The notes beneath the pieces are model-generated. The model had not been told where the DNA came from, searched no databases, and saw nothing but the letters and a program-made list of their open reading frames with translations. Below, in pieces: positions 1 through 64,000 of a stretch of DNA of 64,000 bases. How positions within the stretch are numbered: the stretch's first letter is position 1; the number at the start of each line of letters is the position of its first letter. The DNA is taken from NCBI GenBank assembly GCA_964632315.1, contig CAZWEM010000014.1, positions 26,779 to 90,778 of the forward strand, written 5' to 3'. The DNA is from an uncultured archaeon (GTDB lineage: Archaea; Asgardarchaeota; Lokiarchaeia; Sigyniarchaeales; SOKP01). The position numbers and the translations under genes are program-made.

Positions 1-879
1 CCCGACGATGAAGCAGGAAAGATTGTTGAGGAAGCTGATGGATTCGCCCAAGTTTTTCCAGAGCATAAATATACGATCGTAGAGTTATTACAAAAGAAAG
101 GTCACATTGTTGGTATGACAGGAGATGGTGTTAATGATGCTCCTGCCTTGAAAAAAGCGGATGTTGGTATTGCTGTATCCAGTGCTACTGATGCTGCAAA
201 ATCAGCAGCAGAAATTACATTTACAAAACCAGGACTTTCAGTTATAATTGATGGGACTATTCAAAGCCGGATGATCTTTCACCGCATGCTAAACTACTCC
301 ATCTATAGAATTTCAGAAACCGTTCGAGTAATAATCTTCATAACTCTCTCTATCGTAATTTTCAATTTTTACCCAGTAACCGCTCTTATGATTGTATTAT
401 TAGCCCTTCTTAACGATGCTCCTATAATGACAATTGCTGTCGATAACGTTGGGTATTCTAAAAAGCCTGAACGGTGGAACATGAACATAATTCTGCTTAT
501 TAGCACGATTCTTGGCGTTTTTGGGGTAGCCGCATCATTCTCTCTGTTTGCCATTGGTGTAATTGTCTTTAATTTGAGCCATACAGTTCTGCAAGCATTT
601 ATTTTTCTGAAATTATCCGTTGCTGCTTCATTAACGGTCTATGTAGCACGTACAAAAGGACATTTCTGGGAAAGGAAACCCGCTAAAGCATTATTTTTAG
701 CAACAAGCACAACACAAATACTAGGAGTTATTTTTGTACTTTTTGGAATATTACTTCCAAGGTTGGAATGGTACTACATATTATTTGTTTTAGCTTATGC
801 ATTTGTGTGGTTTATAGCAACTGATTATATAAAGTATTACTTCTATAAATTTCTACGAAAAAAAGGAAAAATGTTCTAA
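1..879 (+). CDS. P-type H+-transporting ATPase (type IIIA), 5'-truncated by window edge
   Basis: Frame is open from base 1 (PDDEAGKIVEEADGFAQVFPEHKY...MTGDGVNDAPALKKAD). It has the C-terminal TM helices and LLND motif and is paralogous to the next gene. Confidence 0.93.
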   Translation, partial: PDDEAGKIVEEADGFAQVFPEHKYTIVELLQKKGHIVGMTGDGVNDAPALKKADVGIAVSSATDAAKSAAEITFTKPGLSVIIDGTIQSRMIFHRMLNYSIYRISETVRVIIFITLSIVIFNFYPVTALMIVLLALLNDAPIMTIAVDNVGYSKKPERWNMNIILLISTILGVFGVAASFSLFAIGVIVFNLSHTVLQAFIFLKLSVAASLTVYVARTKGHFWERKPAKALFLATSTTQILGVIFVLFGILLPRLEWYYILFVLAYAFVWFIATDYIKYYFYKFLRKKGKMF

Positions 880-1096
880 AAATTTCTAATTTTTTTTTAA
901 TTTTTTTCATTAATTTCTGGTTTTGCCATGGTTCTATCTTGTTTAATAAAATTTGAATAAATTTTGATTGAATTTCATCTCAAATGAATTTAATCTTTTT
1001 TAGAAGAGAATCTAGTTAATCAGATCTCAATATAAACAACTAAATTTATAATTTGATAAAAAAAAATTTAAATATTTTGGAAATAGGAACACTTTT

Positions 1097-3544
1097 ATGG
1101 AGATTAAAAGTAATGAAGCAAAAGAATTATCGGTTGATGAAATTTATAGTAGATTGTCATCAAATAAGAACGGTCTCACATCTCAAGAAGCTAATAACCG
1201 GCTTCAAAAATTTGGACGAAATGAAATCCCAGAAAAGAAAAAATCACCTTTTTTGAAATTTCTTACTAACTTTTGGGGCCCTATTCCTTGGATGATCGAA
1301 ATTGCAGCAATTTTGTCTGTAATTATAGAAGAATGGGATGATTTTGTGATCATAGTTGCAATGCTTTTAATTAATAGTGTAGTAAGATTTTGGGAAGAAA
1401 ATAAAGCGGATAATGCTATTGAGCTTTTAAAAGAAAAATTAGCTCTACAAGCCAAAGTTATCCGAGATGGAGAATGGATAGAGATAGAAGCAAGAGATTT
1501 AGTACCGGGAGATGTAGTACATTTAAGGTTAGGAGATATTATCCCCGCAGATGTAAAATTGATTAATGGAGAATATCTCACAGTTGATGAATCTGTTTTA
1601 ACAGGAGAATCACTACCAGTAGAAAAAGAAAAAGCAGATATTGGATATAGTGGAGCAATAATTCGACAAGGTGAGATGGATGGTCTTGTGGTTGGAACAG
1701 GATTAAATACTTTTTTTGGAAGGACCACAAAACTAGTTGAAGAAGCGAAATCAAGAAGTCACTTTCAACAAGCTGTTATCAAGATTGGTAATTATCTTAT
1801 AATATTAGCAGTTTCACTTGTAACACTTGTTTTTATCTTAGGATTAATACGTCAAGAGGGTTTCTTTAATATTCTTCAGTTTGCTTTAGTTTTAATTGTT
1901 GCTGCGATTCCTGTTGCCTTATCTGCAGTTATGATGGTATCTATGGCTGTTGGGGCAACACAATTGGCAAAAAATAAAGCAATTGTAAGTAGGTTACTTT
2001 CTATTGAGGAAGCTGCTAGTATGGATATCTTATGTTGCGATAAAACGGGTACTCTTACAAAAAATCAAATATCTATCGCAAAATTAATACCCTTTAATAA
2101 TTATTCTGAAAATGATTTAGTGTTGTATGGTGGATTAGCATCTAAAAAAGAAAGCAGAGATCCTATTGATGATGCATTTTTTGCTAAAGTAAAGGAAGAC
2201 CCTGAAATTGACTCAAAACTTTCAACATATCAATTAATTTCATTTAAACCCTTTGATCCCGTCATAAAAAGAACGGCGGCGACAATTAAAGATGAGAATG
2301 GCGAAGAATTTCAAGTATCTAAAGGTGCTATCCAAGTTATCTTATCTTTAGTCGAAGCAGATCCTGACTTAGAACAGAAGGTGAATGAATTGGGTAAAGA
2401 ATTTGCATCAAAAGGATTTAGAGCATTAGGAGTAGCTCAATCGCGCCAAAATAATGTATGGGAATATATGGGAATTGTAGCACTACATGATCCTCCCCGT
2501 GAAGATTCAGCAGAAACAATTAAAACTGCTAAAACATTAGGAATAGATGTAAAAATGGTTACTGGAGATCATGTAGAAATTGCTAAATATATTGCGAATG
2601 ATCTAGGAATTGGAACTGATATTGTAGTATCCAACGAAATTATAGGGAAACATGATTCCAAAACAACTGAATTGGTTGAAAGAGCTAATGGATTTGCAGA
2701 AGTTTATCCAGAGCATAAATATCATATTGTAGAGCTTCTCCAAAATAAAGATCATGTCGTTGGTATGACAGGGGATGGTGTTAATGATGCACCTGCCTTG
2801 AAGAAAGCTGATATTGGGATCGCGGTTTCGAACGCTACTGACGCTGCGAAATCTGCTGCCGATATTGTCTTAACAGACCCTGGGATCTCAGTGATAATCA
2901 ATGCTACAAGAGAGAGTCGAAAGATATTTGAGAGAATGAAAAGCTACGCTACATATAGAATAGCAGAGACTGTTAGAATTCTCATCTTTTTAGTCCTTTC
3001 CATTAGTTTTTTAAATTTTTATCCTATCACCGCAGTGATGATTGTGATATTGGCACTTTTAAATGATTTACCAATAATGACAATCGCTTTTGATAACACG
3101 CGAATTGATGAAACACCTGTTAGATGGAAGATGCAAAAAATCTTAATCTTATCTTCGATTTTAGGGATTACTGGGGTTTTATTTAGTTTCTCGATATTCT
3201 TAATCGGGAAATTTGTATTTTTCCTTGACACAGCAACGCTTCAGACATTTATATTCTTGAAATTGACAGTAGCTGGCCATATGACAATTTATCTTACTCG
3301 AACTGAAGAGGATAATTTTTGGGTGCGTCCATTTCCATCTAAATCATTATTCTACACGTGTGAATCCACACAAGTTGTTGCTACCTTTTTCGCGGCGTAT
3401 GGAATTTTTATGTATCCGATCGGTTGGAGCTTGGCGGGATTCATTTGGTTATATGCTCTTGGAGCATTTTTTTTCACTAATTTTATTAAAACAGGTACCT
3501 TGAGGTATTTAGATAAAAGAGAAGTAAAGAAATTAACGAACTAA
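1097..3544 (+). CDS. P-type H+-transporting ATPase (type IIIA, plasma-membrane proton efflux type)
   Basis: Motifs FWGPIPWMIE, TGES, DKTGTLT, FKPFDPV, KGA, DPPR, MTGDGVNDAPALKKA and LLND. Confidence 0.95.
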   Translation: MEIKSNEAKELSVDEIYSRLSSNKNGLTSQEANNRLQKFGRNEIPEKKKSPFLKFLTNFWGPIPWMIEIAAILSVIIEEWDDFVIIVAMLLINSVVRFWEENKADNAIELLKEKLALQAKVIRDGEWIEIEARDLVPGDVVHLRLGDIIPADVKLINGEYLTVDESVLTGESLPVEKEKADIGYSGAIIRQGEMDGLVVGTGLNTFFGRTTKLVEEAKSRSHFQQAVIKIGNYLIILAVSLVTLVFILGLIRQEGFFNILQFALVLIVAAIPVALSAVMMVSMAVGATQLAKNKAIVSRLLSIEEAASMDILCCDKTGTLTKNQISIAKLIPFNNYSENDLVLYGGLASKKESRDPIDDAFFAKVKEDPEIDSKLSTYQLISFKPFDPVIKRTAATIKDENGEEFQVSKGAIQVILSLVEADPDLEQKVNELGKEFASKGFRALGVAQSRQNNVWEYMGIVALHDPPREDSAETIKTAKTLGIDVKMVTGDHVEIAKYIANDLGIGTDIVVSNEIIGKHDSKTTELVERANGFAEVYPEHKYHIVELLQNKDHVVGMTGDGVNDAPALKKADIGIAVSNATDAAKSAADIVLTDPGISVIINATRESRKIFERMKSYATYRIAETVRILIFLVLSISFLNFYPITAVMIVILALLNDLPIMTIAFDNTRIDETPVRWKMQKILILSSILGITGVLFSFSIFLIGKFVFFLDTATLQTFIFLKLTVAGHMTIYLTRTEEDNFWVRPFPSKSLFYTCESTQVVATFFAAYGIFMYPIGWSLAGFIWLYALGAFFFTNFIKTGTLRYLDKREVKKLTN

Positions 3545-3603
3545 TTTTATTTTTTTTTAAATTTTTAATTTTAATTCAGAAATTATTAAAAATCAAAAAT
3601 TTA

Positions 3604-4086
3604 TTACCGAATCACTAAAACATCACACGGAACATGTCTTAAGACCCTATCTGATAATGAACCAACAAAAATTTCCTCAGCGAGTGAATGTACTCCTTTA
3701 CTTCCGACGATAACAAGATCGATATTTTCTTCTGCGACTGTTTTCCTAATGTAAGATAAGGCGGAATGTTCATAAACAATACGTGTATCTACTTTTAAAC
3801 CTTGTTCAGAAAATATTTCCTCTGCTCGACCTAAGATCGTTTTTCCTCTTGTTTCATAAACTTCTCTTACTCTTTGTAGTTCTAAATTTGAATTGTCCAT
3901 TACTTGTTGAATAGGACCTCCATAGGATGGTACCTGATATACATCGTCAATTGGCAAAGCTTCGTGTTCTACTGAATGAAACACTATCACTTCACAATTA
4001 CTCAATTTTTTGAGTTCCATTGCTTTTAACAGCGCTTTGTATGAATGTTCAGATCCATCAATTCCAACTAAAATTTTATTGTAAAT
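3604..4086 (-). CDS. Universal stress protein (UspA family); probable ATT start at 4086
   Basis: In-frame upstream of the ATG at 4020 lies the family N-terminus IYNKILVGIDGSEHSYKAL, bounded by TAA at 4092-4090. The C-terminus has DLVIVGSKG...VGSLSDRVLRHVPCDVLVIR. Confidence 0.9.
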   Translation of the reverse strand: MYNKILVGIDGSEHSYKALLKAMELKKLSNCEVIVFHSVEHEALPIDDVYQVPSYGGPIQQVMDNSNLELQRVREVYETRGKTILGRAEEIFSEQGLKVDTRIVYEHSALSYIRKTVAEENIDLVIVGSKGVHSLAEEIFVGSLSDRVLRHVPCDVLVIR

Positions 4087-4313
4087 TATTTATCAACTTC
4101 TTTCTGTTTACTATTAAATTGAAAAATTCGATATTTAAAGATAAGGTCTAAGTTTTCAAGATTTTTAATAAATTTTTATTAAATGTTATAGATAGATTGT
4201 CTAGAATGATAATCTTCTATAAAGTTCATAATTATGAATAACTTTATTTTTTAAGGCAACAATTTAAAGATAAATTCTAGATTTAGGTTAGTAAAACTAT
4301 CTGGTGAATTTGA

Positions 4314-4934
4314 ATGGAACCTCTATTCAATCTCAACTTAAAAGCACAAGAAAATCTAATAATTGCTAAAAAGGAAAAATTAGTTGCTTTGGAATTAAAG
4401 AAATTGGCTAAAAATTTGTTGAAAAAAGCGAAAAGTAGAAAGAAATTTGCTGAAAAAGAATTGGAGCTAAATAAAGTACGAAAAAATTTAGTAAACCATA
4501 ATAAAAAGTTATTAGAAAGCCAGATTAAATCAAGGGAAATTTTAGGTTTTTCAGAAGAAGTAACTAAAAAAGAAGAAAGATTCATTGATTACCATGAAAA
4601 AGTTGCTGAAAATCAAATTGAACTGGCTAAACATCATATAGAACTAGCTAAACTTGAGGAAGAACTAGCGAAAAGTAAACTCTTACAAGCAGATTCAAAA
4701 TTAAAAGTCGCAAATATGCGTATAGAATTAGGGAAAATTCAGCTAAAATTTGGAAAAGCAGTTGAAAATAAATCGCGTGAAAAGGCGAATCTAATAAAGG
4801 CTCGATACAATCAAAAACAAAAGGAATTAAGTGAAGAACTGAAAGACTTGGCCGAAAAAGAAAATCAAGTTAAACATTATCAAGATGATATAGCAAGTTT
4901 AAGTTCTCAGCTCTCCCAGAGTATAGCAAAATGA
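4314..4934 (+). CDS. All-helical coiled-coil protein of unknown function
   Basis: 206-aa K/E/L-rich heptad pattern; GGTGA RBS upstream. Confidence 0.75.
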   Translation: MEPLFNLNLKAQENLIIAKKEKLVALELKKLAKNLLKKAKSRKKFAEKELELNKVRKNLVNHNKKLLESQIKSREILGFSEEVTKKEERFIDYHEKVAENQIELAKHHIELAKLEEELAKSKLLQADSKLKVANMRIELGKIQLKFGKAVENKSREKANLIKARYNQKQKELSEELKDLAEKENQVKHYQDDIASLSSQLSQSIAK

Positions 4935-5026
4935 AGAAACTAAATAATAAATTTGCATAATTTAAATCTCCTTTTTATCTATAATTCTGAGCCACCAAGT
5001 TTTTATATTATATTCAGCATAACGTA

Positions 5027-5941
5027 GTGATGATTATGTCAAATTATAGTATGATTAAAAACGTCGGTGGAAATGTTGTTCGTGGAATTGGTTACTTTCT
5101 TTTCTTTGCAGACATAATAGTTATGATAAGCATAATTATTGCATTCAATTTCTTTGCAGTAGCAATTGATTTAGTAATTTTTATTTTGGTAGGCATATTG
5201 ATCGTTTTAGGATTTATTTTAATGGGGATCTATATTATTCCACAATGGATTAAAGTACCAACATTAAAACTCGGAAATTACAAGAAAATGCGGGGTCCAG
5301 GAATCTTCTGGCTTTTTCCATTCATATATCAGATACCTTTTGCGCTTGATATACGAATTATTACAACCACGTTTTCAGCAGAACAAACACTCACTAAAGA
5401 TAATGTACCTGTGAATGTGGATGCTGTGTTATTTTGGAAAGTAGTGGATACGTATAAGGCCTCAATTCATGTCCAAGATTATCAAAATGCAATTGCATGG
5501 GCTGCCCAAACATCATTAAGAGACATTATTGGAAAAACTGAATTAAGTCAAATGCTTGTAGGAAGAGAAGAAATATCGCACGATCTTGAACGAATAATTG
5601 ATGAGCGGACTGAAGAATGGGGTGTAAAATCTATTTCCGTCGAGCTTAGAGATGTCATAATCCCTACAGCATTACAAGATGCAATGAGTCGACAAGCTCA
5701 AGCTGAAAGAGAGCGACAAGCAAGGGTAATTTTAGCTGGATCCGAAGAGCAAATTGCGAGTAAGTTTATAAATGCGGCTCAAATTTATGAAAAAGATAAG
5801 GTGGCATTAAATCTAAGAGCGATGAATATTCTCTATGAAACAATGAAAGATAAAGGAGCGTGGATTATTGTTCCTTCTGATATGGTAAATATTTTGGGAG
5901 GGAGATTTAAAGATATCGATGATAAGAAGGAAGTGTTTTAA
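5027..5941 (+). CDS. SPFH/band 7 stomatin-like (slipin) membrane protein
   Basis: N-terminal TM region, then GPG.FW..P, LTKDNVPVNVDAVLFW, AQTSLRDIIG and AMSRQAQAERERQAR. Confidence 0.93.
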   Translation: MMIMSNYSMIKNVGGNVVRGIGYFLFFADIIVMISIIIAFNFFAVAIDLVIFILVGILIVLGFILMGIYIIPQWIKVPTLKLGNYKKMRGPGIFWLFPFIYQIPFALDIRIITTTFSAEQTLTKDNVPVNVDAVLFWKVVDTYKASIHVQDYQNAIAWAAQTSLRDIIGKTELSQMLVGREEISHDLERIIDERTEEWGVKSISVELRDVIIPTALQDAMSRQAQAERERQARVILAGSEEQIASKFINAAQIYEKDKVALNLRAMNILYETMKDKGAWIIVPSDMVNILGGRFKDIDDKKEVF

Positions 5942-6238
5942 AGATTAAACCATTCTATTACTCTAATTAACGTTTTTCGACTTATCATTAATTTTATTTA
6001 CAAATTATTAGTAGTTATAAAGGGGAAAAAAATATCATAAATTCATTATTGAAAGAAATGTAGGATCAACAACTCTTATGTAGATCTAACAATAACTTTA
6101 AATATGATAAATGCATATTATTATTTGTTAACACGCTTTACTGACTCATTCTTATATTTTCAAGTGAAACATTCAATCTAATTTAAGTTGAGATCAATTA
6201 AGGCATGTTCTCAAAATATAAAATTGAAGAAATAAAAA

Positions 6239-7819
6239 ATGAGAATATTATATGTAAATCCGGGCAAACTGAATTCTGGATTAGATGCTATTGTCAAAGG
6301 TGCACCATTGAATCTTGTCACAATTGCAGCAATGGTCCCAGAACATGATGCAGAGTTATTTGATTTTAAAATGGATAAATACAAGGAGAACGACTTCCGT
6401 TCCTTATTGAAAAACTCTGATATTGTAGCAATCACGAGTCTAACACCTCAAATCAGCCATGCATTGGTTATTGCAAGAATGGCAAAAGAAGAAGGATGCA
6501 TAACAATTTTAGGAGGTTATCATCCTACTTTAGATCCTGAATATGTGATCTCAAAAGAACAAGTAGATTATGTAATACGAGGTGAAGGAGAACACACTTT
6601 CAAGGAACTTATTGATTATTTAAGTTCAGAAAAAAATGAGGGCGATTTAGAAAAAATTGATGGTCTCTCATATAAAAGAGCCGATGGAAGTGTGATTCAT
6701 AATACTGAGAGAGAACTTGAAAAGAATTTAGATGTGTTTCCCTTACCAAAAAGAGAATTATTTGGAAATAGAAAATATGCCGCATTAGGGGCTCTAACTC
6801 AACCTGTAGAAACATCTCGAGGTTGTAGCTTTAATTGTAGATTCTGTTGTATTATAAAGATGTGGAGAAATTCTAATGGTGGTCCGACTTATCGGACGAA
6901 ATCAATTAAGCGAATTATGCAAGAGATTTATGCTGTGGGCTGGAAAACGGATTTTATCTTCTTCACTGACGATAATTTTACCGTCAATGTAAAAAGAACA
7001 AATAAAATTCTAGATGCCATCATTAAATCGGGGGTTCAACATAAAATACATTTTACATGTCAGTCGAGAGTTGATGTTATCTATAATAATCAATGGTTGA
7101 TTGAAAAATTTAAAAAGGCGGGGTTCCGTCAAATATTTTTAGGAATTGAGTCCGTTCATCAACAAAGCCTTGATGCAATGAATAAAAAGAATACCACCCC
7201 AGAAATGGTAAAAGACGTCGTTAAAAAGCTACGTGATCAAGGTATCTCGATTTTTGGAGGCGTTATTATTGGCTTTCCGGGTGAAACTAAACGAATGGTA
7301 CGACAAAACATTCAATACGCTAAAGATATGAAGCTTGATGTGGTACAATTTACACCAATCACTGCTTTTCCAGGTACTCCGTTTTATGAGGAGATGGAAG
7401 AAAAGGGAATGATCACTTCAACCGATTACACCAATTACGATTTATTTCACACGATGATGGGCACAGACGAATTATCAGCTCAAGAGATCTATGAACTGGT
7501 TGCTGAGGCTTATAATGCGTTTTACTTGCAATGGGGGTGGTTGATAGAAAAAGCTACGGAATATCTTAATCCTTTAGGGAAGTTTAATTGGATGACTCGG
7601 AAAATACTCAAACTCATTCAACAAATGGTCTTGAATGGGCGGAGCATGCTTTCAGCACAAGGTTTCGGTGAGAATGGGCTTTCAAAAGAATTAAAAAATA
7701 AGAAAGAACTCATGAAAGATGTAGAATTATATGTTAAGCTTAACGGCAACGGAAATGGTAAAATCGAATCCCATAAAATGGTCGAAACTCCAATCCAAGT
7801 AAAAGTGGAAGAACATTAA
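6239..7819 (+). CDS. Cobalamin-binding (class B) radical SAM protein
   Basis: N-terminal B12-binding domain (GGYHPT, GEGE), ETSRGCSFNCRFC cluster motif, DDNF, GIES, TAFPGT. Confidence 0.92.
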   Translation: MRILYVNPGKLNSGLDAIVKGAPLNLVTIAAMVPEHDAELFDFKMDKYKENDFRSLLKNSDIVAITSLTPQISHALVIARMAKEEGCITILGGYHPTLDPEYVISKEQVDYVIRGEGEHTFKELIDYLSSEKNEGDLEKIDGLSYKRADGSVIHNTERELEKNLDVFPLPKRELFGNRKYAALGALTQPVETSRGCSFNCRFCCIIKMWRNSNGGPTYRTKSIKRIMQEIYAVGWKTDFIFFTDDNFTVNVKRTNKILDAIIKSGVQHKIHFTCQSRVDVIYNNQWLIEKFKKAGFRQIFLGIESVHQQSLDAMNKKNTTPEMVKDVVKKLRDQGISIFGGVIIGFPGETKRMVRQNIQYAKDMKLDVVQFTPITAFPGTPFYEEMEEKGMITSTDYTNYDLFHTMMGTDELSAQEIYELVAEAYNAFYLQWGWLIEKATEYLNPLGKFNWMTRKILKLIQQMVLNGRSMLSAQGFGENGLSKELKNKKELMKDVELYVKLNGNGNGKIESHKMVETPIQVKVEEH

Positions 7820-7970
7820 AAATAATTGAAGTAAATCTCATATCTTTTTATTAAATTGCCTAAAAACAAGGATCACAGCTATTGATGTAATGCTGTATAA
7901 ATCTTGCTCTTCACTTTTTAATTATGAATTTGTTATTTTTTTTTTATCCTCTTAACATATTTCATCAATT

Positions 7971-7996
7971 CAATTAGGGGGAAACGCCCCTGATTG
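7971..7996. other. Intergenic 10-bp hairpin (CAATTAGGGG-GAAACG-CCCCTGATTG)
   Basis: Inverted repeat read directly from the sequence; contains one G-U pair. Confidence 0.5.
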
Positions 7997-8199
7997 TATA
8001 ATATCTATACCTTTTCTTTTAACCTCATCAATATCAATGGGTGATAATAACCATTTTCCAATTAAAATCACTTTTAAATTTTTTTTTAAATCATGTATAC
8101 TTTTTAAGTGTATATATAACTTAGAGGAGGCAATCAATTAGGATAGTTCATTTTTAATGAATTTTGGAAATATTTTGAATGAACGATTTATAACAATTT

Positions 8200-8931
8200 T
8201 TGAATTTAATAGAGATGTCAATTATGAAAGTTTTTAGTAGATATATGGAAAAATTTGTATCTATCGCAATTTATAGGGGAAATCTCAAAATTAATTTTCA
8301 ATATGATAAAACGGATTCAATTTTTTCCAAATTACGATATTTACAGAGAATTAAGGACTTCATTTATGAATTAAAAATAAAACTCGATGAACACTTTATC
8401 TTTGATGCATTAACGTATCCAAATGATTTTCATGTTGAATTAAATGGTAATTTTGTGTATAATCAAGATTTAAATCAAATAGTTGACCTTAGTTTCGGCA
8501 TGGTAAAAGTCATTTCATTTATAATTCCAAATATCTATCAAACGAAGCGGGGAAGACATGAAATAATGTTTCAATTTCGTGAAAAAAGATTCATGTTTAC
8601 CATGAGGATCCTTGAATTTGATGAAAAGTTAGATTTTCCTCCCTCATCTAAAATCGAGCCAATAAGGCAACAAGCAGAAGCGTTAATTTCTACTGAAGAG
8701 AAAACGAAAAATTATCTCACCAAATTGAGGAAAACGGCAAATTTAGTAGGAGTATTAGTATATTTAGCAGTGAGTGCGTTTCTTGTTGCTGCAACAATAA
8801 GTGCTGCATTAGATCCAATTGCACACCAATTAGATGTGGTATTCAGCTCTGTCTTAGCATTAGTTGTTTGGACGCTACTATGGGTGGCAATTTTCATTTT
8901 TACTAAAATTATTAAGAAAAAGACGCCATAA
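8200..8931 (+). CDS. Hypothetical protein with two C-terminal TM helices
   Basis: 243-aa ORF with a soluble N-terminus and two hydrophobic C-terminal segments; start uncertain. Confidence 0.7.
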   Translation: MNLIEMSIMKVFSRYMEKFVSIAIYRGNLKINFQYDKTDSIFSKLRYLQRIKDFIYELKIKLDEHFIFDALTYPNDFHVELNGNFVYNQDLNQIVDLSFGMVKVISFIIPNIYQTKRGRHEIMFQFREKRFMFTMRILEFDEKLDFPPSSKIEPIRQQAEALISTEEKTKNYLTKLRKTANLVGVLVYLAVSAFLVAATISAALDPIAHQLDVVFSSVLALVVWTLLWVAIFIFTKIIKKKTP

Positions 8932-9010
8932 ATGTTTAAATCGTACTTTTAAGTCCTACAGTTAAGATTTTGCTAAGTACTAATATTATATTTCCAAAGT
9001 TAAAATGAGA

Positions 9011-9445
9011 TTAACCTATTGAAATTCCTCGTTCTTTCAGCCAAGATTTAAGTTTCTCAAATAATGCATCTCTAATTTCACGAAATTTAGCTAGTTTTTC
9101 TTCTACTGTCCCCTCAAAAACTGTTGGATCTTCAAATGGCCAATAAAGTCTCGTTCCAAAACCAGGAATTGTAGGACACTTTTCCTCTGCTTTTTGACAC
9201 ATTGTATTTACGATACCAAAATGTTTCTGACCAAGGAATTGGGATATGTTCTTAGAATATTGATCACTTAAATCATAACCTAACTCCTCCATAACTTGAA
9301 TGGCATATGGGTCAATCTCATTTGGCTCAAACCCCGAGCTATGAATTTCAAAATGATCGGATGCATATGTTTTAAGAAAGGCTTCAGCCATTTGACTTCT
9401 TGCTGAATTACCGGTGTATAATACGATTAAGTTTGGTTTTGTCAT
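9011..9445 (-). CDS. arsC: LMW-PTP-fold arsenate reductase homolog, catalytic Cys replaced by Tyr
   Basis: YTGNSARSQMAEA P-loop (normally CTGNS.RSQMAE), MCQKAEEKCP resolving Cys pair, WPFEDP, FREIRD. Confidence 0.85.
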   Translation of the reverse strand: MTKPNLIVLYTGNSARSQMAEAFLKTYASDHFEIHSSGFEPNEIDPYAIQVMEELGYDLSDQYSKNISQFLGQKHFGIVNTMCQKAEEKCPTIPGFGTRLYWPFEDPTVFEGTVEEKLAKFREIRDALFEKLKSWLKERGISIG

Positions 9446-9570
9446 AAATGACAAATTATTATTTGACTTTTAAGAATATGGAATACATAATATATAGAGA
9501 AAGTGATAAACTGGTTTATAAAATTAAAAAATTCTATTGATGTTTTGTAAGTTAAAAAATAAACGTAGTA

Positions 9571-9690
9571 ATATTCGATTTTCGATATATTCATAAGGGG
9601 CTCTTCTTCAAATATGTTTGATGTTCGATTTCCGATATATTTATAAAGGCTCCTTCTCTTAATATAATGATCTTCGATTTGCGATATATT
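9571..9690. promoter_or_regulatory. Three ~50-bp-spaced copies of TTCGATTTNCGATATATT; probable PadR operator array
   Basis: Copies at 9574, 9624 and 9673; imperfect palindrome (ATAT-TCGA-N3-TCGA-TAT) directly upstream of the padR-like gene. Confidence 0.7.
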
Positions 9691-9735
9691 CCTAAAAAAT
9701 TGGAGATCAATAATCATCTTCAATCAGTGAAAATA

Positions 9736-10359
9736 ATGTTTTTTGGCAAGCGATTTAGTAGTTATCATTCAGATTCTCTATCAGGGATTGAGATTCTTGT
9801 TCTTTCCATCATAAAAAATCATGAAGGGATTACAGGTTATGATATAATCCAAATGATAAAAGGAAAGTTTGGCGGTATGTGGCATGCTTCTGCAGGGACG
9901 ATATATCCGTTGTTAAGTCGACTTGCCGATGATAATTTAGTTGAACTCCAAGAAGTTACCGAAAATAATCGTCTGAAAAAGATCTATTTCATCTCTAAAA
10001 AAGGCGAAGAAGAACTTGAGAAATTAGATAAAATTTTCACTGTGGGTGTCGATAATTTAAAAGATTTCATTCAAACCATTTTTAAGGCAATACCTGGAAT
10101 AGAAACTAAAACTAAATTTACTTTTTGTAATTTTCCATATAGTTCTTGTCATGAGCAGTCAACTAAAGATGAAACATTAGATCTTTCACAGCAAAATATT
10201 AATAAAATTAAGAAAGAAATTAAACAATTAAAAACAAGAGCAGAGTTAATTGACCAAGAAATTAAATCTCGAGAATACCTATTAAACAAAATTCTCAAGA
10301 AGCGAGAAACTAGCAAGCGCTCAATCGACATTGAAGATGATATAGATTATATCTCTTAA
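9736..10359 (+). CDS. PadR-family transcriptional regulator
   Basis: GITGYDII...WHASAGTIYPLLSRL...KKIYFISKKG winged helix. ATG 9736 follows an AGTGA RBS; the longer ORF start at 9667 lies inside the operator repeats. Confidence 0.9.
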   Translation: MFFGKRFSSYHSDSLSGIEILVLSIIKNHEGITGYDIIQMIKGKFGGMWHASAGTIYPLLSRLADDNLVELQEVTENNRLKKIYFISKKGEEELEKLDKIFTVGVDNLKDFIQTIFKAIPGIETKTKFTFCNFPYSSCHEQSTKDETLDLSQQNINKIKKEIKQLKTRAELIDQEIKSREYLLNKILKKRETSKRSIDIEDDIDYIS

Positions 10360-10386
10360 AAAAATTAAAATACAGAGGGTAAAAAT

Positions 10387-10884
10387 ATGTGTGATGAAAA
10401 AAAATATGACCCTAAAAGGATGCATCATTACGCACCTCATGGACAATTTTGTTTTTCTCCAAAAGGTGTTGCCAGAATGAAGAACGTGGCTGGTCAATTC
10501 ATTAAAGGGTTCATGCACCAAATGGGTTCCTATATTCCATATAATATTGATGACTTAGGTACTGAATACTTGATTATTGTTCCTTTACCAGGCAGGACGA
10601 AGGAAGATGTCAAAGTATCGCTAATTAACAAGAATATCAATGTCGAAGCGAAAAAACCTAAAATTTCTGAAAAAGAAGAGAAAGATGTAAAAGAGAAGGA
10701 AGAAGAATGCTGTGGGTTCCCTACGAGAGGTTTCCGATTCATTGACGTGAACATGGACATTCCATTACCCGTAGATGCGGATGAAAATTCAGTAAGCTCT
10801 AAAATGGGAAATGGATTGCTCAAAATTCAAGTTACAAAGAAACCAGCAAAGAATATCAACATTAACGAAGAGGAGAACAATTAA
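10387..10884 (+). CDS. Hsp20/alpha-crystallin small heat shock protein
   Basis: LPGRTKEDVKV...IPLPVDADENSVSSKMGNGLLKIQVTK plus a C-terminal I-x-I motif. Confidence 0.88.
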   Translation: MCDEKKYDPKRMHHYAPHGQFCFSPKGVARMKNVAGQFIKGFMHQMGSYIPYNIDDLGTEYLIIVPLPGRTKEDVKVSLINKNINVEAKKPKISEKEEKDVKEKEEECCGFPTRGFRFIDVNMDIPLPVDADENSVSSKMGNGLLKIQVTKKPAKNININEEENN

Positions 10885-10892
10885 AAAAGAGC

Positions 10893-10940
10893 GCTTTAGA
10901 ATGAATCTTGCTAGTGCAAGTCCGTAAAATCTTCTAAAGC
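10893..10940. terminator. Stem-loop between convergent hsp20 and SDR genes
   Basis: Outer stem GCTTTAGAA/TTCTAAAGC, inner stem CTTGC-TAGT-GCAAG, followed by a T tract. Confidence 0.5.
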
Positions 10941-11002
10941 ACCCCAATAAATAGTATTTTTTTTTCTATTTCTATATTTTTGTTATAATGTAATTATTGC
11001 AA

Positions 11003-11896
11003 TTAAAACGTAGAATGAAATTTTAAATCTTGGTTTAGGAGGAATTCTCCAAGTTCACTGTTTCTTGAAATTAGGGAATAAATGTCCTTATTCAATTGTT
11101 CCTTAAGAGAACTGAGTGCATTTTTGTAGTTTTGTGAGGTATATGACATTTGCTCTTGAACTGAATGCAATCCAGAAAATAGTTCTTGTTGGTTGATCAC
11201 TCTCCCTTGATACTTCTTCTTTGCTAAATCACTAGCTAAAAATAAATAAATTAGTGAGATATATTCAGGAGGATAAGTACTTCCTGATTTTTGACCTTGA
11301 CTCAGTAGATATTGCATCATCCTCGTATCAATAGCTCCAGGGAGAATTACATTAACACTTATATTGTGTTGTTTTACTTCAGACTGCAAGCTTTTTCCTA
11401 ATGCTGTTAGTGCGGCTTTAGATGCAGAATATGCGACCTTTTTATTAACAAAATAGACATTACCTTGCACAGATGATGTAATTAGAATTTTTCCATTTTT
11501 TTCATTTATCATAGAAGGAAGAATCTCTTTAATCAAGGTGTAGGTTCCAATCACGTTTAAATTGAACAATTTAACAGCGTCCTCGAGCGGTAGTTGTACA
11601 ACTGTCGAAAAATGAGTCATTCCCGCATTTGCAACCAATATATCACACTTATTAAATTCCTTCTGGTATTCTTTAACACACGCTTGTACGCCTTCGATCC
11701 TTGAGTGATCAACAGGGATAGAAAGTCCTCTAACACCATATGATTCGATTTCTTCGACCACACTTTCTAACTCTTCTATTGTTCTAGATGAAACTGCTAC
11801 GTTAGCTCCATTTTTGGCAAAGTCAAGCGCGATTGCTCTACCTATTCCACGCCCACCACCCGTTATTAGAGCACATTTTTCTTCAAGTAATTTCAT
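11003..11896 (-). CDS. Short-chain dehydrogenase/reductase
   Basis: TGGGRGIG, NAG, YSASK and PG.IDT motifs. Confidence 0.92.
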   Translation of the reverse strand: MKLLEEKCALITGGGRGIGRAIALDFAKNGANVAVSSRTIEELESVVEEIESYGVRGLSIPVDHSRIEGVQACVKEYQKEFNKCDILVANAGMTHFSTVVQLPLEDAVKLFNLNVIGTYTLIKEILPSMINEKNGKILITSSVQGNVYFVNKKVAYSASKAALTALGKSLQSEVKQHNISVNVILPGAIDTRMMQYLLSQGQKSGSTYPPEYISLIYLFLASDLAKKKYQGRVINQQELFSGLHSVQEQMSYTSQNYKNALSSLKEQLNKDIYSLISRNSELGEFLLNQDLKFHSTF

Positions 11897-12032
11897 GAAA
11901 TTATCTCAATTGTCAACTGATTAACTTCTATATTCTACCTAATTAAATGATACCTAAGTTATATTTTAATTAGATTAATATGATATTGTATAATTAAAGG
12001 TTTTAGAAAAATCAATTTGAAATTTTTGATCA

Positions 12033-12545
12033 ATGCCGTTTACGCCTTTTCATTTCGGTCCAAGCGGACTCATTGGACAATTATTGCTAAAATGGGTTGA
12101 TTTTCCGACCATCCTAATAGCGAGTGTTGTCATAGATATCGAGCCATTATTTGTTATACTTTTCAATTTGTCCTATCCCTTACATGGGTTTTTCCATTCA
12201 TTCTTGGGGGCGACTTTAGTGGCCTTACTGCTAATCTTAATAATGAGATACTTTAGAAGATATTTTTCAGTTTTTATGAAAATTTTTAAATTAAAACAAG
12301 ATGTAACCTTGAAAAAGATCGCTTTAGGAGCATTTATCGGACTTTTTGCTCATATCCTATTGGATGCTCCAATTTATGTAGAAATGAATCCTTTTTTCCC
12401 GATCGTAGGAAATCCTTTTTTAGTTAAAAATGCGTTCATTAGCTTGGAGATCTCGATTTTTTGTATCTTTTGTTTCTTAAGTGCGATCTTAATTTATTGT
12501 ATTAGACTTATTTTTCAATATAGAAAAAGAAATAGATTAAAATAA
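12033..12545 (+). CDS. Membrane-bound metal-dependent hydrolase (YdjM/DUF4184-like)
   Basis: MPFTPFH, DIEP, LHGFFHSF, HILLDA. Confidence 0.8.
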   Translation: MPFTPFHFGPSGLIGQLLLKWVDFPTILIASVVIDIEPLFVILFNLSYPLHGFFHSFLGATLVALLLILIMRYFRRYFSVFMKIFKLKQDVTLKKIALGAFIGLFAHILLDAPIYVEMNPFFPIVGNPFLVKNAFISLEISIFCIFCFLSAILIYCIRLIFQYRKRNRLK

Positions 12546-12559
12546 AATATAATAAAAAT

Positions 12560-13534
12560 TTAAGTTGATTTTCTTATTTTACGTTTTCTCACGATTACAT
12601 AGACGATAAGAACGACGCTACCACCAATAAAGCTGAATATTAACGTATAAAAAAGCCAATCACTATTACTACTTGTTATTTGATATATAATGTTATCACT
12701 TGCGTCTTTCACCGTGAAAGATGAAAGAATTCCATTGGAACCATATGTAATTTCAATAGAATAATCCGTAACACCTGTTTTATCAAAAATTAATGTTGAA
12801 CCACTAGCTGTGGTATCCACGCAACCTAGGTCGGTGACCATTGTTTCAAGATAAGTGTCTCTTGGAGATAGCACCCCAAAACCGTAATTCACTAATTGCC
12901 AAGCAAATTGATCGGCTGAAACGTTAGGTAGAAATCCACTTTTTACAGGAATAGGTAATGTAGAGTTCCAAATTTCATCAACGATGGAATTACAATCATC
13001 AAGGATTAACTTATAATCCGAAGGATTTTTCATCATAACAATTGGGACAACAGTGTTATTCGGAGTTTCTGGATAAGTGCCTTTGGTGAAGTACCATTCA
13101 GCACTTATTCCAGACCAAACGGCATATTCGTTAGGGTATTTATCATTAATCGTAGTTTCATTAAATCCTGCTGCCGTAATACTATCATTGAAAGTCAACC
13201 ATGTTATATATTCACTTAGTGAAAAATACAATGAAAGCATTGCTTGATATGTGCTAAAAGTTGTATCCACCCAACCTTTTACAGTTTGTTTACTTTTTGC
13301 TCCTGTAACATTAGCATCCCCATGGAAGAATTGTTTAGGACTTGAAGTATTACTTACGGTTGATTTCCAAGCAGTAGCATCATACATTTTAACAGTATAT
13401 TCTTCAGTACTTTTCGTTAGCGTTAACTGATAATTTGGAGTTGCAGATACCGCCGTAAACCCAAAACCGATCATTAACAATCCCAATAATCCTAATGTTA
13501 ACACAATAACCCTATTTCGCGTTCTTTTCATCAT
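12560..13534 (-). CDS. Secreted, C-terminally membrane-anchored surface protein
   Basis: N-terminal signal/TM segment, T/S/N-rich body with N-x-S/T sites, C-terminal TM plus basic tail; overlaps the permease stop (ATGA). Confidence 0.8.
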   Translation of the reverse strand: MMKRTRNRVIVLTLGLLGLLMIGFGFTAVSATPNYQLTLTKSTEEYTVKMYDATAWKSTVSNTSSPKQFFHGDANVTGAKSKQTVKGWVDTTFSTYQAMLSLYFSLSEYITWLTFNDSITAAGFNETTINDKYPNEYAVWSGISAEWYFTKGTYPETPNNTVVPIVMMKNPSDYKLILDDCNSIVDEIWNSTLPIPVKSGFLPNVSADQFAWQLVNYGFGVLSPRDTYLETMVTDLGCVDTTASGSTLIFDKTGVTDYSIEITYGSNGILSSFTVKDASDNIIYQITSSNSDWLFYTLIFSFIGGSVVLIVYVIVRKRKIRKST

Positions 13535-14388
13535 AACTGCCTCCTTTTGAATAAATATGCTGCTAGAATAAAGAAAGCAACGATATATACTATAAACATC
13601 GTTATTCCCGCTTCAATACTGGGAGTAATCCACGTCCCAAACACAAATCGCCCACCTAAACCACCTGGTCCACTTCCCCCGAACGAAAATTCCGTGTAAC
13701 GAGGATTTGGAAAAGGGTTTTGGAGGATTGATGTGATTAGATTGCCTAGGTATGTCAATGAATAGAGAGGTTCAAGGGTATCTCGTAAAAATAATGTAAC
13801 AATTGAATCTGCGATGCTAAATCCAATTAACAAGACGACCAAGGTTATTATGATCGTCAAATTTACGTTTTTCATAAAGGAACTAAAAAATGTAACAAAG
13901 CTACTTAGCATGATAACATATAACACAGCAAAGCCAAATGAATAAAACACGCGTATCGTTAGGGCAGGACCATAGTATAAAACTCCTAATGTGCAGAGTA
14001 AGAAATAATATATTGCAACGAGAGATACCACTAAGATAAGATTACCTAAATATTTTCCAATTATTAATCGATACTTGTTAATCTTTGGAAAGACTATAAA
14101 CCCTGTTCTATCATAAAATTCTGAACAGATAATACCCGAAAAGAACAAGCATGCTGCGAATAAAGTGAGAAACGAAATAAAATTAAGACCACCGCTGATA
14201 AATTGCGTATAAGTGTCCGATAAGAGATTTCCTGGAATCTGTACTAAAAGAACACCCAATAAATAGGCAATTAAAATTACAAGCCCTAAGAAAAAGTAAA
14301 ATTTCTTACGTTGCTTCTTAATTTCAAAGATAATTGTGTGAAATATAGGCATGAATTCCTCAGTTATAGTTTCTTCACGTTCTTTCAT
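13531..14388 (-). CDS. ABC-2 type transporter permease
   Basis: About 6 TM helices; EFYDRTG...PKINKYRLIIGKYLG; follows the ABC ATPase. Confidence 0.85.
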   Translation of the reverse strand: MKEREETITEEFMPIFHTIIFEIKKQRKKFYFFLGLVILIAYLLGVLLVQIPGNLLSDTYTQFISGGLNFISFLTLFAACLFFSGIICSEFYDRTGFIVFPKINKYRLIIGKYLGNLILVVSLVAIYYFLLCTLGVLYYGPALTIRVFYSFGFAVLYVIMLSSFVTFFSSFMKNVNLTIIITLVVLLIGFSIADSIVTLFLRDTLEPLYSLTYLGNLITSILQNPFPNPRYTEFSFGGSGPGGLGGRFVFGTWITPSIEAGITMFIVYIVAFFILAAYLFKRRQL

Positions 14389-15435
14389 TTATAATATTCC
14401 CTCCTTATATTGGTTTAAAGTCTTTTCTTTATCATCAGATACCATCTCAATATATACTCTTTCAAGCTGTGAAGTTCTTGGTTGTAGATATGAAACGACA
14501 GAAAAATCAGATTCAAACTCTTTAATGAGAATCTTCAATATTTCCACTCTAGATTCTGGTTTCCCATCGAAATAAAAGATAAATGCTTGTTCTTCAGGGT
14601 TATATCGAATGGGGATTTTAGAGATTCTTGGATCAAGATCTTGATCTAAGAAAGGTCCGAGTCTTTTTGTCAATCGTTGTAGGATAGGAGCTAAACTCTC
14701 GGCTTGAATTAGTTCAAGGGTAGTACAATTTAGCTCATTTGCCTTTAATGTTAATGCTAAATTTTCTACTGTATCAAATCCTAAGATTTTACCATGATTT
14801 ATTAACGCGATTTTGTCACAGACTTCCGAGATTTCATATAGCATGTGTGATGCCACGAATATTGTTTTTCCCGTTTTTTGTAATTTACGTAAGAATCGTC
14901 TGATTTCAATGCGAGCTAATGGATCTAAACCCGTTTGAGGTTCGTCTAAAATGATGATATCTGGATCGTGAATTAGTGCTTGAATTATTCCTAGTTTCTG
15001 TGTCATTCCTTTTGAGAAAGTTTTCACATTTTTGAACTTCCATGATGTTAATTCGAAGAATTCTAATAACTCATCAATTCTCTCATTAATCTTCTTTTTT
15101 GGGTAGTGGGAGAGTTGAGCAAAATACCTGAGTAATTCATAGGCGGTCATATTGTAGAAGTTGGGAATATCAATTAAAAATCCGATTCTACTCATTCCAG
15201 CAGATACCTTCTCTAAGTCAGTTAATTCACGATGATTGGTCCTGATGAGGATTTTTCCTCCATTTGGTCGAAGTATCTTGGCAATCATCTTGATGGTTGT
15301 CGTTTTACCCGCTCCATTCGGCCCGACTAGACCGATTGTCTCTCCTTTGCATACCTCAAGGTTAATATTATCAACTGCAGTAAAGTTACCGAATCTTTTT
15401 GTCAAGTTCTCCAGTTTAATTACTATATCTGACAT
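14389..15435 (-). CDS. ABC transporter ATP-binding protein
   Basis: GPNGAGKTT, FSKGM, ILDEPQTGLDP, SH motifs. Confidence 0.95.
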   Translation of the reverse strand: MSDIVIKLENLTKRFGNFTAVDNINLEVCKGETIGLVGPNGAGKTTTIKMIAKILRPNGGKILIRTNHRELTDLEKVSAGMSRIGFLIDIPNFYNMTAYELLRYFAQLSHYPKKKINERIDELLEFFELTSWKFKNVKTFSKGMTQKLGIIQALIHDPDIIILDEPQTGLDPLARIEIRRFLRKLQKTGKTIFVASHMLYEISEVCDKIALINHGKILGFDTVENLALTLKANELNCTTLELIQAESLAPILQRLTKRLGPFLDQDLDPRISKIPIRYNPEEQAFIFYFDGKPESRVEILKILIKEFESDFSVVSYLQPRTSQLERVYIEMVSDDKEKTLNQYKEGIL

Positions 15436-15553
15436 TATTTTTCAAATCTTTTTTTTAGATTCTAACTCTGAAATCTTCTTATTACTAAAAAGTTTATTAC
15501 TAAAAATTTAAAGCGTCATAAATAGCCAAAATAGTGAGTCAAAAATATCAAAT

Positions 15554-16036
15554 TTAGGGTTTAATGTTTTTATCAAACTTTTTTAGTCGTTTTTCTCGAT
15601 CTTTTATGTATTTTTTCACTGAACGAAAAATCATATAATATCCTCCTTGGTATATCCTATATCCATGAAATATCTTTCCTATTTTTGATCCCATAAAATA
15701 CCAAGGGAGATAGGATATAAATAAGAATACTGAGATTAATTCCATTCCTGATTGAGGCATTATTCCATAGTCAATTCCAAAAAGTAAAAAGGAATTCCAT
15801 AAATAATATTTTCCGGACTCATTAGATGGTATATTTACCCATACAAGTCCATTTAAGAATCCAGTATAGATAATATCTAAATATATCAAAATCTCGGTTA
15901 CCCAAATTATAGTCAAAAATATACAAGCCAGAAACACGATCCAATCTTTATTTCTTTTGCGAAGATGTTTCCGATAAAGATAGGAATTGACCCATCCCAT
16001 TACAAAGCAAATAATCATGCTCTCAACAAATCCCAA
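15554..16036 (-). CDS. Hypothetical membrane protein
   Basis: 160 aa, hydrophobic segments; 2 nt downstream of the epimerase gene. Confidence 0.7.
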   Translation of the reverse strand: MGFVESMIICFVMGWVNSYLYRKHLRKRNKDWIVFLACIFLTIIWVTEILIYLDIIYTGFLNGLVWVNIPSNESGKYYLWNSFLLFGIDYGIMPQSGMELISVFLFISYLPWYFMGSKIGKIFHGYRIYQGGYYMIFRSVKKYIKDREKRLKKFDKNIKP

Positions 16037-16038
16037 TT

Positions 16039-17166
16039 TTATTCACTCTCCAACCAATTATTTGATACATACCAATCAATTGTGTTTTTAGTAGCAGATT
16101 TGTATTCGGGGAACTTGAAGTTAAATCCAATATCCTTTATTTTTTCATTTGAGAAGAGATATTGATGGATTGTATAAGCTGTCATTGCACTGTCAACTGG
16201 AGGTCTTGCATTTAAGGCACGTGCTTTTTGTTCCTTGCGTTCATTTAATTTATATAAAAATTTAGAAAAGCCCTTAAAGAAAGGCCACCAAACTGGAAAA
16301 TTGAAGTAATTAACATTTAGGAGATCAGCAATGTATTCCATAAAATCCTCTTGAAAACAAGGATCGATTACAAGATTATAAGCTTCTCCTATGGACTCCT
16401 CTTTTTCAGAGAGTAATATAGCTGCTCTTACTAAATCTTCTACATGAATCATTGGCATTGCCAAACGTTTTTTTTTGGGATATACATGAATACCTGGACC
16501 AAATCCAGATTTATTTATAAGTTGAAACACGTGAAACATCCCGTATGCTTGATATGGACCCATTATAGGCGCAGGGCGAATAATAGTTGCTTTTAATCCG
16601 GTTTTGTGGATGAACTTTTTTAATAGAAGTTCTTGTTCCATTTTACTAATACTGTAATTATTTGGAGGATTATAAGGCTCGGTTTCATCTGTTGGTATCG
16701 GATATCCTTTCTTATCTTTTTTATATTTAGGTTCTCCATAAACACCGCAAGTACTCCAATGTATAAATCGTAATCTATCAATATTTTGCGTTTCTTGGAC
16801 TACTTCAAGCAAATTTTTTATCCCTTCGACGTTAATTTTTCTTAAGTCATTTAACTTGGCGAAGTAATCATATAAACTTGCAGTGTGGAAAACGATATCG
16901 AATTTTTCTTCCAAAAATAGCCTTCTAAGAGAATTCTTATCGATTAGATCGGAAGGAATGAATGTAATTGTTTCATTTTCTAATACTTCTGTCATATTTT
17001 TAAATCTGGGACTAAAAACTGTTTCTTTTGTCATCACTTCTGTTCTTTTATCACTGGGAAGATCGGTTGCTATTACTTTCCACGTGGGTTTAGTCTCTAA
17101 TATTTCTTTAACAAGGAATGTTCCAGTATGTCCTTTTGCACCATCTACTAATACTAATTTACTCAT
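16039..17166 (-). CDS. NAD-dependent epimerase/dehydratase (extended SDR)
   Basis: GAKGHTG, HTAS, STCGVYG, YSISK, HVEDL. Confidence 0.9.
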   Translation of the reverse strand: MSKLVLVDGAKGHTGTFLVKEILETKPTWKVIATDLPSDKRTEVMTKETVFSPRFKNMTEVLENETITFIPSDLIDKNSLRRLFLEEKFDIVFHTASLYDYFAKLNDLRKINVEGIKNLLEVVQETQNIDRLRFIHWSTCGVYGEPKYKKDKKGYPIPTDETEPYNPPNNYSISKMEQELLLKKFIHKTGLKATIIRPAPIMGPYQAYGMFHVFQLINKSGFGPGIHVYPKKKRLAMPMIHVEDLVRAAILLSEKEESIGEAYNLVIDPCFQEDFMEYIADLLNVNYFNFPVWWPFFKGFSKFLYKLNERKEQKARALNARPPVDSAMTAYTIHQYLFSNEKIKDIGFNFKFPEYKSATKNTIDWYVSNNWLESE

Positions 17167-17262
17167 TTTCTAATATATATCAGATCTTCAGTCCTAATTA
17201 ATATTCTGATTTATTAATAAAGTGAAGATTGAATTTGATAGTGAAAGCTTAAGAAGTTAATT

Positions 17263-18096
17263 TTATGAGTATTTATTTTTACTAAAACCACCGTGATGAA
17301 AATGAATTTGGCATTTCACTTTGAATCTCTTTCCCAATTCTAAGATCTTTTGAGAGATTACATCCCAAAACATATTATCGGGTGGTCTCCCATAAATCTT
17401 TTTATAATCTGGAATGAGATTAGGTCTGTTTTTTTTAATAAATTGAAATACTCGCTTTCTATTGTTAGGTCGAACATTTAAATTTTCAAATGAGAAATAT
17501 TTCACATGATCAGCCATTATTTCCATAATTTGTTCAATCTCTGTAATATATGGAAGAATTGGAGATATAAAGACATGTGTATTCAATCCTGCATTCTTGC
17601 ATGCTTTAAGAGCATCAAATCTCCTAACAGGAAGAGATGCACGAGGCTCGAGTTGTTTTGCGAGCTCAATATTTATCGTGGATACTGAAACTGCAATATC
17701 AATATTATGAAATTGCTTAAATATATCTATATCTCGCTTTACAAGTTCAGACTTAGTTAAAATAGATAATTTTGGCTGATGTGCTACTAATTTTGTGAGT
17801 ATCGCTCGAGTTACTTCAAATTTTCTCTCATGAGGTAGATATGGATCGGTAACTGAACTAAATAAAATTTCTTTTCCCTCATAATGACCTCGCGGTTTTA
17901 CTAATTCTGGTCCATTTTTTTTCACATCAAGAAATTCTCCCCATGGTTCATGATGATCTGTAAATCGTTTCATGAAATCCGCATAGCAATATATACAACC
18001 ATGTTCACAACCAACATAGGGATTTACTACTAAATCAACACTGGGGATGTTACTTTTCGTGAGGATGCTTTTAGATTCGATTTCTTGAATTAACAT
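17263..18096 (-). CDS. Radical SAM protein, SplB-like/Rv2578c family
   Basis: NPYVGCEHGCIYCYA, SSVTDPY, ILTKS, LEPRAS. Confidence 0.9.
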   Translation of the reverse strand: MLIQEIESKSILTKSNIPSVDLVVNPYVGCEHGCIYCYADFMKRFTDHHEPWGEFLDVKKNGPELVKPRGHYEGKEILFSSVTDPYLPHERKFEVTRAILTKLVAHQPKLSILTKSELVKRDIDIFKQFHNIDIAVSVSTINIELAKQLEPRASLPVRRFDALKACKNAGLNTHVFISPILPYITEIEQIMEIMADHVKYFSFENLNVRPNNRKRVFQFIKKNRPNLIPDYKKIYGRPPDNMFWDVISQKILELGKRFKVKCQIHFHHGGFSKNKYS

Positions 18097-18153
18097 CTTT
18101 AATTTTCCAAATTTTTAGAACAATTAATAAAAAATGAGATTCTTTAAGAAATA

Positions 18154-18939
18154 ATGGTTGATAAAACATTAAGTTGGGACGCGAAGCTTTATCAAAATAG
18201 TTCTAGTCTTCAATTCGAATTAGGATTAATGGGCATAGACAAGCTCAATCCTAATGGTTCAGAAAAAATTTTAGAGATTGGATGTGGTAATGCGAAGTTA
18301 ACCATTGAATTAGCTAAAAGGAATCCTAATGGAACAATCACGGCCATCGAGATTTCTGAAGAAATGATTTCTCAAGCTAAATCTAACATTTCAAGAACAA
18401 ACTTTTCAAACATTAAGCTTATTCATGGAGATGCTATTCAAATTGACTTTAATAATGAATTTGATGCAATTTATTCAAATTCAGCGATTCATTGGATAAA
18501 AAATCTTGAATTAATGTATGAAAAAATGTATAATGCTCTCAAACAGAATGGGCGAGTTATGATCCAGACAGGTTTGCGAAGCACGAATTCGTTAGTTAAA
18601 ACAATTTACAAATTGATTAGTTTAAAAAAATATCAAGATGCTCTGATTGATTTTAAAAGTCCATGGCGGCATTTAACGATTGAAGAAACCGATCAATTAT
18701 TACATTCTGTTTGCTTTACTGATATAAATATTCAAGAGTATAATCATCTTGTGAAATATGATACAGAACTAGATATGCTAAATTACTTTAAATCAGCAGC
18801 ACTAGTACCTTTTCTAACCATTTTACCGGATGAGTTAAAAGATGAATTCGTGAGAGATTTTAGAAAAATTTATTTAAATTTCAACGAAAATCGTTTAGAA
18901 GTTGAGATGAAACGTCTCTTTATAAGCGCAGTAAAGTAA
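18154..18939 (+). CDS. Class I SAM-dependent methyltransferase (Tam-like)
   Basis: ILEIGCGNA, FDAIYSNSAIHW. Confidence 0.88.
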   Translation: MVDKTLSWDAKLYQNSSSLQFELGLMGIDKLNPNGSEKILEIGCGNAKLTIELAKRNPNGTITAIEISEEMISQAKSNISRTNFSNIKLIHGDAIQIDFNNEFDAIYSNSAIHWIKNLELMYEKMYNALKQNGRVMIQTGLRSTNSLVKTIYKLISLKKYQDALIDFKSPWRHLTIEETDQLLHSVCFTDINIQEYNHLVKYDTELDMLNYFKSAALVPFLTILPDELKDEFVRDFRKIYLNFNENRLEVEMKRLFISAVK

Positions 18940-19105
18940 AAAAAATTTCAAAATAGAAAGTTCTCTTCGTGAAATATTACCAATAGTTTGGGCAACGTAG
19001 AGTATTTCTTCTAAATATTATCGATGTATTACATTGATATTTTATTTTAATTTCGCTCCTAAATATTAAAATATTCAATTAGATTATTAATCAAGGTGAA
19101 TTTTA

Positions 19106-19261
19106 ATTAAATTAATTACATGCCACATTCCAGAAGCATATCTCAGCGGTATTGAGGAACTTGTTAACATGAATTTATATCCCAATCGTTCTGAAGTAAT
19201 TCGAGTAGCAATTCGAGACTTACTAAAAACTGAACTCAGCACTATCTTGCGAAAAGAATAA
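19106..19261 (+). CDS. CopG/Arc/MetJ ribbon-helix-helix protein (51 aa, ATT start; not in ORF track)
   Basis: (M)KLITCHIPEAYLSGIEELVNMNLYPNRSEVIRVAIRDLLKTELSTILRKE. GGTGA RBS at 19095-19099; in-frame TGA at 19097 excludes an upstream canonical start. Confidence 0.85.
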   Translation: MKLITCHIPEAYLSGIEELVNMNLYPNRSEVIRVAIRDLLKTELSTILRKE

Positions 19262-19331
19262 TTTTTTAATTTTATCTTTTTTATAATTTGTATAAAAAGA
19301 TAAATGAAACTCAATTCCTTCACTCTTTACC

Positions 19332-20309
19332 TTGGGGTTTCAAAATAGCACTAAAATGATTGTAATAGTAATCTGGATTATAATTTTTACGGGGAGTTTT
19401 TTATTAATTTACTTTTCTGCAGATTTTTTTATTGATAATTTAAAAGAATTCGGAGTAAAATATGAGTTTTCACCATTTGTTTTAGGTTTATTAATTCTTG
19501 GAATTGATCCTGAAGAATCAATTACTAGTATCGTTGCGTCAATAAATAAATTGCCCTACATAGCATTAGGGAATGTTATAGGTAATTCTATATTGTCTTT
19601 GACGCTGTGTTTCGCCCTTCCTGCTTTCTTTCATAAAATTAATCTCAAATCTGTGACAAATTCTTATTTTATTATCATTTTTTTAAGTTTATTGAGCATT
19701 TTACTCGGGATCTTTTTCAGTAATCTCATTATGGTTTTTGGTATTGCTTCTATTTTCCTATATTTGATTTATTTAAAAGTCTCGCTAAAAGAAATAAGAG
19801 CTGATGAGAAAGCAAATCTAAGTGAAACACTTGATATCTTTAAAGTAACTGAAAAGCAAAAGACTTCAATTCAATTGATAATATATATCTTCTTGAGTCT
19901 ATTTCTTATTATTATTGGGGGAGAATTTTTAATAATTTCTGCCGAAAACTTGATGAAATTATCAAGAATTTCTGAAACATTCTTTGGGTTTGTGATAATT
20001 AGCTTTCTTACTAATGTTGAAGAATTAACGCTTGTTTTTAAGTCAATAAAAAAGAAATCCTTAGCCATCGGATTAGGAGGGATGATAGGAAAAATAATAT
20101 GGAATTTATGTTTTACATTTGGAATTAGTGGTATCATTATAATTCACTATAACTCCAACCTATTATTATTCTATAATTGGATATTGCTAGTAGGGTTGAT
20201 TTTTGGTTATAAAATCTTATCAAAACGGAAATATATGTATCGCAGGTCTGCTTCAATTTTATTAGGTTTCCTTGCTGTGTTTCTTTTCATAAATTTCTTA
20301 AATATTTAA
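19332..20309 (+). CDS. Sodium:calcium antiporter (CaCA/YrbG family)
   Basis: Two alpha-repeats (GIDPEE...GNVIGN; LTNVEE...GGMIG), about 10 TM helices. Confidence 0.8.
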   Translation: MGFQNSTKMIVIVIWIIIFTGSFLLIYFSADFFIDNLKEFGVKYEFSPFVLGLLILGIDPEESITSIVASINKLPYIALGNVIGNSILSLTLCFALPAFFHKINLKSVTNSYFIIIFLSLLSILLGIFFSNLIMVFGIASIFLYLIYLKVSLKEIRADEKANLSETLDIFKVTEKQKTSIQLIIYIFLSLFLIIIGGEFLIISAENLMKLSRISETFFGFVIISFLTNVEELTLVFKSIKKKSLAIGLGGMIGKIIWNLCFTFGISGIIIIHYNSNLLLFYNWILLVGLIFGYKILSKRKYMYRRSASILLGFLAVFLFINFLNI

Positions 20310-20347
20310 CTTCCATCTTTTTATACCGTAACTCATTTTTTTAGATA

Positions 20348-21214
20348 ATGGTATTTGCAATAAGTGATTTTAAGTATATCGATATTCATACACATTTTTT
20401 TCCTCCTAATCTTTTCAAGGCAATCTGGAACTACTTTGAAATTCCTGGAGATGATGGAAACCCAAGAGGTTGGGAAATTCATTACAAATTAGGAAATGAA
20501 CAATTAGTTTCCTTATTAAAAGAACTAAATATTTTACATTATACAACGTTAAACTATGCTCATAAAGAAGGTATCTCAGAGGGTCTCAATGAATGGACTT
20601 ATAACTTTACTATGAAGCATAAAGATGCAATAGGATTTGGGACGTGCTTTCCCTCTGATAAGAATAAAATAGATTATATAACTAAAGCTTTTGACGAATT
20701 TCAGTTAAAAGGTTTGAAATTACAATTATTAGTTCAAGATTTTTACCCTTTTGATGAGAGGATGTTTGAAGTATATAAACTAGTAATTGATTATGGAAAA
20801 TGGATCACCATGCATTGTGGAACAGCCCCGTATTCTAATGAGTTTGTTGGATTCAAGAACTTTGTCAAGATGATTGAAAAGTTTCCAGATATTAAGATTA
20901 TCATTGCTCATTTAGGAGCGTATGAATATGAAAAATTCTTTAAGTTATTAGACAGATATGATAATGTATTTTTAGATACCGCGATGGTATTTATTCCTCT
21001 AGATTTGTTTAAAAAATGGAAATTTAATTTAAAACACCCTGAGAAAGAATTAATTGTTTCATATCAAGACAGAATCCTTTATGGTAGCGATTTCCCGAAC
21101 ATTCCATATGAATATGAGTCATCAATCCAAGGATTACTTGATTTAGATCTAGATCGCAAGGTTTATGAGAAAATCTTTTATCAGAATGCAAAAAAAACCT
21201 TTAAATTAAATTAA
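20348..21214 (+). CDS. Amidohydrolase family 2 protein
   Basis: DIHTH, GLKL, HCG, AHLG, DTA, YGSDFP. Confidence 0.9.
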   Translation: MVFAISDFKYIDIHTHFFPPNLFKAIWNYFEIPGDDGNPRGWEIHYKLGNEQLVSLLKELNILHYTTLNYAHKEGISEGLNEWTYNFTMKHKDAIGFGTCFPSDKNKIDYITKAFDEFQLKGLKLQLLVQDFYPFDERMFEVYKLVIDYGKWITMHCGTAPYSNEFVGFKNFVKMIEKFPDIKIIIAHLGAYEYEKFFKLLDRYDNVFLDTAMVFIPLDLFKKWKFNLKHPEKELIVSYQDRILYGSDFPNIPYEYESSIQGLLDLDLDRKVYEKIFYQNAKKTFKLN

Positions 21215-21230
21215 TTTCAATATATTTTCA

Positions 21231-22094
21231 TCATAGAATCAATAAGCTAAGTCCCATTACAAACATACCTGCTATAATTCCTAAAATCGAGATGTGCTCT
21301 TTACCTAATGAGCGAGATGTAGGTAATAATTCATCCAATGAAATATATACCATTATACCTCCTACAATAGCCAACATTGCACTTAATAAAAACTCATTTA
21401 TGAATGGGTAAAGGATGATCCACGTGATCAAAGCACCCATAGGTTCACTCATTCCAGATAAGAATGACCATTTAAATGCTTTTTTTCTACTTTGAGTACA
21501 AATGTAGATCGGAACGGCGACCGCAATCCCTTCAGGAATATTATGCAGGGTAATCGCAACGAATATAAGAAATCCTAATTCGACTTCAGTAACAGTCCCA
21601 ACAAAAGTCGCAACACCCTCAGGGAAGTTGTGAATAAATACGCCAAAAAAAATAAAAATGGATGTTTTATACAAGTTATTTTTAGACCCTTCAGGAATTT
21701 CCTTTATTTCATTATGATATCGGCGATGTTGCTTACGACGTCCATGATCTATATGACCATGATGAATATGTGGTTTACAACTTCCATCACCATTCATTAA
21801 CATTTCAATTGAATCCTCAAATTCATATTCATGAGAGACCACAACGTCAATAACTAGCATTACTAACATACCAATGAAGAAAAAAATCAAGCCCCATAAT
21901 AAACCAACTGATTGGATACTCTGTTGGAGTAGTTCTAAAAATGAAATTAGTATCATAACTCCAGCTGAGAACCCCATAATAAATGAAATAAATCGGGGAT
22001 TAGGTTTTTTGATAAAAAAAGCGATTAAACTACCAATAGTGGTTGCTAATCCTGCTAAAAAGCTCAGAAAAAGAGCGAACAGATAATCTGCCAT
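21231..22094 (-). CDS. zupT: ZIP-family zinc/divalent metal transporter
   Basis: FSAGVM, HNFPEG, LHNIPEG, SGMSEP, DELLP; His-rich cytoplasmic loop. Confidence 0.92.
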   Translation of the reverse strand: MADYLFALFLSFLAGLATTIGSLIAFFIKKPNPRFISFIMGFSAGVMILISFLELLQQSIQSVGLLWGLIFFFIGMLVMLVIDVVVSHEYEFEDSIEMLMNGDGSCKPHIHHGHIDHGRRKQHRRYHNEIKEIPEGSKNNLYKTSIFIFFGVFIHNFPEGVATFVGTVTEVELGFLIFVAITLHNIPEGIAVAVPIYICTQSRKKAFKWSFLSGMSEPMGALITWIILYPFINEFLLSAMLAIVGGIMVYISLDELLPTSRSLGKEHISILGIIAGMFVMGLSLLIL

Positions 22095-22173
22095 TCAATT
22101 TTCACCAAAACATATATCTTTCTTAAGGTTTAGCATCTATAGATAGTCCTTTTATTATTATTATAGTATAGAT

Positions 22174-22187
22174 TTAGATTATCCTAA
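22174..22187. promoter_or_regulatory. Putative DtxR/MntR-type metal-repressor box TTAGATTATCCTAA upstream of zupT
   Basis: One mismatch from the TTAGG-N4-CCTAA palindrome, about 80 nt upstream of a metal importer. Confidence 0.5.
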
Positions 22188-22468
22188 TTATTCTATAATT
22201 TTAATATTATATAAACCTTATGTAATGGATAATCCGTAATTATTTAAGCCGAGAATTATTAGATAAATGGTTTAATATAACTTATCTATCATTTGACTAT
22301 TTTAAATAAAGAAATATAACTTTAGGTACAGTAGATAAAATGTGTATGATTAATTATAAATATTGAAAATCATTTTAATAAATCAACGTGTACTTTAATG
22401 CGGGAGTATTTATAAATCCCATTAATGTACGTTGCTTATAAGAAAATACTCTAATATTAAGGAGCCCT

Positions 22469-23497
22469 ATGAGAGATTTAACCACCCAAGATAAGCTATT
22501 TTTTTTTGAAAGACATTTTTTTACCTTAGATGGACTTTGGATGATTGAGACAGAAAACAAACTTGATTGGGACACTGCTTTAGAAATAGATCTGAATGTA
22601 TGGAAAAAATTATTAAAAATCATTTTTCGACGAATAAAGAAATATCTAAAAGTTGACGGAAACACGTTAGGTGACTTGGTAAAGATTCTAACCTTTAGAT
22701 GGGCTGCGGAAGGTTGGGATTATACCATTGAGAACTTAAAAAAGAATGAGATTCACATCGAAATCAGAAAATGTCCCTATAAGTCTGCAATGGATCGAAA
22801 TCCAGAAAGACATGATAAAATTCCATTGATATGTAATAATATGTGTAGGCCTTTTTACAAAGATATAGTAAGTAATTTCAATTCAGAGATTAAAGTGAAT
22901 CGAGAAAGTTTTATGGGCTTAGGAGACGATCTTTGTGATTTTACTTTTAGTATCCAAAATAATAAGGATATGGATGAATTAGAAGAAAACCTTATTTACA
23001 CTAAAAATACAATTCAGGATGAAGACAAACTGTTTTATTTTGAGCGCAATTTTAGAACTCTTGATGGTCTCTGGGTAATTGAAATAGAGGAGCAAATAGA
23101 TTTTGAATCTGCACTAGAAATCGATCTCATTGTTTGGCAGAGGTTATATGAAATAGTTTTTCGAAGAGTTAAAAAATATCTGTCAATCCAAGGAGATTCA
23201 CTCGATGATTTAACCGTAATTTTATATTTTATATGGAGTTGCGAAGGAAACAGTCCCCAGATTACTAGACAAAATGACAAAGAAGTTCTAATAGAAGGTA
23301 TAAAATGCCCTTACGTTGAATCAATGCTAAGAAATCCAGAAAGACATAAAAGAATAGAATCTATTTGTATGATAATGTGTGTTGGTTATCTTGAACCAGT
23401 AATAAAGCAATTTAATCCAAATATCAAACTAAAAAGAACCAGATTTATAGGTTTAGGTGATAATAGTTGTGACTTTCTCTTCAAATTAGAAAGATAA
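22469..23497 (+). CDS. Tandem-duplicated DUF6125/V4R-like (ATC-hydrolase-like) domain protein
   Basis: Two ~170-aa repeats, each with TLDGLW.IE...ALEIDL.VW, KCPY, IC..MC, FNxxI and GDxxCDF. Confidence 0.8.
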   Translation: MRDLTTQDKLFFFERHFFTLDGLWMIETENKLDWDTALEIDLNVWKKLLKIIFRRIKKYLKVDGNTLGDLVKILTFRWAAEGWDYTIENLKKNEIHIEIRKCPYKSAMDRNPERHDKIPLICNNMCRPFYKDIVSNFNSEIKVNRESFMGLGDDLCDFTFSIQNNKDMDELEENLIYTKNTIQDEDKLFYFERNFRTLDGLWVIEIEEQIDFESALEIDLIVWQRLYEIVFRRVKKYLSIQGDSLDDLTVILYFIWSCEGNSPQITRQNDKEVLIEGIKCPYVESMLRNPERHKRIESICMIMCVGYLEPVIKQFNPNIKLKRTRFIGLGDNSCDFLFKLER

Positions 23498-23500
23498 ATT

Positions 23501-25405
23501 TCAAAAATTAGGTGCTCGCTTTATTTTAGTCCATTCTCGTTCAAAAATAAAATCATAATCGTTTTCATATACTTTTTTATAAAAATCAATTTTATCAATT
23601 ATAGATGATATTATTTGATTTTGTTCTAAATCTGTGAGAGAATAGAGGTCAAAGAGAATTTTATCAATCTCTCTGATACAATAATAAATAGTTTCATCCA
23701 ATTCTTTGTTATGCTCTAAATACTTCATAATAAAGTCTACTTTCTCAGAAATTTCTTCCTTAACAGTTCTTTCAGCGTTAACTATTGGAAAATGTCTAAT
23801 CATGTATTGATTTAAATTGATAGTCGTGTCTGTTTGATTATTAATAGCATATAAGCAATAGAATTGAATTATAGCAGAATTAATAACACCACATAAAAAT
23901 TTCAGTTCAACGGGATCTTTATGAAGTAAGGAATATATTGAGGAAGTGAAGCACACACTCTCTTCGCTGTAGAGAGCTTGTGGAAAAACGTTATTGTGCT
24001 TTATGAGCAATTTTTTATTTTTATAAAATTCATAGGCATTACCCTTTAAGCTACTAGGATTTATTGTTTCAATATCAAATGATTTATTTTTTCTCATTAA
24101 ATAATAATCAAAATCATCTTTTGCATTGATAAAATAACATGAATGATTCAATTTGGTTGTTAAAATCTCCTTTACAGCCTTTAAACCTTTGTATTCCTCT
24201 CCTCGAATAAATTTAGGAAAATCTTTGATATTAATATAATTTACATCACCATTCGATTCAAGTTTATTAGCTAATTCGAGAATATTCCTATTTGATTTAA
24301 TTCTAATTCGATTAAGAGGGACTGTTTTAGTATGACAAAAAGGGCAATTATCCAATTTGGTATAAGGATATATCTTCTTTACCCTATCAGTCATTAAACA
24401 TTTTGAATTATTACAAATTTTTAAATCGTCAAAAATTTGTTCATTATATATTATAATCTCCTCATTTGGAAAGCTAGAGACTTTTAAACTCTTTTTACCG
24501 CTTACTCGGCTCTCATAAATTAATACTTGAACCTCATTAGTAGCACCTTTAAAAATATTTGGTCCTATATCAATTATTTTTAAGAGATTTGCTTTTGAGA
24601 GAAGACTATCCCTAAAATTTAGATAACTTTGTCGTAAGAGAAAACTTTTTGGGATAAGAAATCCAATAATACCATTGCTCCACCGGAGTGCAAAAGATAA
24701 AAAGACACAATAAATATCTTTGGTAAAAAATTTCTTCTCTTTTAAAAAATTCTTCAATTCTTGATCTAAGATATTTCCATAAGGAGGATTTCCTACAATC
24801 ACATCGAACTTTCTCGAAGGAGGATGCTTAATCACGTTTTTTATAGAAATATTATTTTCTAAAACTTTAAAGTAATGTTTTAAATCTGAAGTATTATCTC
24901 TCAATATCCTTTTTAATAATTTTAGAATTGTGAGTTTGACAGAAATTGGATTTATATCAAAACCACTTATACTTTTAATAATTCTATCTTTTACTTTTTT
25001 GTTATCAGTAGATAAAGGATCCTTATTAATCAAGTTAAATAAAATGTCTATTAAGCTTAACAAAAAAATACCGGATCCACAAGCGGGATCACAAAACGTT
25101 ATTTCAGAAATTTTCTTAAGTATAAGTTCATTTCCCGGTTTTATCTCATCTAAGCTCATTTCTTCAAGTCCTCTATCTCGAAAAAATTCTAAAAGTGTTT
25201 GTGAGACTATAAAATCAGAAATATATTTTTGAGTAAAATAGACTCCCTCTTCTTTTCGATTAGTGTAATTATGAAGGAAATTTTCTTCAATATCCTTAAC
25301 TTCGCTTAATTTTTCTAATAATGATTCTTTATTATTAGATTCTATTGCCAAACGGACTGAATCATACAAAAGAACAATATTATCTTCTTCTTTGGTTCTT
25401 ACCAT
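23501..25405 (-). CDS. Amino (N6-adenine) DNA methyltransferase with C-terminal TaqI-like target-recognition region; no adjacent endonuclease
   Basis: GVYFT, DPACGSGIFL, FDVIVGNPPY, F.GAT.EV; C-terminal LCGVINS...IRHFPI. Confidence 0.88.
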   Translation of the reverse strand: MVRTKEEDNIVLLYDSVRLAIESNNKESLLEKLSEVKDIEENFLHNYTNRKEEGVYFTQKYISDFIVSQTLLEFFRDRGLEEMSLDEIKPGNELILKKISEITFCDPACGSGIFLLSLIDILFNLINKDPLSTDNKKVKDRIIKSISGFDINPISVKLTILKLLKRILRDNTSDLKHYFKVLENNISIKNVIKHPPSRKFDVIVGNPPYGNILDQELKNFLKEKKFFTKDIYCVFLSFALRWSNGIIGFLIPKSFLLRQSYLNFRDSLLSKANLLKIIDIGPNIFKGATNEVQVLIYESRVSGKKSLKVSSFPNEEIIIYNEQIFDDLKICNNSKCLMTDRVKKIYPYTKLDNCPFCHTKTVPLNRIRIKSNRNILELANKLESNGDVNYINIKDFPKFIRGEEYKGLKAVKEILTTKLNHSCYFINAKDDFDYYLMRKNKSFDIETINPSSLKGNAYEFYKNKKLLIKHNNVFPQALYSEESVCFTSSIYSLLHKDPVELKFLCGVINSAIIQFYCLYAINNQTDTTINLNQYMIRHFPIVNAERTVKEEISEKVDFIMKYLEHNKELDETIYYCIREIDKILFDLYSLTDLEQNQIISSIIDKIDFYKKVYENDYDFIFEREWTKIKRAPNF

Positions 25406-25524
25406 AACAATTTAGACTCAATACTGATACATTTAATTTCTCTTATTATGAATTTTATAAATTTTCAGCTATTTGAACTAATTCTTTATCTTTTTATATT
25501 TTTATTAACTTTATATAATAGAGA

Positions 25525-26022
25525 ATGACTGATAAATTAGAAGATGAAGATTATCACGGAGTCGCTCCTATAAGACCCATTGTTAAGAAAATGAAGAAGG
25601 ATTTTGACAAAGATCCTGAAGGATGGGGTTTAATTGGTTCTAGTGATACGGATGGAAATACTGATACCTTCATTACTAAAAAACCCAATACTTATTGGTT
25701 AAAATCTAAAGCACTTAGTCCATATTCATCCTTAAGCATGGGCTCTATAGTCAGAAATATCGACAAAGAAATCGAAGAAAGTGTGGGTCAAAATAAACAA
25801 TTATCACCAGATGAAATGCTCAGATTGTTCGGAATGATCGTGCCAATTAAAAACGATCAATCAATCATCGCCTCTGGAATAGAGAAGCATTCTCAGTCGC
25901 ATGGTGAATATTTAAAGAAAATAATCCATGAACAAAATCCAAATCTTAATTACGGTCTCGCAAGAAGGATTGATGAAGAATTTACTAAAAAACATCCTCA
26001 ACGTAAAAATTTATATATTTAA
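25525..26022 (+). CDS. Hypothetical protein
   Basis: 165-aa ORF with typical coding composition. Confidence 0.75.
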   Translation: MTDKLEDEDYHGVAPIRPIVKKMKKDFDKDPEGWGLIGSSDTDGNTDTFITKKPNTYWLKSKALSPYSSLSMGSIVRNIDKEIEESVGQNKQLSPDEMLRLFGMIVPIKNDQSIIASGIEKHSQSHGEYLKKIIHEQNPNLNYGLARRIDEEFTKKHPQRKNLYI

Positions 26023-26059
26023 ATAAATCTCCTTATAGATCAAAAAAGAATAGTAGAGA

Positions 26060-26476
26060 TTATAATTTTTGCTTTAGTATACTTAGATCTTCTTTATTTT
26101 TTATTATAGGCAAATTAGAGGAATATTTTTCAGAATTATTTATCAATTCTGAAACAAAAATAGACATTTTTTCTGGTCCAGATTTATCATCTAAATTTTT
26201 AGCGAATTCTTTGATTGAAATTACATTTAGATCTTTCACATAAAAAGAGACACCTTTTTCTACTTCTTCTAAGAGAAATTGAAATGATAAATCAGCACCT
26301 CTCTCATTTTTAACCAATGGTTGATCTGGGTCTTCAAAGGTATAAGAAACTTCAGTCCAACGTGTTCCGTCGGTATTAACAGGAACCATACCAAAAATAT
26401 AATCATCCGTATAGAGCCAAATTGGCGTACCATTATTGTATGAAGCATCGACGATTGCTTTAAACTCTTCACTCAT
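26060..26476 (-). CDS. Hypothetical protein
   Basis: 138-aa acidic ORF with typical coding composition. Confidence 0.75.
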   Translation of the reverse strand: MSEEFKAIVDASYNNGTPIWLYTDDYIFGMVPVNTDGTRWTEVSYTFEDPDQPLVKNERGADLSFQFLLEEVEKGVSFYVKDLNVISIKEFAKNLDDKSGPEKMSIFVSELINNSEKYSSNLPIIKNKEDLSILKQKL

Positions 26477-26623
26477 ATCTAATCAATATAATAAAAATTA
26501 ATTAATTTTTTCATTAGAGATATTAAATTACAATGACAAAATAATAATCAAAAAATTGTTATTTTAATATTATGATTTCCTTACTTAAGTGTATTTTCAA
26601 TAAGAATTAATTAATTTTTTATC

Positions 26624-27382
26624 ATGAGAGCGCTTGATTATCACAAACTAAGTTATGATATTGAAAGCTGGATAATGAACTATGTAAATTCCACAGGAGC
26701 AGCAAAAGTGGTAGTGGGATTAAGTGGAGGGATAGACAGTGCTGTTACAGCAGCATTGTGTGCAAATGCTTTAGGAAAAAATAATATTTACGCCTATGCA
26801 CTCCCATGTAATTCAATCCCTGAAGATCTCAAAGATGCTCGATTAGTTGCTTCGAATTTAGGAATTAGATTTGAAGTAATTGAATTAACTCCTGTGTATG
26901 ACCAATTTTTAGAGTCTATAGAGGTATCATCAAATAAGGTTGCCAACGCAAATTTGAAACCTAGACTGCGCATGATGGTTTTGTACTATTTAGCTCAATC
27001 ATTACAAAATTGTTTAGTTGCTGGTACGGGAAATAGAGTAGAATTACAAATAGGATATTTCACTAAATATGGTGATGGAGGAGTCGATTTTGAGCCGTTA
27101 GGAATGTTGTATAAAAATGAAGTGAGGAAATTGGCACGAATCTTAAACATTCCTGTACCCGTCATCAAAAAAGCACCTTCTCCTGGTTTGTGGAAAGGTC
27201 AAACTGATGAAGGAGAAATAGGAGTTAGCTATGATATAATGGATGAAATTTTATATCGAATTGATTATGATTTAAGTTTTAATGGATTGGAGGATAGTGC
27301 GGTTGAAAAGGTTAAAAATATGATGAAATTAGCAGAGCATAAACTGAAAATGCCTCCCATGTTTGAAATAGAAATATTATAA
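26624..27382 (+). CDS. nadE: NH3-dependent NAD+ synthetase
   Basis: GLSGGIDS, N.KPRLRM, GYFTKYGDGGVD, PSPGLW.GQTDE. Confidence 0.95.
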   Translation: MRALDYHKLSYDIESWIMNYVNSTGAAKVVVGLSGGIDSAVTAALCANALGKNNIYAYALPCNSIPEDLKDARLVASNLGIRFEVIELTPVYDQFLESIEVSSNKVANANLKPRLRMMVLYYLAQSLQNCLVAGTGNRVELQIGYFTKYGDGGVDFEPLGMLYKNEVRKLARILNIPVPVIKKAPSPGLWKGQTDEGEIGVSYDIMDEILYRIDYDLSFNGLEDSAVEKVKNMMKLAEHKLKMPPMFEIEIL

Positions 27383-28819
27383 ACTAGAAATTATTTTTCT
27401 AATTGTATTTATTCGAGTAGTAATCTCTTGCATCTTTTCTTTTACTTCTTCATTACTACTCTTATACTGTATATCTGATATCGAACCCTTATTATAGCTG
27501 TTTTCTAATTCTTTAAATCTTTTTTCTATAGCATAGCGACTCCCTTCCAGGGCAATAAGCTCTTGATAGAGAGTGTCCTTGTCACTAGATAGTTCCTCGG
27601 AACTTTTTTCTTGAGCTTGAGACTTTATTGGCTCAATCTTACTATTAAAATCTATGAATGAAGTCGCTTGACTCTTTTCTGAAGATTTGCTCGTTATAGG
27701 TTCATTTACGATTGTTTTTAACGTGTTATCTTTCTTTTGCTCTTCTATAACTTGTTTAGATTTCTGTTCACCTTTAGGACGAATATCTTCACCTACAGAG
27801 GATAAAACATCAAATAAATCTAAACCACTTGTTTTAATAGATTCTGTTTCTTTCTCCTCGATACGAACACTACTTATCTTTGGTTTTTCTACAAAAAAAG
27901 CCTCATTCTCCTTAGAATTATTATCATCAGATAACTTTTCTTCCTTTTCTTCAACAATAGTGGTCACTTTTATTTTTTCAGAGATAATTGGCTTATCTTT
28001 GCTTTCTTCAATTACAGTTGTTGTAATCTCAGGTTTTTTAGACTTACCTTCTGGTTTTATAACAGGAATGGGAGTTAATAAATTTCCATTTGCCTCTTTT
28101 TTCTCTAATTCAATTGGTTTCGATGGAATTGGAGTAAGAGATTGCAGTTTTTGTGCTGATACCTTTTGCGTTTGAGATTTTTGTTTCACTGGAGGTTCTG
28201 GAGGGATAGGAGGTATTGAATCTTCTATTTGTTCCTTAGTTTTAAGAACTGTTTTTTTAATAATTGGAATTTTGATCTTTGGTGGTGGAAGCCTTACATT
28301 TTTCTTAGGAGTGATTTTTTGAACTTTCTTTTTATGAGATGCTTCTTTTATTGCCTCATCTTTCTTATCTATCTCCTTTTTCAAGTTTTCAATAGTGTCT
28401 TTTAAAACATCTATTTCTCCCTTAAACTGTTGAGAAACTTTATCCACAATTTCACCAATATTAATATCATTATTTTCTGTTTTTGGTTTCTCTTCCACTG
28501 AAGGAGATGATTCACTAATTTCTTGAGTTTTTATGGGAGCTTTACTTGATATATTCAATAATTGCTCAATATCCCCAGGAATAGACGTTTCTAAGAACCA
28601 GAGATCTAAAGTATCCCATTCTTCAAGTTTTTTTAAAATTTTATTAATCTGATCCTTATGTTCTGAAACAAGGCCATCTTCTAATAACTCTTTAAATTTT
28701 CCTATCATTAATTCTCTTGCATCTATCTCATCATCTGGAGACGGTTCCCCTTCAGTTAGAAACAAAAAGATCTCTTTTATTTCTCCTAAAATATCTTTTT
28801 TCTTCTCTCCTTCACTCAT
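27377..28819 (-). CDS. Scaffold-like protein: helical N-domain, coiled coil, long Pro/Lys/Glu-rich disordered linker, C-terminal helical bundle
   Basis: RLPPPKIKIP, IPPIPPEPP and LTPIP motifs; C-terminal YNKGSISDIQY within a coiled coil; overlaps the nadE 3' end by 6 nt. Confidence 0.8.
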   Translation of the reverse strand: MSEGEKKKDILGEIKEIFLFLTEGEPSPDDEIDARELMIGKFKELLEDGLVSEHKDQINKILKKLEEWDTLDLWFLETSIPGDIEQLLNISSKAPIKTQEISESSPSVEEKPKTENNDINIGEIVDKVSQQFKGEIDVLKDTIENLKKEIDKKDEAIKEASHKKKVQKITPKKNVRLPPPKIKIPIIKKTVLKTKEQIEDSIPPIPPEPPVKQKSQTQKVSAQKLQSLTPIPSKPIELEKKEANGNLLTPIPVIKPEGKSKKPEITTTVIEESKDKPIISEKIKVTTIVEEKEEKLSDDNNSKENEAFFVEKPKISSVRIEEKETESIKTSGLDLFDVLSSVGEDIRPKGEQKSKQVIEEQKKDNTLKTIVNEPITSKSSEKSQATSFIDFNSKIEPIKSQAQEKSSEELSSDKDTLYQELIALEGSRYAIEKRFKELENSYNKGSISDIQYKSSNEEVKEKMQEITTRINTIRKIISSL

Positions 28820-28896
28820 AGGTTTTAGTTTTTCCCAATAATTACTGCTATTTATTTCTGTTTAAATATTTAAAAACATTTCATTAATATATTTTT

Positions 28897-30099
28897 TTGC
28901 CATATACTCAATTAGACTTTTGTAAAAAAGGTGAATTGAATATTAATTTAAAAACTGAACATAATTTTCCAATTGGATATTATGAGTTTCACAAACATCC
29001 TAATTTAAATTTTCAATTTATAAGATTAGTTAATAACGGAGGAAAGTTAGAAGAAGTAAGAGAAGTAGCAAAAAAGATAGAAGATTTTGATGATTGGAAA
29101 CGAGAATTAGTTGCTTTAGCAGAAAAGGCTTTAAATGAAAATCGTTTGTTAAATTCAGCGGTGTATTATAGAGCTGCTGAATTTTTTGTGTCTCCCCATG
29201 ATCCTGATAAAGACATTCTTTATGAAAAATTCATTGAGTTAATAAAAAAGGTTTATGATGATTTGCCTAAAATCAGAGTTAAGATTCCCTATGAAGCTTC
29301 ATATCTTCCAGGATACCATTTTAAATGTGAAAAAAGTAAAGGAACTGTTGTAGTTTTTAGCGGTTATGATGGATTCATTGAAGAATTGTATAATTTATGC
29401 TCTTATATCAGAGATGCAGATTATGAAGTAATAGCATTTGAGGGTCCTGGGCAAGGTGCTGCACTTAAAAAAAATAAATTAGTAATGACCCATGAATGGG
29501 AAAGACCGGTTAAGGCAGTTCTTGACCATTTTGGCTTAAAAGACATAACATTAATAGGTGTTTCATTAGGTGGATATTTAAGTTTACGAGCTGCCGCTTT
29601 CGAACCTAGAATTTCAAGGGTGGTCGCTTTTGGAACTATTTATGATTTCTTTCAAGTTCTTTTATATGCAGGGGGACCTAAAATTCGTGAATTAGCGGAA
29701 AAACTTTTAGATAGTAATCAAGTTGATGTTTTCAATAAAATAATGCAAAAAAGGATGGAAACCAACTTGCTTGTTAATTGGGGTGTGAATCATGGGATGT
29801 ATGTATTTGGTGTGCATTCCCCGTTTGAATACATTGAAAAAGTGCGATTATATTCTACGGCAGAAATCTCTGAAAAAATAACCCAAGATGTTTTACTAAT
29901 GACTGGAACCAAAGACCATTTTGTTCCTTTAGAAATGTTTTATAAACAAATAGAAGCATTAAAAAATGTAAAATCTCTTACCGCTAGATTGTTTACCGAA
30001 AAAGAACATGCAGGAAGCCATTGTCAAATGGATAACTACAAGCTAGCTCTCGATGTGATTCTAAATTGGATTGAACAAATGAATAAACGAGATCAGTAA
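28897..30099 (+). CDS. Alpha/beta-fold hydrolase (FrsA/DHPON-hydrolase-like)
   Basis: FEGPGQG, GVSLGG nucleophile elbow, DHFVP, HCQ. The true start is probably the TTG after GGTGA near 28934. Confidence 0.88.
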   Translation: MPYTQLDFCKKGELNINLKTEHNFPIGYYEFHKHPNLNFQFIRLVNNGGKLEEVREVAKKIEDFDDWKRELVALAEKALNENRLLNSAVYYRAAEFFVSPHDPDKDILYEKFIELIKKVYDDLPKIRVKIPYEASYLPGYHFKCEKSKGTVVVFSGYDGFIEELYNLCSYIRDADYEVIAFEGPGQGAALKKNKLVMTHEWERPVKAVLDHFGLKDITLIGVSLGGYLSLRAAAFEPRISRVVAFGTIYDFFQVLLYAGGPKIRELAEKLLDSNQVDVFNKIMQKRMETNLLVNWGVNHGMYVFGVHSPFEYIEKVRLYSTAEISEKITQDVLLMTGTKDHFVPLEMFYKQIEALKNVKSLTARLFTEKEHAGSHCQMDNYKLALDVILNWIEQMNKRDQ

Positions 30100-30222
30100 G
30101 ATTAAAAATCTTAAAGCAATGAAATTTCATTGTTATCTAAAACAAAAAGTAGAACTAAAATTCTCCCGAAATATTCCAACAGCATATATCTTGAGAGTTT
30201 TATAACTCTTCTTGGATTTATC

Positions 30223-30678
30223 TTATTTTACTAATTTAATTCCAAAATCTTTGCATTTAGGAAGCTCTCTATCTACTATAGGTCCTTTTGAAGGGCCTGT
30301 TCCCTCAACTTTAATTGACAATCCGGGAGATGCTTTTGCTAGATCCGGCATCACTTCACTTATCTGCTCCTCCATCTTTTTTACAGCTTTTTCAAAATCA
30401 GCGGTAATATAAGTATCAAATACCGCATACGCGTTAACTTTTAATTGGGATTTTGGGAGCTTATTGATAAATTTCTTTATTGAGCCGATATGACGCCCAA
30501 AATGATTTGGGGATCCTATTAAAATCAAATCGTATGATGCTTCTTTTTTAAGATTCACATCTTTTACTTTAGTAACTATTGCTTCATTACCATTAACAGA
30601 GCTGATTCCTTCTGCTATTAAATTAGCTACTTTTTCAGTATTTCCATACTTCGTAGCATAGACTATTAAAACTTTCAC
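30223..30678 (-). CDS. Flavodoxin-like protein
   Basis: YATKYGNTEKVA, GSPNH, AVFDT. Confidence 0.88.
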   Translation of the reverse strand: MKVLIVYATKYGNTEKVANLIAEGISSVNGNEAIVTKVKDVNLKKEASYDLILIGSPNHFGRHIGSIKKFINKLPKSQLKVNAYAVFDTYITADFEKAVKKMEEQISEVMPDLAKASPGLSIKVEGTGPSKGPIVDRELPKCKDFGIKLVK

Positions 30679-30871
30679 TTTAAATATCCTCCAGTAATAA
30701 ATTTGTTAATATTAAATATTATGTATTTTAAAATTATGATTATTGAATTTAATTATTATAACTTAATTAAATCGTAATTATATTTTCATTCTTTTGAATA
30801 TATTCTTCCTTAAAGTTACCAAACCATTAGGAGTAACTTAAGTGATTAATATAGTAGGACACAATCCTACA

Positions 30872-30907
30872 GTCCTTCTTTCACTAATCTTTTTTGAAAG
30901 AAATCAT
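30872..30907 (-). promoter_or_regulatory. Putative eukaryote/Loki-type SECIS element
   Basis: Minus strand reads ATGA-T-TTCTTTCA-AAAAAGATTAG-TGAAAGAA-G-GA-C: AUGA/GA core, 8-bp stem plus U-G, A-rich loop. It starts 15 nt after the TAA of the read-through ORF. Confidence 0.6.
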
Positions 30908-30921
30908 TCCAGTTTTTTATG

Positions 30922-31383
30922 TTATTTTCTTTTTAAAGCAAAATAGTGTGCAAATGTCTGATTATCCTTTCCGTATTTATTTCTAATGATTTTCTTAAAC
31001 GTTCCAAAATCTAAACGCTCTTTCATGTTATCAGCTCATCAATCAGCGTGGACAATTATTGTAATATCAGAGTTTGGAATCAAGTTAACATCGATATCGC
31101 TCCTTAAAGGCATGAATTCCTTGTTGGGTCCGTATGCATCAACTCCGCAGTCCTCATAAATCTTATTCTCTTCAGCATCCCAGATAAGTTGTAGGTAACT
31201 ATGAATTAAACCTTTATATAGAGGAAACACTGATATATCTGGATGTTCTATCATATTTTTGTCAATTTTACTTAAAGCATCGATGATTGTTCCACTATCA
31301 TCCATCTCAAGGACATATTTCACTCCTTTGGAGTGGGTTTGCTCAGGATCTGGGGCAAATATTGTTAAGTTTATCTTTTTCAT
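30922..31383 (-). CDS. Unknown protein (possibly beta-grasp-like); candidate selenoprotein with tandem in-frame TGA-TGA (153 aa if read through; 114 aa ending at 31039 otherwise)
   Basis: ...ITIIVHAD-TGA-TGA-ADNMKERLDFGTFKKIIRNKYGKDNQTFAHYFALKRK-TAA in one frame; SECIS-like hairpin in the 3' UTR; ATG 31383 follows a GGAAGTGA RBS. Confidence 0.6.
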
Positions 31384-31459
31384 GACAATTTTCACTTCCT
31401 TTTAAGAGGGGAAAGCAAATTTTTATATTTATTTGAATAAAAAATTAAATTAATTAGAT

Positions 31460-32269
31460 TTAGACTTGTTCATTATAACTTTTAGGATCTTTCTTTCTAT
31501 AGATTACTAACAGTAGAATTGCATAAATGAAAATGATAATATCGCTGATTACCCTTACCATAATATCAAATGAAAATAATTGGCCGAAAAAGTTTATGCA
31601 AAAATGAAATAACATTGCTGATAAAATACTTCGATTGGTATTATTATATATCACAGTATAGATGATGGAATGGGGGAAGATTGTGATGAAGAACATCCAA
31701 AAATCTATGGAAAACAAACCAAGATTTTGTTGGTATGTACCATTAATAAAAAATAGTGGTAAATGCCATGTTCCCCAAAAAAATCCAATAATCATACTTG
31801 AATTAAAAGAGGTATACTTTCTTTGTAATGTATCTAGGACATAGCCACGCCAACCGAATTCTTCAGCTATAACTCCAATTATTAAAACAATTACAGAACT
31901 TAAAATACTAACTAAAAAAACAGGATCAAATGTTATTCCACTGCCATTGAATAGAAGTGACCCCCCTCCCGCGATTAAAATCGGAGTAAGAGATAAAATT
32001 ATGATTACTCCATACCACTGAAAGCCTATACGCCTAAAATCTCGAGACCTGCGCCAAAAATCTTTTACTTCATCTTTGTTTTTAGTTAAATAGGTTAAAA
32101 AGATCCCAATAAATGAAGGACCAAACCCACCAAGAACATAATAAATTATTGTTGGAAAGAAGGTATAAATTTGATTTAAAAAAATCGCAATACTCCAAAA
32201 AATCCAGGAAAAAATGAAAGTTAATGAGAAAAAGAGCCATGATTTAGAAAGCAATTTATGCTCCTTCAT
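31460..32269 (-). CDS. CPBP (Abi/CAAX protease, Rce1-like) family intramembrane metalloprotease
   Basis: EEFGWRG, WGTWHLP, HFCIN. Confidence 0.9.
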   Translation of the reverse strand: MKEHKLLSKSWLFFSLTFIFSWIFWSIAIFLNQIYTFFPTIIYYVLGGFGPSFIGIFLTYLTKNKDEVKDFWRRSRDFRRIGFQWYGVIIILSLTPILIAGGGSLLFNGSGITFDPVFLVSILSSVIVLIIGVIAEEFGWRGYVLDTLQRKYTSFNSSMIIGFFWGTWHLPLFFINGTYQQNLGLFSIDFWMFFITIFPHSIIYTVIYNNTNRSILSAMLFHFCINFFGQLFSFDIMVRVISDIIIFIYAILLLVIYRKKDPKSYNEQV

Positions 32270-32466
32270 AATAGCTTTCTATTATTTTTCTAAAATTTAA
32301 ATCTTAATGAAATAATCTTTATGAAATGGATTGCATCGACTAAATAAGTTGAGATCAACTTTTTGTAATAATCATTAATTTAATAATAAGATATTTAGAA
32401 ATATCATTATGAATTTGATTAAGTAGAATATTTAAAAAAAGATAATAAAATTAAATTTGAGTGTAA

Positions 32467-33285
32467 TTGAAAATGGGTGAACAAGAAGAGAAATTACTGC
32501 TAGAGAGGAAGGGAAAGGTTGCATATATCACCATCAACAACCCAAAAAAGAAAAATGCGATTGAAGTGCCAATGATTTATAAGTTCTTAGAGTTTTTGGA
32601 TGAAGTGGATGTAGATCCTAAAGTGCGATGTCTGGTCATTCGAAGCACGGGTGATGACGTGTTTTGCGCAGGATGGGACTTGGTAATGTTCGAATCCGTT
32701 GACCAAAAAAATATCGATATATTGCTAAACGATGGTGCACGCATCTCTAAAAAAATTCATTTTCTCACGAAACCCGTGATTATGCAAATTCAAGGAGCTG
32801 CAGTTGGTACAGGCACCATCATTTCACTGCTCGCAGATGTGAGGATTGTAGCAAACAAAAAAAATATCTTCTTTCAACTCCCCGAGTTGATCATGGGTCC
32901 GGGAATTTTTCCTGCAACGGGTCCAACGGTTGGAGCGGTAAAGCTTCTAGGTAATGCCAGAGCAAAAGATATGCTTTTCACGGGGAGGAGAGTAAGCTTA
33001 GAAGAATTCAACTCTTGGGGCATAATTAATCAGATAATTGACCCTCCCGAAGATCTGCCCAATGCAGTCAAGAGTTATGCTAAAGAACTCTCACGAAAAT
33101 CTCTTGAAATATTAGCTCTTACCAAAAACGCCATAAATACTATGTCCACACGATTGGCTAATGAGTTTTATAACCTCGAAAATGATTATGCGGAGTACTA
33201 TTTTGCTGGGCTGAAAGGAGAGTCCAGAATGGGATTGGATGAATTTCTGGAAAAAATGACCAAAAAATATACCATGCTGAAATGA
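32467..33285 (+). CDS. Enoyl-CoA hydratase/isomerase family protein
   Basis: NNPKKKNA, FCAGWDL, KPVI..IQG.AVG.G, LPE. Confidence 0.9.
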   Translation: MKMGEQEEKLLLERKGKVAYITINNPKKKNAIEVPMIYKFLEFLDEVDVDPKVRCLVIRSTGDDVFCAGWDLVMFESVDQKNIDILLNDGARISKKIHFLTKPVIMQIQGAAVGTGTIISLLADVRIVANKKNIFFQLPELIMGPGIFPATGPTVGAVKLLGNARAKDMLFTGRRVSLEEFNSWGIINQIIDPPEDLPNAVKSYAKELSRKSLEILALTKNAINTMSTRLANEFYNLENDYAEYYFAGLKGESRMGLDEFLEKMTKKYTMLK

Positions 33286-33337
33286 GTCTATGCAAAAGTT
33301 ATTTTGCCATACTATTTAAAAACATAATGGTCAAGAT

Positions 33338-34225
33338 ATGAAAGTCATAAAGAGTTATAGCTTCGGAAAAAACTTAGGATATATTTACGCTTTAAATTTT
33401 ATCTTAATTATAATCCTTTTAGTCTTTTTTAATCAGCTTGATAATATTCTTTATATTCCTTTTAAAACTCCCGAAATGTGGTGTGAAGGGCAACCTTGTA
33501 TTGAAATAGATTTCTTGTCATTTAAGATACTACTTGTTCAGCCTACCTCCACCCTTTTTGTATACTTACTCGGCTTTATCACCTTACTATTAGGAGTGTA
33601 TGTTTTAAGAATCAGTAAAGGTAATAAATTTGTATTTTGGTGGGGAATAGCATTGTTATTATGGGGGATAGGTGCAATATTCGCAGGAACTAGTTATCAA
33701 GCATTCAGTTACGTGATCAAATGTTTGGGTAGGAGCTTTTGTGTATGGACAAGTCTATTAGAAATTTTATACCTCTTATTATCAGTTGGAAGTGTAAATG
33801 CAATGTTACTAGCCCAAGCAAATTTAGATGAGAAAAATAAATGGACTAGAATCATTAAAACATACGCAATTATCAATTTTTTAATCTACGAAGTCGTTGT
33901 GGTAATCGGAGCAATAATTCCCATCCAATTTATGATTTCTTTTGAACTCATGATCCTATTTTTAGCCCCAACCATCCTTTTCTTATTGATTACCAATATA
34001 CGTAACTATTTCGAGCATAAAAGGCGTATCAACCTCTCTCTTACAATTATATGGGTATTTCTAATCCTGATAATTGGATTATACTTCTTATACTTCATGC
34101 TTGGAATTACAGATGTTCTTTGGGAACAACAAATTTGGTTTTCCGAGAATGATGTGCTCCATATCGGCTTGATACTGTGGATGAGTTACATATATTTTAC
34201 TATGAGTAGATACAAACGAAATTAG
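33338..34225 (+). CDS. Multi-pass membrane protein of unknown function
   Basis: About 8 hydrophobic helices; QP.ST, GTSYQAFSY, FSENDVLH. Confidence 0.75.
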   Translation: MKVIKSYSFGKNLGYIYALNFILIIILLVFFNQLDNILYIPFKTPEMWCEGQPCIEIDFLSFKILLVQPTSTLFVYLLGFITLLLGVYVLRISKGNKFVFWWGIALLLWGIGAIFAGTSYQAFSYVIKCLGRSFCVWTSLLEILYLLLSVGSVNAMLLAQANLDEKNKWTRIIKTYAIINFLIYEVVVVIGAIIPIQFMISFELMILFLAPTILFLLITNIRNYFEHKRRINLSLTIIWVFLILIIGLYFLYFMLGITDVLWEQQIWFSENDVLHIGLILWMSYIYFTMSRYKRN

Positions 34226-34345
34226 ATATTTAAGAACTAAAAAAAAGATAAGATTCGATAACAATCGCAGAACAAAGTTTTACTAATTACTACCTACTAC
34301 TTATTAACTATTATTTTATTTTATTGATTCGTAACAAAAAGAAGC

Positions 34346-34600
34346 TTAATATCGATAATCTCGAACTTGCGCAGGAGCGGCTTCGGTTACTACTACTTTG
34401 TCCGCAGCAGGACCTTTCTCACCTTGGGTGATCTCAAATTCTACTTTATCGTTTTCATTGAGCGTAGCATATTCGTCAGCCTCCTTAACAATGGCACTGT
34501 GATGAACGAATATATCTCCTTCTTCCTCAGTTGCTATAAATCCATAACCTTTACGGTTATCAAACCATTTAACTGTACCTTCGGTCAATTTTAAAACCAA
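34346..34600 (-). CDS. cspA: Cold-shock domain protein
   Basis: [31 protein letters not shown]; the start may be the TTG at 34588. Confidence 0.93.
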
Positions 34601-34859
34601 TTTTTACATAAATTAAATTTTTTTATCAGTTCGTGTTGAACTTTTTAAGAAAATGAATCATACTGTAAATACTTTTATATTTTCGTTAAAATTTCAAACC
34701 CAGTTTTTATCGTGAAAGGCTTATTGCTCAGCTACTTGAATCTATAAAGTTCAAACTAGCTTTTTTTAGTAATGTAATTTTTAAATATTAGATAAATTAA
34801 TATTGAAATAAAAAAAAAGAGATATCTGAGTAAAAGAAGGGAGACAGGAAAATTCATCA

Positions 34860-35681
34860 ATGAGATCTTTTGTGCGTAAACATACTGTTTTAATTTATTT
34901 TTTTTTAACATTTGTTATAACTTGGACCTGTTGGTTCATAGTAATTCTGCTAATTGAGCCTTATACCGCATCTCCCGAGTCAGCGCCTCTAGTACTTCTT
35001 ATTTTTTTGGAAATCTTAGTAAAAATTGGAGTTTTCGGACCGGGAATTACTGGCCTCATTCTCACATTAACATTGTATAGAAAAAGCGGTCTTCGAGATT
35101 TTGTTAAGCGAATATTCAAATATAGGGTTAACCCAATCTATTACCTCTTTGCATTGCTTATACCGATCATAATCTATATGATCCCTATTAGTATTGAACT
35201 CATGTTAGGGGAATCCTTTCCAAACATAATTACGCAATATGGGTTTGTAGGTCTCGTTTTCCATTATTTGAATAGACTGCTACTAGGTAATTATGAAGAA
35301 GAGATAGGATGGCGAGGATTTGCTCAACATCATCTACAGAAGACGCAGAGTCCAATTATGATAAGTCTAATTATTGGCTTGCCTCATGCCATATGGCACA
35401 TACCGATGTTTCTAATTGAGAGTGGTTCTATAGATTTGTTAGAGTTCTTGTTATACACTATTAGGCTTATTATTCTGACATTTCTAGCCACTTGGCTCTA
35501 TAGTAAGACACAAAGTGTTCTTCTCACTGCTTTACTTCATGTAACCGTAAACGAATGCTCATTCTTTCTTGCTCCGAGCACATTACAAGGCCTTCTTATT
35601 CTAATGCTTATAATTGGAATCATTGGAATTATATTGATCCTATTCTTCGCGGAGAATAGAGCAAATAGAGAGGATTCGTGA
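34860..35681 (+). CDS. CPBP (Abi/CAAX protease) family intramembrane metalloprotease
   Basis: EEEIGWRG, HAIWHIP, LLHVTVN. Confidence 0.9.
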   Translation: MRSFVRKHTVLIYFFLTFVITWTCWFIVILLIEPYTASPESAPLVLLIFLEILVKIGVFGPGITGLILTLTLYRKSGLRDFVKRIFKYRVNPIYYLFALLIPIIIYMIPISIELMLGESFPNIITQYGFVGLVFHYLNRLLLGNYEEEIGWRGFAQHHLQKTQSPIMISLIIGLPHAIWHIPMFLIESGSIDLLEFLLYTIRLIILTFLATWLYSKTQSVLLTALLHVTVNECSFFLAPSTLQGLLILMLIIGIIGIILILFFAENRANREDS

Positions 35682-35708
35682 AAAAAACATAAAAGAATGA
35701 ATCCTATA

Positions 35709-35738
35709 AGAACCTAAAATATTTAGAACCTAAAATAT
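35709..35738 (+). repeat. Direct repeat AGAACCTAAAATAT x2 upstream of a small GTPase gene
   Basis: Copies at 35709-35722 and 35725-35738. Confidence 0.7.
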
Positions 35739-35826
35739 AAGAATAATTTCATAAATAAAAAATTATAACACAATATTATCTAAATTTAATTTATTAAACA
35801 AAAGAATTCTCTATTGGTGAGATAAA

Positions 35827-36417
35827 ATGTCTGAAGAGTATGATTATCTTTTTAAGTCAATTGTTATAGGAGATGGAGGAGTAGGTAAAACATCTCTTTC
35901 TCTGAGATTTTCAAAAGGAATTTTTACCGAAGATTATAAAATGACCATTGGAGTAGATTTCCATGTGAAAACTATAATTGTAGAAACTTCTGAAGGCGTT
36001 ATAACGTGCAAATTGCAGCTATGGGACACGGGGGGACAAGAACGATTCGGTCATATAAGACCTATGTATTATCAAGGAGCTTTAGGAGCTGTGGTAGTTT
36101 ATGATATTACAAATTATGCTAGTTTTGAACATCTTCCTCAATGGATTGAAGAAGTGCGCACAAATATAAATTATGAAATACCTTTATTGTTAGTAGGGAG
36201 CAAAAGCGATTTAGCTGGCCAAAGAGCGGTTTCTATCAGAGAAATTAATGACTTTACAAGAGATTTCAATCTCTTTTATATGGAAACCTCATCAAAGACT
36301 GGCGATGGCGTTATGGATTGTTTTTACATATTAACTTGCCTTATGCTTGGAGCTGGAGTACCTGAAGAGTTAGTAGCAAATAAAACACTCTTCACTCCAG
36401 GACAAATCACTTTATAA
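35827..36417 (+). CDS. Rab-like small GTPase
   Basis: GDGGVGKT, TIGVDF, WDTGGQERF, SKSD (atypical G4), ETSSK. Confidence 0.93.
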   Translation: MSEEYDYLFKSIVIGDGGVGKTSLSLRFSKGIFTEDYKMTIGVDFHVKTIIVETSEGVITCKLQLWDTGGQERFGHIRPMYYQGALGAVVVYDITNYASFEHLPQWIEEVRTNINYEIPLLLVGSKSDLAGQRAVSIREINDFTRDFNLFYMETSSKTGDGVMDCFYILTCLMLGAGVPEELVANKTLFTPGQITL

Positions 36418-36535
36418 TTAGGAAGTGTGCCCGGAGACGAGGTATTTAAAATAGTTTTTCACGCTTAGCAATGTTATACCCCTAATGCAATAAATTCTAT
36501 TTTAGTGAAAAAACCCCAAGCAGAATCGATCAGGA

Positions 36536-37327
36536 TTATTTTTTCTGATTGATTATTTCCTTGAGTAATATCTCGGGATGGTGATATCTACCCGTTTTTA
36601 ATGTTTTTTCTTCAAATTGAATCGATTTTTCTGGGCAGAAATTGATACAAGCGAGGCATTGCTGGCATTTATGTTGCCATTGAGGCATTCCCTTTCTCAA
36701 TACGATGTTTTTGACGGGACATACTTTTTCGCATACACCGCAACCAGTGCAAGTATCATCAACATGGAAGGATTTATCAAGATTATTCACTTCCGCTTGA
36801 AACCATTCGTTAACTTTTTCACTCCTTCCTACATCTTTCTTAAATACACTACTTTCTAAATTAACTTTACCATTCTTCACAATTTCGGCAAATTTGTCAA
36901 TTTCTTCTTTAGCTTTTTCGAAAAAATCTATTTGAACCTTTTCTGGAGTAATATTATATCCAATAATATAATTATTAGGCATGTTAACAAGAAGTCCCGC
37001 GTTAAGCCTTTTTCCTTTCGCTCTTAGAAGCCTTTCTATTTGTTGTAAGGGATATACGTTAAGATCTTCAGCACTAGTTACACACGCAAAAAAGTATTTA
37101 GATTTATTCAAATCTAATTCTTTCAGAAAATCAAGAACAATTTTAGGTAGACCAGAATAATACAGTGGAAAGAAAAAACCAATATTTTCACTGATTGATT
37201 CAAAATTTTCCAATCCCTGGTACTTTACAATTGGGATTAGTTCGCAGCTACTTAGTTTTTGGCAAAGCTCTTTTGCTACTTTCAATGAATTCCCTGTCCC
37301 AGTAAAATAATAGATTGTGGTTTCCAT
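36536..37327 (-). CDS. EFR1-type flavodoxin-fold/ferredoxin fusion protein
   Basis: YFTGTGNS, MPNNY, CTGCGVC..VCP and CQQCLAC..FCP. Confidence 0.9.
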   Translation of the reverse strand: METTIYYFTGTGNSLKVAKELCQKLSSCELIPIVKYQGLENFESISENIGFFFPLYYSGLPKIVLDFLKELDLNKSKYFFACVTSAEDLNVYPLQQIERLLRAKGKRLNAGLLVNMPNNYIIGYNITPEKVQIDFFEKAKEEIDKFAEIVKNGKVNLESSVFKKDVGRSEKVNEWFQAEVNNLDKSFHVDDTCTGCGVCEKVCPVKNIVLRKGMPQWQHKCQQCLACINFCPEKSIQFEEKTLKTGRYHHPEILLKEIINQKK

Positions 37328-37421
37328 ATATTTTCTAAAATTTCTCTTCTTTTAGACTTTTTTGGTTAGAAATTAAAGGTTCTATGTAAATTTATTAAAA
37401 GAGATTTCACTTTTTTATAAT

Positions 37422-37910
37422 ATGAAAGTACAAATAATGACGGATACTTGGTATGGGAATGGAACATTATTAGCAGAAGCACTTAAAAAAGAGTTCTCCA
37501 ACGAATTTGATGTAAATATCGCGGATGTGAAGGAGGTATCTCCTGAAAAAATTGCTGAGGATGCTCCCAATGTGATTATTATAGGAGGAGCAATACGAAT
37601 GTTTAGAGGTGCCCCCAAATCTAAGAGATGGCTATCAAAATTAAATAAAATACTAGAAAAATCGGGAAAGAATGTTAAATACGGGACTGGTTTTTTAACC
37701 CACGCAATGCCAACAGATAAAATTCAAGGATACGCAAGGAGATTTCTAAATAAAATAGACAACGCATCGATCATTGAAAGCACTTATTCCCAATTGTTGA
37801 CCGCTCGAGTTGAAGGCTCAAAAGGTCCGATCTCTCCTGAAGAAATAGATAAATCGAGAGGATATATTAAGGAATTCATCGAATGGATTCAAATGGCTCT
37901 CAAAATTTGA
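37422..37910 (+). CDS. Flavodoxin-like protein
   Basis: DTWYGNG..LAE, IIIGGAIRMF, V.G.KGP; similar to 30223-30678. Confidence 0.8.
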   Translation: MKVQIMTDTWYGNGTLLAEALKKEFSNEFDVNIADVKEVSPEKIAEDAPNVIIIGGAIRMFRGAPKSKRWLSKLNKILEKSGKNVKYGTGFLTHAMPTDKIQGYARRFLNKIDNASIIESTYSQLLTARVEGSKGPISPEEIDKSRGYIKEFIEWIQMALKI

Positions 37911-37933
37911 TCGTGAAACGGTTATTTCACGAT
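37910..37933. terminator. Hairpin between convergent genes
   Basis: ATCGTGAAA-CGGTTA-TTTCACGAT, a perfect 9-bp stem. Confidence 0.55.
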
Positions 37934-37970
37934 GATTATCCTTATTTATGTTGAATTAATACAAGAATTT

Positions 37971-38951
37971 TTACCAACCAATTAAATGAATTTCTCCAAG
38001 GGGTCTAATATCTGCCAAGTGCCTTATCTTAAAATTATATTGTGGCGTTATCTCTTGGATGAGCTTTTTTGTTCCAAATAACTCTTCGGGATGATGATAT
38101 ATCGAGATTAACAAAACGGGATTAAATTGTTTTATCGTTTTTTTAGCTCCATTTAATGCTTCAAATTCATATCCTTCAAGATCCATTTTAATTAAGCCTA
38201 CCGAAAGGTTATTGTTCTTTACGAATTCATCAATAGAGGCAACTTCAATTTCATTACTACCAGAATCGCTAACACATGAAGAAATTCCAAGTAAACTAAA
38301 ATATATGACACCACTCTCTTCTCCTACGGCTTTATTGACTGGGAATACTCTTTCTAACTTATTAAATTTAATTGTTTCACTAAGATAAGAAAGACTTTCT
38401 GGATTTGGTTCAAATGAATATATACTTGAGGGAAAATACTCTTTTTCAAACATACTAGCTGAATCCCCCGTAAAAGCTCCACAATCAAGAAAAACTGAAC
38501 CTCTTAAACCCTTGATAACTTCTTGAGGTAAGTAGTTCAAACCATGTTTATATTTGAAAATTCCCTCTTCATGTAATTCCAAGGGTAATATGTAATCGTT
38601 TTTTATCGATTCAAGATAATTTAAATGTTCAAGTAATTTGTCCATATTAGTTGTAAACTTTTGAAGAGTTTGTACCAATGTATGTGTATTCATGTATTCC
38701 AGATTTTCTATAACCTTATTTAAGTTGTTCCTACTCTCAACATCTAAGCTGCTTAAAAAATTATCAACTTCAAATTTGTGCTGATCTATATATTCAATGA
38801 ATCTTCCTGTGACTTCATAATCTAAGCGAATACATAGTAATTCCCAATATAAACGTTCTTTTTGAAACTTCGTAAATTTAATATTAGCTGGAAGCTTGCG
38901 AATTATTTGACGTTTCATTGAATGTAGTGATTTAGAATCATTTAAAGACAT
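37971..38951 (-). CDS. FkbM-family methyltransferase
   Basis: FLDCGAFTGDS, FEP, IKMDLEGYE..AL.GA, ISIYH. Confidence 0.9.
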   Translation of the reverse strand: MSLNDSKSLHSMKRQIIRKLPANIKFTKFQKERLYWELLCIRLDYEVTGRFIEYIDQHKFEVDNFLSSLDVESRNNLNKVIENLEYMNTHTLVQTLQKFTTNMDKLLEHLNYLESIKNDYILPLELHEEGIFKYKHGLNYLPQEVIKGLRGSVFLDCGAFTGDSASMFEKEYFPSSIYSFEPNPESLSYLSETIKFNKLERVFPVNKAVGEESGVIYFSLLGISSCVSDSGSNEIEVASIDEFVKNNNLSVGLIKMDLEGYEFEALNGAKKTIKQFNPVLLISIYHHPEELFGTKKLIQEITPQYNFKIRHLADIRPLGEIHLIGW

Positions 38952-39147
38952 TTTCGTCTCTCTTTTAAAATTGAATTTAATTCAAATTAATGGGATATTT
39001 ATTTTTTAATTTTTAGAATTTAAAAGTTAATTTGATCCCTAAATTTTTGTAAAGCTCATTCAGTTTTCAAGATAAATAGATTAAATAAAACTAATGAATA
39101 ATCCTTAATCTTTTTATTTTTCCATATTGTTCGCAAATCTAATATTA

Positions 39148-39549
39148 TTATGATTTTGGGAAAATTGTTGCAATAGCACTTAAAACGAGTCCAATTATTA
39201 TACTTATGAAAGTTACAAGTAGTAATACGTCTGAGTTTGTTATAATATACTGGCTAACTACTACCAAGCTGTAACAAACAGCCTGAAAGGATACAATAAG
39301 AGTAAAGATTAGCCCCATCATTTGTGTGTTATTAGTTTTAAAATCTTCAAACTTAGCAATACCAGTCGCAAATAATTTAAGCAAGAATGTCGTGATAAAA
39401 ACAGCCACTAATACAATAATTCCATAAACTGGACGGAGTTCAATTGCAATATTGTCTAGATTTTGTCCTATGAAGGTTTCACTAAATGCTATTATTACTA
39501 ACGCTTCGCCTGGAAGCCCTCTAATTAAATTTTCTATATAATTTGTCAA
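39148..39549 (-). CDS. Small multi-pass membrane protein
   Basis: 133 aa, about 4 hydrophobic segments. Confidence 0.65.
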   Translation of the reverse strand: MTNYIENLIRGLPGEALVIIAFSETFIGQNLDNIAIELRPVYGIIVLVAVFITTFLLKLFATGIAKFEDFKTNNTQMMGLIFTLIVSFQAVCYSLVVVSQYIITNSDVLLLVTFISIIIGLVLSAIATIFPKS

Positions 39550-39828
39550 ATTTTTTACCTTTTTTTATAAAAATGAATTTCAATTAATAGTTCAATTTCT
39601 TTTTTATTAAAATTTTACTTGCACAATAAGTGGAACTGTCTTTCATACGTTAGGTATCATCGAAATTTGATTCCATATCTATAATGCATATAAGAACTTA
39701 ATAGCAAGATAAATTTACTAAGGGGTTAATCATCTAATCTTTTATGTATCTCCAAGCAATTCCAACTTCCCTTCTTCTTTTATTTTATGAAGAGTACATA
39801 TAAGTAGGGTAGGTTATTGTAAAATATT

Positions 39829-40194
39829 ATGCCCACTGCTAAGAAAAGTCACATAACTATTGATGACTATATCAGTAGTCTTCCAAAAAATATCCAAATT
39901 ATCCTAATCAAATTGAGAGATGTAATTAGTAGAGCTTCACCTGAAGCAGAAGAAACAATCAGTGATGGGATCCCCACTTTTAAGCTTAACGGTAATTTAG
40001 TCCATTTTGCGGGATATAAAAATCATATCGGATTTTATCCTACTCCTTCAGGGATAGAAGCATTCAGAGAGGAGTTATCTTCTTATGAATTATCAAAAGG
40101 GACGATCAAATTTCCAATAGATAAGCCAATACCTTTAGATTTAGTAAGAAAGATAGTCGAATTTAGAGTAAAGGAAAATTTAAAGAAGGAATGA
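39829..40194 (+). CDS. DUF1801 (YdhG-like) protein
   Basis: IDDYI, P.AEETIS.GIPTF, HFAGYKNHIGFYP, KGTIKFP. Confidence 0.9.
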   Translation: MPTAKKSHITIDDYISSLPKNIQIILIKLRDVISRASPEAEETISDGIPTFKLNGNLVHFAGYKNHIGFYPTPSGIEAFREELSSYELSKGTIKFPIDKPIPLDLVRKIVEFRVKENLKKE

Positions 40195-40395
40195 GTTTTA
40201 ATCATTTTGTATTTTTCATTACCGATTTCCTTTTTAGGACTATCTCTATCTTTAAGGAACTAGCAGATTTAATGACGTCATATTAACACGCTAGCGATAA
40301 TAAATAAAAATCTAGAACTTAATAATATCGAATTATGCAGTAATTCTTAGCAATAGAGTCTTTAACTCGAATCTTATATTGCTTAATATCTATCT

Positions 40396-40413
40396 ATTTA
40401 GGCTTGCCTAAAT
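40396..40413. promoter_or_regulatory. Perfect palindrome ATTTAGG-CTTG-CCTAAAT (DtxR/IdeR-like box) abutting a TATA-like TTTAAATA
   Basis: Read directly; about 65 nt upstream of the proposed ATT start of a methyltransferase. Confidence 0.55.
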
Positions 40414-40475
40414 TTAAATATGAAAAAATACTGTTATAACATAAGAAATTCAAATAAAATTTACTGTGATAGATC

Positions 40476-41240
40476 ATTAAAAATACTGTCAACTATGGAA
40501 ATTGGGTCTCAAGGAGTGTAATTTCTTTTTTTCTAAGTGTCTTTTTAGTATTAATTTTACCTACTCTTTTTCCCATAGTTTTATTATTAAAAATAATTCT
40601 ATGGATAATTGCCGGAATATGGGTTTTACCATTTGCTTACATGTTGTATCTTTATTACTACTTTTCAACACAGAATAAAATGTTTCAATACGAAATGTGG
40701 AATTTTGTCATCAAACACCTACAATGGAATGGACAAGGAAGAGTACTTGAAGTAGGTACTGGAGCAGGTGGTTTAGCAATACAAATTGCAAAAAGATATC
40801 CTGAATCGGTTATAATGGGGATTGACTATTGGGGGAAAACATGGGATTATTCCAAAGAACAATGCAAAAATAATGCTATAATTGAGTGTGTGGGGGATCA
40901 AGTACAATTTGAAAGAGCAAGTGCTTCGGATTTACCTTATAATGATGGTGAGTTCGATGTGATTGTGAGTAATTTTGTCTATCATGAGGTTAGGGACACT
41001 AGAGATAAAAAAGAGCTCATTAAAGAATCCTTGAGAGTCTTGAAGAAAGGAGGATTTTTCTCTCTTCATGATACATTTAAAAATAAGAGGAAATATGGGG
41101 ATTTAGAAGAATTATTAAATCTTATCAAAGAATGGGATGTTGATCAGGTAAATTTCATCGACACTATTGCTGAAATTTCTATGCCCTCTTTGATTAAATC
41201 AGAGTTTAAAAAAATGGGCTTGATCTATGGAATAAAATAA
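40476..41240 (+). CDS. Membrane-anchored class I SAM methyltransferase; probable ATT start
   Basis: The frame extends 55 codons upstream of ATG 40641 (KNTVNYGNWVS plus two TM helices), bounded by TAG at 40470; GTGAT RBS; LEVGTGAG, GIDYWG, SNFVYHEV. Confidence 0.85.
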   Translation: MKNTVNYGNWVSRSVISFFLSVFLVLILPTLFPIVLLLKIILWIIAGIWVLPFAYMLYLYYYFSTQNKMFQYEMWNFVIKHLQWNGQGRVLEVGTGAGGLAIQIAKRYPESVIMGIDYWGKTWDYSKEQCKNNAIIECVGDQVQFERASASDLPYNDGEFDVIVSNFVYHEVRDTRDKKELIKESLRVLKKGGFFSLHDTFKNKRKYGDLEELLNLIKEWDVDQVNFIDTIAEISMPSLIKSEFKKMGLIYGIK

Positions 41241-41256
41241 GGAGAGTGTTTAATAG

Positions 41257-41796
41257 ATGTCAAAAAATGAAAAAAATATAAAAGAGAATGATAAAAAATT
41301 CCGTCTAAAAGATATTATTTTTACATCGATATTCACTATTGCTTTTATCATTCAATTAATCTTGATGTTTATAGTTAAAAATGAGTCAAATACACCACTT
41401 TTGTCGTATAGTGGATGGGTAATCTGGATAATCAGCCTTTACTTTGCTTTCATCCCCTTCTTTACATTTAAGAAACGAGGGGCTGTTGAAAAAGGAAAAA
41501 GCTATATTCATACATCGAAAGTAGTAAAAAACGGCACATATGCAATTATTCGCCACCCTCAATATTTAGCGGGAATTTTATTTTCCATCAGCATTACATT
41601 ATGGAATCCTGTTTGGTTTAATTTCATTCTAAGTGCTATAATTATCATTCTGACCTATCAATGGACTTACACAGAGGATAAAAATCTCATCGATAAATTT
41701 GGAGATGAATACGTGATTTATAAAAACAGAGTACCTCGACTCAATCCAATATTAGGGTTAATTATGTATTATTCTCGTAAAAAACTTGATAATTAA
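41257..41796 (+). CDS. Isoprenylcysteine carboxyl methyltransferase (ICMT/PEMT) family protein
   Basis: G.YAIIRHPQY, ED..L..KFG.EY..Y...VPR. Confidence 0.85.
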   Translation: MSKNEKNIKENDKKFRLKDIIFTSIFTIAFIIQLILMFIVKNESNTPLLSYSGWVIWIISLYFAFIPFFTFKKRGAVEKGKSYIHTSKVVKNGTYAIIRHPQYLAGILFSISITLWNPVWFNFILSAIIIILTYQWTYTEDKNLIDKFGDEYVIYKNRVPRLNPILGLIMYYSRKKLDN

Positions 41797-42014
41797 ATGA
41801 GTTACTTGGCCAAATTAAATAGATTTTATTTTCAACTACGTATTTTAAATTTTTTTTTGGTAACTAAGTAATTGAATAGTTTGAAATCAAATTATCCATC
41901 TATAAGGTGTAGTAGAAAAACAATCGCTTAAAAAATTAATTTCAAAAAGGAAAGTTATATTAGTAATATAAGAGAAAGTAAAATCATTAATTTACAGGTA
42001 AATAGTTTTTAAGC

Positions 42015-43118
42015 ATGTCAGAGAAAAATTGGTATAAAGTCGCGAAATTAATTGTAAGAGCAAGTGGTAATCCTTTATTTCAAGCTAACAAAACGTTAGT
42101 TGAACTATTACAAACGCTTTTAAACGAAGAGGAAATGAATTTTTTACTTAATTTCAGGAAACCAAAATTAAAATTTCAAGAGTTGAAAGAAAAAACTGGG
42201 ATGAATGATACGGATTTAATGTCGATTTTGAATTCATTGATGGATAATGGATTTATTATGGATGTTCCCATTGAAGGCACAGATATCATGGAATATCGTT
42301 TATTACCTCCTGTTGCAGATACTTTTGAATATTCTTTAGTAAAATTTGATCGTCCACTTGAAGAAAAGAAAAAATTGGCAAAAATTTATGAAAAAATGTT
42401 TCAAGAGGCGACTGAGTTAACTCAAACGAATTATGAGGGAATTTTATCCATTTTCAAGGAAAGAATGCCTATTTATGCTCGGATTATTCCCATCGAGAAA
42501 GAATTAACAGTACCTCAAGAAAAAATATTACCTTTACACGAGGCTTCTAAAATCATAGATCAGCAAGATGTAATATCCCTCTCTGAATGTCCTTGTAAGC
42601 TTGAAAAAGCCCTTTTAAATGATCCATGCAAAACTGCTAGTGATATTTTTCGGTGCCTTCATTTTGGAAATATTGGCCGATATTTTATTGAACATAATCT
42701 TGGAAAATCAATTACAAGAGAAGAAGCAAAAGTTGTATTAAAAGCAGCAGAGGAAGAAGGACTTGTTCATAAAACTTTTCACGATGACTTTAGTTTTGAT
42801 AAAAAAGAGAATTCGATATGTAATTGTTGTAAGTGCTGTTGCATACTTTTCCAAAGCTATTATCGTGGTATTTTTCCGTTTCACACCATAACATCTTACA
42901 TTGCGAATTTAGACGAAGAGAAATGTAAAGGTTGCGGAATTTGCGTAGAAAAATGTCCTATCGAGGCGTTATCTTTAATAGATGGTAAATCTCATCTTGA
43001 TGAAAGCAAATGTATAGGATGTGGAGTATGTGTTCATCATTGTCCTGAGAATGCAAGGTCTTTAATTCGAACAGAACAAAGAGAAATCTATCTCCCTCCA
43101 CCAGTGATTAAATCTTAA
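42015..43118 (+). CDS. 4Fe-4S dicluster protein with N-terminal winged-helix-like region
   Basis: CPCK...C...C, GLVH, ICNCCKCCC, CKGCGICVEKCP, CIGCGVCVHHCP. Confidence 0.9.
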   Translation: MSEKNWYKVAKLIVRASGNPLFQANKTLVELLQTLLNEEEMNFLLNFRKPKLKFQELKEKTGMNDTDLMSILNSLMDNGFIMDVPIEGTDIMEYRLLPPVADTFEYSLVKFDRPLEEKKKLAKIYEKMFQEATELTQTNYEGILSIFKERMPIYARIIPIEKELTVPQEKILPLHEASKIIDQQDVISLSECPCKLEKALLNDPCKTASDIFRCLHFGNIGRYFIEHNLGKSITREEAKVVLKAAEEEGLVHKTFHDDFSFDKKENSICNCCKCCCILFQSYYRGIFPFHTITSYIANLDEEKCKGCGICVEKCPIEALSLIDGKSHLDESKCIGCGVCVHHCPENARSLIRTEQREIYLPPPVIKS

Positions 43119-43171
43119 CTTCCTGCAGTTTAAGAATATCAAAAAATGAAATTATAACACAATTCCTTCAA

Positions 43172-43543
43172 TTAAAAGAAAATATTCAAAATTACCAAAC
43201 TCAGTGAGCTAATGAGGATTATACCAAACATGATCACAAATGTCGATTGCTTTTTTTGTGCGTAATATCCAGCGGAATTAATTACGGCATAGATCACTAG
43301 TCCCATAGCAAGAATAAAGACTAAAGGCGCCCAGGAGAAACCTATAAGAAGAAAAATTCCACTGAAAATGGATAGAATACCCATACTTAGTTCAGCTGCA
43401 ATATGGAATTTTATTGCTACTGGCTCAGTTCGTAATTCTGGCGCTTGATTAGTTAGAATTAACATGCTCCAGAGTCCTACAATTCCTATACCAATAACTA
43501 TTGCATAAATTCCACTTATTATTAGAATCACTTTTAAAATCAC
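43172..43543 (-). CDS. Small membrane protein
   Basis: 4 TM helices; FHIAAE, NSAGYY. Confidence 0.75.
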   Translation of the reverse strand: MILKVILIISGIYAIVIGIGIVGLWSMLILTNQAPELRTEPVAIKFHIAAELSMGILSIFSGIFLLIGFSWAPLVFILAMGLVIYAVINSAGYYAQKKQSTFVIMFGIILISSLSLVILNIFF

Positions 43544-43745
43544 ATCATTTTACTTCTTAGCTGATGTAAATAAACGCTTGGTTCAATAAAAAATTTTTTA
43601 ACATAATTTGTTTTAATTTAAATAAAATTTAGTGTTGATATCGTTCAAAGGATATAATTTAAAATACTAAAGAGGTTAAAGATATATATTACTCAAATGT
43701 TATTGTGGTGTAATCTAAATTTCTTTCTTAGACATTATTCCGAGT

Positions 43746-44612
43746 TTGTTTGGTTATGCAATGTTTATTTTAGCGCTAATTCATGCTTTTTTTGATGCGA
43801 AAGAGAATCGTATTCAACGTTTCTTGATGCTAATTACTTTGTTTGTTTATGGTTTTTTATTGGAATATATGGGAGTAATGAGTGGTAATTACCATTATGC
43901 ACCAGAACTAATCATGCTTTTTAAAGTAATTCCGTTGTCTGTTACTTTTTCATGGGTTGGGATTATTTATAGTGTAATGTTAATTGGAGATCTACTAAAT
44001 CTACCATCCTGGCTAAGAATTATAACATCTACTTTAATCGCTTTAAGTTTAGATTGGGGAATGGATCCGATCGCTGTTGATTTGGGTGCTTGGACCTGGG
44101 ATTATGAAGGAGAATATTTTGGAGTGCCAGGATTCAATTTTATTGGATGGTTTTTCATTCCAATAGCTTACTTGCTGCCCTATGAATTGAATTGGAACAC
44201 CAAGTCAAAGAAACTCCAGCTTCTCAAGATAAAGCAGATAGATTCAAATCGAACTTGGACTCGAAAATTATATACTCTCTTAATAGTTGTTCCTATTGCT
44301 GCTGGGATTTTAATCTTAGTAGGTATAATTTCAAGAATCCCATTTCTTTATAATCTTAATCTAATAATTATTATAATCTGGATTATTCTTACGGTATCAA
44401 TCTCAACTGGGATGATTTTCTGGAAACGGGAAAACTTACGACGAAAAAGATGGTATGATATTATCCCCCCAATCATATTAGTGTTATTGGTTATTAATTT
44501 TACTTCTTTTGGATTCTTAATTGGACGGTATGACTTAGCTGCGTTAATGCTGATAATATCCATTCCTCTATGGAGTATTCTAGGTTTGACATTAGTCAAA
44601 TACACTGAGTGA
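43746..44612 (+). CDS. Carotenoid biosynthesis (CruF/DUF422-like) membrane protein
   Basis: LEYMGV..G.Y.Y, IPL...SW, DWGMDP.AV..G.W.W, GVP.FNFIGW; may start at ATT 43719. Confidence 0.75.
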   Translation: MFGYAMFILALIHAFFDAKENRIQRFLMLITLFVYGFLLEYMGVMSGNYHYAPELIMLFKVIPLSVTFSWVGIIYSVMLIGDLLNLPSWLRIITSTLIALSLDWGMDPIAVDLGAWTWDYEGEYFGVPGFNFIGWFFIPIAYLLPYELNWNTKSKKLQLLKIKQIDSNRTWTRKLYTLLIVVPIAAGILILVGIISRIPFLYNLNLIIIIIWIILTVSISTGMIFWKRENLRRKRWYDIIPPIILVLLVINFTSFGFLIGRYDLAALMLIISIPLWSILGLTLVKYTE

Positions 44613-44654
44613 ATATACCAATGAAATAGTTTAAATGCAACAAAAAGCAATACA

Positions 44655-45302
44655 CTATATTTTTTTTCCTACAGCTGCTATCCAACCTTTATTCATTTCT
44701 TCAAAGATTTGAATATTTGAAAATCCTGCTCTACTTAAAAAATCACGGTATTGGTTAGGACTATGAATTTCAAAATTTCCTAATCTTGCCCACTCTTCAG
44801 CATTTTTCCTTTTCTTTTGATTCTCACATAAATATCCTTCATTAACTAGAATTAATTCTCCATTTGGTTTGATAGTTCTATAAATCTCTTTTAATGCCTC
44901 TGGTAAATTTGGCCAAAAGTAATAAGCTTCGAAAGCACTTACTAAATCAAAAAAATTTTCATTGAAGGGTAAAGAGGAAACTGAAGCCTTATATATCTCG
45001 ACTAACCCTTTTTCGACATAGTTTATATTCAACTTTTTACTTACTGATATTGCACTCTCTGAATAATCAATTCCGTATATCTTTCCATCTGTAGCTATAT
45101 TAGCGAAACGCTTGATATTTGACCCTCCACCACATCCAATGTCTAATATATAAAAATTTGACTCTACATTTATATTAGAAAGACCCCAAATAGCCAATTT
45201 CGCGTGCCCTTTATTCATTCCTTTTGCTATAACTATTCCAAGACGTCCAGTTGGTTTTCTTACCTGATTAACTATCTTTTGTTTAAATCTCAGATTGATC
45301 AT
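44655..45302 (-). CDS. Class I SAM-dependent methyltransferase
   Basis: Q.RKPTG, LDIGCGGG, GIDYS, FEAYYFWP. Confidence 0.9.
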   Translation of the reverse strand: MINLRFKQKIVNQVRKPTGRLGIVIAKGMNKGHAKLAIWGLSNINVESNFYILDIGCGGGSNIKRFANIATDGKIYGIDYSESAISVSKKLNINYVEKGLVEIYKASVSSLPFNENFFDLVSAFEAYYFWPNLPEALKEIYRTIKPNGELILVNEGYLCENQKKRKNAEEWARLGNFEIHSPNQYRDFLSRAGFSNIQIFEEMNKGWIAAVGKKI

Positions 45303-45404
45303 CTTTATTTGATGTCATTATTTTTTCCTTATTTCTTATAATTGAATTTTAATCTATAATATATTAAATAAAAAAGTAGCAGCTAAAACGAGTTTTATAA
45401 TTTA

Positions 45405-45917
45405 CTATATTCGATTTAACATCAATTTCGTCAAGTTTTTAAAAGAGGTCTCAACATTTTTACCCGTTTTACTTGAACATTCATTGAAAAGATTTAATCT
45501 CATCATTTTAGCGGTTTTCTTAGCGTGTTCTGAGGAAACTTCTCTTAATGCTTCTAAATCAGATTTACCACCAAGTAGAAGGATTGGAAATCTGCTTTTA
45601 GCACCATTTATGATCGATAGCCAGTTTGCTACATGTAAAAAGGAAGAATGATCTGTAATATCATACATTAAAATTCCTCCTTTTGCCCCTGTGATGTAAT
45701 GCGGGAAAGTAAATCGAAATCTTTCTTCTCCTGCAAAATCCCAAATCATTAACTTAACACATTTTCCATCAATTCTTATCGTCTTATATTGAAAATCAAC
45801 TCCAATCGTCATAATACTATCCGGCATATAAACATTAGACATGAAACGTTTTGCTAATGTAGTTTTACCACAACCAGCATCACCAAATATTACTAATTTA
45901 AGAATTGAATTGTTCAT
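45405..45917 (-). CDS. Rab-like small GTPase
   Basis: GDAGCGKT, TIGVDF, WDFAGEERF, GKSD, ECSSKTG. Confidence 0.92.
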   Translation of the reverse strand: MNNSILKLVIFGDAGCGKTTLAKRFMSNVYMPDSIMTIGVDFQYKTIRIDGKCVKLMIWDFAGEERFRFTFPHYITGAKGGILMYDITDHSSFLHVANWLSIINGAKSRFPILLLGGKSDLEALREVSSEHAKKTAKMMRLNLFNECSSKTGKNVETSFKNLTKLMLNRI

Positions 45918-46188
45918 AATTTTCTTATATTTTTTAGATTATATTGGAACTGTTAGCCGAACCTAAATTTTGATTTATGATTCTTTCCATTTATGTAAAA
46001 AATGGTGCAAAAATATAAGAAACAAAACTTTTATTTAAATATTTTTGATCTGCATAGCCAAATAATTTGGTTTTAAGATTAGGTTCATCAAAACTCTAAA
46101 ATATGACAATTTTTATAATTCGATTCATTTTTTTCACAAGAATTGAGGGAAAAAAGTAATTATTTATTATCATATCAAAACATTCAAT

Positions 46189-47445
46189 TTAATCTTTGAT
46201 ACCATGCACAAAAATCATGGCTTTTTGCCCTACATCGCGACCTTGATCGTGATTATCTGCCCATGAATATGAAACCTTCCAACCATTAGCCTTAAAAAAT
46301 GTAGGAATGTTTTTTATATTAATGGCCCACTTTATATGCCTCGTAAATGGTCCTGAACTCATGTCATTTATATAAAAGGGGAACCATCTTGGAATATGCA
46401 TTAGATCTACGAATATCTGACTATCTGCTGTACTGATTTCTGCTGCTTGTTTGAGTATGGTTTTTACGGATTCTTGTTCAATATAATAAGCAATTCCTTC
46501 TAATATCCAAAAAGTAGGTATTTTATTTGAGAATCCTCCTTTGACTAAATTCTGACTCAAATCAGAATCAGAAAGGTCTACTGGTAAACGCTTTACCCTA
46601 CATAATGGCTCAATATGTCTTAATTTATCTTCCTTATATTTAATTATAGGGAAAAGATCGATTTCAAAAACTATATGGTTATTTTGTTGGAGTGGTCTGA
46701 ATCGATATGCTCTGGTATCTAATCCTGCTCCCAATAAAACTATTTGGGAATATTTCTTTGAATCACACCAATATTTTAATAATTTTTCTTCAATAAAATA
46801 TGAGCGTACAATAGGATAATCCATCTTAGATACTCTAATGTGTCTACTAAGATAGTCAGACAAGTCACCCGCAAGAATATCAGCAAAAGGGTCAGAAATA
46901 AGAGGGGTTTCTTTCCTACTTTCTTGAGCACGATAATAGGCCATTAAACGAGCAGTAAATGGAATATCCGTTTCATCATGTTTTATCTCCCCTCCAATTA
47001 CTTTATTCCTTTTTAAAGATCTTAGACCATTATAATTAGCTTTTTGGTTTAGCTTAAGGTTTTCATTAAAATTTGACTTACGTTGTTTTAAAGTTGTTAA
47101 TACTTTTAACATCTCTACAGTCGTAAAGGGAATTATTCCATCGGGTTCGATAATGGCTATCATCATTTTTTTCCCCTCTTTAACCCCAACTATGTGTCCT
47201 TCTCCTATTGATGAAGAAGCAATAAATCGATTATTAATGTTCACTCTGACTAAGTATTTCATCTCATTAATATCGAATGATTCTCGTCTCATAGATGACC
47301 AAATTATACCAATCTTTCGGAAATTCTCTCTATCTTCAACATTGTCTATTGAATATATGTTTTTTCCATCTAAAATTGCGACTGAATTAATGAAGGGCAA
47401 ACTTTTCTTCAGATTCAATATTAAATCCTTGTAGTTAAATGACAT
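46189..47445 (-). CDS. Fusion of a profilin-like N-terminal domain and an LCM/Ppm1-type (COG3315) SAM-dependent methyltransferase
   Basis: N-terminus: SVAILDG...IWSS...FDINEMKY...RFIASSSIGEGHIVG...IAIIEPDG. C-terminus: TARLMAYYRA, DPFA, QIVLLGAGLDTRAYR, FEID, PTFWILEG. Probable start MSFNY at 47445. Confidence 0.8.
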   Translation of the reverse strand: MSFNYKDLILNLKKSLPFINSVAILDGKNIYSIDNVEDRENFRKIGIIWSSMRRESFDINEMKYLVRVNINNRFIASSSIGEGHIVGVKEGKKMMIAIIEPDGIIPFTTVEMLKVLTTLKQRKSNFNENLKLNQKANYNGLRSLKRNKVIGGEIKHDETDIPFTARLMAYYRAQESRKETPLISDPFADILAGDLSDYLSRHIRVSKMDYPIVRSYFIEEKLLKYWCDSKKYSQIVLLGAGLDTRAYRFRPLQQNNHIVFEIDLFPIIKYKEDKLRHIEPLCRVKRLPVDLSDSDLSQNLVKGGFSNKIPTFWILEGIAYYIEQESVKTILKQAAEISTADSQIFVDLMHIPRWFPFYINDMSSGPFTRHIKWAINIKNIPTFFKANGWKVSYSWADNHDQGRDVGQKAMIFVHGIKD

Positions 47446-47670
47446 TATGACAATAATTCTATTTATAACTGGGTATAAAGATAATATGTGATTATCACGA
47501 ATTAAATTCAACTGAAAATTTCAAAATTAATTAGTAGGTAATTGATGTTCGAAAAGTCAATTTCCCTCTCAAAATACTCAAGAAGAAGTATCTATATGAA
47601 AAAAAATAAGTTCCACTGCTTATAGATTAATATAGAAAGCTTTTTATCATATTTAGAATAACTCTATTCA

Positions 47671-48546
47671 ATGCAAATTCCCGGATTTTCAGAATTTAAA
47701 GCTCATTTACCCGACTTTACTGATAGACAAGCTAAATTAGTTGTAGCAAGGTTAGGAATAGTTTCAATCGTTTCTTTATCTATTGCTTTTTTACTAGATA
47801 ATTTAATGAGATTATTATATCTAATAGATCCATCTAATATTTTTATGATATTAGAACCTCTAATCCCTATTATCTTACCGATGATTTTAATTTTAGGAGG
47901 AATTCTTTTGGCTCAAATTGGATTTTTTAGGAAGAATCGATTAATTGAAAAATATAATGTTCGAGCTTACCAAAAAGTGGTAAAATACATTTTTACCGGA
48001 ATCCCAATGGTCTTCGGAGGCATCTTTTATGCCTATATTCCACATGCACTTTCATTTTTCGGTATGCATCCGATTAACTCTCTTACTACTCAATTATCAA
48101 CTTCACTGTTTTACTTATTTTTCGGAGTTTCTTGGGAGATGATTCCAAGGATTATTATTGGATTAGTTATATTACTCTTGATGATTGGAACTATGGCTAG
48201 ATCTGTAAGAGACTTTGGAATAGATAATGCGGGTTTAGTTTACGTATATTACCCTGAAGATGCGAGAGTGATTCAAAATGATATTTATTCCATTGTTCGA
48301 CATCCAATGTACATGGCTTTGATTTTTATCAGTGTAGGTGGCTTTATTTTTCAATTCACGATTTATAGCATAATCCATGTATTTATAACTATTGTCTTTT
48401 TCTCATATCATATATTTATTGTCGAGGAGAGGGAATTAAACAGGCGGTTAGGCGATTCTTACAAGGAATACAAGGCGAAAGTACCTGCCATATTAATAAA
48501 ACCAAAAAATTGGCTACGATTTTTTAAATTTATTATTGGAAGATGA
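47671..48546 (+). CDS. ICMT/PEMT-family membrane methyltransferase
   Basis: IYSIVRHPMY, EEREL..RLG..Y.EY..KVP; extra N-terminal TM helices. Confidence 0.85.
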   Translation: MQIPGFSEFKAHLPDFTDRQAKLVVARLGIVSIVSLSIAFLLDNLMRLLYLIDPSNIFMILEPLIPIILPMILILGGILLAQIGFFRKNRLIEKYNVRAYQKVVKYIFTGIPMVFGGIFYAYIPHALSFFGMHPINSLTTQLSTSLFYLFFGVSWEMIPRIIIGLVILLLMIGTMARSVRDFGIDNAGLVYVYYPEDARVIQNDIYSIVRHPMYMALIFISVGGFIFQFTIYSIIHVFITIVFFSYHIFIVEERELNRRLGDSYKEYKAKVPAILIKPKNWLRFFKFIIGR

Positions 48547-48631
48547 TAATATAGTAAGATATTTGATTCTAAACAAAAACGTAAAAGAATTATAACAATA
48601 ATTACTTTTGTTATAAAAAATAAAAAAGAGA

Positions 48632-51475
48632 TTATTTAATTCGTTTTTTGAAGTTATTTGCTAATAGAATTACGATTCCTATGAATGTAGAGCCTAAAAT
48701 CGCAAAAATTGACCATGGAATCGCAAATGGGGGAACAATAGGACCTCCTCCTTTTGCAACACTTTCTGGATCAACAGCGATTTCAGATGAAAAACTAAGT
48801 AGGTCGTATCCAACTTTGCCAATTGTAGCTTCGAGAGAAATTCCGGGTTCTCCGGGTAAAGTAAAAATTGGGGCTATTGTAAGTAAGTAATATCCGTTTC
48901 CAATGAGTGTTATGTTCGAAGATACATCTTCACCATCCCAGTATATTGAAAGGGAATCTGCATCAATTCCATCATAGGTTTCATTATATAAGAAAATGGT
49001 TATATTAAACACGTCAATTGTAAAGATCTGTTCAACGATATCAAGATATAGGATTTTTAATGGTTCAGGATCTTCATTTTCTACCTCAATCCCGATTTCT
49101 GTATAAAAATTAAGCTGTGCATATCCTGTATTTATTATATTTAATTCAAGAGGAATTCCCGTTTCTCCCGGTGGCGTGAAAATTGGATCTAATGAAAGCA
49201 AGAAATAACCATTTCCAAGAGTCGACATATTTGCTGAAACCTCTGTACCATTCCAATAAATCATAATAGAATCTATATCAATTCCATCATAGGTTTCATT
49301 ATATAGGAAAAAGGTTATATTAAATATGTCAAATGTAAAAATTTGTTCAATTAAGTCAAGATAAAGGATTTTCAATGGTTCAGGATCACAAATATTGTTT
49401 TCGAAGATATTAGTGTACGATTCATATTCTAATATGCAAGAATCAGTATTTAGAATGATGTTTTCTCCAAAAAAGTTATTATTACTCTGGAATATGTAAA
49501 GTCCAATGCCGTTTTGAGATACATCGTTAGCTATCACATTAATATCATCGCTACCAGATAGATGAACACCAATACCATTATAATTAATATTATTTGATGT
49601 GATAACCACACTTTTACTCCCTAACAACTCAATTCCGATCTTGCAATTAGCAATAGTCGATTCTTCAACCTTTCCATTCTCTACATTGTAGAAGGTGATA
49701 CCAGCAAAAACAGAACCACCAGTTGATAAAGTACAGTTAGAAATAGTGAAGTATTTTTCTGAATTTCTAATTTCAATTGCTGGAACTTGCCAATCTTCAT
49801 TTATTATCTTATTCTGAATTATGTATGGATCTTCTTCCGTTCCTGTACCATTTACCCAATATTGATGAACAGCCCATTCCCAATTGTATTCTGAATAATC
49901 ATCGATGAAAATGGATGGCATATTTTTAAAGATAGGATAATAGTCATAACCATTACCTTGAATAGGATGTGGTGTATCTCCAATACCATCATCATCCATA
50001 TCATACCCTGTGTAATTAGTCCAATAATTGCCCAAATTAGTATAATTCCAATGAGATGAACTCTCTAGATTCACAACCTGAATTTCGTTGTATATGAAAT
50101 AATTTTGAAATACAAGGGTTTCATTACAATCATTAATTATACGAGCACCATAATCACTCGAAAATTTGACAATATTATTGGAGAAATTGTTATAATCAGA
50201 ATCAAAATTGACATCAAATCCTCTCGTATTACTTAATAGATAATTTCCACGTACCGTGTTATAATGAGAATATCTTCCAATTTCAATACCTGTATCTGAC
50301 TGCCTTATGACTGTATTATTTTCAATCAATAAGTTTTGACATCTATCGTAAACATGTATTCCAGATAAGCTATTGATGATGTAGTTATCTGTTATATTGT
50401 TATCTTCTGATTGAAATTGGATATATATTGAGACATAATTGTTGTCAACTAATTTATTGCTCGTAACTTCACAGTCCAAAACGTAGCTTAAATATATCCC
50501 ATAATAATTATTGACAAAAAGGTTATCTGAGATATTAAGAAAGTTAGATCCTATAGCATGTAGTGCTTGACTATTTGATAAAAGTCCATTTTTTTCAAAA
50601 TAATTTTCTTGAATGGAAGTTCTATGTGCTTGTGACGATAAAAAGATTCCCCGCTCTGTGTTGTTCAAAATGGAATTATCTTTTATGATGCAGTCATATG
50701 AACTAATACTGACAACAATCCCGTTTAAATTATTATAAATTTCATTGGAAATGAGCGAAGCATTTTGACAGAAGTAATAGACTCTTATACCATCATATCC
50801 ACTCTCAGAAACAGAATTATTAGAGACAACAGTATAATCGCAGTAATGATCAATATAGATTCCATGATATGAATATATTCCATTATATCTTAGAAAATTT
50901 TTGTGGATTATATTGTTATCACTATCGGAATAAACATATATACCATGATATTGATTGTTATGAACTTCATTTTCTAGGATACGATTATTGCTTGAATTGT
51001 CTAAATAAATCCCGGTTCCTAAATTGTATGAGAGACTGTTGAGTTGAATAGTACCATTATTTGTTCTTAATAGTTTAATACCTGCATCATCGGATGCACT
51101 ACCACTATTTTGGATAATACTGTTTTGAATAATAAAATATTCATCAGAATCTATAATTGTAATTCCACTGACTCCCGGAGAACCTCCACAATCGATTGTA
51201 ACATTCTCTATAATGTATGGGTTACCTAATGTTCCAGAACCACTACACCAATCTTGTGAAGCCGCCCAACTCCATGTTCCATTCCCTCCACCTGATTGAC
51301 TGATTATAAATGGATTTAAATTCCAAGTTTGTGATGATTTGATATTATTTTCAAAAATTGTCTCGGTTTGACCTATCGTATTTTCAATGGATTGAAAGAT
51401 ACATGAGAATGAAAAGGTCGCTATAAGTGAAGCTATATAGCATATAGAAGTTAATTTTTTGAAATTTACGTTCAT
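48632..51475 (-). CDS. Large surface protein with NosD/right-handed parallel beta-helix repeats and C-terminal anchor
   Basis: Signal peptide; two W...W..G.GT...PYII.N motifs; many N-x-x-G-I-Y repeats; GNYW.NY.G.D...DGIGDTP; two duplicated C-terminal domains; TM plus basic tail. Confidence 0.9.
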   Translation of the reverse strand: MNVNFKKLTSICYIASLIATFSFSCIFQSIENTIGQTETIFENNIKSSQTWNLNPFIISQSGGGNGTWSWAASQDWCSGSGTLGNPYIIENVTIDCGGSPGVSGITIIDSDEYFIIQNSIIQNSGSASDDAGIKLLRTNNGTIQLNSLSYNLGTGIYLDNSSNNRILENEVHNNQYHGIYVYSDSDNNIIHKNFLRYNGIYSYHGIYIDHYCDYTVVSNNSVSESGYDGIRVYYFCQNASLISNEIYNNLNGIVVSISSYDCIIKDNSILNNTERGIFLSSQAHRTSIQENYFEKNGLLSNSQALHAIGSNFLNISDNLFVNNYYGIYLSYVLDCEVTSNKLVDNNYVSIYIQFQSEDNNITDNYIINSLSGIHVYDRCQNLLIENNTVIRQSDTGIEIGRYSHYNTVRGNYLLSNTRGFDVNFDSDYNNFSNNIVKFSSDYGARIINDCNETLVFQNYFIYNEIQVVNLESSSHWNYTNLGNYWTNYTGYDMDDDGIGDTPHPIQGNGYDYYPIFKNMPSIFIDDYSEYNWEWAVHQYWVNGTGTEEDPYIIQNKIINEDWQVPAIEIRNSEKYFTISNCTLSTGGSVFAGITFYNVENGKVEESTIANCKIGIELLGSKSVVITSNNINYNGIGVHLSGSDDINVIANDVSQNGIGLYIFQSNNNFFGENIILNTDSCILEYESYTNIFENNICDPEPLKILYLDLIEQIFTFDIFNITFFLYNETYDGIDIDSIMIYWNGTEVSANMSTLGNGYFLLSLDPIFTPPGETGIPLELNIINTGYAQLNFYTEIGIEVENEDPEPLKILYLDIVEQIFTIDVFNITIFLYNETYDGIDADSLSIYWDGEDVSSNITLIGNGYYLLTIAPIFTLPGEPGISLEATIGKVGYDLLSFSSEIAVDPESVAKGGGPIVPPFAIPWSIFAILGSTFIGIVILLANNFKKRIK
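48790..49387 (-). repeat. Intragenic tandem duplication (~315 bp unit) encoding two DPEPLKILYLD... domains
   Basis: Near-identical DNA at about 48963-49072 and 49277-49387 (ATCAATTCCATCATAGGTTTCATTATATA...TGGTTCAGGATC); lower boundary approximate. Confidence 0.75.
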
Positions 51476-51871
51476 TTTCCCACTAAATTTGTTTTTAATT
51501 TACTTAATTAAATCTTTAGTTTATGACATTTATAACATTTTCTAATTGCTGAAATAAGAAAGTTTAATCAGATTTTAGACAAAATTGTGCATACTAATGT
51601 AAATTTAGCAAGAATGAAATAAATTAATAGCAAATTTATTAGAATCGAGCATTAAAATTAGACAAAATATCAATAAAATTAAAAAATTCCAAATATAATG
51701 ACTGTTATGACCATCCCTTAATCCTATTTGCTATTTATTTGCTATGTTTATTTCTATTTAATTTAGCTTTAAATAAATTTAGCATGAAACAAATTCCTCA
51801 ATCATCCGAAATTGTTTAAAAGATACTATTACTAGTTGACAATAATTGAAATTTACAATTAAAATGCATTC

Positions 51872-54478
51872 ATGAAAAATATAACCTCAAAAAAGTCGGC
51901 ATTTAACTTAATTGAGTTATATTCAATTTCTAAAAGTCTTTCTCACGAGATTCTACTTGATGAGTATTTACAATCAAGAGGAATATATTATTCAATTCTA
52001 TCTGAAAAATATTTACAAAACAATAACCAACTCAAACGAAAAATAATCTTTACTAAATTGTTTTATGCATTAATTTTCGGGATTTTACCAATCATTCCTA
52101 TATTTGGCTATCTTGAATATAGTGATGTTATAACCTCCGGAATGTTCAATTTTGATTTAATTATTTTTTTAATCAGTAATTTATATGGAATTTTCTTTTT
52201 ACTTCAATTTTTTAATTTTTTATTAATGACAATTATAGAAACAACTGCAATAATGTCGGGTAACTCACTAGGGTGGTTTAAGACATTACCCCTCTCTAAC
52301 TTAAGTTTGAAGAAACTAATGTATGTTACCATTTTTCGTAACTTTGATATTCCTATATTAGTCATCATTTTTACCTTCCCTATTGCGTTATTGATTATCT
52401 CTGCTAACATTTTATTTTTTTTAATTACTCTGGGAATCTCCTTTATAAATACATTCTTGGGATTTAATATAATGATTATAATAAGCGGGCGGTTGAATCA
52501 TGTCCTAAATCTTAATGATATCAGTTCAAAAAAGAGTTTCTTAATTCGATTATTTAACATTTTTTCATACGTCTTCATCATTTTAGGAAGTATTTATTTA
52601 ATAGAATGGGCCGCTACCTCGCTACAAGATTACTTTTATTTGTTTGATATGAATCAAAATCCAATTTTAATTAATATCATACTAAGTATAATTCCATACC
52701 CTTATTCTCAGTCTTACTTAATCGCACTCATGTTTTCACCAACAAATCCAGGGATACAACTCATTATAAGCACTTTTATTGGTATAGGATTGTTGGTTTT
52801 ATTCTTTTATTGGACATTAAAGAGAGCATTCAGATCTATCAATAAAGTAATACAATCTGAGCCCATATATAAACATAAAGAAAATTTTCTCGAAAGTATA
52901 AAGGAAAAGCTTATTCTTAAGCCAACATCAACTTTTAGAGCTTTCTTAAGAAAAGATTTACTATCAGCAACCAGAGATTTAAAAGTATTTCTCTCACTCA
53001 TATCACCCATCATTTTTTCATTTATTTTTGCAGTCTATTTGAACTTGCCTAGGGTCAGCGTTAGTGATCCTATTGAGTTCCAGATTCTTAAAACGTGGTT
53101 ATCATACTTACTAATTACACCAATTCTAAGTGGTATAATAGTATTTAGTTTATTAAACTTGGATGCTAGTGGTCATTCAATATTAGAATCATTACCAATA
53201 ATGCCTAGAGAACAAGCCAAGGCAAAACTTTTAATAATGTTTCTGGTACTAACCTGTGCTGTCATATCTCCTACCCTCTTATTTATCATAAATCCCCGTT
53301 TTTTTATTTTTTTTTCCGGAATCATTGCCTCCCTTCCTTTCGCATGGTTATTTTTGTTTCTTTCATTTGAAATGAGCGTCTATTTTTTTGGAAAACGGAA
53401 TAAAACCTATATCGTGAGTGACTTGAGCGGAAAAAGCGTATTTAGATGGATCATTATTCTTTTTGTCCCATTAAGTTTATGTTTATGGATTATATCAGTT
53501 TCGACTCTACTACTTCTTTATGCATCACCATTTGAAATGTTTTTAAGCTATTTCATATGCTTAATATTATTTGTAGGATATGCATTTAGTTTCCTTTTTT
53601 TTAACAAAATTCTTCCAATCATAAAAATTCAAAGAAATCAATCTGAGGATTCTTTTACAGGAACGGGATTAAGAAAGATAATAAATTCCACTTTCTTTTC
53701 GAGACATCCTTGGGTTTCTGTGCTTATGATACTCTTATTTGATTTTATTTTTAATTTAATAAGCAATTTTATAACAGAATTCTTGCATTCAATTATAGCT
53801 CAACCAGTTATATATAGGCTTGCTGATTATGGGTATATGGCTTTTCTGCTATTTCTGGCTTATTATTATGGACCCCTCATCCTCAATAATATTGTTTTTA
53901 TATTGATCTATTTTGTCTTTGTGCCTAAAAAGTTAGGAATTCCTTATGGAAGAAAGAAGATAAGCCCATTTCTTGATGATATTGGTTTAAGCTGGATTAA
54001 ACCAATTTATGCAAATTTGCGTTATATTCTTTTTGGTCTTGTGGCGATAATAATTATGATGTTCTTTTTCAATTTTTCTTCCGGATATTGGTATCCAGAC
54101 TACTATTATTACGAATTTTCTTATCTTTTTAATATCATAAATGTCGGTATTTGGTTAGAAATTACATACCGCGGAATTATTTTAAATATTTTAACAACCA
54201 AATTCAAAATTAGATATGCCATTTTATTGCATTTACCTATTATTTTCATCTATTATTTTTTTGTTAATGGTATCATTATTACATTCCCCTTCATAATTAA
54301 TTATGATTTATTCACATTTCTCTCTCTATTATTTCCAATATTAATTATCTTGGGTTACCACTTCATAATGGATTATGTTTTCATTAAAGCGAGAAATCTT
54401 TTACCAAACATAATAATAACCATTTTATTCACTCTTTTTTATTTCCCGTTCACTTTACCGTTCTACAAGATTATTTAA
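51872..54478 (+). CDS. Large polytopic membrane protein: ABC-permease-like N-terminal region plus degenerate CPBP-like C-terminal domain
   Basis: About 20 hydrophobic segments; KTLPLS and LESLPI..REQAKAK permease-like loops; C-terminal WLEITYRGII. Confidence 0.7.
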   Translation: MKNITSKKSAFNLIELYSISKSLSHEILLDEYLQSRGIYYSILSEKYLQNNNQLKRKIIFTKLFYALIFGILPIIPIFGYLEYSDVITSGMFNFDLIIFLISNLYGIFFLLQFFNFLLMTIIETTAIMSGNSLGWFKTLPLSNLSLKKLMYVTIFRNFDIPILVIIFTFPIALLIISANILFFLITLGISFINTFLGFNIMIIISGRLNHVLNLNDISSKKSFLIRLFNIFSYVFIILGSIYLIEWAATSLQDYFYLFDMNQNPILINIILSIIPYPYSQSYLIALMFSPTNPGIQLIISTFIGIGLLVLFFYWTLKRAFRSINKVIQSEPIYKHKENFLESIKEKLILKPTSTFRAFLRKDLLSATRDLKVFLSLISPIIFSFIFAVYLNLPRVSVSDPIEFQILKTWLSYLLITPILSGIIVFSLLNLDASGHSILESLPIMPREQAKAKLLIMFLVLTCAVISPTLLFIINPRFFIFFSGIIASLPFAWLFLFLSFEMSVYFFGKRNKTYIVSDLSGKSVFRWIIILFVPLSLCLWIISVSTLLLLYASPFEMFLSYFICLILFVGYAFSFLFFNKILPIIKIQRNQSEDSFTGTGLRKIINSTFFSRHPWVSVLMILLFDFIFNLISNFITEFLHSIIAQPVIYRLADYGYMAFLLFLAYYYGPLILNNIVFILIYFVFVPKKLGIPYGRKKISPFLDDIGLSWIKPIYANLRYILFGLVAIIIMMFFFNFSSGYWYPDYYYYEFSYLFNIINVGIWLEITYRGIILNILTTKFKIRYAILLHLPIIFIYYFFVNGIIITFPFIINYDLFTFLSLLFPILIILGYHFIMDYVFIKARNLLPNIIITILFTLFYFPFTLPFYKII

Positions 54479-54712
54479 TTTATTTCTCGATATTTTAAAT
54501 AATATATTCCTGTTCAAATTATATAAATGATATTTCGCTCGGTAAAAACTTTGGGGTAAATCTCTCTTGAGTTTTACTCTGACAATGATTTAATCAAAAA
54601 TTTTGCTTAAAACTAGATTTCTTCAAAGTAATGAGAATTACCATATACATAGAAACGATCCTAAAAAAAATGTAAAAAAATGAGAAAATCTATCATCTTT
54701 GATGACTTAGCT

Positions 54713-55606
54713 CTAATGAGTCAATAAAGGCTCTTCTTGTTTAAATACATGCTCGCTTAATTGCCATAACCGTTTTTGGGCTTCCAGATCATATGAAGCG
54801 TTTGAAGATCTCACGGGTTTACATTTTACAAAGTACTTACCAGTCACACCTTCAACTTCAGGAGAGCTTGCCAAATAAATCGACGTTTTTGCTCCTTTTT
54901 CAACACTTATTGCAAAAATTCTGGCAAATTTAAATATAGCTTTCAGAATCCAATTTCTCCCTCCTTTACCAAAATTAGTTCTTACAAATCCAGGATGTAA
55001 CGCATTGACCGTCACTCCCGTTTCTTCAAGTCTCCTAGCAAGTTCATAGGTAAACAACAAGTTTGCCAATTTCGAGTTAGCATACGCTAAATAACCTCTG
55101 TAATGCTTTTTTTGATTTATATCGTTGAACTTCAAATTAGCTGTAGTATGTACAGCTGAAGAAACATTGACTATTCTCGAAGGTTTAGATTGTTTCAAGA
55201 TATCTAATAATAATTGTGTTAACAGAAAATGCCCTAAATGATTTGTAGCAAATGTTCTTTCGTATCCTAATGATGTAATCTCCCGTTCATTTATCGTTAA
55301 CCCTGCATTGTTGATTAAAACATCTAGGCGGCTATGGTTTTCTTTAAATTTATCCACAACATCATGAATTGTGTCTGGTTCAGTTAAATCAGCCAGATAT
55401 AATTCGATTTTATCTGAACCCGTTTTCTCTTTAAGTTCTCTAAGTGCAGTTTCACCTCTTTCTTTATTACGACAAATCATAATTATTGTAGCTCCTCTAT
55501 CAGCTAAAACTCTTGCTGTCTCTTTACCAATTCCAGAATTAGCACCTGTTATCATGACGATTTTATCATCCATCCTTGTTTCAGAGTCACAATTTTCTTT
55601 ATTCAT
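54713..55606 (-). CDS. SDR oxidoreductase (retinol dehydrogenase/WWOX-like)
   Basis: TGANSGIG, NNAG, NHLGHFLLT, YANSK, LHPG.V.T. Confidence 0.93.
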   Translation of the reverse strand: MNKENCDSETRMDDKIVMITGANSGIGKETARVLADRGATIIMICRNKERGETALRELKEKTGSDKIELYLADLTEPDTIHDVVDKFKENHSRLDVLINNAGLTINEREITSLGYERTFATNHLGHFLLTQLLLDILKQSKPSRIVNVSSAVHTTANLKFNDINQKKHYRGYLAYANSKLANLLFTYELARRLEETGVTVNALHPGFVRTNFGKGGRNWILKAIFKFARIFAISVEKGAKTSIYLASSPEVEGVTGKYFVKCKPVRSSNASYDLEAQKRLWQLSEHVFKQEEPLLTH

Positions 55607-55760
55607 AATATCACCACTAATCTTTTGCGAACTTGCACACTTAAGTCAACACGTAATAAAAAATAACATATAATACCATATTGATATATTTAGATAATGA
55701 GATCTTGAGTTAATATTATAATTTGATAAAATCAAAATCAATAAAAAAAAAATGATTAAA

Positions 55761-56906
55761 TTAGAATTTCCAGCCAATAGTAGAAAGTAACTCGATTGAA
55801 CAATTGGATAAGATAAATGCAAAATCTAATTGAAAAGTCGATGCTACTCTGATAATGTATAATTCAGAATTCATAATACTTGCAGTTGAGTGTTGATAAA
55901 GATAGATTCCAAAAATTTGAGAATTGTCTATTGTAGCTTGGCAGTTATCCATGAGTTGAAGGAAGTAGATTTCATGTATCTTTGTTTGGTTGATGTGAAG
56001 TACTGAATTATCAGTGCATATGAACGATAGAGGACTGAGAAAATTAATTAAGAGTATTCCAAATCCTCCGTCATCAGGAGTAGAACAATTATGCAGAAAC
56101 CCAATTGCATCATTCATCAACATTAGAGAATCTAAGGTAGAATTATCAAGGGAAAAACTACCAGATTCCGCTGTAATACTCAAGTAATTATGAATATCTT
56201 CAATTTTAACCTCAGCATTCCCGGTGACTTCAACAAATTTATACGTTCTATTAAAAATCACTGATTTGTCTAGGTTTATATTGCTAAGCAGATATTCTTC
56301 CCCAAAGATCCCTGAGGAATTTAAGTAATTTATACCTGACTGGAATTTTATTCCTTCATACAACATATTTATTGAAGAATTTATGATATTAACTTCTGAA
56401 GGTTGCGGTAGATAGAAACTTTCGATAGTAGTATTAATAAATTCTGCGATGCGAACCTCTTCGGATTGTGAATACCATGTAATCTGTTCAACCGTACAAT
56501 TTCTTATAGAAATATCATTCGTGCAATTAACAATGAGGGTCTGGATATGACTATTTTGGGATATATCTAATGAACTGTTGTCTTGACATAAAAATACGTC
56601 GAAACTTGCATTTATTCCCGTCAAACTTGAAGAATCTTGTAGATATCCACCGTATTGATTAGGAGTATTCACGTTAGAATCATTTATTACAAGATTTGCA
56701 TTGTCGTATAAGAAGAAATTGCAAGAGAAATTTGAGATGTAGACATTTCCCGTATTATTGACCATGATATTAGTCAATACTCTATTTGTCACGTTAGCAT
56801 TAATAAATACTGTGTTGTTACTGTATTCAGTCCCTTGAATCATGCCATCTATTAAGTTAACAGAACCAGAAGAAATTACGATTCCATAGGATAATTCTGA
56901 GAGAAT
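55761..56906 (-). CDS. Beta-helix-like N/S/I-rich repeat protein, possibly 5'-truncated or ATT-initiated
   Basis: The frame is open 21 codons upstream of ATG 56843, to TAA at 56909. That extension (SYGIVISSGSVNL..G) resembles an internal repeat (YEGIKFQSGINYL..SG). No signal peptide. Confidence 0.65.
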   Translation of the reverse strand: MLSELSYGIVISSGSVNLIDGMIQGTEYSNNTVFINANVTNRVLTNIMVNNTGNVYISNFSCNFFLYDNANLVINDSNVNTPNQYGGYLQDSSSLTGINASFDVFLCQDNSSLDISQNSHIQTLIVNCTNDISIRNCTVEQITWYSQSEEVRIAEFINTTIESFYLPQPSEVNIINSSINMLYEGIKFQSGINYLNSSGIFGEEYLLSNINLDKSVIFNRTYKFVEVTGNAEVKIEDIHNYLSITAESGSFSLDNSTLDSLMLMNDAIGFLHNCSTPDDGGFGILLINFLSPLSFICTDNSVLHINQTKIHEIYFLQLMDNCQATIDNSQIFGIYLYQHSTASIMNSELYIIRVASTFQLDFAFILSNCSIELLSTIGWKF

Positions 56907-57083
56907 TTAAGTATTATTTAATATCAAAAATGCATTTTGTTAGACATAAGCTTCCTATAATTGATTTTTTTTTAAGATTCATACAAATCGTTAAAAATTT
57001 ATTTGAATTTCAATGAAAATTAAAGTAGTATAATAAAGTTAAAAATTATAAACCTATGTCAATGCATGCCAATCAATTTCAAA

Positions 57084-57617
57084 TCAAGTTTTAAGAGTTT
57101 CTATGAGAAAATTAAACGCGTCTTCCACCCGTTTTCCTGTCTTCGCAGAAGTTATAAAATATCCCAGAAAATTCTTATCATTTACTAAATTATCGAGGCG
57201 ATTTTTGTTTATACTTTCTTCTTTGATTAAATCGACCTTATTTGCAAATAGGATAACAGGTACATTTCCACAAAACTCCTTAACATCGTTATGCCAATTA
57301 AATATGTGCCTAAAACTGCGCCTTCCCAAATTATTTTCCTCCAAACTATAAACAATAATCGCTGCTTTACTAGCTTTATAAAAAGAAGGACGTAAAAAAT
57401 GAAAATCATCTTGACCAGCGAGATCCCAAAAAAGTAATTCCGTTCTATGTCCATTTTTTTCTACTTTATAATTAGAAAAATTTGCCCCAATTGTTTTGAT
57501 ATAATCCTTTTGAAATGTACCATTTATGAACCTCTGTATTAAAGATGTTTTTCCAACCCCTCCATCCCCTATTACTGTAACCTTAATTTTTTCTTTTGTT
57601 TTGCTTGAATCATTCAT
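57084..57617 (-). CDS. Rab-like small GTPase
   Basis: GDGGVGKT, TIGANF, WDLAGQDDF, NKVD, TSAKTG. Confidence 0.93.
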   Translation of the reverse strand: MNDSSKTKEKIKVTVIGDGGVGKTSLIQRFINGTFQKDYIKTIGANFSNYKVEKNGHRTELLFWDLAGQDDFHFLRPSFYKASKAAIIVYSLEENNLGRRSFRHIFNWHNDVKEFCGNVPVILFANKVDLIKEESINKNRLDNLVNDKNFLGYFITSAKTGKRVEDAFNFLIETLKT

Positions 57618-57748
57618 TGATTTAAAAGATTAATTTGACGTTATTGTAATATTACATTATTTTTGATTTATATAAAAGTTTAGAATAAAAAGCAATAACA
57701 AAACTTGATTTTAAGATTAGGTTGAGATGTATAACTATTCAACCATCA

Positions 57749-58840
57749 TTACTCAATTATTAGACAGTTGGCTAAACATCTGTTGACGCAAGCATTGCAG
57801 TTTATACATCTGTTTGCTTGTTTTATTTCCGCTTTATTATTAAGTTCATTAAACCGATATACATCCCGGGGGCAAACATCAAGGCAAACCTTACATCCAA
57901 TGCATTCCTCTTGGTTTATTTTGATTGCACCATAAGGTTGCAGTTTAAATTTCCCGAAGACAACTTTCATATCTTTCTTACCTTGAGTCCAGGATTTCTC
58001 ACCTAAATCACTTTTATAGGTGGGGGTTAAACCGTGAAAATCTTCTCCCATTATTAACGTGACTAATATGACAATGATAATGTCCCAAATTAAGTCGAAA
58101 AGATTAATGTAGAAAATTATGTGGAAGAATATAACCAAAAAAAGGATGATTACTCCAAACAATAAAACCTTTATCTTTCCTGAATTTGAAGGGATGCTCG
58201 GTAATACGATTAAAGAACCATATATTATAGTAATGCTTATTATGAGCGTTTCAAGATATAATAGTAAGTTTAGCATGGGAAGAAATATAGCAGCAATCCA
58301 ATAGGGAATCGAAAATAATAAGAGCACTATAAAAAAGTAAATATTTGCCATTTCTGTCCGTTTTTTAAGTGGAAATGTTATCCTCTTCTGCTCATCAGTT
58401 TTTTCAAACTGATTTTCTATATAACCCTTAATATCTTTGGCGTAAACGGGACCAAATTTAGCATCCCAGCCTAATTCTTTCTTGATTATTACCGGATTAA
58501 TTCCTGGAGCGCTTAATTGGGGTAAGATTAATGTTCTGTGAGAAACAATCTCATTAATTCCACTAGTTTTAACGATCGAGATTACAGAATCAGTAGTGAA
58601 ATCTCCACCACAAGCTCCACACCATACATTAATTCCATTTGAAGGAGCAATTAAAACATAACAATCTATCCCCCTCAAATTCTTTAAGAGTCGTTCTACA
58701 GTCAAATTAAAATTCGCAGTAATTAACACTGGGCTGTTTTGATCTGGAGTACCGACTTTTATTATGCTTGGTTCTATTGGAAATCCCACAAAACGAAAGA
58801 AATAGGCTATAAATAATCTGAATCTTTCAATTAGTCTCAT
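57749..58840 (-). CDS. HgcAB-like fusion protein (CdhD-type corrinoid domain + TM helices + 2x[4Fe-4S] ferredoxin)
   Basis: SPVLITANF.LT, GINVWCGACGG, HRTLILPQLSAPG, FGPV.A.DI; 4 TM helices; CIGCKVC..VCP and CINCNAC..RC. Confidence 0.88.
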   Translation of the reverse strand: MRLIERFRLFIAYFFRFVGFPIEPSIIKVGTPDQNSPVLITANFNLTVERLLKNLRGIDCYVLIAPSNGINVWCGACGGDFTTDSVISIVKTSGINEIVSHRTLILPQLSAPGINPVIIKKELGWDAKFGPVYAKDIKGYIENQFEKTDEQKRITFPLKKRTEMANIYFFIVLLLFSIPYWIAAIFLPMLNLLLYLETLIISITIIYGSLIVLPSIPSNSGKIKVLLFGVIILFLVIFFHIIFYINLFDLIWDIIIVILVTLIMGEDFHGLTPTYKSDLGEKSWTQGKKDMKVVFGKFKLQPYGAIKINQEECIGCKVCLDVCPRDVYRFNELNNKAEIKQANRCINCNACVNRCLANCLIIE

Positions 58841-58843
58841 TTT

Positions 58844-59515
58844 TTATCCTCCATTATTTAATCGTTTCTTTATTCGCATGAAGATTAATGAATCAAATAA
58901 GTATAATTTTTGCTCTATAATCTTAAATTTATGATCTTCAATCTTTTCTTCTAAATCTTTTAAAGGATTTGTCGAGATGTGTGCTTTGAGGAAATTAATA
59001 AATGATATTGGTATCCTTATAATAAAATAAAGGACTTTCTTTCCAAATTTCTTTGGTTTAACTTCATCAACCAAAATAAATTGACCATCATCTTTCAATA
59101 TTCGAAATATTTGATCTAAAGCATAATCTTGCTCTTTTGAGTATAATTCACTAAAACATAATAATGCGGTGATTATGTCAAATGATTTATCGATAAATTC
59201 TTTATCTAGGTTAATAATAGGCATCTTAATGAGCTGAATATTTTCGTCCAGACTTACTTTTTTAATGTTTTCTTTAGCAACTTCTAACATCTTATCCGAG
59301 AAATCAATCCCAGTCACTTTAGCACCTTTTTTTGCACATAGAATTGTAAAAGTTCCAGTTCCCATCCCAATATCTAACAATTTCACATTGGGTTCAATAT
59401 AATTTTCTGTAATTGCTTGTTTAATCTTTGGTAATTTTCCAAATGTCAAGAGTTTAATCCCGTGATCATACTTCTCGGCTTTTCTTTCTAAGGATTTCAT
59501 GTAAACATATGACAC
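58844..59515 (-). CDS. Class I SAM methyltransferase associated with the corrinoid protein (CpaM-like)
   Basis: SYVYMK.LE....YD.GI..LT.G, LDIGMGTG, GIDFS, FSEL; 3 nt upstream of the hgcAB-like gene. Confidence 0.85.
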   Translation of the reverse strand: MSYVYMKSLERKAEKYDHGIKLLTFGKLPKIKQAITENYIEPNVKLLDIGMGTGTFTILCAKKGAKVTGIDFSDKMLEVAKENIKKVSLDENIQLIKMPIINLDKEFIDKSFDIITALLCFSELYSKEQDYALDQIFRILKDDGQFILVDEVKPKKFGKKVLYFIIRIPISFINFLKAHISTNPLKDLEEKIEDHKFKIIEQKLYLFDSLIFMRIKKRLNNGG

Positions 59516-59649
59516 GGTTAATTCAACCGATTATTTAATTTTAATTGGATTTTTACTCTCACTCTATATGTGATTAAATTACTAATATTCCTTAGCAAGA
59601 GAAGATATTTATAACTTCGAATTAAGATTCTTAAGGTAAAAAAAATAGC

Positions 59650-59991
59650 TTACCATGCTCCCATGGAATTGAACATGAGAGACAGTAAAATAGGCCAGAT
59701 GTTAGTTAAAAGAAGGAAGATACCTGTCATATATCCTACTATGGCAAATCCACGGAACTTGTCAAAATCAAGTCCAGTTTTTGCAATAAAAATTGCGCTG
59801 AGAAACATTGGAATCACCGTGACAATAACAATGCTATTTGATAAGAACAATATAACTGCGACTGCAGAGGAAATTATCATTAATGACACCATTCCATAGG
59901 AAAATTTTTCATGACAATATTTTTTGGTAAAATTTACATTTCCCTTGCTTATATCAGTCCAGGCTTCTTTCATGCTAATCATCTTTATCAC
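59650..59991 (-). CDS. Small membrane protein
   Basis: 3 hydrophobic segments; GGTGAT overlaps the start region. Confidence 0.65.
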   Translation of the reverse strand: MIKMISMKEAWTDISKGNVNFTKKYCHEKFSYGMVSLMIISSAVAVILFLSNSIVIVTVIPMFLSAIFIAKTGLDFDKFRGFAIVGYMTGIFLLLTNIWPILLSLMFNSMGAW

Positions 59992-60137
59992 CTTAAATAA
60001 AATGATGATAAGCTTCGATTAATAGTCACCTTCTACGTACTTTATACAAAGTTCGAAGATTGTCTATCGAATGATCTTAAATGATCGAATTTAAATACAT
60101 CAAAATTAATCATAATACTTGTTAACAATTTAAAGGG

Positions 60138-62048
60138 ATGACACCTGTGAATCAAAAAAATTATCCTCCGGAAGGGTTGTTTAATATTTTAAAGAATGAT
60201 TATGAACATCTCACACTCTGGATGCTCTCAAATAATGATGAATGTAAATGGTCCAACTTTACTGAAGCCCCTCTTAATTTTAGTAGCTCGACTGTATCAA
60301 AATATATAAATCGCTTGCAAGATAGAGGTCAAATTGTGAAAGTTTCAAGGGGAGTTTATAGAATTACTACAGAAGGACGAAAGAGATTTAATGAAATCTC
60401 AAGCTCGCACGGAAAGGAAAAAAAACTGAACTACCCCCCAAAAATCATTTTAAGAAAACGCAATTATGCAGATTGGATTCTTTGGATGGTTTATAATAAT
60501 AATTATTGTAAGTGGAGTGATTTCACAGAACCTCCTATTTCAATCAACCGTCATTCCTTGTCAAAAAAAATGAATCTCTTGAAGGAACGAGAATTAATTT
60601 TACACGAAAATAAAGAATACAGAATATCTCATTCTGGAAAGTTACAGTACTCGAAAATGTTAGAGAAATATGATTTAGATAGACAATCAATTCTGAATGA
60701 AGAAAGCAAGAGGATTGAAGAATTAACTAATAAAACACTTACATTTTTTGAACAAATTAACCTCGAGGATGAAGAAATTCAATATAGATTTCTTATTAAT
60801 TCATTGAAGTTGGATTATAACCGCGTTAATTCGATGCTTACTGACCAAACCGATTTTGAAAAAATATTACTTTTTCTGTCTATTAATCACCCAGATAATT
60901 TTCCTTCTTCCATGCCTCTTGATGAGTTTGCAGACAAATATGAAATAAAAAGAACTAAATTAAGCTATTATATTGATGAAATTGTCGAAAACCAAATATA
61001 TCCAATCAAAATTTTCAAATTAAATTTACCTAATGGAAAAAGTTATTATTTTCAAGAGAATGAGACTTTAGAGATGATGTTACGTGCCATTACTGAAAAA
61101 TTTATTAAAAAATCCACTTACTTAAGTCAGTTAAAATCAAGAGGTATTGAGCTAAAAAACATCGAGCAAAATATCATAAGTGAAGCTTGTTCTAAAATTT
61201 TTAATCCAAATATGAAAGAAGCTCTAATGCAGTTTTTACCAGAATATATGGATTATTTAGCCTATAAAATGGAAGCTAAAATCGAATTAAGGGAAACTTA
61301 TGATAAACTCGAGGCGATTATTTGGCAGAATATGATGGATGCTCTTCAAACAAGAGAAGTTGAAGTTGAGAAAGTAAGTTTTAAAGGATCTATTCAGGAG
61401 ATTGATAAATTGCTTAAATCTGAGCCAAATAATATAGAATTATATCTCTCAAAATGCGCGATTTTAAAATATTACAATAAGTATGATGAATTGCTTGATT
61501 TGTTAGATGATATGCTCCAATCTTTTCCTGATCTTGAAGTGGATCTTAGCTTGAAAAAAGCCGATGTTTTAAAATTAATGGGTGATCTAAATGCAGGATA
61601 TGAAATTCTCGAGAATTTAAGCCATAAATATCCTGAAGATATCAAGCTTCAAATGTATAAAGCTTATTGGCTAATGTATCTGAATAAAAAGGATCAATCA
61701 CTAAATCTAATGAAAAACATCCTTGATCGCGAGTCTAATAATGGAATTTTTTATGACACATATGGAGAAATACTTATGAATTACGAAGAATATGAATCTG
61801 CAACTGAACAATTTCAAAAAGCAATAGAACTAGGTGAGAAAGAATGGTTTATTTATCAAACATATATCAAGCTAGGGATATGTTACAAGGAACTTGAAGA
61901 TTACAAATTAGCCTTAGAAAATTTGAGGGTAGGTAAAGATTATACTGAAAAATCGCAAGCTGATCAAGATACAAAACAGAAATGGATCACTATTGCAAAC
62001 TTATTTCTAACTGAAATGGAAAATACTACAGATCAATTCGATTCATAA
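60138..62048 (+). CDS. Tandem winged-helix repeat protein with C-terminal TPR repeats
   Basis: Two NYPP...LWM..NN..CKWS.FTE.P repeats with Y.I...G wings; C-terminal TPRs (YDTYGEILM, YIKLGICY). Confidence 0.8.
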   Translation: MTPVNQKNYPPEGLFNILKNDYEHLTLWMLSNNDECKWSNFTEAPLNFSSSTVSKYINRLQDRGQIVKVSRGVYRITTEGRKRFNEISSSHGKEKKLNYPPKIILRKRNYADWILWMVYNNNYCKWSDFTEPPISINRHSLSKKMNLLKERELILHENKEYRISHSGKLQYSKMLEKYDLDRQSILNEESKRIEELTNKTLTFFEQINLEDEEIQYRFLINSLKLDYNRVNSMLTDQTDFEKILLFLSINHPDNFPSSMPLDEFADKYEIKRTKLSYYIDEIVENQIYPIKIFKLNLPNGKSYYFQENETLEMMLRAITEKFIKKSTYLSQLKSRGIELKNIEQNIISEACSKIFNPNMKEALMQFLPEYMDYLAYKMEAKIELRETYDKLEAIIWQNMMDALQTREVEVEKVSFKGSIQEIDKLLKSEPNNIELYLSKCAILKYYNKYDELLDLLDDMLQSFPDLEVDLSLKKADVLKLMGDLNAGYEILENLSHKYPEDIKLQMYKAYWLMYLNKKDQSLNLMKNILDRESNNGIFYDTYGEILMNYEEYESATEQFQKAIELGEKEWFIYQTYIKLGICYKELEDYKLALENLRVGKDYTEKSQADQDTKQKWITIANLFLTEMENTTDQFDS

Positions 62049-62058
62049 TAAAAGCGAA

Positions 62059-62739
62059 TTATATAAGAAATCCCTTGAAGACTACGATTGAACCAATATC
62101 AATGGCAATTAAAGCAACAATTTCAATTGCAATAGAATCTAAACTCCCGCCTAAAAGATTAATGAATAATCCAAATACGACTATTATGATTCCAATATAA
62201 AACCACTGGATCCTTTTTTTGCGTTCTCCCTCGAGCTTGTTAGAAATTAATACATACCTATAGACTGCAAATACGCAGATTATGATCCTAGAAAGATTAA
62301 CAAATAATAATAATCCAGTGGATGTATTTGTATTCACTATTCCACTAGCATAACTAATTTGATCTAGCTCTGGAGGCCAGATAAAATATCCAATACTCAT
62401 GATGATGAATAGAACACTAACGGAGGTAATGTATTTCAAGCTCATGGCAACCTTTTCATACTTTTCCAGAACTAAAACTGTCATTAAGAGAGCGATGCAT
62501 ATAAAATTAAAGAATAGTTGAGCAATTATCATCAGGGGAATGATTATTGATGCGTTGTTTGTAATCAGATGATAAATCGTATAGAAAAAAAATCCTAATG
62601 AACCAGAAGCAAAAAAGAGAGCAAACCATCTATTTAGCCAATTATTCCTATTCAAGGTGAATACTCTCATACCTACAACTAGTGAAAATATAATTGTTAT
62701 AAATGCTGCAATAACCTTAGTGAGATTAAGGAATTCCAT
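62059..62739 (-). CDS. Stand-alone 7-TM protein (HisKA_7TM-like sensor domain)
   Basis: Seven hydrophobic helices; N.LNRWFALFF after TM1; basic KKRI loop before TM6. Confidence 0.7.
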   Translation of the reverse strand: MEFLNLTKVIAAFITIIFSLVVGMRVFTLNRNNWLNRWFALFFASGSLGFFFYTIYHLITNNASIIIPLMIIAQLFFNFICIALLMTVLVLEKYEKVAMSLKYITSVSVLFIIMSIGYFIWPPELDQISYASGIVNTNTSTGLLLFVNLSRIIICVFAVYRYVLISNKLEGERKKRIQWFYIGIIIVVFGLFINLLGGSLDSIAIEIVALIAIDIGSIVVFKGFLI

Positions 62740-62857
62740 ATACTTTTATTTGTTTTAATAGAATTTAAAATTGTATTTTACTAGATCGGTTTTGAAATGC
62801 CAAAAATTTTTATTCAAAATTATCAATTTAATTTAATGTATCTTCGTCAATCCATCA

Positions 62858-63313
62858 ATGGCAATTCTAGAAGTTGGAATCAATTTTGGTCCAAGGAATC
62901 TATTGGGTGTGAAATATTATTCAGATTCAGATAATGTCATTAGCCCTAAATTACGAGCCAAGTTTTTAACTGGATTAGAGGAGTACGTTTCAGAGGTATA
63001 TGGAGATAAAATGAACATAATATCCTTTTCTAATTTTCAAATCGTGTGTTATTATAAAATGATTAAATTAGCAGACAGAGATCTCGAGAGTGCTAATCAG
63101 TTATTAGTTTTTGCCATAACTGAAAAAGAAACAGATCCCTCCCTTGTAAAAAAGCATTTAAAGGAAATTCTTAATGAATTTATGTATAACTTTGAAGTTC
63201 ATGAAATAATCTGTGAAGATGGGAAGATTTTTACAGAGTTTAATGAGAAAATAGATTTAATATTGGGAGATTTAAGATTTAAACTTGATGATAGAATTAG
63301 CTCACTTTTCTAG
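62858..63313 (+). CDS. Longin-like domain protein
   Basis: beta-beta-alpha-beta-beta-beta-alpha-alpha pattern: L...FL.GL..Y..EV.G, LLVFAI.EK, LKEILNEF...F, F.EF...ID.IL. Confidence 0.65.
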   Translation: MAILEVGINFGPRNLLGVKYYSDSDNVISPKLRAKFLTGLEEYVSEVYGDKMNIISFSNFQIVCYYKMIKLADRDLESANQLLVFAITEKETDPSLVKKHLKEILNEFMYNFEVHEIICEDGKIFTEFNEKIDLILGDLRFKLDDRISSLF

Positions 63314-63490
63314 GGAATTAAGTACAAATCTCCTCATTTGAGAATTCACTTTTTAAAACAATGACAATTTTCTTTTTATTTCAGAATCATAATTCGATCA
63401 ATAATTCGAACTTCGTAAAAAGTAAGAACTTAGAAACTATATTAAAACCATTTCATACCTCTATATTAAGAAAAATTAGGTGTAAAAAAA

Positions 63491-64000
63491 ATGCAACAAA
63501 TTGAATTAGATAAGGATTATCGAGAGGCATTTTACAGGACCAAATGTTTCAAGGGAATATTTACTCATGACATCTCAAACCTATTTCAAATAATTAGTAA
63601 TTCGATCGAGATTTGTGGATCCTTACTTAGAGAGGAGACAAATTTGAGAGAACTAATTGACTATTTTGAACTTATTGATCAGCAGTTAAATCGAGGAAAG
63701 ATACTCATTAACAATGTAAGAAATCTCTCGATATTAGAAGACTATAAAATGCCATTAGAACCTATAGAGGTTTTTAAAACTCTTAGGAATGCAATCCAAT
63801 TTGCTCAACTTGGTTTTTCGAATAAAAATTTTGAGATCAAAGTCTTACCTGAGCAAAAAGATCTCTATGTAATGGCAAATGAACTATTACTTGATGTTTT
63901 CGAAAATCTGATTATGAATTCAATTATTTATAATAAAAATGAGAAAGTCTATATTACTGTTTGTGTCTCCATCATGGAAGAAAACAATAGAGATTACATC
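63491..64000 (+). CDS. Histidine kinase (HisKA + HATPase_c), 3'-truncated by window edge; no sensor domain
   Basis: MQQIELDKDY...IFTHDISNLFQII (H-box)...ANELLLDVFENLIMNSIIYN (N-box); not in the ORF track because no stop codon falls in the window. Confidence 0.85.
   Translation, partial: MQQIELDKDYREAFYRTKCFKGIFTHDISNLFQIISNSIEICGSLLREETNLRELIDYFELIDQQLNRGKILINNVRNLSILEDYKMPLEPIEVFKTLRNAIQFAQLGFSNKNFEIKVLPEQKDLYVMANELLLDVFENLIMNSIIYNKNEKVYITVCVSIMEENNRDYI

Follow-up and report, generated by a model that had tools for sequence, protein, structure and literature searches.

A Lokiarchaeial protein family with a predicted beta-grasp fold and, very probably, adjacent selenocysteines

The locus described here is best read as one gene for a 153-residue selenoprotein with selenocysteine (Sec) at positions 115 and 116. 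Confidence in this reading is high, with the reservation that it has no MS, 75Se or Ribo-seq evidence of Sec insertion behind it. The protein is very probably a real selenoprotein of the Lokiarchaeia that is absent from the published lists. Its gene lies on the minus strand of a stretch of 64,000 nucleotides, called the window here, and the features assigned to the locus are as follows.

30922..31383, (-) strand: full selenoprotein gene, 153 codons (114 + Sec + Sec + 37) plus TAA; supported by orthologues of the same architecture
31042..31383, (-) strand: N-terminal beta-grasp domain (ubiquitin-like, ThiS/MoaD/SAMP-like), residues 1-114; predicted from fold comparisons
31036..31041, (-) strand: adjacent in-frame UGA codons, read as Sec115-Sec116; conserved in 136 genomes
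30925..31035, (-) strand: C-terminal helical tail of 37 residues with the motif RLD.G.FK..I..KYGK....FAHYF; supported by coding-type evolution and a structural model
30873..30907, (-) strand: lokiSECIS (eukaryote-like SECIS) with AUGA, 9-bp stem, 11-nt loop AAAAAGAUUAG and GA; supported by the rules of PMC4989117 and by covariation
30854..30870, (-) strand: second short hairpin GUAGGA-UUGUG-UCCUAC, 2 nt past the SECIS core; conserved in the family
31392..31400, (-) strand: Shine-Dalgarno-like AGGAAGUGA, 8 nt before the ATG; inferred from the sequence only
about 31421-31430, (-) strand: A/T-rich, TATA-like stretch; likewise an inference only

When read and translated on the minus strand, the frame opens with ATG at 31383-31381 and runs through 114 sense codons that end in VHAD. 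It then meets a first TGA (31041-31039) and, directly adjacent and in the same frame, a second (31038-31036), after which 37 further sense codons (ADNMKERLDFGTFKKIIRNKYGKDNQTFAHYFALKRK) lead to a TAA at 30924-30922. An earlier note on this DNA had described just this arrangement of a 114-aa ORF, two TGAs, 37 in-frame sense codons and TAA, and it is exact in the sequence. Translation of the 37-residue tail requires that the UGAs be decoded. Annotation by gene callers and NCBI is confined to the ORF of 114-118 aa, as a hypothetical protein, and the database matches end in HAD. TGA is an ordinary stop in this genome, since it closes 22% of the frames of at least 200 codons (65% are closed by TAA). 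The two TGAs show no variant and no indel in four independent salt-marsh metagenome assemblies. A pseudogene or an assembly error was considered as well and is ruled out by these assemblies together with the conservation of the site.

The UGA pair, the frame and a tail of 35-40 residues are kept through a whole Asgard class. Of 400 genomes of the phylum, 136 have homologues, and all of these belong to one class; in the largest family-level group sampled, 116 of 134 genomes carry the family, often in two to five copies, and several other groups carry it too. One carrier identified by a single-protein scan is Candidatus Harpocratesius repetitus. Both TGAs also accompany the gene in two genomes of the order to which the window belongs that consist of a single contig each (6.0 and 4.3 Mb). 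Among the matches listed, all that span the site have two or three TGAs in frame, and 17 further matches from other families (24-65% identity) all have two. Frame and spacing are constant across about 170 matches. Conservation past the UGAs, which the earlier note had proposed as a check, is present in all of the roughly 60 members read codon by codon and in every genome match spanning the site. The Sec centre comes in variants: U-U at this locus, C-U-U in the majority of paralogues and, in a third subgroup (subfamily C), U-G-U-U, with a third conserved TGA two codons 5' of the pair.

The tail is under purifying selection in the read-through frame. Its dN/dS, 0.14 for subfamily A and 0.12 for subfamily B, resembles that of the head, and at third codon positions its entropy exceeds that at positions 1 and 2 by a factor of 2-2.5. 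At codons +1 and +2 after the UGAs there is synonymous variation only (GCT/GCC/GCA and GAT/GAC).

The gene is followed by the hairpin that the earlier note had taken for a eukaryote-type SECIS. The AUGA begins 14 nt past the TAA and 128 nt past the second UGA; on the minus strand the parts are ATGA (30907-30904), TTTCTTTCA (30903-30895), the loop AAAAAGATTAG (30894-30884), TGAAAGAAG (30883-30875) and GA (30874-30873), and the 9-bp helix is made of one U.G and eight Watson-Crick pairs. The rules published for the lokiSECIS, namely AUGA, a 9-bp stem, an 11-nt loop of the form AAAAA...(A)G, GA and a position near the stop (PMC4989117), are every one satisfied. The minimum-energy structure given by RNAfold consists of the SECIS hairpin and the second hairpin (30870-30854). 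The z-score of the hairpin structure is only -1.96, so the single sequence by itself is not decisive. The family alignment of 58 elements has compensatory changes at all nine pairs of the SECIS stem, which together with the published rules upholds the identification, and at five of the six pairs of the second hairpin. Over both hairpins this makes 14 of 15 pairs, with 90% of cells paired as against about 50% after sliding of the partners. Across the family, 101-136 nt separate the UGAs from the AUGA. The second hairpin could belong to an extended SECIS or act as a 3'-end signal. Similar hairpins were noticed by eye, without scoring, 3' of the other SECIS elements of the genome. A further possibility, that a second AUGA hairpin or a Sec-redefinition element lies immediately 3' of the UGAs, is unsupported: RNAalifold gave no consensus structure there for 27 sequences of subfamily A or 16 of subfamily B.

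A scan of both strands of the 4.45-Mb genome with strict SECIS geometry returned six sites, one of which is the present locus. Two more (C9 plus strand and C52) lie directly 3' of known selenoprotein genes (PrxL and VhuD), another is 3' of a further TGA-containing ORF, and a looser match with a 12-nt loop is found 3' of a second VhuD gene (C9 minus strand). With the exception of one unexplained site (C3), SECIS-like elements were found in this genome only after TGA-containing ORFs, and the element at 30873..30907 is beyond chance occurrence. A model (R1) built from this family only matches the paralogue (64 bits), a VhuD SECIS of the same genome (36 bits, E 8e-4) and, at 37 bits, one further candidate. 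In Rfam, no SECIS family (SECIS_1 to SECIS_5) was matched in the whole window at the gathering threshold, nor in the locus region at E up to 10, where only chance snoRNA-like rows appeared. The null at the locus fits PMC4989117, in which the Loki elements are reported to have escaped tools built for the known types of SECIS.

The Sec machinery on which the proposal depends is present in the genome. The tRNA-Sec gene (61 bits, SeC(tca) by ARAGORN) is adjoined by SepSecS (373 bits), and an EFSec-like gene lies near both, about 3 kb off on the same contig, with a match of 237 bits to the bacterial selB model (cut-off 242). PSTK is present, as are two SelD genes with one in-frame TGA each. Across the family, the SepSecS match is strong in 132 of the 136 carrier genomes; in the other four, which are 66-95% complete, it is absent (G254, G259) or weak (G130, G280).

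Sec-free relatives of the family are known from the Bathyarchaeia (e.g., UCH02879.1 and MEM2920734.1, annotated as hypothetical). They have the same two-part architecture in one chain with no stop, ..GGC-(I/S/T)(T/S/G)-(E/D)(F/W)E..Y.EF.KAL, and have in common with the family both the tail motif Y.EF.KAL and the conserved Cys that precedes the site, but they lack both UGA and Sec, the two positions being I/S/T and T/S/G. P0135 reads PDATC-VS-FLVEKRL. The gene neighbourhoods of two Bathyarchaeia homologues reveal nothing shared. When U is written as C, the first UGA column of subfamily A aligns gaplessly with the Cys that is conserved in subfamily B and in the Bathyarchaeia, and the remaining Sec column or columns have I/S/T/V/G in Sec-free homologues and never Cys. 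Cys had been anticipated at one or both UGAs in homologues; it is there at the first column, in paralogues and Bathyarchaeia, and missing at the other, so that on the alignments alone the classical Sec/Cys criterion appears only partly met.

Two other accounts of the UGA pair have to be set against Sec insertion. One is that the UGAs are read, but by near-cognate decoding (as Trp, Cys or Arg) or through local reassignment, and eight database proteins do have WW at the site. However, TGA TGA stands at every locus read, including the one (L045) that matches a WW entry (P0136), so the simplest account of the WW entries is that they are table-4 gene calls on short contigs, though their own contigs were unread. 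Against it also count the normal use of TGA as a stop in the genome and as the terminator of the reading frames of several family members, the dedicated SECIS 3' of the gene and the strong SepSecS in nearly all carriers, which leave read-through without Sec barely credible. The other account, raised in part by the earlier note as a caveat about a separate 34-aa ORF, is that there are two genes: a 114-aa beta-grasp protein with a double stop and a coupled 34-aa peptide from an ATG 9 nt downstream, with UGAUGAGCUGAU as its Shine-Dalgarno-like site, non-covalent association of the products, and the hairpin as a terminator or stability element. ATG, GTG or TTG occupies tail codon 3-4 in the majority of subfamily A, B and C members, and for them separate initiation cannot be excluded; 13 of 15 subfamily B genes encode the Val there by GTG, an unusual choice in an AT-rich genome, and the annotated ORF ends where this account would have it end. 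Yet the tail Met (ATG) is Leu or Phe (CTT/TTT) in two close orthologues, there is no ATG in the tails of 24 of 58 members and no ATG, GTG or TTG at all in 5 of them, and distant members that lack the start-capable codon still conserve the tail. These replacements and the fusion of head and tail in the Sec-free relatives contradict the caveat. Moreover, the codons between the UGAs and the start-capable position change synonymously only, neither frame nor spacing drifts over the whole set of matches, and both stops are always TGA even with TAA as the predominant stop of the genome. The third conserved TGA of subfamily C also speaks against two genes, and so does a hairpin with all lokiSECIS features, such elements having been found in this genome after TGA-containing ORFs only (except C3). 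Two genes are thus very improbable, and the single selenoprotein gene remains the preferred reading.

AlphaFold (AF2) gives the read-through product as one compact domain (pLDDT 89.9, pTM 0.87), with pLDDT above 90 in the tail helices. The predicted fold is a beta-grasp like that of ThiS, MoaD, SAMP and Urm1, with the helical tail in the same domain. The best Foldseek matches are SAMP1, Urm1 and MoaD (probability 1.0, E about 3e-3), and VIA-align gives Z of 5-6.8 to CysO, SAMP1, HVO_2177 and MoaD, with an rmsd of 3.0-3.4 A over 77-89 residues. With E about 3e-3 and Z below 7, these matches, made with a model, must be called middling. ESM features, available for the table-11 ORF only, point to ThiS/Urm1 clusters as leads (0.77-0.81). 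Neither Pfam nor NCBIfam has a family matching the read-through protein, the 114-aa ORF or the 34-aa tail at E up to 1; the sulfur-carrier profiles PF02597 and PF09138 did not match, and a PDB sequence-profile search gave no match. The closest structural likeness is to the ThiS/MoaD/CysO/SAMP/Urm1 carriers (SAMP1 3po0/4hro, CysO 4n6e_B, MoaD 1vjk and Urm1). Their chains align to about model residues 113-116, from which their Gly-Gly is inferred to fall near the Sec pair. In contrast to these carriers, the present family has no C-terminal Gly-Gly; it has HAD-U-U (or GC-U-U) and a 37-residue helical tail, and its chemistry would use side-chain selenols rather than a C-terminal thiocarboxylate.

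The window copy is flanked by genes for a CAAX protease and a flavodoxin. The latter had been offered as a clue to a redox role, but it is a neighbour in only 2 of 58 loci and is not conserved. In many loci of the family a gene for a thioredoxin-fold CxC protein is directly upstream, often beside an ACR3-type exporter (TIGR00832, 225 bits), and its CxC appears, from secondary-structure positions, to occupy the usual CxxC site. The window copy itself has neither of these nearby. A PAN proteasome-ATPase gene is downstream in three loci. No E1-like (ThiF/MoeB/UbaA), JAMM or SelD gene is among the recurrent neighbours within 1.5 kb on either side of the 58 loci.

For expression, the mRNA would extend through the SECIS, and this kink-turn element, about 125 nt downstream, would allow both UGAs to be decoded by EFSec with Sec-tRNA(Sec). 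Where two paralogues stand in tandem (subfamily B then A), one SECIS would serve the UGAs of both genes. The Sec pair would lie on a flexible loop just past the last strand, where carriers end in Gly-Gly. There it could shuttle between the selenol and a diselenide or selenenylsulfide form, or it could act as a chelator of As(III) or another soft metalloid, and it may be served by the thioredoxin-fold CxC protein encoded upstream, often with the ACR3-type exporter. A redox or soft-metalloid centre with a thioredoxin-fold partner can be put forward only tentatively, since the function is inferred. It is also possible, if doubtful, that a true Sec-Sec selenoprotein does something else, either as a Se/S carrier feeding SelD or tRNA/cofactor thiolation or as a ubiquitin-like modifier that is stripped of its tail at the Sec site; that grade covers the two options jointly. 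The carrier-like fold, with Gly-Gly inferred near the Sec pair, and the PAN gene downstream in some loci speak for such roles. Against them, the family lacks Gly-Gly, the conserved neighbours include no E1-like, JAMM or SelD gene, and the confidently modelled, compact tail does not look like a disordered propeptide. A more specific proposal, and an unlikely one on present evidence, is a ubiquitin-fold carrier in which Gly-Gly thiocarboxylate chemistry has been replaced by an internal selenolate centre, as a trafficking module specific to the Lokiarchaeia. Its centre would be Cys-Sec-Sec, Sec-Sec or Sec-Gly-Sec-Sec, capped by the helical tail, and its role would be in metalloid (As(III)) or chalcogen (S/Se) handling with a dedicated CxC partner and often ACR3.

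The known Lokiarchaeial genes with a lokiSECIS are PrxL, VhuD/FrhD, HdrA and VhuU/FrhA (Mariotti 2016, PMC4989117; Huang 2024, PMC11227280). The present gene has the same 3'-UTR element near the stop (AUGA, 9-bp stem, 11-nt A-rich loop ending in AG, GA) and, like them, several UGAs per SECIS, which tandem genes may share (HdrA-VhuD in that case). It differs in that the protein family is unrelated and the Sec codons are directly adjacent. Vicinal Cys-Sec redox centres are familiar from mammalian thioredoxin reductase, with its C-terminal Gly-Cys-Sec-Gly. CU-motif selenoproteins have been described in bacterial SAO and HgcA systems (Haft 2022, bioRxiv 10.1101/2022.07.06.499078). The G-C-U-(U) of most paralogues resembles GCUG and CU, but folds and hosts differ, there is a second Sec here, and the window copy has no Cys (HAD-U-U). 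As with the SAO proteins, database entries stop at the Sec site, tens of residues short, and the gene context is rich in metal or metalloid functions. Consecutive Sec-Sec was reported as a first for the algal PDI_e, with the motif GUGUU (Jiang 2020, PMC7539508), and the U-G-U-U of subfamily C recalls it; PDI_e, however, is a eukaryotic thioredoxin-fold PDI, whereas this family is archaeal and beta-grasp, and there is no sequence relationship.

Published selenoprotein families number 7 in Asgard archaea and 11 in all archaea (PMC11227280, PMC13188914), and the most extensive survey searched by homology to known families (PMC11227280). The comparison with these lists urged by the earlier note leaves the family unlisted: it is absent from the Asgard and prokaryotic selenoproteome papers compared here, dated 2016-2026 (PMC4989117, PMC9723677, PMC11227280, PMC13188914), and adjacent Sec-Sec codons in a prokaryote are unreported in them.

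A second unlisted candidate family came from the same SECIS scan of the same genome, which makes it probable that the count of Asgard selenoproteins is too low; searches that start from the SECIS should turn up more. With the present family, a widespread, Asgard-specific group without a Pfam name, annotated everywhere as a truncated hypothetical protein, would join the short list of archaeal selenoproteins. It would also provide a natural setting in which to test the decoding of consecutive UGAs by a eukaryote-like SECIS in the absence of SBP2.

The gene is read on the minus strand, where an earlier note made from the sequence alone had proposed a protein with two adjacent selenocysteines (Sec, U; here Sec115-Sec116) and a SECIS in its 3′ UTR. 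On re-reading, the positions and sequences it had assigned to the open reading frame (ORF), the TGAs, the tail, and the hairpin are all correct. The features, as read from the sequence, are as follows.

From 31383, minus strand: head of the ORF, ATG at 31383 and 114 codons to ...VHAD
31041-31039, minus strand: first TGA, directly after ...VHAD
31038-31036, minus strand: second TGA, directly after the first
To 30924-30922, minus strand: tail, 37 sense codons in the same frame, with TAA at 30924-30922
30907-30873, minus strand: SECIS hairpin ATGA/TTTCTTTCA/AAAAAGATTAG/TGAAAGAAG/GA, starting 14 nt after the TAA
30870-30854, minus strand: second short hairpin, GTAGGA-TTGTG-TCCTAC, 3′ of the SECIS

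Both hairpins are present in the minimum-energy structure (RNAfold). A CAAX protease gene lies upstream of this copy and a flavodoxin gene downstream.

A word-indexed search returned 151 relatives, mostly of 114-118 aa and ending at HAD. Eight were “full-length,” with WW at the UGA site; since the DNA is TGA TGA in every locus read, these are most simply table-4 gene calls. When 400 genomes of the phylum were searched in six frames, 136 had matches, all of them belonging to a single class (family-level groups f1-f7). Among the matches listed, all those spanning the site have two or three TGAs in an otherwise open frame that aligns to query residues about 3-156, and 17 further matches from more distant groups (24-65% identity) have two TGAs in every case. 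This query found no match in several other lineages of the phylum that are positive for SepSecS.

The members read (about 60) fall into four groups: subfamily A, the window's own (HAD-U-U-AD(N/V/I)M); subfamily B (PD.GC-U-U-EKV), with a paralogue in the same genome (contig C44, 32603-33058); subfamily C, with three Sec (SS(S/A)-U-G-U-U); and the distant orders (PDAGC-U-U-(N/H/D)). Conservation continues past the UGAs, with the tail motif R(L).....F(K/L)..(I/L)...(Y/F)G common to all four. When the sequences are aligned without gaps, with U entered as C, the centre takes up three columns: C-U-U in B and in the distant orders, U-U-A in A, G-U-U in C (with an extra U two residues before), and C-x-x in Bathyarchaeia. 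On this alignment, only one of the three columns would pair Sec with Cys.

The tail could instead be initiated separately at a start-capable codon. Such a codon is common at tail position 3-4 in subfamilies A-C, and separate initiation is therefore not formally excluded in these groups. An ATG is, however, absent from 24 of 58 tails; five distant members have a tail without any ATG, GTG, or TTG, and in two close orthologues the tail Met is replaced by Leu (CTT) or Phe (TTT). Changes in the three subfamily A codons that separate the UGAs from the ATG are only synonymous or between similar residues (GCT/GCC/GCA, GAT/GAC, AAY/GTN/ATT), and neither frame nor spacing drifts across the family. The tail has a dN/dS of 0.12-0.14, similar to the head, and its entropy at third codon positions exceeds that at positions 1 and 2 by a factor of 2-2.5. 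Only 91 relatives emerged from a profile search of 1.84 billion representatives, including Sec-free Bathyarchaeia proteins in which head and tail form one unbroken chain (..GGC-IT-EFE..Y.EF.KAL); a closer Sec-free variant, the database protein P0135, reads PDATC-VS-FLVEKRL. AlphaFold2 predicts the read-through protein as one compact domain (mean pLDDT 89.9, pTM 0.87), with the tail helices above 90 and only the Sec loop lower, at about 66.

Subfamily B encodes Val at tail codon 3 as GTG in 13 of 15 genes, although the genomes are AT-rich. This could reflect shared ancestry, or the GTG could be an internal start used under selenium lack.

As defined by Mariotti et al. (PMC4989117), the eukaryote-like 3′-UTR SECIS of Lokiarchaeia (lokiSECIS) lies close to the stop and has AUGA before a 9-bp stem and GA after it, with an 11-nt apical loop whose first five nucleotides are mostly A and whose ultraconserved final G usually follows an A. 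The window element satisfies every one of these features. The position of the element relative to the stop ranges from -4 to +25 nt in 58 family members, and 101-136 nt separate it from the UGAs upstream. Covariation in orthologs, which the earlier note had named as a check on the hairpin, was found: in the family alignment of the two hairpins, 14 of 15 pairs have compensatory changes, 90% of cells are paired versus about 50% with slid partners, and none of 500 shuffles reached the observed covariation. In the distant orders, the stem sequences are unrelated and the geometry is identical. Rfam's SECIS models did not detect the element, and no conserved structure was found directly 3′ of the UGAs.

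Scanned in full with a strict pattern, the genome has six sites. Besides the window element, these are PrxL (C9, plus strand), VhuD (C52), an ORF on C8 that contains a TGA, and two without an explanation; a second VhuD gene (C9, minus strand) is followed by a looser match, whose loop has 12 nt. With a covariance model trained on the family alone, a search that scored only 150 of 6653 first-look candidates gave 64 bits for the paralogue, 37 bits for the C8 element, and 36 bits (E 8e-4) for the VhuD SECIS.

Several other observations concern these elements. A short G+C-rich hairpin, in the window at 30854-30870 (minus strand), comes 2-6 nt after the SECIS core GA, often has a (U)UGC-type loop, and covaries across the family; judged by eye only, comparable hairpins also stand behind the PrxL and VhuD elements of this genome, and no description of it was found in the selenoprotein and SECIS literature consulted. 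Family genes are often in tandem, and some pairs share one SECIS, which lies downstream, about 0.6 kb from the UGAs of the first gene. In the pairs of subfamily B followed by A (loci L011, L013, L065), the SECIS is only at the downstream gene, as in the published HdrA-VhuD arrangement; in the pairs L048 and L053-L055, each gene has its own. The C8 site is a second candidate unlisted selenoprotein outside the window (C8:107421-107738, minus strand; L085:1580-1900), an ORF of about 106 aa (...AIVLFYHSSES-U-LLSFCG...) without a Pfam match. A perfect lokiSECIS lies 14 nt after its stop. All 37 matches, which come from 33 genomes among the 61 of the family-level group, retain the one in-frame TGA. 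Another perfect pattern, ATGA TTCTCATGA AAAAATGATAG TCATGAGAG GA, lies outside the window on C3 around 40565 (minus strand); a crude scan found no TGA-containing ORF of at least 80 aa upstream, and a short VhuU-like gene is possible.

The Sec machinery expected under the Sec-Sec reading is all present. The assembly (4.45 Mb, 33% G+C; window on contig C14) encodes a tRNA-Sec (61 bits; confirmed by ARAGORN as SeC(tca)) adjoined by the SepSecS gene, an EFSec-like GTPase about 3 kb off on the same contig, PSTK, and two SelD genes with one in-frame TGA apiece. Elsewhere in the genome TGA is a normal stop: the counts for frames at least 200 codons long are 1880 TAA, 624 TGA, and 374 TAG. TGA TGA terminates 18 such frames, some of which could be further Sec-Sec candidates. 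SepSecS has a strong match in 132 of the 136 family-carrying genomes; in the exceptions (completeness 66-95%), the match is absent (G254, G259) or weak only (G130, G280). The homologues are labelled as Promethearchaeota or Lokiarchaeota MAGs, and the window DNA occurs in salt-marsh metagenomes.

The family protein has no Pfam, NCBIfam, or PDB sequence match. With the predicted model, the best PDB matches in Foldseek are SAMP1, Urm1, MoaD, and HVO_2177 (probability about 1, E 3e-3 to 1e-2); VIA-align Z scores are 5-6.8 against CysO, SAMP1, MoaD, and further beta-grasp domains across residues 1-116. ESM features give a weak lead to ThiS and Urm1 clusters. Because SAMP1/Urm1/MoaD-type carrier chains align up to about model residues 113-116, we infer that their terminal Gly-Gly would fall about where Sec115-Sec116 lie.

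Recurrent neighbours were counted within 1.5 kb on either side of 58 loci. In about 25 loci, from both subfamilies, the gene directly upstream, on the same strand, encodes a conserved protein of about 96 aa whose CxC is invariant (VDIYVPLDACACEW; e.g., L018:1170-1460, L046:251-577). This protein has no Pfam family and folds as a thioredoxin, and from secondary-structure positions the CxC appears to occupy the usual CxxC site. An ACR3-type arsenite exporter-like gene (TIGR00832, 225 bits) is upstream in about 24 loci, and genes for a YdjM membrane protein and for an HD hydrolase recur downstream. Some loci have an HgcB-like ferredoxin ending in CC; in two (L023:736-1101, L026:2353-2709), a dicluster ferredoxin with a Cys-rich tail (...NSCCGG/A) lies two genes upstream of the Sec-Sec gene, which matches the HgcB mercury-methylation ferredoxin model best, without reaching the cut-off of that model. 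None of these neighbours stands beside the window's own copy. From the fold, the centre columns, and the neighbours, a selenolate centre that would be redox-cycled or bind metalloids, served by a thioredoxin-fold partner, can be inferred only tentatively, as less likely than not. The main functional rival is a chalcogen-carrier role, and the biochemical role remains a hypothesis.

Published surveys have found HdrA, Prx, and MvhD (Sun 2021, PMC9723677) and seven families identified via homology to known ones (Huang 2024, PMC11227280), and a 2026 review counts eleven archaeal families (PMC13188914). The present family is missing from these lists, whose selenoprotein families include no beta-grasp protein and no adjacent Sec residues; literature searches found no beta-grasp selenoprotein. 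Bacterial organometallic systems have CU-motif selenoproteins that are truncated in databases (bioRxiv 10.1101/2022.07.06.499078). Consecutive Sec-Sec, as inferred here, was first reported in algal PDI_e, as GUGUU (PMC7539508). With the conserved TGA pair and tail, the lokiSECIS, and the Sec machinery in its support, the interpretation as a Sec-Sec selenoprotein with a 3′-UTR SECIS is very probably right. It adds a new selenoprotein family to a recoding system already known, and its vicinal Sec-Sec is a feature unreported for any prokaryote in the selenoproteome literature compared (PMC4989117, PMC9723677, PMC11227280, PMC13188914).
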